A stretch of 64,000 bases of DNA. Origin: Eledone cirrhosa (taxonomy: Eukaryota). Each line of letters starts with the position of its first letter. Position 1 is the first letter of the stretch. Positions 1 to 64,000 of the stretch are shown here, piece by piece. Location: assembly GCA_964016885.1 (NCBI GenBank), contig OZ024740.1:159526001-159590000 (forward strand), read 5' to 3'. Under the pieces are notes generated by a model that was not told where the DNA came from, did not search any database, and saw only the letters and a list, made by a program, of their open reading frames with translations. A program made the translations under genes and the position numbers.

Positions 1-764
1 ATGCTCACAGATTCAAACACATCACACACATATAACCACACCTATAGATGCATATACCCTCCACACACACACACATAAACTGTGACTCATTGTTCCCTCC
101 TCCACATATATATATATTCTATTAAAAGTCTTCTGCCGGATATATAATGCCATTTTTCCTGATAATCCAATAGCACAATAATATCAAACAATGAGAAAAC
201 TCCTGGCTTCAATATGTCGATGGAAGACAAATAATAAACACTCCTTTAAATTACATTTTCCTTCTTCACCTCCTTGCTCTCTGCCCTCCTCTCCTTTCTC
301 AACCTCTCTTCCTTGTTCTTTCTCTAACAATAAATAAATAAATAAATAAATAAATAAAATAATTGAAATTGCAATAATAGAAAATAAAAAATAAAAAAAT
401 AATCCAAAAATGTCTAAAAGCACAGTAAAATAAAATGAAAATGCCCCAATTTATTTGCGATTGCTTCATTCTGATATTTTCTGCTTATGAAATTCTATCA
501 AGATATAGACATACTGACAAGACACTACACTGAAGAAACAACTAGCATTTTCTTGTGTGAAGCCAGATTTTCTTGCTAAAATTCCTTTTCATTTGCCTAA
601 TTCATTTTATGCCTATCCTGGAGAATGTATTGTTTCTTACAAAGGTTAATTAAATTCATAAAATTGAACAGTGCATGAGAAAATCTTCAGCAGCAAATGT
701 AGTTTATAAATAAATATATATATATATATATATATATATCTGTGTGTGTGTACATATGATTCAA

Positions 765-925
765 CCATGGTTGTGTGGTTAAGAAGTTCACTTTACAACT
801 AAATGGTATGGGTTCTATTCCAGTGCATTACACCATCGAAACATATCTTCAACTATATCTGTAAGCAGACCAATGCCTAGTGAATGAGTTTAGTTGGTAT
901 AAACTGTGAGCTATCCCATTGTATA
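765..925 (+). mobile_element. Degenerate tRNA-derived SINE
   Basis: A-box-like TGGTTGTGTGGTTAAG and B-box-like GGTTCTATTCC, followed by a body that ends in a (TA)n tract. Confidence 0.5.
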
Positions 926-939
926 TATATATATATATA

Positions 940-1090
940 TAACAAAGAGCTGTGTGGTAAGATACCAGGTGGACCATAACGCACCATTGTACTCAATACT
1001 TGGGTAGTAGAGTGGGTAATAGGAAAAGAGTCAGAAACCCGACGGCTCAGCTCTGGCCGTTCAACAGTTGGATCCATTCGGATCTTTTAC
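940..1090. repeat. Fragment of a dispersed non-coding repeat family (related copies at 16846-17017 and 39529-39730)
   Basis: Shares GTGTGGTAAG..CCAG.TGGACCATAA.GCACCA with 16855-16890 and AGCTCTGGCC..TTCAACAG.T.GATCCA with 39556-39586; starts at a (TA)n tract. Confidence 0.55.
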
Positions 1091-1095
1091 TATCT

Positions 1096-1290
1096 ATCAT
1101 CATCAACATCACCGTTTTACGTCCGTTCTTCCACACTAGCATGGGTTAGACAGGTTATCATGTTGTGGACAGTGTCCGGTCTGCTGACTTTGCCTTGCTC
1201 ATACGGGAACTGATTCTGACTTGATTTCTACAGCTGGATGACCTTCCTAACACCAACCTCATTTACAGTGAGTGCTGGGTGCTTTCTTTC
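1096..1290 (-). mobile_element. RTE LINE family B 3' UTR fragment
   Basis: Near-identical to 14659-14850; reverse-complement (GAT)n tail at 1096-1110. Confidence 0.8.
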
Positions 1291-3348
1291 CAGAGGGACC
1301 AGCAGGGATAGTCGAAGGTAGTATAATAAGTAAGGCAATCAAAGATATGAAGGCGAGTAAGGCGGCTGGGCCTTCGGAAATAGTTGCTGAGATGCTGAAA
1401 GCCTCTGGAACGGTGTGACACACCATGGTCACCCGGATAGTAAACCAAGTCATACAGAATGGGGTTGTTCCGAAGGACTGGCGTAGCAGCATCATCATTA
1501 ACTGTTACAAGGATAAAGGAGATGTCCTAGATAGGAGTAACTATAGAGGCATTAAATTAATTGACCAGGTCATGATGTCACAGAAAAAGTAATAGTGCAA
1601 CTAATCAGAGAGCGAATTGATCTATATGAAATGCAGTTCGGGTTTGTGTCAGGCAAAAGTACCACAGACGCTTTTTCATTGTTCGACAACTACAAGAGAA
1701 GTACCTAGCTAAAAGTAAACCCCTATACTTAGCTTTTGTCGCCTTGGAAAAAGCCTTCGATAGATTCCTCGATTCCATTATCTGGTGGGCTCTTAGAAAA
1801 CTAGGTGTTGACGAATGGCTTGTGAGAGCTATACAAGCCATGTATAAAGAAACAGTTAGCAAGGTTAGAATTAACAACGAATATAGTGAAGAGTTTATCG
1901 TAAAAGTTGGTGTTCATCAGGGCTCCGTTCTTAGCCCCCTACTATTTATTATTGCCCTTCAGGCTATAACAGTTCAGTTCAAGACCGGCTGCCCATGGAA
2001 ACTCCTATACGCAAATGATCTAACGCTCATAGCTGAATCAATGGCCGAGCTAGAGAAGAAATTCCAAACATGGAAGCACGGCCTAGAATCAAAAGGCCTT
2101 AAAATTAACCTGGCTAAGACTAGTTGTAGGAAGGAAAATAGGGCGCCGGTCCCATCCGGGAAATGGCCATGCTCAGTGTGTAGGAAAGGCGTAGGTAGAA
2201 ACTCCATTTTATGTCCCAAATGCAAAGTATGGGTGCATAAAAGATGCAGTGGAATCACAGGTAAGCTAACTAAGCACATAGATTTTACATGTGGCCGGTG
2301 CTCTGGTGCAATAAGTAGCAGCAAGTGCCCACAAAATACTAGCTCTTTCAATTGCACAGAGGGTTCTATAGAAATAGTGGACAGCTTCCGTTACCTGGGT
2401 GACAAAATCAGCAGTCGGGGAGGGTGCTCTGAAAGTACAGTAGCTAGAGTCAGAACTGGATGGAAAAAGTTCAAAGAGCTTATACCACTATTAGCCGCTA
2501 AAGGGTTCTCCCTAAAAATGAAAGGCAGGTTGTATGATGCCTGCATACGAACAACAATGTTGCATGGCAGTGAGACCTGGGCATTGTGTGCAGAGGATAT
2601 ACGCAGACAAGAGAGGAACGAAGCTTGCATGCTCCGCTGGATTTGTAATAGTAATATACGTGAATGGCAAAGCATTAACGAACTAAGGGAAAAATTAGAA
2701 ATAAGAGGGATCAGATGTTGTTTACTCGAGAGGAGGCTACGTTGGTATGGTCACGTGATGCGCATGAAAGACGATAGCTGTATAAAAAAGTGCAGGGCAA
2801 TAAAAATAGACGGTAGCCACGGAATAGGCAGACCCAGAAAAACCTGGGACGACTTGATAAATTCCGACCTCACACACTTACCCCTCTCCAAGACAATGTC
2901 ACTGGAGCGAGACCTTTGGCGGTAGTCAGTAATAGAGAAGACCTGCCTTACCTAAATACAAAGTAAAACCTACTACAGTCAGTAGGCACCTCTAACAAAA
3001 TACATCCCCGTCTCACTACCCCCACCCCATCCACACCGCCCCTTTCAATGTAAAGTTATGTTGGTACCACAACATCCAGGCCGAAACAAATGAGGTCGTG
3101 TAGGTGTGACGACAAAAAAACACACAGTCCACGCTGTAATGTGGCCGTATAGGTAACATGGTAAAAACCTCCCAGTTCCACACTGTAAATGTGGTTGGTG
3201 TTAGGAAGGGCATTCAGCCGAAGAAAACCCGCCAGCCAGTCCTATGCGAGCAAGACAACCACTCTTGCTTCAAGTGGGAAAACTCCCGTTCAAACCCATG
3301 CAAGCGTGGAATATGGACGTTAAACGATGATGATGATGATGATGATGA
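1291..3348 (+). mobile_element. 5'-truncated RTE LINE family A, RT pseudogene
   Basis: ORF 1744-2925 has GVHQGSVLSP, YAND (mutated YADD), a PHD-like Cys cluster and RRLRWYGHV; upstream frameshifts; 3' UTR and (GAT)n tail. Confidence 0.95.
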
Positions 3349-3580
3349 TATTTATATATATATAGTTATATATATATATTTATATATATATATTTATATA
3401 TATATATTTATATATATATTTTTAAATATATATATTTTAATATATATTTATTTATATATATATATTTTTATATATATATATTTATATATATATATATATT
3501 TTTATATATATATATTTATATATATATATTTATATATATATATTTATATATATATATTTATATATATATATTTATATATT

Positions 3581-3614
<34 letters not shown>

Positions 3615-3928
3615 TATATATATATATATTTATATTTATGTATATTTATATGTATATATATATATATATTTATATATTTATATATATATATTTATATATA
3701 TATATTTATATATATTTATATATTTATATATATATATTTATATATATATAATTATATATTTATATATATATATTTATATATATATTTTTTTATATATATA
3801 TATTTTTATATATATTTATTTATATATATATATATTTATATATATATATATTTATATATATATATATTTATATATATATATATTTTTATATATATATATA
3901 TTTATATATATATATTTATATATATATT

Positions 3929-3961
<33 letters not shown>

Positions 3962-4004
3962 TTATATATATATTTATATATATATATATTTATATATATA
4001 TATA
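3349..4004. repeat. (TA)n microsatellite with TT interruptions
   Basis: Direct inspection. Confidence 0.95.
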
Positions 4005-6923
4005 AGGCTCCAGAATCCTGGAATTCTGTGACGCAAATAACTTAACTATCTGTAACACTAACTTCAAAAAACGAGACAATCACTTGATCACCTATAGATC
4101 GGGGGAACACACAAGCCAGGTAGATTATATCCTTACCAGAAGACGTGACAGAGTGTCTGTTGTTAACACTAAATCCCTCCCTCATGAAGAATTCACCTCC
4201 CAACATAGACTGATAATTAGCGACCTCATAGTCAGGACGAGACGTACTAGACAGCGGAAGAGGACTATCCTCAGGAGAAAAATATGGAAGCTAAAGGACC
4301 CCATAGCCAGAAATAAATTTCAAAGCATATTACTTGACGCTTTCGACAGTAAGGAAGAGCAATTAGAGTCGTATAATATAGAGGAACAGTGGGAATTCCT
4401 GAGAGCAAACCTGCTGACGGCGGCAGACGAAGTCTGTGGCTGGAGCAGGCCTGTAGGTAGGAGGAGAGTAACATGGTGGTGGAACAGTAAGGTGGAGGAG
4501 TCAATTAAGGCCAAAAAGCAGGCTTGGAAAGTATGGCGGGATGGGGGAAGTAGAGAAGACTATCAAGTGGCCAGGAGGGAAGCTAGGAGACAAGTGTACT
4601 TCGCAAGAAGGGAAGCAGAGGAAAGAAAGTTCAAGCATGTTCTACAACGTGAGGACCAAAAACGTGAGGTGTTCAGGATTGCCAGGCAATGTGCCAAGGA
4701 AAACCGTGATATTGTCGGGGAGAAGTGTGTACTTAACGATGATGGCATACTTGCCATCACCGACGCTGATAAGAAGGTAGCTTGGAAGTGTCACTACGAA
4801 AAGGAGAACAAATGGGAGAAAGACAGTCTCCCCCAGATCGATCCAATAGAGGGACCAGCAGTGTTAGTTGAAGGTAGTATAATAAGTAAGGCAATCAAAG
4901 ATATGAAGACGGGTAAGGCGGCTGGGCCTTCGGAAATAGTTGCTGAGATGCTGAAGGCATCTGGTTCGGTGGGACACACCATGGTCACCCGGATAGTTAA
5001 CCAAGTCGTACAGAATGGGGTTGTTCCGAAGGACTGGCGTAGCAGCATCATCGTTAACTGCTATAAGGGAAAAGGAGATGCCCTAGATAGGAGTAACTAT
5101 AGAGGCATTAAATTAATCGACCAGGTCATGAAGGTCACGGAAAAAGTAATAGCGCAACTAATCAGAGAGAGAATTGATCTAGATGAAATGCAGTTCGGGT
5201 TTGTGTCAGGCAAAAGTACCACAGACGCTCTTTTCATTGTACGACAACTACAGGAGAAGTACCTAGCTAAAAGTAAACCCCTATACTTAGCTTTCGTCGA
5301 CTTGGAGAAAGCCTTCGACAGAGTCCCCCGTTCCATTATCTGGTGGTCTCTTAGAAAACTAGGTGTTGACGAATGGCTTGTGAGAGCTATACAAGCCATG
5401 TATAAAGAAACAGTCAGTAAGGTTAGAATTAACAACGAATATAGTGAAGAGTTTAGCGTAAAAGTTGGTGTCCATCAGGGCTCTGTTTTTAGCCCCCTAC
5501 TATTTAATATTGCCCTTCAGGCTATAACAGAGGAGTTCAAGACCGGCTGCCCATGGGAACTCCTATACGCAGATGATCTAACGCTCATAGCTGAATCAAT
5601 GACCGAACTAGAGAAGAAATTCCAAACATGGAAGCACGGCCTAGAATCAAAAGGCCTTAAAATTAACCTGGCTAAGACCAAAGTTCTAGTTTGTAGGAAA
5701 GAAAATAAGGCGGCGGTCCCATCTGGGAAATGGCCATGCTCAGTGTGTAGGAAAGGCGTAGGTAGAAACTCCATTTTATGTCCCAAATGCAAAGTATGGG
5801 TACATAAAATATGTAGTGGGATCACAGGTAAGCTAACTAAGAACATAGATTTTACATGTGGCCGGTGCTCTGGTGCAATAAGTAGCAGCAAGTGCCCAAA
5901 AATACTAGCTCCTTCAACTGCGCAGAGGGTTCTATAGAAATAGTGGACAGCTTCCGTTATCTGGGTGACAAAATCAGCAGTGGGGAAGGGTGCTCTGAAA
6001 GTACAGTAGCTAGAGTCAGAACTGGATGGAAAAAGTTCAGAGAGCTTATACCACTATTAGCCGCTAGAGGGTTCTCCCTAAAAATGAAAGGCAGGTTATA
6101 CGATGCCTGCATACGAACAGCAATGCTGCATGGCAGTGAGACCTGGGCATTGTGTGCAGAGGATATACGCAGACTAGAGAGGAACGAAGCTTGCATGCTC
6201 CGCTGGATGTGCAATAGTAATATACGTGAACGGCAAAGCATAAACGAACTAAGGAAAAAATTAGAAATAAGAGGGATCAGATGTTGTTTACTCGAGAGAA
6301 GGCTACGTTGGTACGGTCACGTGGTGCGCATGAAAGACGACAGCTGTATAACAAAGTGCAGGGGCAATAAAGATAGACGGTAGCCACGGAGTAGGCAGAC
6401 CCAGAAAAACATGGGACGAGCTGATAAATTCGACCTCACACGCTTACACCTCTCCAAGACAATGTCACTGACCGAGACCTTTGGCGGTAGTCAGTAATAG
6501 AGAAGACCCGCCTTACCTAAATACAAAGTAAAAACCTACTACAGTCAGTAGGCATCTCTATCAAAACACACCCCGTCCCACCACCTCCACCCCACCCACA
6601 CCGCCCCTTTCAATGTAAGTAATGTTGGTCCCACAACATCCAGGCCGAAACAAATGAGATCGTGTAGGTGTCACGACAAAAAACACACAAACACACAGTC
6701 CACGCTGTAAATGTGGCCGTGTAGGCAACACGGTAAAAACCTCCCAGCCCCACACTGTAAATGTGGTTGGTGTTAGGAAGGGCATCCAACTGTAGAAAAC
6801 CCGCCAGACAGTCCTATGCGAGCAAGACAACCACTCTTGCCTCAAGTGGGAAAACCCCCGTCCAAACCCATGCAAGCGTGGAACACGGACGCTAAACCTG
6901 ATGATGATGATGATGATGATGAT
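4005..6923 (+). mobile_element. 5'-truncated RTE LINE family A (C-terminal APE endonuclease plus RT), frameshifted
   Basis: ORF 4084-5937 (SQVDYIL, SQHRL, FVDLEKAFDRV, YADD) continues in 5892-6383 after a 1-nt deletion near 5898; same 3' UTR and (GAT)n tail as 59670-63213. Confidence 0.96.
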
Positions 6924-6996
6924 ATATATTTATATATATATTTATATATATATATTTATATATATATATTTATATATATATATATATTTATATATA

Positions 6997-7085
<89 letters not shown>

Positions 7086-7100
7086 TTACATATATATAAT

Positions 7101-7134
<34 letters not shown>

Positions 7135-7248
7135 TATATATATATATTTATATATATATATATTTATATATATATATTTATATATATATATATTTATATT
7201 TATATATATATATTTATGTATATATAGATATATTTATATATATATATT

Positions 7249-7339
<91 letters not shown>

Positions 7340-7439
7340 GTGTATATATATAGATATATATATATATATATATATATATGTGTATATATATATATATAAA
7401 ATATATATTTAGATATATATATAGATATATATATATATA
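6924..7439. repeat. (TA)n microsatellite
   Basis: Direct inspection. Confidence 0.95.
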
Positions 7440-7702
7440 GCGGCGATGAATTAGTTTTGCGAGGTTTTTTATATGAAATCGTGTGTCGAAACAAATATTG
7501 TTATACTTGGGGAGGGTCATATTTGTGTAATATTACCAGAATTAATAACACAACACACTCACTGTTTGGTTGATTTTCGCTTCTCGCTTCTGTGTCTTTT
7601 ATATCGGTAATCTAACTTACTCGGTCCTCAATGTTGCCATTGACTGACCGACGGTCAAAAATAATACAGATACAATATAGACACAAACACATATATATAG
7701 TT

Positions 7703-7746
7703 TATCATAAATCTTTCGTTGCACATCTGCAACATCGTCAGTGGTG
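7703..7746 (-). ncRNA. Minimal type I hammerhead ribozyme-like motif in the pLTR
   Basis: ACCA CUGACGA U GUUGCA-gaug-UGCAAC GAAA GAUU UA UGAU; inverted copy on + at 8427-8470. Confidence 0.7.
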
Positions 7747-7985
7747 TTATCGTTTCCTCCTGTTGTATTATATGTCTACGCCATTTTTATTCAGTCTGTC
7801 TATATATTTATTTATTTATTTATTTGCTTGTTTGTTTATTTTAATTTGGCTTCTTTGCGCATGCGTTTGCGTGTGTGTATAGTGTTTTGTTTGCTGTGTG
7901 ATGGGAGACAAGTGTGTGTTTATGTGCTTGTTGTTATTGTGTTTGTGTATGTATTTATTTATTTTATTTTATTTTATTTACTTAT

Positions 7986-8378
7986 TTATACTTCTCTTAG
8001 GTCAGTGTTGTTTGTTTGGGTGTTGTTGTTATTCCATTCATTCTTTCTGTTTAGTCTTGGCCTTCTAATTTCTATTTCACTGGCCTCTCTGATTTTCCTA
8101 TCTGCTGGGTCATTTCTATGTTTAGATATTATTCTAATTTCTATGTTGTTTATGTTACCGTCATGTTGTTGTCTAGCATGTTCGTATAGTACTGACCCGT
8201 TTTTTCGTCCTTTTAGGTCCCCCCAGTGTTGGTCTATCCTTTCACCTATGCTACGAGCTGTCTCACCTATGTATGTTGTTGTCATGTTTCTGCAAGTACC
8301 CTCTGTACATCTTATGCTATAGACTACGTTTCTAGTTTTACAGTTCATTCGGGGGTTTACCTTACATATGATACACTT
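7986..8378 (-). pseudogene. PLE GIY-YIG endonuclease, C-terminal fragment
   Basis: CIIC...CKTRNVVY-x3-C...C...YIGETAR...R...H...H...H...E...LN: GIY-YIG core with CCHH and an upstream Cys knuckle (Neptune-like); the N-terminal part of ORF 7986-8432 comes from the inverted pLTR. Confidence 0.88.
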
Positions 8379-8681
8379 CTGAATAAAAATGGCGTAGACA
8401 TATAATACAACAGTAGGAAACGATAACACCACTGACGATGTTGCAGATGTGCAACGAAAGATTTATGATAAACTATATATATGTGTTTGTGTCTATATTG
8501 TATCTGTATTATTTTTGACCGTCGGTCAGTCAATGGCAACATTGAGGACCGAGTAAGTTAGATTACCGTTATAAAAGACACAGAAGCGAGAAGCGAGCAC
8601 CTTTGGCATACGCTACTTGGCAAATAACTATATGTATCACCTATCCTCCACTTTTTTCTCTTTCTCGATACGTAAATACTG

Positions 8682-9742
<1,061 letters not shown>

Positions 9743-10273
9743 AAAGAATTAGTATATCTACCAACATATATATACAGATGCATACCTATGCTAGCAAATA
9801 TATAGGTTTTGTCTTAGTAACTTTGTGGTACAATGCAAGTTAATTTTTATAATTTTCTAATTTTACGTCTTTCATATAATTGTTCTGCATCCTCTTGCAT
9901 TGAACCACAAAGTTACTAAGACAAAACCTATATATTTGCTAGCATAGGTATACATCTGTATATATATGTTGGTAGATACACTAATTCTTTATAATTATCT
10001 CCAAATTATTTTGTTTAGCAAAAAATTGCCAAAATTACTACTACTATGGTTCATAGTAATAGCCAGGCTACTGTCTTATTAGCACCCCCACTCCTCACTG
10101 ATTGACCTCGACGTCACGTGATTGATTCTTTTGAATTTGCCACCGACCAAGTAGGCAGTGATTTTTTCAATGTCCTGGAATTTAGTCCTCGCTTGCTTTT
10201 TTCCATCCACTGAATTATTTTTGTATAAGTTCCCTGTGTCCACGCATTGCCTGGGAATTAGCTGAGAATAGAT

Positions 10274-10357
10274 CTCCCTGATGGTGAAAGGATTTTTCTC
10301 CATGTTGTTCCAATCGGAAACCATGTTTATTCCCTTTCAGAAACTAATTAGTTGGAG
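10274..10357 (+). ncRNA. Hammerhead ribozyme-like motif with enlarged stem II loop (unit 1)
   Basis: CUCC CUGAUGG UGAAAGG...CCUUUCA GAAAC UAAUUA GUU GGAG. Confidence 0.65.
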
Positions 10358-10803
10358 TGAAATTTTAGTAAGTTAATTTTTATAATTTTCGTATTTTACG
10401 TCATTCATATAATTGTTCTCCATCCCCTTGCATTGAACCACAAAGTTACTAAGACAAAACCTATATATTTGCTAGCATAGGTATGTATCTGTATATATAT
10501 GTTGGTAGATATACTAATTCTTTATAATTATCTCCAAATTATTTTGTTGAGCAAAAATTTGCCAAAACTACTACTATGGTTCATAGTAATAGCCAGTTAA
10601 CTGTCTTATTAGCACCTCACTCCTCACTGATTGACCTCGACGTCACGAGATTGATTCTTTTGAATTTGCCACCGCCAAGTAGGCAGTGATTTTTTTCAAT
10701 GTCCTGGAATTTAGTCCTCGCTTGCTTTTTTCCATCCACTGAATTATTTTTGTATAAGTTCCCTGTGTCCACGAATTGCCTGGGAACTTATCTGAGAATA
10801 GAT

Positions 10804-10887
10804 CTCCCTGATGACGAAAGGATTTTACTCCATGTTGTTCCCATCGAAAACCATGTTTATTCCCTTTCAGAAATTAATTAGTTGGAG
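10804..10887 (+). ncRNA. Hammerhead ribozyme-like motif (unit 2)
   Basis: CUCC CUGAUGA CGAAAGG...CCUUUCA GAAAU UAAUUA GUU GGAG. Confidence 0.65.
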
Positions 10888-10935
10888 TGAAATTTTAGTA
10901 AGTTAATTTTTATAATTTTCTTATTTTACGACTTT

Positions 10936-11504
<569 letters not shown>

Positions 11505-11588
11505 AAAGTTATATTTAAAATGTTGGGTTACAACGAGTAAATATTTATAACTGATATAAAGCACTCAACAAGTATTTGGAGTATATTT

Positions 11589-11783
11589 ACGATATTAAAT
11601 AAATGGAAATTATATTTATAAAACCATATTTATTTCATTATATATATTTCAGGGATATCATATTAACAATTTATTGTATTTTGTCTGAAGAAGGCATAAC
11701 ATATTGTTAATATGATATCCCTGAAATATATATAATGAAATAAATATGGTTTTATAAATATAATTTCCATTTATTTAATATCG

Positions 11784-11784
<1 letters not shown>
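11589..11784. repeat. Fold-back inverted repeat (82 bp arms, 32 bp loop)
   Basis: 11589-11670 is the reverse complement of 11703-11784; the loop contains CTGAAGA. Confidence 0.9.
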
Positions 11785-11814
<30 letters not shown>

Positions 11815-11837
11815 ATTTATATATATTTATATATATT

Positions 11838-11870
<33 letters not shown>

Positions 11871-12045
11871 ATATATTTATATAGTATTATGGATAGTATT
11901 TATGGTTATGTATATACTAAAACTTTATATAGTTATATATATTTTAAACCCTAAACAGTGAAAGACAGTAATTTATTACTACCTTATTACCAGTTAGATA
12001 AATAGCTCAATGTAATAACCTCAGTTGTTATACAGAGCAGTTATT

Positions 12046-13002
12046 TAGAATTCACATGTATCAAATTTCTGTTCAAACCATTTATTAACTTACAATTGTT
12101 TCATCTAAACCGATGTTTGGTTTCTTCGGAGCATTATTTAATGTGTGTATACATTCATAACCTCCTTTCCAACACAAGAGACATAAAAATAATAATTTAT
12201 ATATTGATACACAGTGGGGTAACATCCATTACAATATTTTTGCATGGCAATTTAAATTCAAAAATTAAAATCATACTAAAACAGAATCAAAGCAAAATTA
12301 AAGTTAAAATACAACATCGGCAGTTAATGCAAGAGGATAGTTTGTTAGTCAGTTGTAGTAGTTATTGCATGCAATAGTTACACGTGGGGCATGCACGTGT
12401 GTCTTATTTATATATGATTATTGTGCGGCACGGTGTTATATGTAATACAAGCACTTTAAGCGGGTAATCAAGAGTATTATGGAGGTTGTAGTGGTAAATT
12501 ATTTTTTGTGTTTGATAAAGAAGCTTGTGTACAGAGAAATATTATAAATGAGAAGCAAAATAATGTTATGATTTTTGTATACACCACCATTTTCACAATG
12601 CAGGAAACGTAATATATAGTTTCTATGTCCTTCACATAATTAACGATGATTTAGTATTGGATGTTTGATGAACTATTGAACTATTGCATGCAATAACTAC
12701 TACAACTGACTAAAAAACTATCCTCTTGCATTAACTGCCGATGTTGTATTTTAACTTTAATTTTGCTTTGATTCTGTTTTAGTATGATTTTAATTTTTGA
12801 ATTTAAATTGCCATGCAAAAATATTGTAATGGATGTCACCCCACTGTGCATCAATATATATGTATGTCTCTTGTGTTGGAAAGGAGGTCATGAATGTATA
12901 CAAACATTAAATAATGTTCCGAAGAAACCAAACCTCGGTTTGGATGAAACAATTGTAAGCTAATAAATGGTTTGATCAGAACTTTGATTCATGTGAATTC
13001 TA
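12046..13002. mobile_element. Fold-back element with ~330 bp inverted arms, each carrying a hammerhead-like motif (PLE pLTR-derived)
   Basis: 12046-12379 pairs with 12679-13002; flanked by TA-rich tracts. Confidence 0.8.
12914..12962 (+). ncRNA. Minimal hammerhead ribozyme-like motif (CCGAAGA core variant)
   Basis: GUU CCGAAGA aa CCAAACC-uc-GGUUUGG au GAAAC AAUU GUA AGC; inverted copy at 12088-12132. Confidence 0.65.
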
Positions 13003-13046
13003 TATATTTATATATATATATTTATATATATATATTTATATATATA

Positions 13047-13147
<101 letters not shown>

Positions 13148-13206
13148 TTATATATATATTTATATATATATATATTTATATATATATATGTATTTATATA
13201 TATATT

Positions 13207-13245
<39 letters not shown>

Positions 13246-13248
13246 ATT

Positions 13249-13279
<31 letters not shown>

Positions 13280-13301
13280 ATATTTTTATATATATATATA
13301 T

Positions 13302-13491
13302 ATTAGAAATTAGAAATTATAAGCTTTCACCGTATTTTTAGACTAAAGAAATTTCAAGCCTGAAAGTATTGCCGTACATGGTACGGCAACACTCATCTTT
13401 TTCCATTTCTCCGAGGGTTATAAACCCCACTATCAGGCTAGAAATTTCTTTTGTCTAACAATATGGTGAAAGTTTATAATTTCTAATTTCT
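13302..13491. repeat. Fold-back element (family also at 58093-58204)
   Basis: 13302-13366 pairs with ~13430-13491; the segment from ACGGCAACACTCATC onward recurs at 58093. Confidence 0.75.
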
Positions 13492-13559
13492 CATTTCAAA
13501 CTCGCGCACTGCTTCAAAAACATACTTACATGTTTAAGTTTATAATATATATATATATT

Positions 13560-13592
<33 letters not shown>

Positions 13593-13593
13593 A

Positions 13594-13662
<69 letters not shown>

Positions 13663-13666
<4 letters not shown>

Positions 13667-14153
13667 TCATCATCATCAACGTTTAACGTCCGTGTTCCAC
13701 GCTTGCATGGGTTTGGACGGGGGTAGTCCCACTTGAGGCAAGAGTGGTTGTCTTGCTCGCATAGGACTGTCTGGCAGGTTTCCTACAGTTGGATGCCCTT
13801 CCTAACACCAACCACATTTACAGTGTGGGTCTGGGAGGTTTTTACCGTGTTGCCTACACGGCCACATTACAGCGTGGACTGTGTGTTTTTTTGTCGTGAC
13901 ACCTACACGATCTCATTTGTTTCGGCCTTGATGGCGCGGCACCAACATAACTTTACATAGAACGGGGTGGTGTGGATGGGGTTGGGGTGGTGGTGGTGGG
14001 ATGGGGTGTATTTTGTTAGAGATGCCTACTGGCTGGAGTAGGTTTTACTATGTATTTAGGTAAGGCGGGTCTTCTCTGTTACTGAGTACCGCCAAAGGTC
14101 TCGGTCCAGTGACATTGTCTTTGAGAGGTGTAAGTGTGTGAGGTCGGAGTTTA

Positions 14154-14156
<3 letters not shown>
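13663..14156 (-). mobile_element. RTE family A 3' fragment
   Basis: Reverse complement of the family A ORF end, 3' UTR and (GAT)n; embedded in (TA)n. Confidence 0.92.
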
Positions 14157-14249
<93 letters not shown>

Positions 14250-14302
14250 ATATTTATATATTTATATTTATATATTTATATATTTATATATATATATATA
14301 TT

Positions 14303-14650
14303 TCATCATTTCATCATTTCATTTTACGTCCGCTTTTCCCTGCTTGCAAGGGTGGGACGGGAACTGATTCTGGCTTGATTTCTACAGCTGGATGCCCTTC
14401 CTAACACCAACCTCATTTACAGTGAGTGCTGGGTGCTTTTTTTTTTGCCGTGGCACCTCCACGACCACTTTACAGAGGAATGATAGGGACACCAGTCCCT
14501 ATCATCTCATTTCTACAGCTGAGTAAACTGGAGCAATGTGAAATAAAGTGTATTGCTCAAGGAAACAACACATCACCCGGTCTGAGAATTGAACTCACAA
14601 CCTTTCGATTGCAAGGCCAATGCTCTAACCACTAAGCCATGTGCTTCCAT
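14303..14650 (-). mobile_element. tRNA-derived SINE with RTE-derived tail
   Basis: Head GCACATGGCTTAGTGGTTAGAGC...GAGTTCAATTCTC (A/B boxes); near-identical to 44378-44726 and 57285-57627. Confidence 0.85.
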
Positions 14651-14658
14651 TTATATAT

Positions 14659-16663
14659 CATCATCATCATCATCATCATCACCGTTTTACGTCCGTTCTT
14701 CCACGCTAGCATGGGTTAGACGGGTTGTCCTGTTGTGTGCAGTGTCTGGTCGGCTGACCATGCCTTGCTCATACAGGAACTGATCTGGCTCGATTTCTAC
14801 AGCTGGATGCCCTTCCTAACACCAACCTCATTTACAGTGAGTGCTGGGTGATTTTTCGTGGCGCCTACACGTCCACTTTACAGTGTGGGCTGGGTGCTTT
14901 TTTGCCGTGGCACCTCCACGACCACCTTGCGGTGGGGGGTGTGGGGGCATATTGTTTATATGCTTCAGCATGTACCCATGGGAGGTCGGGTACTCTGTAT
15001 TACGGCGTGACGCCAGAAGTCACGGTCGTGTGTCATTGTCTTTGAGAGGTGTAATTGGGTAAGGTCGGCTTTTATCACCTCATCCCAGGTCATCTTGGGT
15101 CTCCCCACTCCGCGGTTTCCATCAACTTCTAGTGCTCTGCACCTTTTTATGCAGCTGTCATCCTTCATACGCATCACATGTCCATACCAGCGCAACCGCC
15201 TCTCCTGCACACAGCATTTGATTCCTCTTATGCTCAGTCTCTCTCTCAATTCATTTATGCTTTGTCGTTCACGTATATTACTGTTACACATCCATCGGAG
15301 TATGCAGGCTTCGTTTCTCTCTAATCTACGTAAGTCTTTCACCTTCAGCGCCCAGGTCTCACTACCATGCAACATCGCTGTTCGGATACACGCATCATAC
15401 AGTCTGCCTTTCATTCTGAGGGAGAAGCCTTTTGCAGCTAGCAGTGGTAGTAGTTCCCTAAACTTCTTCCATCCTGTTCTTACCCTAGTTATTGTACTTT
15501 CTGAGCCCCCACCTCCGTTGCTAATTCGGTCACCTAGGTAGCAGAAGCTGTCTATTGTTTCTACAGGGCCCTCCCAGAGATTGGTGGTACTTGTTTCCTG
15601 TGGCTGTTTGCTGCTTGCTGTTTCAGCATAGCTGCTGCATGTGAATCCTACATTCTTAATTAAGTTTCCTGAGATCCCGCTACATCTCTTGTGTACCCAT
15701 TGTTTGCATTTGGGGCAGAGAATGGAGTTCCTACCTACACCTTTCCTACATACTGAGCAAGGCCATTTCCCTGAGGGGATCTGGGTTCTGTTTTCTCGTC
15801 TACTTACAAGGACCTTAGTCTTTGTCATGTTGACTTTGAAACCCTTTCTCTCTAGTCCCTGCTTCCAGGTTTGGAATTTATTCTCTAGTTCTACCATAGA
15901 TTCAGCTATGAGTGCGAGGTCATCAGCATACAGGAGTTCCTATGGGCATCCGGTCTTAAACTCTTCCGTTATTGCCTGCAGGACTATGATGAACAGGAGA
16001 GGGCTAAGAACAGAGCCCTGATTGACCCCAACCTGTACGCTAAATTCCTCGCTATACTCATTGCTAATCCTAACTTTGCTGACTGCTCCCCTATACATGG
16101 CTTGTACCGCTTTCACAAGCCATTCATCTACTCCTAGTTTTCTAAGAGCCCACCAGATTACAGCACGTGGAACTCTGTCAAAGGCTTTCTCAAGGTCAAC
16201 AAATGCCAAGTAGAGTGGCTTACTTTTAGCTAGGTACTTTTCCTGTAATTGCCTCACAAGGAAGAGGGCATCAGTGGTGCCTCTTCCTGGTACAAACCCA
16301 AATTGAATCTCGTCTATATTCACCCGGTCCCTAATCAGCTGTGCTATAACTCTTTCTGTTACTTTCATGACCTGGTCCATCAACTTTATACCTCTATAGT
16401 TTCCTCTATCTAGTGCATCGCCTTTACCTTTGTAGCAGTTGACAATGATGCTACTGCACCAATCTTTTGGTATGGCCCCTTCTAGTATTACCTGGTTAAC
16501 GATACGTGTGGTTATAGTGTGACCTACAGACCCAGATGCCTTCAGCATCTCGGCAGCTATACCCGATGGACCGGTTGCCTTCCCCATCTTCATATCTTTG
16601 ATTGCCTTACTTACTACGCTGCTGCTGACTTGTACTGTTGGTCCCTCTATAGGGTCTACTCTA
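14659..16663 (-). mobile_element. 5'-truncated RTE LINE family B, RT pseudogene
   Basis: ORFs 15940-16767 and 14965-15897 are joined across a premature stop (GCP*ELLYADD); FVDLEKAFDRV, PHD-like cluster; distinct 3' UTR; (GAT)n tail. Confidence 0.95.
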
Positions 16664-16707
16664 TATATATATTTATATATGAGGCACGATGGAGGAAAAT
16701 GGCTGAT

Positions 16708-16783
16708 GGAGGCACATGGCTTAGTGGTTACAGCATTGGCCTTGCAATCGAAGGGTTGTGAGTTCAATTCTCAGACCGGGTGA
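16708..16783 (+). mobile_element. tRNA-like head only of the same SINE family
   Basis: GGAGGCACATGGCTTAGTGG...GAGTTCAATTCTCAGACCGGGTGAT, then (TA)n. Confidence 0.75.
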
Positions 16784-16845
16784 TATATATATATATACAC
16801 TCATGAACACATATATCTATGCACGTATCGGTATATATATATATA

Positions 16846-17017
16846 AACGAAGGAGGTGTGGTAAGGAACCAGATGGACCATAATGCACCAGAGTACTTAG
16901 GGTAAATGTTTGACCCCGACGGCAAGGCTCAAACCATTTTGATGGCTATTTCGATGGCTAGTCTAGAAATAGCCGTAGAAACGGCTTGAACTCTGCCATA
17001 AGGGTCAAACATTTTCC
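16846..17017. repeat. Degenerate fold-back element
   Basis: AAATGTTTGACCC...GGCTATTTC pairs with GAAATAGCC...GGGTCAAACATTT; related to 940-1090. Confidence 0.7.
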
Positions 17018-17106
17018 TATATATATCTATATATAGTTAAAAACTCACACAAGTCCCTTATAATTAAAATAGCTCAGGGAAAAAAATTTTCCGAGCCTTA
17101 TAATAC

Positions 17107-17360
17107 AGTAAGGAGAGGCGAACACAGATATATAACTATATGTGTTCAAATCATAAGGGACAGAAACCACCAAGGTGAAGAAAATACTAAAAAAGTAAGG
17201 TTCACAAAACCCAATCAAAATTATAAATTGAGATATACAAACCTATCATATATCTGGACAGTTTATGGGTAGAACTGTTTCGCAAAATTCACCCTGGCGG
17301 TTTCTGTCCATTGTGATTGAATACATATAGTTATATATCTGTGTTCGTCTTTCCTTACTA
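17107..17360. repeat. Fold-back element (~72 bp arms) with the 3' half of a hammerhead-like motif
   Basis: 17107-17179 pairs with 17288-17360; the minus strand of the loop reads GAAAC AGUU...AACU GUC. Confidence 0.7.
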
Positions 17361-18907
17361 TATATATATATATATAGCTAGTGGAAACTCTGGAAGAGGA
17401 AAATTTAGGAAACCTGCGAAAATGTGGTAAAAACTGAGCTCATGTAATTAAGCCTCCCAAAGGAGATGATGCAGGAAAAAGTTTTCTGGCAATATATCAT
17501 ATTGCAGAAGACATTATTTCTCCCACATGCAGGACAAAAAATCAGGAAAGGACAGTTGTCTGCACCAATCTCCCTTATACACGCTCCCTTATCTTAATAT
17601 TCAGCTATCCCCAACCATTCATTATCTATGTATCTCAACTTAGACCTCCCTCCACACTCTTCCTCAATCCCCACTTTACATATTCTTCCCTATCTCCCAT
17701 CATCTAAGTATCTCATAATCCTCCTCCAATCCCTTTTCCCATCCCTACCCCACCTAATGCATCAAACAACTTCTGCCAGCATGGAAAGACAACTCCCCAC
17801 AATCTCCCATTTGTACAGCTCCTAACATGGAAAGGCAGCCCCCAACTTCATCCTCCTCCTAACTCAACCCAACCCATCCCAATATGGAAAGTCATAATGC
17901 CCCATGTTGTACCGCAATAAAATACATGGGTTCAGAAGGACATCTGGCTAGGTAAGCCATGCCAAAACAAAATGTATGAACTAGACATGGTTACCAATCT
18001 TGCCTACACTCAGAGCATAACAGGCCATCTGGCTCAGATGGGCATGAGAATTAGATGTTTAACAATGATGATGATGATGATGTACTCACCTCTCCTTTCT
18101 ACATCCCTGATATAACTTTTCTGACAGAACCATGCTTGCATGCATCGAATGCTAGACACACTCCGCACCTAATCTCTCACAATGCTTGTATCATGACAAA
18201 AATGCCCTCAACCCATCCTGTTAGTAGGATTTACTGGCGGCATAGTGAAAAATACCCTGTTCACCATGTAAATTGGTATTGATGGTGCCACTAAGAAAGC
18301 TCACATTACATACTGTAAGTTGGTTGGCATTGAGAAGGACATCCAACTGTAGAGAACGAAACAAAAACAGATCTGAGCAAGATATAGTCATCATAACATG
18401 ATACACAGTGAACTTGTTTATTGGGCTTATGGTTATAAGCTCATGTTTAATTTCAATTCCTGGAAAAGTCACTGTTTTGTCCTTGAGTAAGACATTTTAA
18501 TTCTCATTGCTCCAGTCCACTCAGTTGGAAAGATGAGTACCAGCAACATCAACTATCAGATAACTTTGTGGTGGATTGACTTCTTCAAGTTGGAGGCTAG
18601 TACTCAGCTAACCCAAGGCTTGTGAGTGTAATTGGTTGATATAGTCACTTGGGTGGATTCTACTTGTAATTCAAAGGTGATGCTTGTCACACATTGTGTC
18701 ATGCTGAATCTTCCTAAGAATTACATTAAAAATGCACATGTCTGTGGAATAATCATTCCTTTGCATATGAATTAAATGAGTAGGCTGTTCAGTTGATTAA
18801 ACAATTTGAACACTCATCATCGAAACTGATGGATGTCCATTAAATTTGGATATATAACAATTTATTACAGTCAATCTCTTCCATTGAATATATTCTGCAG
18901 TATCTAT

Positions 18908-18964
<57 letters not shown>

Positions 18965-18989
18965 TCTCTCTCTCTCTCTCGCTCCCTCT

Positions 18990-19069
<80 letters not shown>

Positions 19070-19088
19070 CTCCTCTCTCTCTCTCTCT
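18908..19088. repeat. (CT)n microsatellite
   Basis: Direct inspection. Confidence 0.95.
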
Positions 19089-19727
19089 AATCAGTTGTGT
19101 GTTAGTGTATGTGTGAGAGAGAGAGAAAGAAAGAGATATCAATGCCAACTTTGTCTTAATGATAACTTAACATCTTTAAGTCATTTGAAACCTAATGTAA
19201 TGTTTGGTAGATATTAATGATAGGTGATCTTACCATTTGCCCTTTTTGTGGCTATATTCGGAAATTTCATTAATTAATTTCCAATACCAATATATTATTC
19301 ATGCAATCGTTAACTAACTTATAGCAGACAGCAGTTCTTAGTAGATTTGAGAGGATTTCAAGAAAACGATGCCAAATTCTAATGGGAAATTCATAATTGT
19401 ATAACAGATATTCAACTGTTTCCTGTTAAGGTCCAGCTTATTACTTACAAATCATTCTAAACTATAGGCTGTATAATAAGTGAGCTTCTATGTGTTTACA
19501 CATTCTGCAAGAAAAAGCAGCCATATCTTCTAGAAAGTTACCCTTACACTGTACATCAATAATCTGACTGAATGGTTCAGAAGTTTGCTTCATAATCAAG
19601 AAGATTGTGGTCCGATCTATAAGGTGAAACAGTATCTGTGAGTGAAATTAGATGGAAACTATTTTGAAGATCTTTGGATAGGCTGTACATTAATCAATGA
19701 GATTTGCATTAAATATACACTCATAAT

Positions 19728-19875
19728 AGGCAGTGAACTGGCAGAATAGTTAAGACATTGAATAGAATGTTTTACGGCATTCATCTCACCTCATTGCACG
19801 CTCTGAGTTCAAATCTTACCATGGTCAACTTTGCCTTTCATACTTTCAAGGTCGATAAAAAAGTACCAGTCGATC
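19728..19875 (+). mobile_element. Second SINE family (tRNA-like head plus CTTTGCCTTTCAT..GTCGATAAA..AAGTACCAG core)
   Basis: GGCAGTGAACTGGCAGAA...GAGTTCAAAT head; the core recurs at 20291-20775, 21330-21430, 36950-37030, 52440-52520 and 53303-53455. Confidence 0.7.
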
Positions 19876-20290
19876 CTTCCTCTATAGAAAATATCAGATG
19901 TGTTCAGACCTGGAGAGGGTAGGGCTCCACCAGGTTTAAAAGTGCCCTAGACTGGCTGTATGATGGTGCCTCTATGACTCCACAAGGATGAGGGATACAC
20001 TCATTAGTAGAATACTCAGCCAATTACATCTTAATTTCATGAGTAAGCTGAACAAGCGACAGGAACGCCTATCGCTGGAATCTGGCAGAGATTCATTAAT
20101 ATTTACAGCATCAATATTAATAAAATTGTCTTATATTGGTACAAAGTTATCTATTCCGAGGCCTAGGGCACTTGGGCCCACATTATCCATTTTGTCCTTC
20201 CTTTTTCTTAAGACATGGGATGTGATTTGAGTGAAATTGTACTGCTATTTCTAACAAGTCAATTCACAAGCAGGTGGGTTCCTAAGTGAT

Positions 20291-20775
20291 GGTAATAATT
20301 GTTTCTACTTTTGGCACAAGGCCAGCAATTACTCCAGTGTATTACTGGTGCTTTATTTTATCAACCCTGTAAGGATGAAAGGCAAAGTTAACCTCAACAG
20401 GGGTGATAATTGTTTCTACTTTTGGCACAAGGCCAGCAATTATCACGGTACATTATTGCTGCTTTATTTTATCAACCCTGTAAGGATGAAAGGCAAAGTT
20501 AACCTCGGCGGGATTTGAACTCGGAACGTAAAGGGCCATAACTCTATACTGCAAAGCATAGTGTCTGACACTCTACCAATACTACCAATCCAGGTAATAA
20601 TTGTTTCTACTTTAGGCACAAGGCCAGCAATTATTCCAGTGTATTACTGGTACTTTATTTTATCGACCCCGTAAGGATGAAAGGCAAAGTTAACCTTGGC
20701 GGGATTTGAACTCAGACCATAAAGGGCCGTAACTCTTTGCTGCAAAGCATGGCGTTCGACCCTCTACCGATACTG
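20291..20775 (-). mobile_element. Three tandem copies of the second SINE family
   Basis: Units start at ~20291, 20402 and 20592 with TAATTGTTTCTACTTT.GGCACAAGGCCAGCAA. Confidence 0.8.
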
Positions 20776-22039
20776 ATTTGTTTTAGTTCTGGTATAGCCC
20801 CAGATCAATAACAACTGCATAGACCTTATGATAATATTCTATCTACGATAACCCATCTCCTTAGAGATATGTTTAAATCTATGTCTCTTTATTAAAGACA
20901 CTAGTTTGTGATTTGAGGGAAAGAACTAAACTCTTGTCTCCTAGGCATATCCATGCTGTCTTTTTTTTTTTTTTTCTTTTAACACATGGGATGTATCTAG
21001 GGCTACATTATCCAAGGATCTTGTTGTTTAATCCAAAGTTATCTCTAATTGAGAAGATCTATGCTGAAAATATTTCAAGGTGTGATCATACCATCGTTTG
21101 GCTTTGTGTGTGTTTTTTGTTCCAAGCACTATATCTAGGATTACACATTATCTCTAATTAGGTAGATATAAGATCAAAAGCTTTGTATCTGTGATCATCC
21201 CGTCGTCAGTTTCTGTTTTTCAGGCACAGTGTATCTAATTCCTGCTCTTTTGTTGCTTAGCCTCAGGTCAGAAAAAAACATTTTATTCACCTAAAATAAC
21301 AATCATGAGAAGTGAATTACCTGAGTTGGGCTCTCTAAGCTCAAGAATTCAAATCTCGCTGGGGTCAATTTTGCCTTGCCTCCTTTCAAAATCAATAAAA
21401 AGATTACCAGTCCAGTACCAGTGTCAATTTGTCCTCTATATCTCTTTCTTACTTCATCACTATATCTCTTTCTCTCTCTCTCTCTCTCTCTCCTTCTCAG
21501 GAAGAAATCAGCTGTTCAATCATGGTGAGGGATGGGCTCAGCTATGTTCAAAAGGCCTAAGAAATGTTGTATGTCATGAGAGTGCCCCTAAAATTTTACA
21601 AAGAAGTTAGCATCCAAAGAAAGAAAATAGCAATCACTTTTCAAGTTAACAAATGGGAATTGTGTTTAGTGTTTGCTTTTGTTTTATTAAATAATTCTTA
21701 ATCAATTTACCGTATTTCCTGGCATCAAAGATGCTACTTTTTTCTTAAAATAAGTCTCAAAAATCTATCATGGACCTGGAGGCTGGAGGTTGTTTATTAT
21801 TTTCTTTTTCAAATTTTTGGTTTTCAAAATTAGGAAATACAGTATTTATTGTTTTGCTTTATCTAAAATAATTTTTTAAAATGTCATTAGTAACTGCATC
21901 CCTCACACATAAACAAAAAAAAACAAACACAATATCAGAAGAAAAAGAAACCCATGGTCACATATCAGTCTCATTTTTTAGGCAACTAAAAAGTCTTAGG
22001 ACTAATCTGTTTGTGCTCCATTAATTCTCCCTTCTGAAG

Positions 22040-22880
22040 TATTTTTTTTTAAGGGAAAAAAAAAGCTTCAATAATAAGATAATGGGGGAGGAAGAAGGGA
22101 AGGAAAAAAAGAAGAGAAAGGTAGAGAAGAACGTGGAGAAAAAGGAAACAGAAAAGGAGGAAATAAAAAAATAAGAGAACATGGATGAGAAAGAGATGAA
22201 AGTAAAGGAGAAAGAGAAGTAGAAGATGCATAAGTTGTAGGAGCAAGGGGAGAAGAAAGAGGAAATGCAGAAGGAGGAGAGGAAAAAAGGAATGAATTGA
22301 ACTGAAACAAAATTCATCATCTCCACCACCACCACCTCAGGAAAAACAACAACCCTCTTGACAATCACCACATCCACTACTGTCACCACCACTACCAAAA
22401 CCACCAACACCACCAAAATAACAATCATCACCACTACCAGCATCAACAAAACCACGGCCACCATTACTGCCACAAAAACCACCCCCACCCCTATCACAAT
22501 CATCACCACAACCAACACCTCTATAACCTCTACTACTATCACCGCCAACATAACCACAACCACCCACAGCCTCACTCTGCCATTGCTACAACCACCACCA
22601 CCACTACCATCATCAAAACAACTACCAGCACCACTACCAACATCAACAAATCCACCGCCTCCAGTACTGCCACAAGAACCACCCTCACCCCTATCATAAC
22701 AATCACCACAACCATCACCTCTACCACCTCCACTACCATTGCTGCCACTGTAATGACAGCCACCCTACCCTACCCTCACCACAATTACCCTCACCCTGCC
22801 ATTGCCACTACTACCACCACCATCACCCCCACTCCACTGCCACCAACACCACCACCACCACCACTACAGCCATCTCCACA
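22040..22880. repeat. Low-complexity purine-rich tract followed by cryptic (ACC)n repeats
   Basis: Direct inspection; internal imperfect duplication of ~22410-22560 at ~22620-22760. Confidence 0.8.
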
Positions 22881-24269
22881 ACCCATAAAAAGCTCTATCA
22901 TTTAGCCACTAACATATCATAGTTCTTTCAACCAATTCACCAGAAAGTCATTTCCTCCAAACTGACAAATCTATGATGTTATGACAACAGTTACCATTAG
23001 CAACCAGAAAAGCTAAGTGGCACTCTTCAATCTCTATTGATTTTCTTTCAAAGAAGACTGAGGTGTTGAGTGGTGGTAGGAGGAATAGTGTTATAAGTAT
23101 TGGTGGGAGTGGTTCCAGGTGGTGGTGATGTTGATAGTGTTTGTGGTGACTGGTGATGTTGATGAGGGTGGAATTGGTCATGATGTTGGTAGAGCTGGTG
23201 GACTTGATGATGATGGAAGAAGTGGGTTTGGTGGTGGAAGTAGATTTATCTCTGACACTTTTGAATTAATTATAATCTTAATAATTTTTAGATAAACATC
23301 TGCTAAAATTTTGTGATAATGTAAAATTGTGTTTCCAGCAGAAGGTTTTTTATGAAATTTCATTCAGAAATTTTTTTGGGGTGGTACAAATGTAGCAGAT
23401 TAAACCCATTCATACCATATTGTGCACTGCTCTTTCTTCAATTGTAATCTTACACTTCATCAATTAAGGATTTGAACCTATAAGGAAAAATAGATTAAAA
23501 TGAAGGAAAATTAACATTTCAAACAGTCCCCACTAACTAAGGCCTGAACATCGTCCTTATTATCCCTGTGAAGGATGATACAGTATGGATCTCCTTAATG
23601 TTTCCAACCATATTGCAGTGTTTTGGTGGCCTAATACACAGTCACTAATTTTGTACTTTCTCAGACTTACACACAATGACACCTTTTTAGAGGCAGCCTT
23701 TAATTGCCTTATCATAGCTACATCTTTGGGTTGTGGGAGTTTTCTTGTGAGCTAACAGTGTGACTCATTGCTCTATCTCCCCTAGTACTTTACTACTGTT
23801 GGTCCAGGGCTGCTTATTAATTTGGCAGTAACCCGATTGCTATCTGCCTCCTGCACACCCATTCTCTAGCAGAACCGTTCTGCCAAGAATACTAATATCA
23901 GTTTCATACCTGGAGAGATCCATTTTTGTTATAAGCATTTGAGTGATGTCTCTGTTTTGAGGGTACTCTGGTGTGTGCTTATTCCTTCTGGTTGTATTCC
24001 TTTCCTACTGTAAAATTATGTTTGTGTTTTAATTAGAAAACAAAATAGTATAACAATATATATAAACATTTCTAATTTTCCAGCTTTATGGCTGTACTAG
24101 GAATACATACTTATATATATCTATATCTATCTATCTATCTATCTATATATATATATATATGTTTTAATATGAAGCGTTGACTTAATATTCGTTTATATAT
24201 GCGTATGTGTATATATATACACACGCATATATATAAATGAATATTAATATATATATATATGTGATAAGA

Positions 24270-24694
24270 ACTGACCTTGCTCACTTAGACCTCTCTAAGA
24301 CAATGACACTGGATTGAGACCTTTGGCGCCAGGCAGTTGTACAGAAGACTTGACTGCCATTGCATACAAACCTAGGGTCAGTAGACACCTCTTAACCCAA
24401 TGTACACCCCCACCCCCACATCCTACCCCATCCTCCCTTTCCTGTTCCATCCACTGTGTCGATGACACAACAGTCCACTCTGTAAGGTGGCCGTGTAGGA
24501 GACACGGTAAAAAGGCTCCCAGTCCACACTGTAAATGTGGTTGGTGTTAGGAAAGGCATCCAGCTGTAAAAAAACCTGCCAGAGACACTTCCGTGCAAGG
24601 GAGACACGATCTCCCGACCATTCCCGCATCGAATGGAACAAAACGGTCTAACCCATGCTAGCGTGGAAGATGGACGTTAAACGATGATGATGAT
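24270..24694 (+). mobile_element. RTE LINE 3' fragment (fourth 3' UTR variant) nested in a fold-back element
   Basis: Encodes DL.HL.LSKTMT-like ORF end; shared GGTTGGTGTTAGGAA module; (GAT)n tail; flanks 24161-24215 and 24693-24746 are inverted repeats. Confidence 0.8.
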
Positions 24695-24879
24695 ATATAC
24701 ACACACATATATAAACGAATATTAAGTCAAGGATTCATATTAAAACATTTTATAGACTTATGACCATTTCTCTGGTTGAACCATGAATGAAATAAAGTTC
24801 ATTCTCAGAAGAACAGCGCCTTACTTGAAACATTTTCATATACCAGTTACAGAAATGCTCTAACTTCATCAGTAAAGTA

Positions 24880-27192
24880 GTAAATAAGTTGGAATGGCAT
24901 CATGGAGCAGCGGGTGCATACCCCGGGGAAGAATGTGCCCCACAGCATAGGTTAGTGTGGAAAAGGGAGGTCTGGAAGCTAAAAAGCCTTTCACTAAAAT
25001 ATAAATTATGGAAAGCCCTTCAAGATGTGCATGACGAAAAAGAAGATGATTTAGAATCGTATGACATAGATGATAACTGGAATTTATTATGTGACAACTT
25101 ACTGCAGGCTGCTGAAGAAACTTGTGGCTGGAGCAGAGCTCCAACCAGACAGAGAGTGACCTGGTGGTGGAACAGCATGATAGATAGGGCCATTAGAGAC
25201 AAAAGACTAGCATGGAATGCTTGGAAGAAGCTAGACATCAGGTGTACTTAGCACACAGTGAGGCTGAGAGTAGGAGGTTTGCCAATGTTCTGCGATGGGA
25301 AGATCAGAGACGTGCGGTGTTCCGCATTGCAAGGCAGTGTGTCAGTGTAAATCAGGATGTTGTTGGAGATAAATGTGTCCGGAATGATGCTGGTGTACTT
25401 AGTGTCACAAATGATCAGAAAAAGGAAGCCTGGAAATGTCGTTACGAAAGATTGATGAATGTGGAGAACGAATGGGACAGAAAGAAATTACCACCAATAG
25501 ATCCGACAGAGGGACCAGCTATTGAGATTGACGAATATAGGGTCCAAGAGGCAATTAAGGAAATGAAAAATGGTAAGGTCGCTGGACCGACAGGGATAGT
25601 TGCTGAAATGCTGAAGGCATCAGGAGAAGTAGACACTAAACTGGTTGCACGCATCATCAATCAATCTATATATGGCAGTGTCATACCCAAAAACTGGTGC
25701 AGCAGTATTCTCATAAATTGCTACAAAGGTAAAGGGGATGCTCTGGAGAGGAGCAATTATAGGGGTATAAAACTAATGGATCAGGTTATGAAAGTGGCAG
25801 AGAGAATATTAGTGCAACTAATTAGAGAAATGGTCAAATGAGATGAGTTGCAGTTTGGTTTTGTGCCTGGAAAAAGTACAACAGATGCCCTCTTCTTAGT
25901 GAAACAACTACAAGAGAAGTTCTTACAGAAGAATAAGCCACTATAACTAGCTTTTGTTGACCTAGAGAAGGCCTTTGATAGGGTACCCCGATATGTCCTC
26001 TGGTGGTTCCTAAGGAAACTAGGTATAGAGGAATGGCTTGTGAGGACAGGGCAAGCTATCTACAGAGGTGCTGTCAGTAAAGTGAGAGTAGAAATGGAGT
26101 TTAGTGAGGAATTCCAGATACAAGTAGTACATCAGGGTTCGGTCCTCAGCCTGCTCTTGTTCATTATAGTCCTCCAAGCCATAACAGAGGAGTTTAAGAA
26201 TGGCTGCCCATGGGAACTTCTCTATGCTGATGATCTGGTTCTTATAGCAGAATCAGTAGAGGACCTAGATCATAAATTCTGGCTATGGAAACAACAGTTG
26301 GAATCGAGAGGACTGAGAGTGAATCTAGCTAAGACAAAAGTGTTGATAAGTAGAAAAGAGGACAATACTCCGATTCCATCAGGGAAATGGCCATGTTCGA
26401 TATGTAGAAAAGGAACTGGCATAAACTGTATAAAATGTACACAATGCAGATCTTGGGTACACAAGAGATGTAGTGGGATAGCAGGCAAACTAACAGGTAG
26501 GGAAAACTACGTATGCAGTAGATGTACAGGGAAATTTGACAGTAGAAGTCGCAGTGATAGACACATTTTTCAAGTGCAGGTGGGTTCTATAGACGTGGTT
26601 GATAGCTTCCTGTACCTAGGTGATCAGATTAGCATGGGAGGGGGTTTTCCGAGGCCATAGTATCTAGAATAAGGATGGGTTGGAAGAAGTTTAGGGAGCT
26701 GCTTCCTCTGTTGACAAAGAAGGGTGTCTCCCTGCGTACGATAGGCCGGTTATATGATGCCTGTGTGAAGTGTACAATGCTGCATGGTAGTGAGACATGG
26801 GTAGCAACTGCAGAGGATATGCGATGGCTGGAGAGAAATGAAACAAGTGTATTCCATTGAATGTGCAATGTCAATGTGCATGAACAACCAAGCATAGATG
26901 AGTTGAGAGAGAAACTGTGTATAAGAGAGATAAGTTGCAGTGTGCGAGAGAGAAGACTGTGATGTGCATGGAGGATGACCACTGGGTAAAGAAGTGCCAA
27001 GAAATCCCAGTAGAAGGAAGACGCAGTAGAAGATCACGAAAAACATGGGCGGAGGTGGTAAGAGCAGACCTCAGATTGCCGAAACTCACGGAGGAGATGA
27101 CGAAGGGCTGTGACAAGTGGAGAGATGCTGTCCTGAATAGGACCTGTCCCACCCTTGCAAGCAGGGAAAAGCGGATGTAAAATGATGATGAT
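24880..27192 (+). mobile_element. Degenerate RTE LINE family C
   Basis: Fragmented ORFs 24889-27180 (TWWWN, YKGKGDAL, YADD, PHD-like CSIC...CTQC..WVHKRC...CSRC); short 3' end and (GAT)n. Confidence 0.92.
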
Positions 27193-28029
27193 ATATATAT
27201 ATATTTTTTTTTTCACTCCTTCTTCTCATTCCCTATCTTTTATTTCTCAATCTATCTTCTAATGGACTGGTGTTCAAAATGTAAAGACAATTTTGCTACT
27301 ATATAAAGTGTTAAGCTAATATAGTTCTTTATTGTATTGTATTGTGTGGTTTGCTTTGTTGTTTCCATTTACTTTTCACACACACACACATACACACACA
27401 CAGACAGGCAGGCAGGCAGTATTTAGTGGTCTTTATATTTCTAGGTACAATATTCTTTATCAAAATTTTAAGTTGACTAGAAAGTGAAAGGAAGTAAATG
27501 TGTATATTAACTGGTAACTAGCTTCTGCAGACAATTGTTGTGTTAGTTATATACTAACACAGCCATTATAGTTAATGTGTATGTGTGGCTATAAGCACCA
27601 CCCACATGTTAGTCAATATGTCCTGCCTATACACCAGCTTTAAGTCTATAACCAGCACCTACAGCTTTGCTTACATAGCTAGGCAAAAGTAGATATTGAG
27701 GATTATGGCCTGAAAAAGTTTGTCCTCTTAGCCCCAGTACAGTTGGTTGGTTTAAATTTAAGTTTTGCTATGCTATTGTATTTTTGAAATGCTATAATTT
27801 TGGCTTAGATTTATGACTTAGGTTATAAGTTTCATGTTTTTGTTTAGATATATAGTATTTTGGTGGAAGATCTTGTAGCGGATGTTTTAATGTAATCAAA
27901 ATTTCTTTTTGTAAATGAGTAATTATATTTTGTATGATGTCTTGTTTTTTTTAAATTGTGTTGCATTCATTTCCTTTAATTTTGTTGTTAGGTAGGATTA
28001 TTAAGACAAAAATATGTATATACACACAT

Positions 28030-28308
28030 ATATGGCTTTGTGGTTAGAGCATTAGGCTTACAATCACAAGGCTGTGAGTTCAATACTTGGAGCGGGCTTT
28101 GCATTGTGTTCTTGAGCAAGACAATTTATTTCATGTTGCGCCAGTGCACACAGCTGTAGAAATGAGCTGTGACGTCACTGGTGTCATGTTGTATCAGTAT
28201 TTGCCTTTTTCTTGGACAACAACTTTGCCTGGACTTGTGCCTCGGAGAGGAACTTTCTAGGTGCAAATTACATGGTCATTTGTGACTGAACGGGCTCTTT
28301 ACTCTTTA

Positions 28309-28310
<2 letters not shown>
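28030..28310 (+). mobile_element. tRNA-derived SINE with a related head/body but a different tail
   Basis: TGGCTTTGTGGTTAGAGC...GAGTTCAAT; TTGAGCAAGACA and CAGCTGTAGAAATGAG shared with the 14303 family; ends in CTCTTTA repeats. Confidence 0.7.
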
Positions 28311-29566
<1,256 letters not shown>

Positions 29567-29569
29567 TAT

Positions 29570-30204
29570 CTATCTATCTAAGGCGGGTAAAATTCCTGAG
29601 ATCTATGGATGAGTTCTCTCCAGCGGTCTCTGTCCCTCATTATCGCTGCCATGTCCTGCATCTCCAACAGACCAGTATCTGTCCTTAGGGCATCAACATA
29701 CGTTCACTTTGTCTTCCTCTTCTAGTGTGTCCATGTAGGGGCTCCCAAAGGAGCACTGAGTGCAATGTCAACTCTGGATGTCGGTGAGCAGATCCAGCTT
29801 ACCTCAGTCTCCTCTGAGACTAAAACAAAATATCTGGTAGAGAATCTTGAGAAGCCAGAGGGGATCACTAATGTAGGCGGGAAGCCGCTAGAATTGGGAA
29901 TACGGAAGATGATGTGGTAGAGAGGAAGAGCAAGGCCTGGGTGGCGTGCCACAGCTTGAGATCGGTGTGGAAGTTGGACCTTCGTAGAGACCTGAAAATC
30001 CACCTCTTCATTGCTGTAGTGGAGTCTGTGCTGCTGTATGGGTCTGAGACTTGGACACTGACCAAGAAACTCACTCAGATGGTGGATGGGTGCTACACGA
30101 GAATGCTGAGGATTGCTCTGAACATTAATCAGTATACACTGAGGATGAAAAACTCAGAGCTGTATGGGAGCATCCCAAAAGTCAGCTCAAAAGTGACACA
30201 GAGG

Positions 30205-30206
<2 letters not shown>
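29570..30206. mobile_element. RTE/RTEX-like LINE relic with inverted 5' part
   Basis: Minus strand 29750-29600 encodes LWEPLHGHTRRGR...MRDRDRW and a (TAGA)n tail; plus strand 29810-30206 encodes ETKTKY...VESVLLYGSETWTL...YTRMLR. Confidence 0.8.
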
Positions 30207-30242
<36 letters not shown>

Positions 30243-30245
<3 letters not shown>

Positions 30246-30985
30246 TTAGTATATCTACCAACATATGTATACAGATGCATATCTATGCTAGCAAATATAT
30301 ATGTTTTGTCTTAGTAACTTTGTGGTTCTATGCAAGGGGATGCAGAACATTATATGAAAGACGTAAATAAGAAAGTTATGAAAATTGACTTACTTACTAA
30401 AATTTCACTCCAACTAATTAGTTTCTGTAAGGGAATAAATATGGTTACAGGGCGTATCCACAGAGAAACCTTATGTCATCAGGGAGTCTATTCTCAGCTA
30501 AGCTCCAGGCAATACGAGCACACTGGGAACTTATATAAAAATAATTCAGTGGATGGAAAAAAGCAAGCGGGGACTAAATTCCAAGCCATTGAAAAATTCA
30601 CTGCCTACTTGGTCAGTGGCAAATTCAAAAGAATCAATCACGTGACACTGAGGTTAACCATTGAGGAGTGGGGTGCTATTAGGACAAGAGCCTAGCCACT
30701 ACCATGAACCATAGCAGTAATTTCGGCAAGTTTTGTTCAACAAATAATTTGGAGATAATTATAAAGAATTAGTATATCTACCAACATATGTATACAGATG
30801 CATATCTATGCTAGCAAATATATATGTTTTGTCTTAGTAACTTGGCGGTTCTATGCAAGGGGATGCAGAACAATTATATGAAAAACGTAAATAAGAAAGT
30901 TATGAAAACTGACTGACTAAATTAGTTGGAGTGAAATTTTAGTAAGTAAGTCAATTTTCATAACTTTCTTATTTACGTCTTTCAT
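30243..30985 (-). mobile_element. Second copy of the 9743 tandem/fold-back pLTR family
   Basis: About 1.3 units with period ~523; 30917-30985 is inverted relative to 30352-30421; hammerhead-like motif on the minus strand at 30408-30486. Confidence 0.8.
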
Positions 30986-31870
<885 letters not shown>

Positions 31871-31905
31871 TTAAAAGAATAGAGGTGTAACACACAAGTT
31901 ATGAT

Positions 31906-32513
31906 ATATTGGTAAACGGAAAAGAAAATGCTGACAAATTGTTCACAGTGAAAAATAGTTTAATTAGGAATAAGTGAGAATTAGTAATAGTATTGGTTAG
32001 TATTCAGTTTTGGTTTTAAGTTTTACCGGTTGCGCATTTCTAATGCTTTTCAAAAAATAATTTTGAGATAGAGCGTCCGTGATGTTTGCTCTGATCTGAT
32101 TAGTTTTGGGAATTCTACCTGTTTTTATGTTAAAAAAGTGGCTCCAGCGGTATTAAAATAAGTTTTGCGCCAATTCGTTTTGCAAAAATTCTTGTGGTCA
32201 AAACAATTTTGATTGGTCGGTAGAGGTCATGTGAATGTTAAAAATTGATTTTGCAACACGAATGGGCGCAAAACTTATTTTAATACCGCTGGAGCCACTT
32301 TTTTAACATAAAAACAAGTAGAATTCCCAAAAGAGCAAACATCACGGACGCTCTATCTCAAAATTATTTTTGAAAAGCATTAGAAATGCGCAACCGGTAA
32401 AACTTAAAACCAAAACTGAATACTAACCAATACTATTACTAATTCTCACTTATTTCTAATTAAACTATTTTTCACTATGAACAATTTATCAGCATTTTCT
32501 TTTCCGTTTACCA

Positions 32514-32517
<4 letters not shown>
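31906..32517. mobile_element. Fold-back element with ~280 bp arms and a decayed hammerhead skeleton
   Basis: 31906-32187 pairs with 32249-32517; 32367-32403 reads UUU UUGAAAA GCAUU-aga-AAUGC GCAAC CG GUA AAA. Confidence 0.8.
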
Positions 32518-32558
<41 letters not shown>

Positions 32559-32560
32559 TA

Positions 32561-32640
<80 letters not shown>

Positions 32641-32645
<5 letters not shown>

Positions 32646-34085
32646 TAAAATAACAGATTAAAGTTTAAGCTGCTTTCACCCTTAACGGGATCTTCTGAAA
32701 CTAACAAAGTCAATCTGTAAACGCAGAAGTGGATATTTCAAAAAACGTTACAACCGGAGGAAGACAGGAAGACGATACTTTGGTTCGTTGAAACGTTCCC
32801 TAGCAAATAACGGGAAAAAACGAATATAATACGTCATTAATAGGAGCGGTGAAAAACAATTACGCGCAAAAACAGAACCACGTTTATGGTATAAAAGAGG
32901 TCGTAGACTAATGTTCTCTTAGGTGGTTCATAGAGACGTTCTCTGGCAATGAACGAAAAAACGAAGATAATACGTCATATGTGGAGCGTGGAGAACAATA
33001 GCACGCAAAGACAAAACCACGTAAATGGTATAGCAGAAGTCATAGACTAAAATTCTAACTAGGAGACCGAATGAATCTTCGCTTCAGAGTTAAGAACAAA
33101 TTGAATAAATACAATACAGAAGTAATAGAAATAAATAAATACATACACGCAAACAAATACGTACATACACAAGAATACGCAAAACCCTTACCATAGGTAT
33201 ACAAAACCACGCACATATAAATATCTGTGCGTGTGTATGCGTGTATACAAATAAATAAATAATTATATAAACGTATATAAATAAATAAATACGTATATAA
33301 CAAGCGCACACACATACCTACATGTAAATACACGAATGTTCGGAGACGTAAGTCAACCAAAACATGAAGTACACATATACACACACCCTACATACGTACG
33401 AACCTGCATACTCACACAGACGCAAAACTCCCGTATACACATAGCCAAACCATATGTACCAGAATATATAAAATTATACGCCATAACATAAACAATCAAA
33501 TATACGTAGGAGAAGGTATACGTACCTTTACAAAACATACGGGTAATATATACTTACCTATGCAAATAAGTAATGGTATAAACAAAACATATACTTAGCT
33601 CCCACATCAAGACGTAAAATATCCACGTATAGATCGTACTATCCGTTAGGGTATAACGTGGGGCTGTAATACAGGAAAGGTTTGTGCAATTTATGTTTAA
33701 AAGCCGAAATTGCCTCAGATTTTTTGTTTAAGATGTGGTCTGTGGCGTAGAGTATTTCCAGGGCCTCAGCGGCGCAGAGGTCACATGGTCTTTTATTTCC
33801 GTTATACGATCTAGCCCTAGCTAGGATCTCCCAGTGTAACTTATATTGGGTGTGGTTGTCTTTTAGACTCCAGATATAAGCTGAAAGTGACGTCATATTC
33901 CTTCTTAGAGGGTAACGAAAAGAATGGGTATGCATGAAAAGACGCTGCTTGAATCTATTGGCGGTTAACCCTATGTAGGCCCTACGGGACGTGGGTGTTA
34001 CAACCTTACATTTGTAGACAATGTACTAGAGAGGCATTTCCCGGATAGGGGGCAATCAACCCGATTCCTACAATTACAGTTAGTA
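32641..34085 (-). mobile_element. 5'-truncated Penelope-like element (second lineage): GIY-YIG remnant, 3' UTR and hammerhead
   Basis: CNCRNRVDCPLSGKCL/IVYKC...YIGLTANRFKQR..H..SF...TSLSAYIWSLKD...W...CDLC..E...LN (34080-33639, one frameshift); (TA)n on both sides. Confidence 0.85.
32661..32702 (-). ncRNA. Minimal hammerhead-like motif at the PLE 3' end
   Basis: AGUUU CAGAAGA U CCC-guuaa-GGG U GAAAGC a GC UUA AACU, followed by AAUAAA. Confidence 0.55.
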
Positions 34086-34233
34086 CTAACTACAGGGTTT
34101 CACATCTATATATACATACATATGAATATATATATACATATGAAGATATATATATATATATATATACATATGAATATATATATACATAAGAATATATATA
34201 TATATACATATGAATATATATATACATGCATAT

Positions 34234-34272
<39 letters not shown>

Positions 34273-35701
34273 CAATTGATCTTTTTTCTACACATGTATA
34301 TAATTTTTACTTGTATTTGAAGCTAATATTTATACACCATTTATTTTGAATGTTAGGCACATTGTTCATTACATATATTTGTATCGAGATATCTTGGCTG
34401 GCATCTTGAGAATATATTTTATTAGTATGTGTATGTCTGTGTGTTTTTTTTCTGTAAATATATGTGTGTATGTGTGTGTGTGCATTTATTTATTTGTACT
34501 TAAAGTAAAACAAACCAGAAAATCCATCATCTTTCCTTCTCCCCATGCTATCCACACAACATAGAAGTATTTCTATATTAATGAATAAAAAAGACAGCAA
34601 CATAAAACTCAATTGCAGGAGTAATTTTCAAGATTGTTGAAAACACAAGATATAAAAACGGAAATGTAAATAAATAAATATATATATATATGCACACACT
34701 TAATATAAATAATGTAAATACATAGACGGATAGATAAATAAATAAATCATTAAATAAGTAAATAAATGTGTATTCCAGAAAATGATAGAATATTTTCCAG
34801 AATGAAGTTATAATATAATTTCAAGGACCTCGTTTATGAAAACCTTCCCCACCTCTTTTTAAAAAAAGGAGAAAAATAATACAAATGTGAATAAATAAAT
34901 AAATGAATAAAGAAGAAATGAATAAGAAATATGAATGATTTATTATTAAAAAAATTTTTTTTTTAAAGGTTATTGTTTTTGATGGTGTATAGGGTGGGGG
35001 GTTGATTAGACATTAAAGAGGCATGGCAAGATGGGGAAAAATTAAACAAACGAAACAATGTTTTTTTATTTTCATATTTTCATTAAGAAGAAATAGTGAT
35101 GAGAAAATTGAAATAAGTTGTAGAATAAGTGAAAAGGATAATAGAAATAGAAAGAGAATAAGAATATCATATTTTCTATTTATCTGAAAAGTATTTTTTT
35201 AAAATTGGATATTATTAGAAAGATGAGAAGGTTGTATTTTTATATTTTCATCTACTTATTTTGAGGCCAAGAAAGAAATAATAATAATGATAATTATTAT
35301 TATTAATTTTTGTGTTTTCTTATTTTAAAATAAATTACCACTAGCAAAGTTCATTCAATTCATAATACTTAAAGTATGGAAGTATTTCATAAGTGCAAGA
35401 TATACTTCTTTAACTTACTGATAAGATAGAAATTATATACAAAAGAGAACAAAAGTTGTTTGATATATATATATAAATTATGTTTCAAATGTTAACTGTT
35501 TCAAGTCTGTTTTTATCTCACCCCATCCCACGTAGTATTGTTCTGCCCAGCTACTTTTGCTACATGATGCTGATTTTAGGGCTGGCTGTTCATGTTGATC
35601 AAGTTCAGACAATTTGCATATCTCTTTTAATACTAACCCACATAAAACTGCTTCTGGTACTATGAAATAAAACCATACATCTTAAAGTGTTCCTATTTGA
35701 T

Positions 35702-35929
35702 TTAACCCTTTAGCATTCACATTATTTTATATATGCTATTATATTTTCATGGTAAAGGCTTTACCTCACATAATTGTCTCACATAATATCGAATCTATGA
35801 GATTTTGAAAGTATCTATTTTGAGAACAATACCTTAACATCAGTTTGAGTGACCAGTTACAGCCAGTTTCAACAGAAAGAGGTAGAGAATTCTTGCCGGT
35901 TTTGGCCGGTTTGAACACTAAAGGGTTAA
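35702..35929. mobile_element. piggyBac-type MITE
   Basis: TTAA-CCCTTTAG ... CTAAAGGG-TTAA termini; related copies at 36429-36641 and 54687-54890. Confidence 0.8.
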
Positions 35930-36428
35930 AACTGGAACAATTTTTACAGATTCTTATCCTAATAATGAAATAAATAATAATTTTAGGAAATTTTTTATTA
36001 ATTAATTGAAATACAGTGTATTTCATAGAAATATAGTATTGAAAGCAGTATATAATGTAATTTGTGTTCTTTTCTAACAAAGAGGAAAGATCTTGATTTC
36101 AATTTCCTTATTGTCATATGTGACTATTTGCATAATCAGTATCTGTGAATGTTAAGTATTAAGTGTAACAGTTTACAAGTTCAATCCCTGGGTTAGTGTA
36201 TCTATGTATATGTATATTGTGTCATGCTGAAGTAATCTCAGAAAAATATTGACAGTACATATTTGTTGAATATTCAGACATGTTCATTTCAAGAGCTGAT
36301 TGTTCCATGGATCAAACACCTGGAACACTCATCATTGAAACCAACAGTTGTCCATTTCATTCTGCATATATTTATATATACATCACAATGGTAGATAAGT
36401 CAAACTCTTTTGGCTTCATTATTTATTT

Positions 36429-36641
36429 TGAACCCTTTATCATTTAAACCGGCTGTATCCAGCCAGAATTCTCTCACCTCTTTTTGTTCAAACTGGTCAT
36501 AACTGGCCAGTTATACTGACGTTCAGGTATTATTCTCAAAATGAAAATCACAATCTCATAGATTCGACATTATGTGAGATAAAGCCTTTGCCGCAAAAAT
36601 ACAATAGTATATATAGTGTAATGTAAATGGTAAAGGGTTAA
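36429..36641. mobile_element. piggyBac-type MITE (opposite orientation to 35702)
   Basis: TGAA-CCCTTTA ... TAAAGGG-TTAA; interior is the reverse complement of the 35702 copy. Confidence 0.75.
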
Positions 36642-37149
36642 AGCCCAGACCAAGATTTGGTCGCTAAGTCACATGCTATTTTTGTTTACAATCTTTTTAG
36701 TAAAACAACTACATCTTATGAATATACACAGTACATTTAAAAAAACCTTTTTGATGCAAATCCATGAAAGACCACTCCTGGTTCTAAGAAATAAAACTAC
36801 TCATTTTAAAGGGTTCCCATTCACATTAAAATCTTCCATTATAATTTTAATTGATGTATAATAATTTTGAGCTGCTATTCTTAGATGGTGAATTGTCAGC
36901 CATTAGGGCAGTGGATTAAGTGTGTTTGTTCTGGCTCACTGTGTTCTATGCTTAGATCTTGTTTAGGTAAACTTTGCCTTTCATCCTTTCAAGGTTGACA
37001 AAATTCCAGTCTACTACTGGGGTCAATTATTCCTCTATCTCTCTTTATGCCTTTCTTTTGTTTTCTCTCCTTTATTAGAATAAATCTTCTGTGTTCATAC
37101 CTAGAAAGGAAGGAGCTCTGGTCATGTTTAATATGCCTAAGACATGCTG

Positions 37150-37780
37150 TAACAGTAGTAAAGGGCCATTTTGTTTGTTTTAGATTATTTAGCCAAACAC
37201 TGTTTTGGAGAAGTTGATGTGCAATCCAGCATCTAGCGAATGTTTGGCCAGTACATTTAGAAAGTCTTGCAGATCAGTTCTAGAGTAACTCATGATGGCC
37301 AGATCATCTGCATAGCTAAGATTTGATAGGATTTTACCTCCTATTTTATAGCCAGATGAGCATTCTTCTTCAGTTTAATAGATAAGTGTGGCTATAACTA
37401 TACAGAAAAGAAATGCTGATAGTTAACCCACCTGCTTAACTCCCTTCAAGATGTCTATATACCATATCTGTATCAGTGAGCTGCTCAACATTACCTGACT
37501 AGACCAATTCCATCAATCGTCAAGTCAAGAGCACTCAAACTATACGGTCATATAAAAAGATCAACTTGTGCTGTGAGTAGGTTATGCCTGGAAGAAATGT
37601 TGGCTGGTAAGAGAAGCAGAGGCCGGCAACCAAACCGATGGCTTGATAATGTCAACCTATGGACAGGACTTGATCTTTGATTTTAAAACTCTGCAATTGG
37701 TGATCGAACTTTGTGGAGAAAAAATATCTCATGTTGATGTGCAGACTGCAACTGGCGGAGTTTAGCGTCAAAATAGTATT
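37150..37780. mobile_element. RTE-like LINE relic with inverted 5' part
   Basis: Minus strand 37470-37195 encodes KGVKQ...NLSYADDLAI...GLHINFSKT; plus strand 37500-37700 encodes LKLYGHIKR...GKRSRGRQPNRWLDNV. Confidence 0.78.
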
Positions 37781-39020
37781 TAGCCAAATGTCAGCACTCA
37801 TAAATGAGCAGTCATATCTGTAGGCTAAATTGGACGAGCATTTGAAAAAATACTTTTGAATGCATATTTATAATCCTTTGTTATGATAGTGGCAGCAACG
37901 ATGGTAGTGCTTGTGGTGGTAACATGAGGTGAAGTCGGGTAGGTGGTATAGATGGTAGTGATGATAATGGTATTGATGGCAGAGGTTGTGATAATTATAG
38001 TGGTAGTGATGATCGTCGTTTTCATTGTGCTGGTTGTGGTGGCAGTTTATCTTTTAATTGCAAAATTTATATTGGACGAAAAAGAAAAAAATTGTGAGTA
38101 AATAAAAACAATCATTCAAAGGGAATTTCTTTTTACAAATTACAAACAAACTCTGGAAAATGTGTTGCGTACGTGATGCATTATATTGAAAATTCATGAC
38201 ATTTTCAATGGAAAATTCTGTGTATTTATGTATATTAATCATGTAAAGTCTTTTTATTAATGATGGAAGAGAGAAAACAACCTGCAGAATTGTATGTACA
38301 AGTTGATGTTGAATATACATGCATAGATGTATGTATATTTAATTTTAGCTTAATCAACTCTGCAACACTATTCAAATATCTATTCAAAAGGGACCCATTC
38401 GATGACACCTCCCTTATAGCAGGGATTCTTAATTGAAAATATGTCAAGATATGCTTAACAAAGAACAACCACGGCTGCTAATTAAAAGCAAAACAGCGTT
38501 ATATTTATCATAAACAAATTCTTAATAAAATGAAATCGAATTACTACATATATACATACACTCTTTTACTAATTTACATGTTTGAGGCCATACTGGGGCA
38601 CCATCATTTATGCTACACTTTCTATAACCAGCCTTCCTTTGTTGGCCATTGATGTAAAAGGGAGTTTGCTGCTGCCACCCTTATTTGTGCTGTGGGTTCA
38701 TCCAGGATCTTGGTTAACAGATGTTAAGATGTTTCTTGAAAACATCTATATGCACACCATGCAGATCTCTGATTTTTTTGACAGTTTATTAAAGAGCTGT
38801 ATCTGGTCTTTATTGTTGATATGAAGGATAGGAACAGTAGTGGTACCCTGTTCGTGGATTGGTCAAGCTTGGTGTTAGCATTTCCAGTACCTTTCATATG
38901 TATGTCAGTCCATATCTCCCCCCTCTTCACTCAAGAGAGTAGAAGTTTAGTGTATATATATATATATAATGTGTGTGTGTGTGAGAATATATATACATAT
39001 ATACATGTGTGTGTGTGTGA

Positions 39021-39074
<54 letters not shown>

Positions 39075-39105
39075 GCATATGTGTGTGTGAGTATATATAT
39101 ATATA

Positions 39106-39144
<39 letters not shown>

Positions 39145-39528
39145 ATAGGTGATTCAGTGAATTACTGGTGTTGGTACCAAAGCAAGCACTCTATGCACAG
39201 GCAGAATGTTTATAATATATTTATATGCATATATGTATGCATAAGCACATACATATTTATATATAAATATGTATGTATATATATATATATATGTATAAGT
39301 CATGGCAAAGAATGCCCAAACCACATTGTAAAGTGGTCATGTAGTTGTCACTACAAAAAGCATCCAGTAGACACTGTAAATGTGGCTGGCGTTAGGGTCT
39401 CCAGTCAGAAAACTAAACCAGAATGAGTTCTGTATGAGTAAGACATGGTCTTGTCTCACAATGGACAACTCGTCTAACCCATGCTAGCATGTAAAAATGG
39501 ATGTTAAATGGTGATGATATATATATAT

Positions 39529-39730
39529 ATGGAAAATTTGGGACGCCAAGGGCTGAGCTCTGGCCCTTTCAACAGCTAGATCCAAATGCTGAGTTTGGAT
39601 CTAGCTATTGAAATGGCCAAGGTTCAGCGTTGGGGTTCCGGATTTTCCATATTACCCAATCGACTACCCCAAGTATCGAGTACTCTGGTGAGTAATGGTC
39701 TAACTAGTTTTTACCGCCTCCATTCTGACA
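39529..39730. repeat. Fold-back element of the 940/16846 family
   Basis: ATGGAAAAT...AGCTAGATCCAAA tgctgag TTTGGATCTAGCT...ATTTTCCAT; flanked by (TA)n. Confidence 0.75.
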
Positions 39731-39815
39731 TATATATATGTGGGGGGGGGGGGGGGGGGGGGTAGATAAGGTTTTGTTTATGTATATTTTTCTTGGTGCA
39801 ATACTACTTGCTTAT

Positions 39816-39851
<36 letters not shown>

Positions 39852-40149
39852 GTATGTTGCAGCAAGTTGTGCATAGTGCAGTTGTTTTTTCTAATCTAAA
39901 AAAATGTTTTTTCCATGTCACCTTTATTTGAGAAGCAACTAAATCTGCAAAAAAAAAAAATGCTTCATTAGCTTGCTACAACCATCTTTATTACCTCTAT
40001 GTTGCTATGTTGAATAAGTTTTCAATATATTTCCCCAACCCCTACACAAACACACTGTTACTACCACCTCAACCACCGCCATACCACAATGATCAAAGTG
40101 CTATAGAAAACAGGCTTTCCTAATTTTGTGTGAATGTATTTATATACGT

Positions 40150-40406
40150 AAAGTGGTTGTGTAGGTGTCACAACAAAAAAAAAGCACCCTGTCTACACTG
40201 TAAAGTGGTCGTGAAGGCGCCACAGTAAAAAGCACCCACTGTAAATAAGGTTGGTGTTAAAAAGGGCATCCAGCTGTAAAAACCAAGCCAAAATCAGTTC
40301 TGTATGAGCAAGACATGGTCACCTGACCTGGCATTGCACAAAACAGGACAACCCGTCTAACCCATGCTAGCGTGGAAGAATGGACGTAAAACGGTGATGA
40401 TGATGA
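40150..40406 (+). mobile_element. RTE family B 3' UTR fragment
   Basis: Matches the reverse complement of 14659-14930; (GAT)n tail. Confidence 0.8.
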
Positions 40407-40490
40407 AATATATATATATACACAAGGGCGGTGCCCCAGCATGGCCTCAGCCAGATGGCTGAAACAGGTAAAAGAGTAAAAGAGTATATC

Positions 40491-42207
40491 TAGCATCAAA
40501 TTCTAGCATCAAATTCTATAACAACTATGGAATTTACACCTGCAATGCTGCGACGTCACCTTAAGAATAAGCACAACTACGCCTCCCCTGGTCTTGATAG
40601 TGTTACATACCTGCTTCTCAAATGTGGTGGGTACTTCCTTTTGCACCAGCTTTCTTTCTTCTTTCAATACTGTCTCAACAATGGTGCTACTCCAGAGCAG
40701 TGGAAGACTGCCAGTGTCATTCCCCTGTTCAAAAAGGGCGACTGCACGTCACCTGTCAACTATCGTCCAGTCAGTCTTACTAGCTGTATTGCCAAACTGA
40801 TGGAATCCTGTGTCAGAGAAATGCTTTGGAACTTCTGGAGCTCTCACAGCCTCATCCGGCCCTCGCAATTTGGATTTATCCCTAACTCCAGCTGCTGTGA
40901 TCAGCTTATCGAGTTCCTTGAAGACATTACCCAGATCACTGACAGCACCTCATGGGTGGATGTTGTTTACCTTGACTTAGCTAAGGATTTTAATTCTGTG
41001 TCACACAAAAGACTTATGGCGAAACTCTCTGCAATGGGTGTGAGGGATGATCTTTTTAACTGGTTGAAATCCTTCATTCTCAGCCGAAAAGAGGTAGTCA
41101 CGGTTCTGGGTCAGTATTCCTCACCATATGAGATGTCATCTGGTGTACCACAGGGATCTGTTCTTGGCCCCCTTTTGTTTGTGGCATATATTAATGACAT
41201 AGATGCCAACTTAAAGAGTGCCACGGTACTGAAATATGCAGATGACATCAAGCTGTACCTTGAAATCAAAAGGACTGATCCTGAAATCTACAACTCTTTC
41301 CTACAATCAGACCTGGACACAATGCAGCAATGGATCACATACTGGCAACTGAAGCTGGCTGTGGACAAGTCTACGACCATGCATTTTGAGAGGAAAAACC
41401 CAGCATCCACATACTCCCTCCACAACACTGATATCAAGAAGTCCTCTTGTGAATGTGACCTGGGCATTACTGTCAGCAGCGATTTGCATTGGACAAAGCA
41501 CGTCTCTAAGATTGTCAAGAAGGCCGAGGGTGTCTTGGCATCACTCAGCAAGACCTTTGTTAGTTGCTCTCCAGCCATCTATTTAAAGCTGTATACAGCT
41601 ATGGTATGACCACACTTGGAATTCGCATCATCAGTCTGGAACCCCTATCTTGCTCAGAACATTGACCTCCTGGAAACTGTTCAGAGACGTGCAACCAAGT
41701 GCATATCCTCCATCAGACACCTACCATACTCTGAACGCCTTCCTTCCCTGGGCATGGATTCATTGAAACACCAACGTCTGGCAATGGACTTGGTAAACAC
41801 CCACAAAGTTATTAACCATCTCGCCAACAACAACCTTGAGCACCTTTTTGATCTCCATGTGTCTAACACACGTGGACATGCCTACAAAATCAGAAAACAG
41901 CACAGCTCCCATGACTTTCGGAAACATTTTTTTACGCTTAGAATTACTGAAGCATGGAACAAACTGCCTGCGTCAGTTGTTAGCTGCCGAAACACTGCAT
42001 CCTTTAAAACCCTCATGCTTCCCGAAATTCACCAAAACTACACCTGATGTCCCCCTTCCATACACATGCACACATGTCTATATCATGACTCATGCACTGT
42101 TCATTTTCCTGACGTTTGAACATTAGCCTATGTACTATACATACACTTTTAATGAGTTGTAGTGCTCCTGAGCACTGTACACAATATTTTCCTTATTATC
42201 ATTATTA
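40491..42207 (+). mobile_element. 5'-truncated CR1-type LINE, RT pseudogene
   Basis: ORF 40527-41609 (NYRPVSLTS, GVPQGSVLGPLLF, YADD) continues in 41616-42047 past a TGA in V(R)PHLEF; VQRRATK, TRGH and WNKLP motifs typical of CR1; (ATT)n tail. Confidence 0.9.
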
Positions 42208-42276
42208 TATATATATATAAATGGAAAAAAGTGAAATTGTAAAAGAGACTAAGGTGATCTCTTTTTCTTCTTCTCC

Positions 42277-42307
<31 letters not shown>

Positions 42308-42309
42308 TT

Positions 42310-44361
42310 AGGTTTGTTGGTTCACCACTGGATAGAATTGATCATTCTGTATGGTCAATCTTGATGTAATATTATGGAGAGTACTCAACGTAATGCAGCT
42401 CACCTGTCTTCATTTGTGCAGTTGGTGGTGCGAATACGGAGTTAATTATTATAAATAAAATAACAGGAGGCTGGACTAATGTAAATCCTTGAAAGGTTTA
42501 TTATACTATGATCATTTCAATGACCGAGTTCCGTATGAATCCGGTGATATCATCAGGTATTCGAAATATAACAAAGGAACATAACAGATAAAATCCATGC
42601 GTCCGAAAATCAACTGGGACTGACTGATCTACTTACCATTTGGATTTTGGCTGCTCTGTGCTTTGTCTACCGCCCACCCGATCCAATGCTGCTTCCCTGT
42701 CAGGAATATTCAGGCTCCGACAAAATTCTACGTATTATACTATAACATGTATTGTATTGCCTGAATTCTCTACCCTATACTTCAGGACTTTTTTGTGACT
42801 CACACTGAATTCGGAGACCCGAACTTTACACTAGGTACCACCTGATACCATTCCATCTCTTCCATCCTCTATATCAATCTGTATAACCTTGTATTATCTA
42901 ACTCCAACTTGATCTATATTGTATTTCCTCTTTACTTTGATTCCTCCGATATGTTCTTATATACTTCCGTCTTACTACATCACCACCCTAGCTATGACAG
43001 CATTTTATTTATGTATTTTACTTTTATTAATGTATTTTTATTAATGTATCTTTATCTTTGTATTTTTATCTATGTATTCTGCTTTTATCTATTTGTGCTT
43101 TTCTGCTTATTGTTCCTTTTACTCAGGTTTTACACTCAGTATGCACCTATCATAGCCCCCTTACCAACCAAAGAACCACACTACTTACAACCCGGACTAA
43201 CTGGGACTTAGATATAGTCTACTGGCGCATTTTATCGGGTTTTACCACTTTCGAATGATGCGGTGGCTTTCCCGGCTGCGCGCCGGGCGCTCGGGTAGTT
43301 CAGCCTTCCTTGAGTGCTTCAAAAAATAAATTTCCACTCTTTCTGTAAACGAAATTACTCGGAGCGGTTCGCTTCACCCCGGGGCTCGCCGCACTGCCTG
43401 TTTTGACCGCCATATTATACCTATTAACTCTAGGCCTAAGTATAACTATTAGCTGTACATGCCTCCCTCTACTGGCACGTAAATAAACCCCTCCTGTGTG
43501 AATTAATGGTATTCGGTTGGTATAGACGAGGGCCTGTCAAAGATGGTAGACTTCCCGCTAGCACACCTGGAGCCTAAGGCAGTTACGTTCCTAGAGTACT
43601 TGGAAAAATTAATTTCCATTTCTTTCGCTGGACGATACCACTCGAAACTGGCTGACACATGGTTGGGAGGTGCTGGCTGGGATCTACAATCGAAGACTTT
43701 AATCTTTACTCTATACCCTACCTTGATAACTTATCGAGATTCCCTATAATACACTTAAACTTTTTCATATAAGACTCTTTCTGTAGTTTCATTAAATAAA
43801 TCTCACAACCCAAACCTTGAATTTTTAATAATTTTTCTAATTTTTTAATTTTTAATTTTTAATTTAATTTCATCCTATAACTCTAAACATAAGTTTAACG
43901 TTCCAAATTTCTGTTCACAGATTAGACCATACAGACACCCATATATATGCCTCTGTTAAGATATAGGTTGTTTGGGGTAACTTTTTTCGCCGCGATTTCT
44001 AGCCTGACTGTAGTGTGACCCTTACCCTGACTTTTCTTCTTTCTTTCTTTCTTCTTTTTTTCTCTTTGACGGAGAGGTTTTAGTACATTATAAGCCTTCG
44101 CCTCCTCACCAGATGGTCATTAGTAGACCGAGTAGCCATCACTTGAGGGTGACTGACCGAGGTGAAAGCAGCTAGTTGGTCAGTCGTCCTTTTTGTCTTT
44201 GATTTTCGGACCCATGGATTTTATCTGTTATGTTCCTTTGTTATATTTCGAATACCTGATGATATCACCGGATTCATACGGAACCCGGTCATATAAATGA
44301 TCATAGTATAATAAACCTTTCAAGGATTTACACCAGTCCAGTCTCCTATTATTTTATTTAT
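42310..44361. mobile_element. Non-autonomous element with ~163 bp hammerhead-containing inverted repeats and a 1.6 kb non-coding interior
   Basis: 42451-42613 pairs with 44199-44361; starts at a (TA)n tract. Confidence 0.75.
42503..42560 (-). ncRNA. Type I hammerhead ribozyme with intact core
   Basis: AUAC CUGAUGA uauc ACCGG...UCGGU cauu GAAA UGAUCA UA GUAU; inverted copy 44252-44309 has GAAA changed to UAAA. Confidence 0.75.
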
Positions 44362-44377
44362 TTATATTATGTATATA

Positions 44378-44726
44378 TCATCATTTCATCATCATCATTT
44401 CATTTTACGTCCACTTTTCCCTGCTTGCAAGGGTGGGACAGGAACTGAATCTGGCTTGATTTCTACAGCTGGATGCCCTTCCTAACACCAACCTCATTTA
44501 CAGTGAGTGCTGGGTGCTTTTTTGCCGTGGCACCTCCACGACCACTTTGCAGTGGAATGATAGGACTCCAGTCCCTATCATCTCATTTCTACAGTTGAGT
44601 AAACTGGAGCAATGTGAAATAAAGTGTCTTGCTCAAGGAAACAACACATCACCCGGTCTGAGAATTGAACTCACAACCTTTCGATTGCAAGGCCAATGCT
44701 CTAACCACTAAGCCATATGCCTCCAT
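44378..44726 (-). mobile_element. tRNA-derived SINE with RTE-derived tail
   Basis: Near-identical to 14303-14650. Confidence 0.85.
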
Positions 44727-44781
44727 ATATATGTATATATTCACACATACACACATACACACACATATAGGTATATATTTT

Positions 44782-45470
44782 TATTATTATTATTGACTCT
44801 TTACTCTTGTTTGAGTGTAGAGGATCATTTCCCTTAGTTATGCACTCGTAGGTAACTCATCAGTCTAATTTGTGCACAAAAGAGCTGGGGGCAGTTTGGG
44901 CATCTCTTTTCAAAACTCAAAATAGGTTGTGCCCATTTTCACCTCCTTCCTTTGAAAGCTTCCTGTCCTGTGCATTAAACTCTCAGTTGTGCTCCAAGTC
45001 TCTGCTTTTGAGAGTTTGCATAAGTTGGTCTTTGTAGCACCTCTTTGGATCATCAAAATGGCATTTTTCTTCAGTTAGTTCACTGTAGAAAACTTTCTTT
45101 GGTAGCCTGTAGTCATTCAGATGAAAGGCTTCCAGTTTCTTTATATGTTTCCTGTACATACAGATCTGACAGCTATACAAAGGTGTGGGAGGTACCACAG
45201 CTTTATACACCATGAACTTTTCCAAATCTATGTTCTGGAAGACTCTCTTTTAAGCTGCCTAAATGCAGCATTTGCTGCCTGTTCCTCCATTTCATGTCTT
45301 TGCTTGATGTTGTATCCGTGTCTAGGACTGCTCTGAGGTAGGGAAATTCCACAAGGCTGACAAAGGCAGCCATATCATCGGCAAACTGAAGATCAGTCAC
45401 ACTGAAGGTCATGGTGTTTCTCCTAGATAGAAAGCAAGCAGTATTGACTCTGAGTGTCATGAGTCTTTCA
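44782..45470 (-). mobile_element. Heavily deleted RTE (BovB-like) LINE relic
   Basis: TDLQFADD; KFMVYKAVV..LY; RLPKKVFYSEL...PKRCYKDQL; (AAT)n tail. Confidence 0.75.
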
Positions 45471-45789
45471 TTTGTGGCTGTCGGACAGAGACTGTGTCTG
45501 GCAATTATCCCATTCCAGATGACAAATAGTTTTTATACATTTTAATTTTTGTTTCTCCTACAGTCTATGGGTGGCTGCTGGTTGTGGTAGATCAGCCAGC
45601 TTAAAAGAGATGACTCCAATTTTACTTGTTATTGTGTCAGTGTGTCATTGATTCACTGATTCTGTTGACCATCTTACTGTCACCACCATTGTAGAACTTC
45701 TGACACTATTGACTTTCCAAACCTGTCTCTTTCATGCATTTGGCATCACCAATGGACTTGTAGCTGTTGCCAATCTGCCACATGAGATT

Positions 45790-46161
45790 CGTAAGGAGCA
45801 TGACCTCTGGCATCATGCAGTAATACAGAAGACCCGACTTCCCATGGGAACAAGCCGAAGCCGAAGCATATAGACAATATGCCCCCATCCCCTCCCACTG
45901 CAAAGTGGTTATGAAGGTGTCACGACAAAAAAAGCACCTAGACCACACTGTAAAGTGGACATGTAGGCACCATGGAAAAAAAGCACCTAGCACTCACTGT
46001 AAATGAGGTTGGTGTTAGGAAGGGCACCCAGCTGTAGAAATCAAGCCAGAATCAGTTCCTGTATGAGCAAGACATGGTCAGCCGACCGGACACTGCCCAC
46101 AACAGGAAAACCCGTCTAACCCATGCTAGCATGGAATACCGGACGTATAACGGTGATGATG
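45790..46161 (+). mobile_element. RTE family B 3' end
   Basis: Matches the reverse complement of 14659-15030. Confidence 0.85.
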
Positions 46162-46163
46162 GT

Positions 46164-49100
46164 CACACACACACACACACACACACGCGCACACACACAC
46201 ACACGCGCACACACAGACACAGACACAGACAGACACAGACACAGACACAGACACAGACACAGACACAGACAGACAGACACAGACATACACAGACAAACAC
46301 AGACAGGCACAGACAGGCACAGACAGAGACAGACACAGACAGACAGACACAGACAGACAGACACAGACAGACAGACACAGACAGGCAGACACAGGCAGGC
46401 AGACACAGGCACAGACAGGCACAGACAGGCACAGACAGAGACAGACACAGGCAGGCACAGACAGACACAGACAGACACAGACAGGCAGACACAGGCAGGC
46501 AGATACAGGCAGGCAGACACAGACAGGCAGACACAGACAGGCAGACACAGACAGACACAGACAGACACAGACAGGCACAGACAGGCACAGAGAGGCACAG
46601 ACAGAGACAGACAGAGACAGAGACAGACACAGGCAGGCACAGATAGACACAGGCAGACACAGGCAGACAGACACAGACAGGCAGACACAGACAGGCAGAC
46701 ACAGACAGACAGACACAGACAGGCAGACACAGGCAGGCAGACACAGACAGGCAGACAGGCAGACACAGACAGGCAGACACAGACAGGCAGACACAGACAA
46801 GCAGACACAGGCAGGCAGATACAGGCAGGCAGACACAGACAGGCAGACACAGACAGGCAGACACAGACAGGCAGACAGAGACAGACAGACAGAGACAGAC
46901 AGGCAGACACAGACAGACAGACAGAGACAGACAGACAGAGACAGACAGACAGAGACAGACAGACAGACAGACAGAGACAGACAGACAGACACAGGCAGAC
47001 ACAGACAGACACAGACAGACACAGGCAGACACAGGCAGGCAGACAGAGACAGACAGAGACAGACAGACAGAGACAGACAGACAGAGACAGACAGACAGAG
47101 ACAGACAGACAGACAGAAACAGACAGACAGAGACAGACAGACAGACAGAAACAGACAGACAGAGACAGACAGGCAGACACAGACAGACAGACAGAGACAG
47201 ACAGACAGAGACAGACAGGCAGACACAGACAGACAGACAGAGACAGACAGACAGAGACAGACAGACAGAGACAGACAGACAGACACAGGCAGACACAGAC
47301 AGACACAGGCAGACACAGGCAGGCAGACAGAGACAGACAGACAGAGACAGACAGAGACAGACAGACAGAGACAGACAGACAGAGACAGACAGACAGAGAC
47401 AGACAGACAGACAGAGACAGACAGACAGAGACAGACAGACAGAGACAGACAGACAGAGACAGACAGACAGACAGAGACAGACAGACAGACACAGGCAGAC
47501 ACAGACAGACACAGACAGACACAGGCAGACACAGGCAGACACAGACAGACACAGACAGACACAGGCAGACACAGGCAGGCAGACAGAGACAGACAGACAC
47601 AGACAGACACAGACAGGCAGACACAGGCAGGCAGAGATAGACAGGCAGACACAGACAGACACAGACAGGCAGACACAGGAAGGCAGACACAGACAGGCAG
47701 ACACAAGCAGGCAGACACAGACAGGCAGACACAGACAGGCAGACACAGACAGACAGACACAGACAGGCAGACACAGACAGGCAGACAGAGACAGACAGAC
47801 ACAGACAGACACAGGCAGACACAGGCAGACACAGACAGACACGGACAGACACAGGCAGACACAGGCAGGCAGACATAGACAGACAGACAGAGACAGACAC
47901 AGACAGGCAGACACAGGCAGGCAGAGATAGACAGGCAGACACAGACAGGCAGACACAGGAAGGCAGACACAGACAGGCAGACACAGGCAGGCAGACACAG
48001 ACAGGCAGACACAGACAGGCAGACACAGACAGACAGACACAGACAGGCAGACACAGACAGGCAGACAGAGACAGACAGACAGAGACAGACAGACAGAGAC
48101 AGACAGACAGACACAGGCAGACACAGACAGACACAGGCAGACACAGGCAGGCAGACAGAGACAGACAGACAGAGACAGACAGAGACAGACAGACAGAGAC
48201 AGACAGACAGAGACAGACAGACAGAGACAGACAGACAGACAGAGACAGACAGACAGAGACAGACAGACAGAGACAGACAGACAGAGACAGACAGACAGAC
48301 AGAGACAGACAGACAGACACAGGCAGACACAGACAGACACAGACAGACACAGGCAGACACAGGCAGACACAGACAGACACAGACAGACACAGGCAGACAC
48401 AGGCAGGCAGACAGAGACAGACAGACACAGACAGACACAGACAGGCAGACACAGGCAGGCAGAGATAGACAGGCAGACACAGACAGACACAGACAGGCAG
48501 ACACAGGAAGGCAGACACAGACAGGCAGACACAAGCAGGCAGACACAGACAGGCAGACACAGACAGGCAGACACAGACAGACAGACACAGACAGGCAGAC
48601 ACAGACAGGCAGACAGAGACAGACAGACACAGACAGACACAGGCAGACACAGGCAGACACAGACAGACACGGACAGACACAGGCAGACACAGGCAGGCAG
48701 ACATAGACAGACAGACAGAGACAGACACAGACAGGCAGACACAGGCAGGCAGAGATAGACAGGCAGACACAGACAGGCAGACACAGGAAGGCAGACACAG
48801 ACAGGCAGACACAGGCAGGCAGACACAGACAGGCAGACACAGACAGGCAGACACAGACAGACAGACACAGACAGGCAGACACAGACAGGCAGACAGAGAC
48901 AGACAGACACAGACAGACACAGACAGACACAGGCAGACACAGGCAGACACAGACAGACACAGACAGACACAGACAGACACAGGCAGGCAAACAGAGACAG
49001 ACAGACACAGACAGACACAGACAGGCAGACACAGGCAGGCAGAGATAGACAGGCAGACACAGACAGGCAGACACAGGAAGGCAGACACAGACAGGCAGAC

Positions 49101-49685
49101 ACAGGCAGGCAGACAAGACAGGCAGACACAGACAGGCAGACACAGACAGGCAGACACAGACAGACAGACACAGACAGGCAGACACAGGCAGGCAGACACA
49201 GACAGGCAGACACAGGCAGGCAGACACAGACAGGCAGACACAGGCAGGCAGATACAGGCAGGCAGACACAGGCAAGCAGACACAGGCAAGCAGACACAGG
49301 CAGGCAGACACAGACAGGCAGACACAGGCAGGCAGACACAGGCAGGCAGACACAGGTAGGCAGACACAGGCCGGCAGACACAGGCCGGCAGACACAGGCA
49401 GGCAGACACAGACAGGCAGACACAGACAGGCAGACACAGGCAGGCAGACACAGGCAGGCAGACACAGACAGGCAGACACAGGTAGGCAGACACAGGCCGG
49501 CAGACACAGGCAGGCAGACACAGGCAGGCAGACACAGGCAGGCAGACACGGGCAGGCACAGACAGGCAGACAGAGACAGGCAGACACAGACAGGCAGACA
49601 GAGACAGACATACAGAGACAGACATACAGAGACAGACAGACAGAGACAGACAGACAAACACACACAGACAGAGAGAGAGAGAGAG

Positions 49686-49720
<35 letters not shown>
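46164..49720. repeat. Complex (CA)/(CAGA)/(CAGG) satellite ending in (GA)n
   Basis: Direct inspection; rare variants recur 828 bp apart. Confidence 0.95.
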
Positions 49721-49723
<3 letters not shown>

Positions 49724-50199
49724 AGCATAAAGTTTTCCCTGATTATGTAAAATACTATATTTTAGATGCTTTAGATTTTCATTGTTTTAATTGCTAAGTT
49801 TAAAGTTTTTCTGAACATATTTTACATTTTCTCTTCTACAAGTAGTAGTTGTAATTTTGTGAAACAAAAAGCTCAGTGGATTCTGTGGTTTCAAAGACCT
49901 TATGCTCACTCTGTATATATAACCTTATGATAAATCAAGGCATTTGGATGACTTGAAATTAGAAATGTTGAAATCCAAACACATATTGGCTTCAATGATC
50001 ATAGCATTAGAATTGGGTAAAATACCCTTAGGTACAGAAAATAAGTGGCCAGGTTGCTGGCTACCTATTTTCTCTCCCTATGAGTATTTTACTCAATCTT
50101 ATGCTTTGATCATTGTAGTGAATCTGCTTAGATTTCAACATTTCTAATTTCATATACATATAAAAAAACAAGTCTCCAAATATTTAATCGACAAAATAC

Positions 50200-51170
50200 A
50201 AGATACAATCCCTGAGAAAATACCTTTTACTAATGTCAATCCGAATATAAATGACAATAGACTTAACAATTATAATGGGTAAAATAATTAAAATTTTTAA
50301 AATAATGATTAAAAACACATAAGCGAAAGCAAAAGAATTCCATAAAATTATTACACAGTCAATTAGCTTTAGCAACTGGGTTAGTTACACATATGGAGCA
50401 CATTCAGATTGGGTATGGAGCTATTTGGTCTTTTAAGAATTTAATAATAATAGAGATATGAGCTTTAGATTACATCGTGATTTCACAATATTTTATGCAG
50501 AGTGGCTGGGAATTATATTATCCATAGATTCAGCTAAAGAAATGCCATGGGGGAAATGGCTTTCTATTTATTGATAGTTTATTGAACCTAGGACTGTTGC
50601 AAGAGTCAGGTGATGGATATTGAAGGCGCTCTGCTAAGAATAGATTACCACTTCTCAGAAAATTAAAAACAAATAATATTGGTTTGGATACCGGGTCATA
50701 CAGATATTAGCGGAAATAGGAAAGCAAATGAATTAGCAAAGGAGGGGGTAGAAAGGAAAATAACAGATATAGACCCAAATCTATCACAAGTGAAACCATT
50801 TAGTAAAAATAGAATTAATCAAGGGTGGGAAAATTTTGGGAAGAATCTAAAGATAAGCCCTCAAATTTCAATCCTTCACTTTCTCAACCAGATCTGACAT
50901 TTAAAATATATCAGACATTGGGCAATGTTAATAAAAACAGATATGCTGGCTTCAAACTGGACATATATCATTGAATTACATTTTATCAGAAACTGGTCAT
51001 AGAGAATCACCTATTTTCTTGTGGTGACTTCCCAGAAATTCCATGATACTATTTGTTTCAATGTAAAAACTATCAGTCTGAGAGAGGAGAAATCTTGAAG
51101 CCAACCATAAAAAAATTTACCAAGATTGGAGATACAATATATTGTAAAGGATCTACCAACTATAAACAAA
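50200..51170 (+). mobile_element. Degenerate RNase H-containing non-LTR retrotransposon relic (I-group-like)
   Basis: WIPGHTDISGNRKANELAK (50679-50897) matches the RNase H C-terminal motif; downstream LFQCKNYQSER resembles the end of a CCHC knuckle; boundaries approximate. Confidence 0.65.
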
Positions 51171-51679
51171 ATCTTTTTCATACTTATTTTGCCTCCAGTT
51201 GGCCTTCCTTATTTAAACTTGTTTATTTTATTTTAGTATCCACTTATCCTTTTATATCTTGTTTTTTGTTTCTTAACTGTAAAAAGTATTATATACTTCC
51301 CTATTCTGCTATGGTTTACTAGATTCTACGGACGCTTTAATTGATTAATTTAACACACACACACTTGTATATATGGAGAACAGATTTTCCTTTAGACACA
51401 CTGTATTAAAAACACAATTGTAATCTAGTTTTATTTATTTATTTATTTTTTTTTATATTTTTCTACAGGTCATTTAAAACAATAACGTTTCTAAATCCAT
51501 TATCGTCATTTCTTTACCTTCAAGATCTCATCTGCAAGATGTGAATCGTTGTTTTTTAATCAAATTATTATTTGAGCAATTTCTTCCAGAATTTTCTCAC
51601 ATTTTGTATTTGTTTTTCATTTTATTTTTTCTCTGAATCCAAACATTATATATCATATGGTCTTTCCTCTATATTGGGA

Positions 51680-51767
<88 letters not shown>

Positions 51768-53302
51768 AAATTTAACCAATTTACTTTTTATATTTTCTAT
51801 CTATAATCATTTCTTTATCTTAATTTGGATATTATTTCTGGATTAAAACCTATAAATTCATCACATTTTTTTTTATAATTTTGGTCTTTGGAGAAAAACA
51901 AAAATACGATGTTTGGTATCAAATATATTTTGATATAAGCCAATCAAATAACTAAATAAAAAATTAAAGATATTTATGAAAAATTGTCAATCTCTATATA
52001 TTTATCTTTAATTATTTATTGTAATGTATACATTTATAATTCAATATCTAAAAATAAATGTATATTAAAATTTTTATTTTGATTAATGACAGCACAAGAT
52101 TATTACCAAAATACTACTTTTCTCTTAGAGAAGTAATTTGAAAAATGAGATAGTAAAACCCTTTTATTTTTTAGAGCTTAGTGATACTTTAATTTAAGTG
52201 TCCCTGATACTTTAATTTTTCAGGGTTTCTGGGACTGGTGGTAGGGAATTATTCTCAAACCAGAGCCTTGGTTAAAATGCTTTTAGCAAAATCAACTCTG
52301 CTGAATGAACACAAGGTGCTGGTCATACTGTTAATCTATTCAATGAATTTGTCTACAACTCAAGATCTCAGAATACAAAACAACTGAACAAATAATACAA
52401 GGCATCTCATCTAACAGATAATTCTAGTAATTCAAAACTTTTAACTGGTATTTTATCCTATAATCCCTAAAAGGATGAAAGGTAAAGTTGACCATGATTG
52501 GATGTGAACACAGAACATACTAAACTGCAACAAATATCACATGATGTTTTATCCTAACATTTTAAAGACACTCACACTTTACCATCTATCATTTTATGAT
52601 TTAAAACCTATGACTTCATCACTTTTTATCAATTTGTTCTTTGAATGTAAACAAAAAAATTATGTTTGATATCAGAGATATTTTCATATACTTTGATAAA
52701 ATATCAACTTTATATAAAAACGATTAAAAGATATTTTAAAAATATTTCCCATACTTTTTCAGTTACATTAAAGCAAAAAATACAAGACAATTTATCAGAT
52801 TCTTTAAGGTGTAGGACAAAATAATTTTTCTGGCTCTCTGTACTTTGGGTTAAAACCACTCCCAAAGGCCTCTTTGTCTTTCATTCTATTTAGGAATTTG
52901 TTCTTTGAATGAAAACAAAAATATTTGATTTCAAGGATATTCTCATATAAATCAATGGACTATCAACCTTATATAAAATAAATTTTAAAGATATTTTAAA
53001 AACAACTATATTTATCTTTTACTTTTTATGACATAACTAATGGTTTTCTAATTTAATATTTGAAAACAATATTTATTAAAATGTTTTTCATTAAGCATTA
53101 ACATACGGTAAGTTATATCCGTTCAAATGCAAATTGTAATACCACTACAAGAAATTAGAGCAATACATTTTTTCCACCAGAAAAATACACTCTTCATGAG
53201 CAATCTTAAGAGTATTGACTACTCTTTAGTCTTGTCCATATACCACAATAAAATGTACCCTGTACACTCTATATATGAAATGGTAAAATTTGATTTACAG
53301 TA

Positions 53303-53455
53303 ATAATAATTGTTTCTACTTTTGGCACAAGGCCAGCAATTACCCAGTGTATTACTGGTACTTTATTTTATCAACCCCATAAGGATGAAAGGCAAAGTTA
53401 ACCTCGGCGGGATTTGAACTCAGAATGGCAAGGGCCGTAATTCTATACATCAAAG
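53303..53455 (-). mobile_element. Second SINE family copy
   Basis: Near-identical to the units at 20291-20775. Confidence 0.8.
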
Positions 53456-54686
53456 CACATCCACAATAATAATAATAATAATGGTGACAACTATAATAAC
53501 AGCAATAATAAAAAAAGGAAAGGAAACAAAAGGAAAATAGAATAGGGAAATATATAAAAAAGAGTAAAAGGAAAGAAAAAAGAACAGGAATGGAAACAAT
53601 GTAGGGTAGAGAGGAAATTTAGTATTATTGAGTACATAACAACCTCCTAGTGTTGGTACTGTGATGAAAGTCACTCAACACACTATGTAAAGTGATTAAT
53701 GAATAACTGGAGACATATGGGTGAGAAAAACCTTTAGTTCTGCCAAGAATATAGCAAACTCTCTAATGTCATTGCAACAGTAAAATATACTCAGCACATT
53801 GTAAAGTGGTTGATGTTGGGGAGAGCATCCATTCATAGAAACCATGCTACAAATTGAACACATAAGTGAGACATGGTCTTCTGACCTGTCTAGGGGACCA
53901 GAATAATATCTGACCTGGTCTATGATGACCTATCCAACCCATGTCAGGATGGAAAGTAGGATGGTTCTGATGGGTATAAATGATGATGATGGTTTTGGTA
54001 GTGTGTTCATTGTTTAATGATGGTGATGTTGTTAGTGATGGTGATGACAACAATGAATTGAATTTGAAAGACAAAATATCAAAATTTTATACATTATCAT
54101 AATATAATTTTTTCTTGTTAACATTTTGCTTTTCTACTCAAACTAACATTATTTAGTTACAATTTTATTTATTATTTATCATATTTTTTCTAAACAAAAT
54201 AATAGTAGAAATTATAAATGCTGACCCAGTGAACTGAATTGGTTTTAGTTGCTGCAAATATTTTTTTATAAATTTCTACTTTCTAATGATAAAATTTGTC
54301 TTTCATCATTCATCCATCTGTTATCTTCACAGGCAAAAAAAGGTGGAAAATGATTAAGTTTTTCTGCAATTAACCAATATAATTCTGAAGTGCAAATTGA
54401 TATTCTTTAAATGAGTTAGCCTTATTTTCAGGAAAGTAAGGGTTACAAATTAAACATCTGACTTTCAGATATCCACTGATATTATATATGTAGATGATTA
54501 ATTTTTCGAGGGTTGTTTCTGGTTTAATGGTTCAAAGTCTAGCACCTAAAAATACTTGGTTACTAAACCAGAACTAAAATGGAGATTAAGCATATTTTCA
54601 TGGCTGGATTAACCACTAAACAAAATAAGCATATGCTTAGAGCATCAAGGGAAGTGGAGCACCTTTTTATTCAAATTAAATGTCAT

Positions 54687-54890
54687 TTAACCCTTTAGCA
54701 TTTAAACCGGGTATATCTGGCCAAAATGCTCTCACCTCTTTCTGTTCAAACTGGCTGATGTTAAGGTATTGTTTTCAAAATAAATATCAAAATCTCGTAG
54801 ATTTGATTTTATGAGATATTATGTGAGATAAAGCATGTACCATGAAAATGCAATAGTATATATAGAGTAATGCAAATTCTAAAGGGTTAA
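54687..54890. mobile_element. piggyBac-type MITE
   Basis: TTAA-CCCTTTAG ... CTAAAGGG-TTAA. Confidence 0.8.
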
Positions 54891-57284
54891 AGAACATTTT
54901 GTTTTAAGTGCATAATGTCTCAAAAGGACTTAATTTTAAACACCTTTTGGTGGTTATGAGTGAATGAGTTTCTAGGTGGGCGTTCTGCTAGAAATAGAAG
55001 TTAGTTCTCTCTAACCATACTTTACTTGTCCTACAAAAGGACATGTCAGATAATGTTGTTCAAGATACATTATTCCAGAAGAAAATGTATGGCAATGGCT
55101 GACTTGTGACTAAAAAATGACAATAACTTTGTTGGTTATAATTTTTTATAAGCTAGTAGAGCAATGAATCTGCACAGGGGAAGTATACCCAAACAAGGTG
55201 AAATTTTGAATATTAGATATTGGAGGAGGGTGGCAATTTGAATAGGTTAATTAAGTTCAGATTTCCAAACTTCAACATATGAAAAATTTGAATATATTAT
55301 AATTCTAAATATTATGAATTTAAAACAGCATTGTTATATTGTTAATTAAAATCATATTTCTTTTGGAAAATTTCAAAATTCTACATTGTTTATTTATAAC
55401 ACCAAACATTTGAATATTGAGGTGGACATCAAATTGTTACATGGAGCAGGTTGTGTTGTATTTTTGAGGAAAATACTTCATTTCACTTTGCTTCCATAAA
55501 CTAAGCTAAAAATAAGTACCAGCGCAATCTGGAGATTAACCCTCTGATGGATTGACCTCTTGTCCAATTGGGGGAGGATTCATATATTTTAAATTGCTTA
55601 ACATGAATAAATCTAGGATAAGCACTAACCTGGTGAGCTTCAAAGCTTAGGAGAGACTAAGATTTTTTAGTGTGTCATAAATAAAAAAGAAATTAAGAAA
55701 CATTGCAATAAAGTGGTGAAGTAGAAGGAATATAGTGACGAAGTGAGGGGACTACAAAAAGTATTTGGGCATTGATTCAATCATCTATTTATTCTTCTAA
55801 CATTTTGTGTTGTTTATGTGGAAGAAATCATTACTTCAATAATAATAGGAATGGCTATATTGAGATGCTGCATTTGTTTCAAATGGCATTTATAGTCCTT
55901 TCTTTTACTTTTCTATACAGCCAGATATGCCCTTCTTTATCCCTTCCCCGTTGTCTTCATTATTTATATAATTAATTTTGAAACCTTAGATAATTTAACA
56001 ATAAGAAAATAAGAATATGAGTCCGAACAAAAAAGAAATTCTATAATTATTCTTTATCTGGCTAAATGTGTTACATTTGTAATGTAGTTAGAACTTAGCA
56101 TTACCCCTAGGGAGGAATACATATCTATATCTATTTATATATGCTTGTGGGGATAAACAAAGAAAGAAAAGTCAAATAGATATTGTATAAGTTACAATCA
56201 ATACCCCCAGTTTCATACAAGTGGTATTGTAGTTATTAGCCAAAAAATGTCTGCCAAAAACACTAACATCATGTAGGACATAATTATAAATTTTAATTTA
56301 ATTTTTAGTCAAAATACAGTTATATTTATTTTAATATGTATCTTGGTTGTTGATTTGTAACAAATTCTACTTATTACACTAATAATATATGCATATATAT
56401 TCGCAGCTATACAATGTTGAGCTTGCTGTTTTCAGCAACATACCATGTCCCACGTTTTGTTTAATAGGTACAGATTAGAGGCAACTAAAGGGTTAATATC
56501 AGAAGACTGATTCAGTCATTGTACTCTTCTTTAAAAAGTCCTATCAGACACATGCCAGCATGAAAAGGAAGGCATATTTATGATGATAAGCAGAATATAT
56601 CAGGCTAGAAGTGGTTGTAGCTTAGGATGATATATATATGTATATATATATATATATATATACCACATCTAACCCATGCTAGTGTGGAAGATGCATGTTA
56701 AATGACGATAATGATATATGAGCACGCGCGCACACGAACACGCACGCACGTATATATAATACCTTGTTGTAGAGGTAAGCTGTCCACTCAAAGGGTATAG
56801 TAAGGAAGATACAAGAGAAAGATAAGAAGTTTGCAGTATACAAAATACACATTCAGTTTCATAACTACTATTACTGCAACAGGATATATACCAACCCACA
56901 TAGAACAAATTATGATTGAATTTGGATTATTCAAAAAAAAAAAAGCATCTCCTTAATTCATAAGCTACAACTGACCATGATATCTGGAACCTACAAAACA
57001 GTAAATCTTTTTTTTATAATTCAATGGATAAAGGATTATTCGAAGGACAATGGAAGTATTCTTTACTTAACTCTTGACTGGCCACCTTCCTGAGTTGTAA
57101 ACACAAAATTAAACTCAATACATCACATAGACATACATAATACACAAACACACACGCAATTATCAACACTGCTCTACAGCTTGATGTCTGTCCTGACACC
57201 AACCCTTTTAGTTGCTTCTTTCATCACACATGGATAGGGTGTATTTATGTCAAACCACCCAGTTCATATATATATATATATATA

Positions 57285-57627
57285 TCATCATCATCATCAT
57301 TTCATTTTACGTCCGCTTTTCCCTGCTTGCAAGGGTGGGACGGGAACTGATTCTGGCTTGATTTCTACAGCTGGATGCCCTTCCTAACACCAACCTCATT
57401 TACAGTGAGTGCTGGGTGCTTTTTTGCCGTGGCGCCTACACGTCCACTTTGCAGTAGAATGATAGGGAACCCAGTCCCTATCATCTCATTTCTACAGCTG
57501 AGTAAACTGGAGCAATGTGAAATAAAGTGTCTTGCTCAAGGAAACAACACATCACCCGGTCTGAGAATTGAACTCACAACCTTTTGATTGCAAGGCCAAA
57601 GCTCTAACCACTAAGCCATGTGCCTCT
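57285..57627 (-). mobile_element. tRNA-derived SINE with RTE-derived tail
   Basis: Near-identical to 14303-14650. Confidence 0.85.
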
Positions 57628-58101
<474 letters not shown>

Positions 58102-58196
58102 ACTCATCATTTTCCATTTCTCCGAGAGTTATAAACCAGACTATCAGGCTGGAGGTTTCTTTAGTCTAAAATGCGTGGAGAGCTTATAATTTCTAA

Positions 58197-58233
<37 letters not shown>

Positions 58234-58274
58234 AGGGTGTTAAAGTTTGCTTGAAGCATTGTGAAATGTGTAAA

Positions 58275-58669
58275 ATATGTAGTTTAGAAAGCCACAAAAT
58301 GCAGATGGAAATCTCGAGGTAGGAAGTGAGTGAGAAATAGGAGAAAAGTGAAAATTGAGAGAAACGAAAATGAAAACAAAACAAAGGTAGAAGGGTTACC
58401 GTAGTGGAGATTTAATCCCAATATTTCGGGCTCACGCCCATCAACGTGGGAAAGTTCCAAAAGGGGAGGGACAGGCTAAGCCGGAGAAAGTTGTATTGTC
58501 GTTAAAACATAGGAATGCCGTTATGGGGAAAATTTCCCCATAACGGCATTCCTATGTTTGTTTTGTTTTCATTTTCGTTTCTCTCAATTTTCACTTTTCT
58601 CCTATTTCTCACTCGCTTCCTACCTCGAGATTTCCCATCTGCATTGTTGTGGCTTTCTAAACTACATAT
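58275..58669. mobile_element. Fold-back element with ~110 bp arms and a nested 27 bp hairpin
   Basis: 58275-58385 pairs with 58557-58669; 58505-58531 pairs with 58533-58559; decayed hammerhead-like GGGC-GUGA-GCCC GAAA on the minus strand at 58416-58450. Confidence 0.8.
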
Positions 58670-58679
58670 ATATATATAT

Positions 58680-59645
58680 AATTAGAAACACACAGATACA
58701 TGCGGACACACACACATATATACATGAATGCATCCGCACCCAACTGTGAGTTAAGGGTGCCAACTTCACCGATGTTGCTCAATGAATGACTGGGACAGAC
58801 CAATTCAGTTGAACTAGACTGAACCCAGTATCAGAGTTAAAAATACATTATGAAGAGAGAAGAAACATTTAGATATAATTAGTAATAAAATATATCATAC
58901 CTAAACTGCTCCTAAATTCCTCGACTACGTAGTTTCGTGGCATAAACAAAAACAATATATCATAAAGATATAGAGTCCTTGCGAGGTCTGCCGACTTATC
59001 AAGAGGATACCTCATTTTACTAGTCTCAAGAACGCGTCTACACGACGTGAGAAAGAATCCCAAAAGGCGGAGGGGGGAGATAGTCACGCGATATAACGGT
59101 CGAGAAACAGAGCAACATCGGTGAAGTTGGCACCCTTAACTCACAGTTGGGTGCGGATGCATTCATGTATATATGTGTGTGTGTCCGCATGTATCTGTGT
59201 GTTTCTAATTATATTGTTAATAACTCCCTCTGGTCGAGCAATCTTTGAGGTGTGGGGACAGCTGGAAGGCTTCCATTACTCATACTTCTCGCCTTCTTCA
59301 CCACCTCTTCTACGGCCTCGATATAAATACCCCCTCCGCCTCCGTGGTATTTTCTTCGGGGTTATAAGAGGCTTAGCTCTGTTTCTCGACCGTTATATCG
59401 CGAGACTATCTCCCCCTCCGCCTTTTGGGATTCTTTCTCACGTCGTGTAGACGCGTTCTTGAGACTAGTAAAATGAGGTATCCTCTTGATAAGTCGGCAG
59501 ACCTCGCAAGGACTCTATATCTTTATGATATATTGTTTTTGTTTATGCCACGAAACTACGTAGTCGAGGAATTTAGGAGCAGTTTAGGTATGATACATTT
59601 TATTACTAATTATATCTAAATGTTTCTTCTCTCTTCATAATGTAT
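58680..59645. mobile_element. Double inverted-repeat element (A-x-B-A'-y-B') with hammerhead-like motif
   Basis: 58680-58780 pairs with 59110-59210; 58843-59113 pairs with 59376-59645. Confidence 0.85.
59481..59570 (+). ncRNA. Hammerhead ribozyme-like motif with long stem II insertion
   Basis: UCCUC UUGAUAA GUcGGC...GCCAC GAAAC UACGUA GUC GAGGA; inverted copy at 58918-59007. Confidence 0.65.
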
Positions 59646-59669
59646 ATATATATATAGAGAGAGAGAGAG

Positions 59670-62600
59670 CGAAAATGCCAAAGTTAAAGTCAAATTCACC
59701 TCGTGGACGAGAATGCGAGCACTCCTCTTTGTTTCGCCCGCGGATGGCTAACATAACCCCATCTCCCCCCGCCCCCCACCACCCCCACCCTCCAAACGCA
59801 ATCCAAAACTTCAGAGTTGGTACCATAAATGTAGGCACCCTAAAGGGTCGCGCTAACGAGGTTGTAGAAATGCTTGAACGTAAGGAGGTCGATGTTTGTT
59901 GTATTCAAGAGACCAGGTGGAGGGGTGGGTCTGCTAGATTCATTGAGGGTAAAAAAACGATGTTATAAGCTTTTCTGGGTGGGAAACGACGATGGGCTGG
60001 GTGGAGTAGGAATCATGGTAGCAGAAAAGTGGGCAGATAAGATAATAGACGTAAATAGAGTGAACGACAGAATAATTAAAATACGACTTGTCCTCAATAG
60101 AACTACGGTGACAGTAATATCTGCGTACGCACCCCAATCCGGACTGCCCGGCACTATAAAAGACAGATTCTATGAGACACTGATGCTCACTACCTCCCAA
60201 ATATCTGACAGTGACTATATAATTATTGCAGGCGACCTAAATGGTCACGTTGGACAACATTGTGACGGCTACGACGAAATCCATGGAGGCTATGGGTTTG
60301 GTACTAGAAATGAGGAAGGCTCAAGAATCCTGGAATTCTGTGATGCAAATAACCTAACTATCTGTAACGCTAACTTCAAAAAACGTGACAATCACCTGAT
60401 CACCTATAGATCCGGGGAACACACAAGCCAGGTAGATTATATCCTTACCAGAAGACGTGGCAGAGTGTCTGTTGTAAACACTAAATCCCTCCCCCATGAA
60501 GAATGCACCTCCCAACATATACTGATAATTAGCGACCTCATAGTCAGGACGAGACGTACTCGTCAGCAGAAGAGGACTATCCTCAGGAGAAAAATATGGA
60601 AGCTAAAGGACCCCACAGCCAAAAATAAATTTCAAAACATATTACTTGATGCTTTCGACAGTAAGGAAGAACATTTAGAGTCGGACAATATAGAGGGACA
60701 GTGGGAATTTCTGAAAGTAAACCTGCTGTTGGCGATAGACGAAGTCTGTGGCTGGAGCAGGCCTGTAGGCAGGAGGAGAGTAACATGGTGGTGGAACAGT
60801 AAGGTGGAGGGGTCAATTAAGGCCAAAAAGCAGGCTTGGAAAGTATGGCGGGATGGGGGAAGTAGAGTAGACTATCAAGTGGCCAGGAGGGAAGCTAGGA
60901 GAGAAGTGTACTTAGCAAGAAGGGAAGCTGAGGAAAGAAAGTTCAAGCATGTTCTACAACGCGATGACCAAAAACGTGAGGTGTTCAGGATTGCTAGGCA
61001 ATGCGTCAAGGAAAACCGTGATATTGTCGGGGAGAAGTGTGTACTTAACGATGATGGCATACTTGCCATCACCGACACTGATAAGAAGGTAGCTTGGAAG
61101 TGTCACTATGAAAGGCTACTAAATGAGGAGAATAAATGGGAGAAAGACAGTCTCCCCCATATCGACCCAATAGAGGGACCAGCAGTGTTAGTCGAGGGGA
61201 GTATAATAAGTAAGGCAATCAAGGATATGAAGACAGGTAAGGCGGCTGGGCCTTCGGAAATAGTTGCTGAGATGCTGAAGGCATCTGGCACGGTGGGACA
61301 CACTATGGTCACTCGCATAGTTAACGATGTCATACAGAATGGGGTTCCGAAGGACTGGCATAGCAGCATCATCGTTAACTGTTATAAGGGTAAAGGAGAC
61401 GCCCTAGATAGGAGTAACTATAGAGGCATTAAATTAATCGACCAGGTCATGAAGGTCACGGAAAAAGTAATAGCGCAACTAATCAGAGAGAGAATTGACC
61501 TAGATGAAATGCAGTTCGGGTTTGTGTCAGGCAAAAGTACCACAGACGCTCTTTTCATAGTACGACAACTACAGGAGAAGTTCCTAGCTAAAGGTAAACC
61601 CCTCTACTTAGCTTTTGTCGACTTGGAGAAAGCCTTCGACAGAGTCCCCCGCTCCATTATCTGGTGGGCTCTTAGAAAACTAGGCGTTGACGAATGGCTT
61701 GTGAGGGCTATACAAGCCATGTATAAAGAAACAGTCAGCAAGGTTAGAATTAACAACGAATATAGTGAAGAGTTTAGCGTAAAAGTTGGCGTCCATCAGG
61801 GCTCTGTTCTCAGCCCCCTACTATTTATTATTGCCCTTCAGGCTATAACAGAGGAGTTCAAGACAGGCTGCCCATGGGAACTCCTATACGCAGACGACCT
61901 GACACTCATAGCGGAATCAATGGCCGAGCTAGAGAAGAAATTCCAAACATGGAAGCACGGCCTAGAGTCAAAAGGACTTAAAATTAACCTGGCTAAGACC
62001 AAAGTTCTAGTTTGTAGGAAAGAAAACAAGGCGGCGGTCCCTTCTGGGAAATGGTCGTGCTCGGTGTGTAGGAAAGGCGTAGGTAGAAACTCCATTTTAT
62101 GTCCTAAATGCAAAGTATGGGTGCATAAAAGATGTAGTGGGATCACAGGTAAGCTAACTAAGAACATAGATTTTACATGTGGCCGGTGTTCTGGTGCAAT
62201 AAGTAGCAGCAAGTGCCCACAAAATACTAGCTCTTTCAATTGCGCAGAGGGTTCTATAGAAATAGTGGACAGCTTCCGTTACCTGGGCGATAAAATCAGC
62301 AGTGGCGGAGGGTGCTCTGAAAGTACAGTAGCTAGAGTCAGAACTGGTTGGAAAAAGTTCAGAGAGCTTATACCACTATTAGCTGCTAAAGGGTTCTCCC
62401 TAAAAATGAAAGGCAGGTTGTACGATGCCTGCATACGAACAGCAATGTTGCATGGCAGTGAGACCTGGGCATTGTGTGCAGAGGATATACGCAGACTAGA
62501 GAGGAACGAAGCTTGCATGCTCCGCTGGATGTGTAACAGTAATATACGTGAACGGGAAAGCATAAACGAACTAAGGAAAAAATTAGAGATAAGAGGGATC

Positions 62601-63213
62601 AGATGTTGTTTACTCGAGAGAAGGCTACGTTGGTATGGACACGTGATGCGCATGAAAGTCGATAGCTGTATAACAAAGTGCAGGGCAATAAAGATAGACG
62701 GTAGCCACGGAATAGGCAGACCTAGAAAAACCTGGGACGAGCTGATAAACTCCGACCTCACACACTTACACCTCTCCAAGACAATGTCACTGGACCGAGA
62801 TCTTTGGCGGTACTCAGTAACAGAGAAGACCCGCCTTGCCAGTAGGCATCTCTAACAAAATACACCCCGTCCCACCACCACCACCCCCACCCCATCCACA
62901 CCACCCCGTTCTATGTAAAGTTATGTTGGTGCCGCGCCATCCAGCCCGAAACAAATGAGATCGTGTAGGTGTCACGACAAAAAAAACACACAGTCCACGC
63001 TGTAATGTGGCCGTGTAGGCAACACGGTAAAAACCTCCCAGACCCACACTGTAAATGTGGTTGGTGTTAGGAAGGGCATCCAACTGTAGAAAACCTGCCA
63101 GACAGTCCTATGCGAGCAAGACAATCACTCTTGCCTCAAGTGGGACTACCCCCGTCCAAACCCATGCAAGCGTGGAACACAGACGTTAAACGTTGATGAT
63201 GATGATGATGATG
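59670..63213 (+). mobile_element. Near full-length RTE LINE family A
   Basis: APE endonuclease plus RT ORF, 3' UTR and (GAT)n tail; TA/GA repeats on both sides. Confidence 0.97.
59675..62855 (+). CDS. RTE polyprotein (APE endonuclease, RT, inserted PHD-like finger) with a single frameshift at A7 59951-59957
   Basis: 59675-59968 gives GTINVGTL...CCIQETRW; the 59874-62855 frame continues with YKLFWVG, SAYAPQ, GDLNGHVG, VDYIL, YADD and RRLRWYGHV; removing one A joins the two frames. Confidence 0.9.
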
Positions 63214-63554
63214 ATATACATATATATAGTATATATATATATATAGTATATATATATATGTTTATAAATATATACCATTCAATTATTGAGGTCATCATTT
63301 TAATAATATTTACCGGCACACAAATCTCATGGCTTGTGCATAGATTAAAATCCATTATTGTATTCTATGTATTTTCTTTTGTTTTGTTGTGGTGACTTCC
63401 CATCTGTCAGGGTAGTCTGTGGTTTTGTCTTATTTCAAGGATATTGGAAAGTCATAGTTTCTTTGTGTTGGTGCGTGAAATTTTTGGTTTATCATTAGCA
63501 TGATCTAAACTAATTTTTGTATATCTATTTTTATATATTTTTATATATATATAT

Positions 63555-63856
63555 GGAGGCACATGGCTTGGTGGTTGGAGCATTGGCCTTGCAATCGAAG
63601 GGTTGTGGGTTCAATTCTCGGACCGGGTGATGTGTTGTTTCCTTGAGCAGGACACTTTATTTCATATTGCTCCAGTTTACTCAGCTGTAGAAATGAGATG
63701 ATAGGGACTGGGGTCCCTATCATCTCATTTCTGAGTAAACTGGAGCAATGTGAAATGGGGTGTCTTGCTCGGGGACGCAACACATCGCTCGGACTGAGAA
63801 TTGAACTCACAACCTTTTGTTTGCAAGGCTAATGCTCTAACCACTGGGCCATGTGC

Positions 63857-63859
<3 letters not shown>
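63555..63859. mobile_element. Head-to-head fold-back of the tRNA-SINE 5' half
   Basis: 63555-63708 is SINE sense and 63714-63859 is antisense, hinged on the ATGATAGGGAC-tggg-GTCCCTATCAT hairpin; flanked by (TA)n and (CT)n. Confidence 0.9.
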
Positions 63860-63891
<32 letters not shown>

Positions 63892-64000
63892 CTATATATA
63901 TATATATATATACTATATATATATATATATACTATGTATATACTATATATATATATATATATATATAATCGAATGTATATATATATATATATATATATAT

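Follow-up and report, generated by a model that had tools for sequence, protein, structure and literature searches.

In the genome assembly of Eledone cirrhosa, an abundant SINE folded back head to head on itself carries 15 A>G changes and no T>C on the + strand, spread over both arms. We consider it likely that ADAR edited a read-through RNA from a paralog-like source and that reverse transcription in the germ line placed this RNA in a TA tract. A sequence-only reading had already proposed that ADAR-edited hairpin RNA was written into TA-tract DNA at this site, and that proposal is now supported by an unedited paralog, a second edited hairpin, a sequence context depleted in 5'-G and source-copy pairs at other loci.

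Two A>G-rich hairpins in a ~4-kb unit

The window, the whole stretch of 64,000 nucleotides that was analysed, is C1:159,526,001-159,590,000 within the 3.0-Gb assembly, and base changes were read in the assembly sequence. Coordinates beyond the window end are those of record L049, in which position 1000 is window position 64000. The edited unit measures ~4 kb, from 63214 to ~3.3 kb beyond the window end (~L049:4280). The insert lies in a TA tract as first proposed, but its size is ~4 kb and not that of the 305-bp hairpin alone. The unit and the LINE upstream of it comprise the following features:

59892..63210, + strand: LINE, outside the edited unit; 987-aa ORF (endonuclease, RT, PHD), (GAT)n tail
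63214..63259, + strand: 5' end of the copy; G-interrupted (TA)n tract in common with the paralog, homology starting inside it
63260..63513, + strand: unique flank of 254 bp, present only here and at the paralog
63556..63723, + strand: hairpin 1 left arm; tRNA-like SINE head, sense, to the internal stem-loop; 6 A>G
63698..63723, no strand: SINE internal stem-loop, turning point of the hairpin 1 fold-back
63724..63859, + strand: hairpin 1 right arm; SINE antisense; 9 A>G on the + strand
63860..64000, + strand: TA satellite; C-interrupted (TA)n of the type native to the paralog region
L049:1065-1300, - strand: young SINE of another family, likely a later insertion into the unit
L049:1930-2471, + strand: hairpin 2; fold-back of a Penelope-like terminal repeat
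L049:2472-4280: C-type, then G-type TA satellite, in the paralog's order; likely 3' end of the unit

Hairpin 1 (63556-63859) turns at the element's own internal stem-loop, and its SINE head gave a weak tRNA match to Rfam (28-30 bits). Changes were scored against the consensus of three SINE copies in the window. On the left, A>G falls at 63570, 63577, 63600, 63608, 63620 and 63650, with an additional C>T at 63665; on the right, the + strand shows A>G at 63757-63759, 63771-63772, 63777, 63787 and 63846-63847. With this consensus, every position named in the sequence-only reading proved right. Its estimate of about seven scattered other substitutions agrees with our count of one on the left, the C>T, and six on the right (63776 A>C, 63789 C>T, 63793 T>A, 63818 C>T, 63820 A>T and 63830 C>T); the right arm also has a 6-nt deletion near 63730. 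The suggestion that G at 63600 might be a subfamily variant was not borne out, as the paralog has A there and G accounts for <1% of depth in the contigs from public runs, which is also the case at 63608.

Non-A>G changes are unevenly shared between the arms, with the six substitutions and the 6-nt deletion in 136 nt on the right versus no private change in 168 nt on the left (Fisher p=0.0075). The internal stem-loop is a template-switch hot spot: its stem is extended at 112 places in the genome, for the most part by a short template switch, and many of them have the loop inverted or short local fold-backs. The junction motif was dropped as a finder of full fold-backs, since those inspected among the matches listed (50 of the 112) turned out to be ordinary SINEs with a short extension of the stem or an inverted loop.

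Across 103 background SINE alignments, 67 had no A>G, 27 had one, six had two, two had three and one, a duplicate of an edited locus, had seven. Before this count, 26 polymorphic columns were removed, including those of 63600 and 63608. Against this background, the Poisson probability was 2.9e-4 for the left arm (4 changes counted) and 2.8e-13 for the right arm. An inverted-repeat scan for one-strand A>G, which the sequence-only reading had suggested as a check, covered 157 repeats in 497,210 bases. Four of them showed a G.T-versus-A.C skew at p<=1e-5, and the only true outliers were hairpin 1 (19:0) and hairpin 2 (24:2); the other two (L055:1724 and L049:8452) are TATG microsatellites and were dropped as false positives.

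Hairpin 2 lies 1.1 kb downstream, beyond the window, and carries 27 A>G on the + strand (16 in the left arm, 2 in the loop and 9 in the right arm), scored against the consensus of 21 copies of its repeat family. The layout of this family (tandem and inverted terminal repeats beside an ORF) and its YRDD and YIG motifs were recognized by eye, and by these it looks Penelope-like (RT plus GIY-YIG ORF); a search against Pfam gave no match at E 0.1, and its Rfam matches held no hammerhead. Four other fold-backs of the family showed no A>G bias. As the two arms of hairpin 2 are altered at different sites on the same strand, the hairpin predates the changes. No unedited counterpart appeared in 80 kb around the paralog or among the best 40 of 1474 candidates. 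Hairpin 2 would have belonged to the same RNA as hairpin 1.

Pooled over both hairpins, there are 42 A>G versus 2 T>C (p=1e-10), and 40 of the 42 A>G lie within the paired arms. Sequence context at the focal locus was scored on sites that had not been picked by motif. By 5' neighbour, edited A made up 14/47 after T, 20/86 after A, 5/56 after C and 1/44 after G, the last a significant depletion (p=0.0017), and 18/39 A before a 3'-G were edited (p=2.3e-6). The neighbour-motif check proposed for this locus showed both 5'-G depletion and 3'-G enrichment. Clusters of G>A on the sense strand, the sign of APOBEC, were absent from the two hairpins.

The 3' end of the focal copy is TA satellite, with no element tail or poly(A), and both of its ends sit in TA tracts, where no target-site duplication is readable. 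A downstream SINE at L049:4286 was considered as a candidate priming tail; the paralog lacks it, and its private changes were unmatched among the best 40 of 1639 candidates. The young SINE inside the unit belongs to a family with 1947 candidates, with copies 96-100% identical and a related tRNA-like head. About 1.5 kb past the segment, L049:5749-6442 forms a near-perfect 347-bp palindrome (99.7%) without editing marks.

An unedited paralog and the upstream LINE

The 254-bp flank was found at one other place only, C1:222.417 Mb on the minus strand, 63 Mb away. The two versions are 94% alike, with 14 differences of mixed type of which two are A>G, and both are present in public-run contigs (runs X1-X3, one sample, 90% likeness). 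The paralog has in common with the focal copy the upstream tract, the fold-back junction and the C>T at 63665, and it keeps A at every one of the six left-arm sites and also at 63757-63759; its right arm is shortened. A correction to the sequence-only reading is that the fold-back was already in the source DNA before editing. At four left-arm positions the paralog has private changes where the focal copy retains the consensus, so the focal copy does not come from present-day RNA of the paralog locus. Both losses at the paralog would be accounted for if one deletion had reached from the right arm across hairpin 2.

A C/G-interrupted TA satellite, missing from 187 of 209 records, extends over ~35 kb around the paralog versus ~4 kb at the focal locus, in the same C-then-G order. 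This extent and order make the paralog region the likely source and give the bounds of the copy as 63214 to ~L049:4280. Around the paralog (L121-L125, C1:222.411-222.446 Mb), the single C or G interruptions are local, and kilobase blocks of the satellite are tandemly duplicated. A>G-type variants of the satellite number 12 in 2562 nt at the focal locus (L049:868-4280, three pieces) versus 2 in 1500 nt at the paralog, and T>A-type variants 16 versus 2. As the T>A-type excess accompanies the A>G-type one, the satellite variants do not demonstrate editing of the UA repeat.

The LINE at 59892-63210 is near full-length and young, with an ORF start that looks frameshifted and many copies 90-99% alike. 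It shows 13 private changes in 1984 bp (0.66%), none of them A>G, compared with a flank divergence from the paralog of 5.5% (14/254 bp), and it is not present at the paralog. The LINE is likely younger than the copy. Given its lack of A>G, its younger look and its absence at the paralog, it was probably not the carrier. A 3' transduction by this adjacent LINE was rejected, because the paralog lacks the LINE and because LINE and flank differ in age.

A>G-changed copies at other loci and their sources

Five motifs in sense orientation, each of which forces two A>G, gave 2, 6, 2, 5 and 1 matches, and two antisense motifs gave 0 and 2, the first of these missing the focal arm through its A>C. These motif searches yielded six further heavily A>G-changed repeat loci:

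C919: 27 A>G in 342 nt
C1:205.48M: 31 A>G in 287 nt
C3:31.23M: 27 A>G
C2:95.52M: 40 A>G
C2:337.75M: ~32 A>G in the 3' part of a LINE
C10:25.64M: 9 plus 4 A>G

Matches at L135, L136, L138, L133 (4 A>G) and L140 (4/11) had the forced changes or few more, and L143 gave no alignment to the consensus; none of these was counted as edited. Every antisense-edited arm found lies in a hairpin with a sense arm. As a measure of abundance by one motif, both Gs occurred in 2 of 24,186 SINE heads, both of which are heavily A>G-changed elsewhere too. Sources were looked for at four of the six loci and found for three; that of the C2:337.75M LINE copy was not traced, its flank being a repeat family.

The source at C25:2.98M gave rise to a 662-nt copy between TA tracts at C2:95.52M, in which 40 of 56 substitutions are A>G. 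The edits occupy three stems, and relative to the consensus A>G is absent from the SINE tail, which is unpaired. One stretch, with 12/44 A edited, has its pairing partner in sequence upstream of what was copied; at the new site this partner is missing. Source and copy each have private changes, and the 3' end of the copy adjoins a run of 200 N. For the pair C28:49.95M and C3:31.23M, 27 of the 28 differences between source and copy in 661 nt are A>G, and 0/91 A are changed downstream of the SINE. The source has antisense partners just upstream and 6 kb upstream, and none was found in ~18 kb around the copy, which terminates at the 3' end of a repeat. This copy is also without ~83 nt of the C28 source (L162:1396-1398), outside the edited part, possibly through a template jump.

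In the third pair, C26:20.18M and C1:205.48M, an edited SINE was copied together with flanking sequence that is 99% identical and stops at the (GAT)n tail of a LINE. Editing is absent from an antisense SINE located 1.1 kb away from the C1:205.48M copy, and no clear duplex partner emerged at the source. Within this copy (L132:1570-1600), an edited A-rich run has grown to ~25 G, a new microsatellite apparently seeded by editing. The source region (L174, C26:20.181-20.184 Mb) contains a tandem array of three units, each made of a SINE and a unique spacer; a LINE tail follows two of the units.

In each of the three pairs, the copy is 5'-truncated and consists of a repeat with its flank; two of the copies end at the 3' end of a repeat. 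Since the partner is present only at the source in two pairs, editing took place on the source RNA, before copying. In the two pairs tested for context, 3/54 A with a 5'-G were edited, again a depletion, and 16/52 A with a 3'-G (p=0.15). The 3'-G preference noted in the sequence-only reading thus holds at the focal locus but did not reach significance in the source-copy pairs.

Proposed origin and rival explanations

An ADAR2-like gene on C6 matches human ADAR2 (E 7.6e-80) and has an RTKIESGEG motif. It is the intron-poor member of four deaminase-family loci (L199-L206), the others lying on C1 (146.45 Mb and 320.73 Mb) and C25. The serine in this motif corresponds to the one that PMC5625713 links to 3'-G preference. 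We envisage that a template switch at the SINE internal stem-loop would have created the fold-back in the source DNA, that read-through transcription then passed through it in the + sense and that ADAR would have deaminated the RNA where it was double-stranded. Reverse transcription in trans could then have been the work of a LINE or Penelope enzyme, followed by fixation in the germ line. As the focal 3' end lies in TA satellite, annealing of UA-rich RNA to a TA-rich target is the likeliest start of this reverse transcription, which may have ended by 5' truncation in the upstream TA tract. Later decay would have cost the source the distal part of its right arm and probably hairpin 2 as well; the young SINE and the LINE would be later gains of the copy.

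Duplication of the 4-kb segment as DNA, then overwritten in place by its own edited transcript through RNA- or cDNA-templated conversion, would fit a focal locus without tail or target-site duplication. The partners of both hairpins are in place here, so that a source RNA is not required at this locus. It would, however, need two rare events, and the near-perfect palindrome just past the segment was left untouched. The partner is confined to the source in two of the other pairs, and the antisense SINE near C1:205.48M escaped editing; we therefore regard in-place conversion as improbable. An origin of the Gs in RNA-derived reads in the assembly (polishing, gap filling or contamination) has in its favour that the Gs over the arms are known from assembly sequence rather than raw genomic reads, that the best public run contained 0.58 of the sampled words when ~0.61 would be reachable without multiply edited words, and that one edited copy is on a 98-kb unplaced contig and another adjoins an N run. 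Yet the copies retain ancestral bases lost in the present sources and have changes of their own, unlike RNA of the sequenced animal; the edited A-run at C1:205.48M has expanded into a G-run; the focal locus lies within N-free sequence; and the public-run contigs contain both flank versions. These points weaken an assembly artefact as the source of the Gs, and we give it little credence.

Polymerase eta has a 5' T/A preference, which the edited sites have in common with it, and a process at the level of DNA or enzyme could involve polymerase-eta-type WA>WG errors, an adenine-misreading RT or deamination of DNA in hairpins or RNA:DNA hybrids. ADAR is able to edit DNA in hybrids, according to work cited in PMC12925331. 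Against such a process, the changes end where the predicted duplex ends (in the unpaired tail at C2:95.52M and downstream of the SINE at C3:31.23M), A>C or A>T is not in excess, editing of the cDNA strand would yield sense T>C, and in two pairs the duplex partners are found only at the source. Accordingly, we hold this very improbable. The probability that the arms derive from SINE subfamilies already carrying the alleles, or that the skew arose by chance, is close to nil. G at the 63620 position does occur in some other copies and is commoner in contig depth, but among the best 40 of 4883 candidates no SINE copy exceeded 96% likeness with the left arm or 85% with the right, so that no subfamily explains hairpin 1. 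The pair of Gs in 2/24,186 heads, both at heavily changed loci, and above all the unedited paralog with A and the same junction, refute this possibility.

Relation to known systems and meaning

Non-LTR elements are known for 5' transduction and for trans-mobilized retrocopies. The three pairs resemble these in being 5'-truncated repeat plus flank, with two ending at the repeat 3' end; they differ in carrying RNA edits, and the focal copy differs in ending in TA satellite without a recognizable tail. Avian retroviruses (Rous-associated virus as well as avian leukosis virus) were found to be A-to-G hyper-edited (Felder 1994; Hajjar and Linial 1995), as cited in the review PMC12925331. As described there, the clusters are likewise A>G of ADAR type and lie in an element that is reverse-transcribed, an inverted-repeat region included. 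In contrast, our copies stem from cellular read-through RNA (SINE, Penelope-like and unique sequence), are fixed in the host assembly and have identifiable unedited sources. APOBEC editing of DNA is described for LTR retrotransposons in vertebrate genomes (Knisbacher and Levanon, PMC4866542; Zaranek et al., PMC2873906). The clusters in these papers are similarly one-directional and strand-biased relative to an unedited relative, but they are G>A from cytidine deamination of cDNA, whereas ours are A>G within double-stranded parts of RNA; the study filter described there (PMC4866542/PMC2873906) selects for G-to-A and against A-to-G.

Hyper-editing of repeat-derived dsRNA by ADAR occurs across Metazoa, with octopus among the highest, as reported by Porath et al. 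(PMC5625713). Dense A>G in inverted repeats and 5'-G depletion are common to that work and our loci, although the former concerns RNA reads and the latter genomic copies. The 3'-G preference of octopus RNA is weak there (20-25% of sites) versus 18/40 edited sites at the focal locus. The closest known cases are ADAR-hypermutated proviruses and APOBEC-edited retroelements, to which a SINE-containing read-through RNA with source-copy pairs is added here. Judged by title and the start of the abstract, searches of open-access full text turned up no paper on edited cellular RNA that had become fixed as retrocopies.

If retrotransposition of ADAR-edited read-through RNA is the correct reading, normally temporary RNA edits have been turned into inherited mutations, whereas A-to-I edits are otherwise treated as non-heritable. 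ADAR would be shown to act on RNA that is later retrotransposed, and each copy would be the fossil of a single RNA molecule from the germ line, preserving a record of the loci read through and of the duplexes formed, with the edits as a barcode tying copy to source. Their rarity, 2/24,186 SINE heads by one motif, implies a small mutational load. Edited copies can also imitate editing in comparisons of RNA with the genome. A wider reading, unlikely as we see it, is that ADAR acts in this lineage as a heritable mutagen for any duplex-forming transcript, with edited read-through RNA, including its unique sequence, copied in the germ line into new sites and also back over its own locus; if true, it would open a direct path by which RNA editing sites become A>G substitutions fixed in the genome. 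The edited copies make it testable whether germ-line editing contributes to genome evolution in a heavily editing animal.
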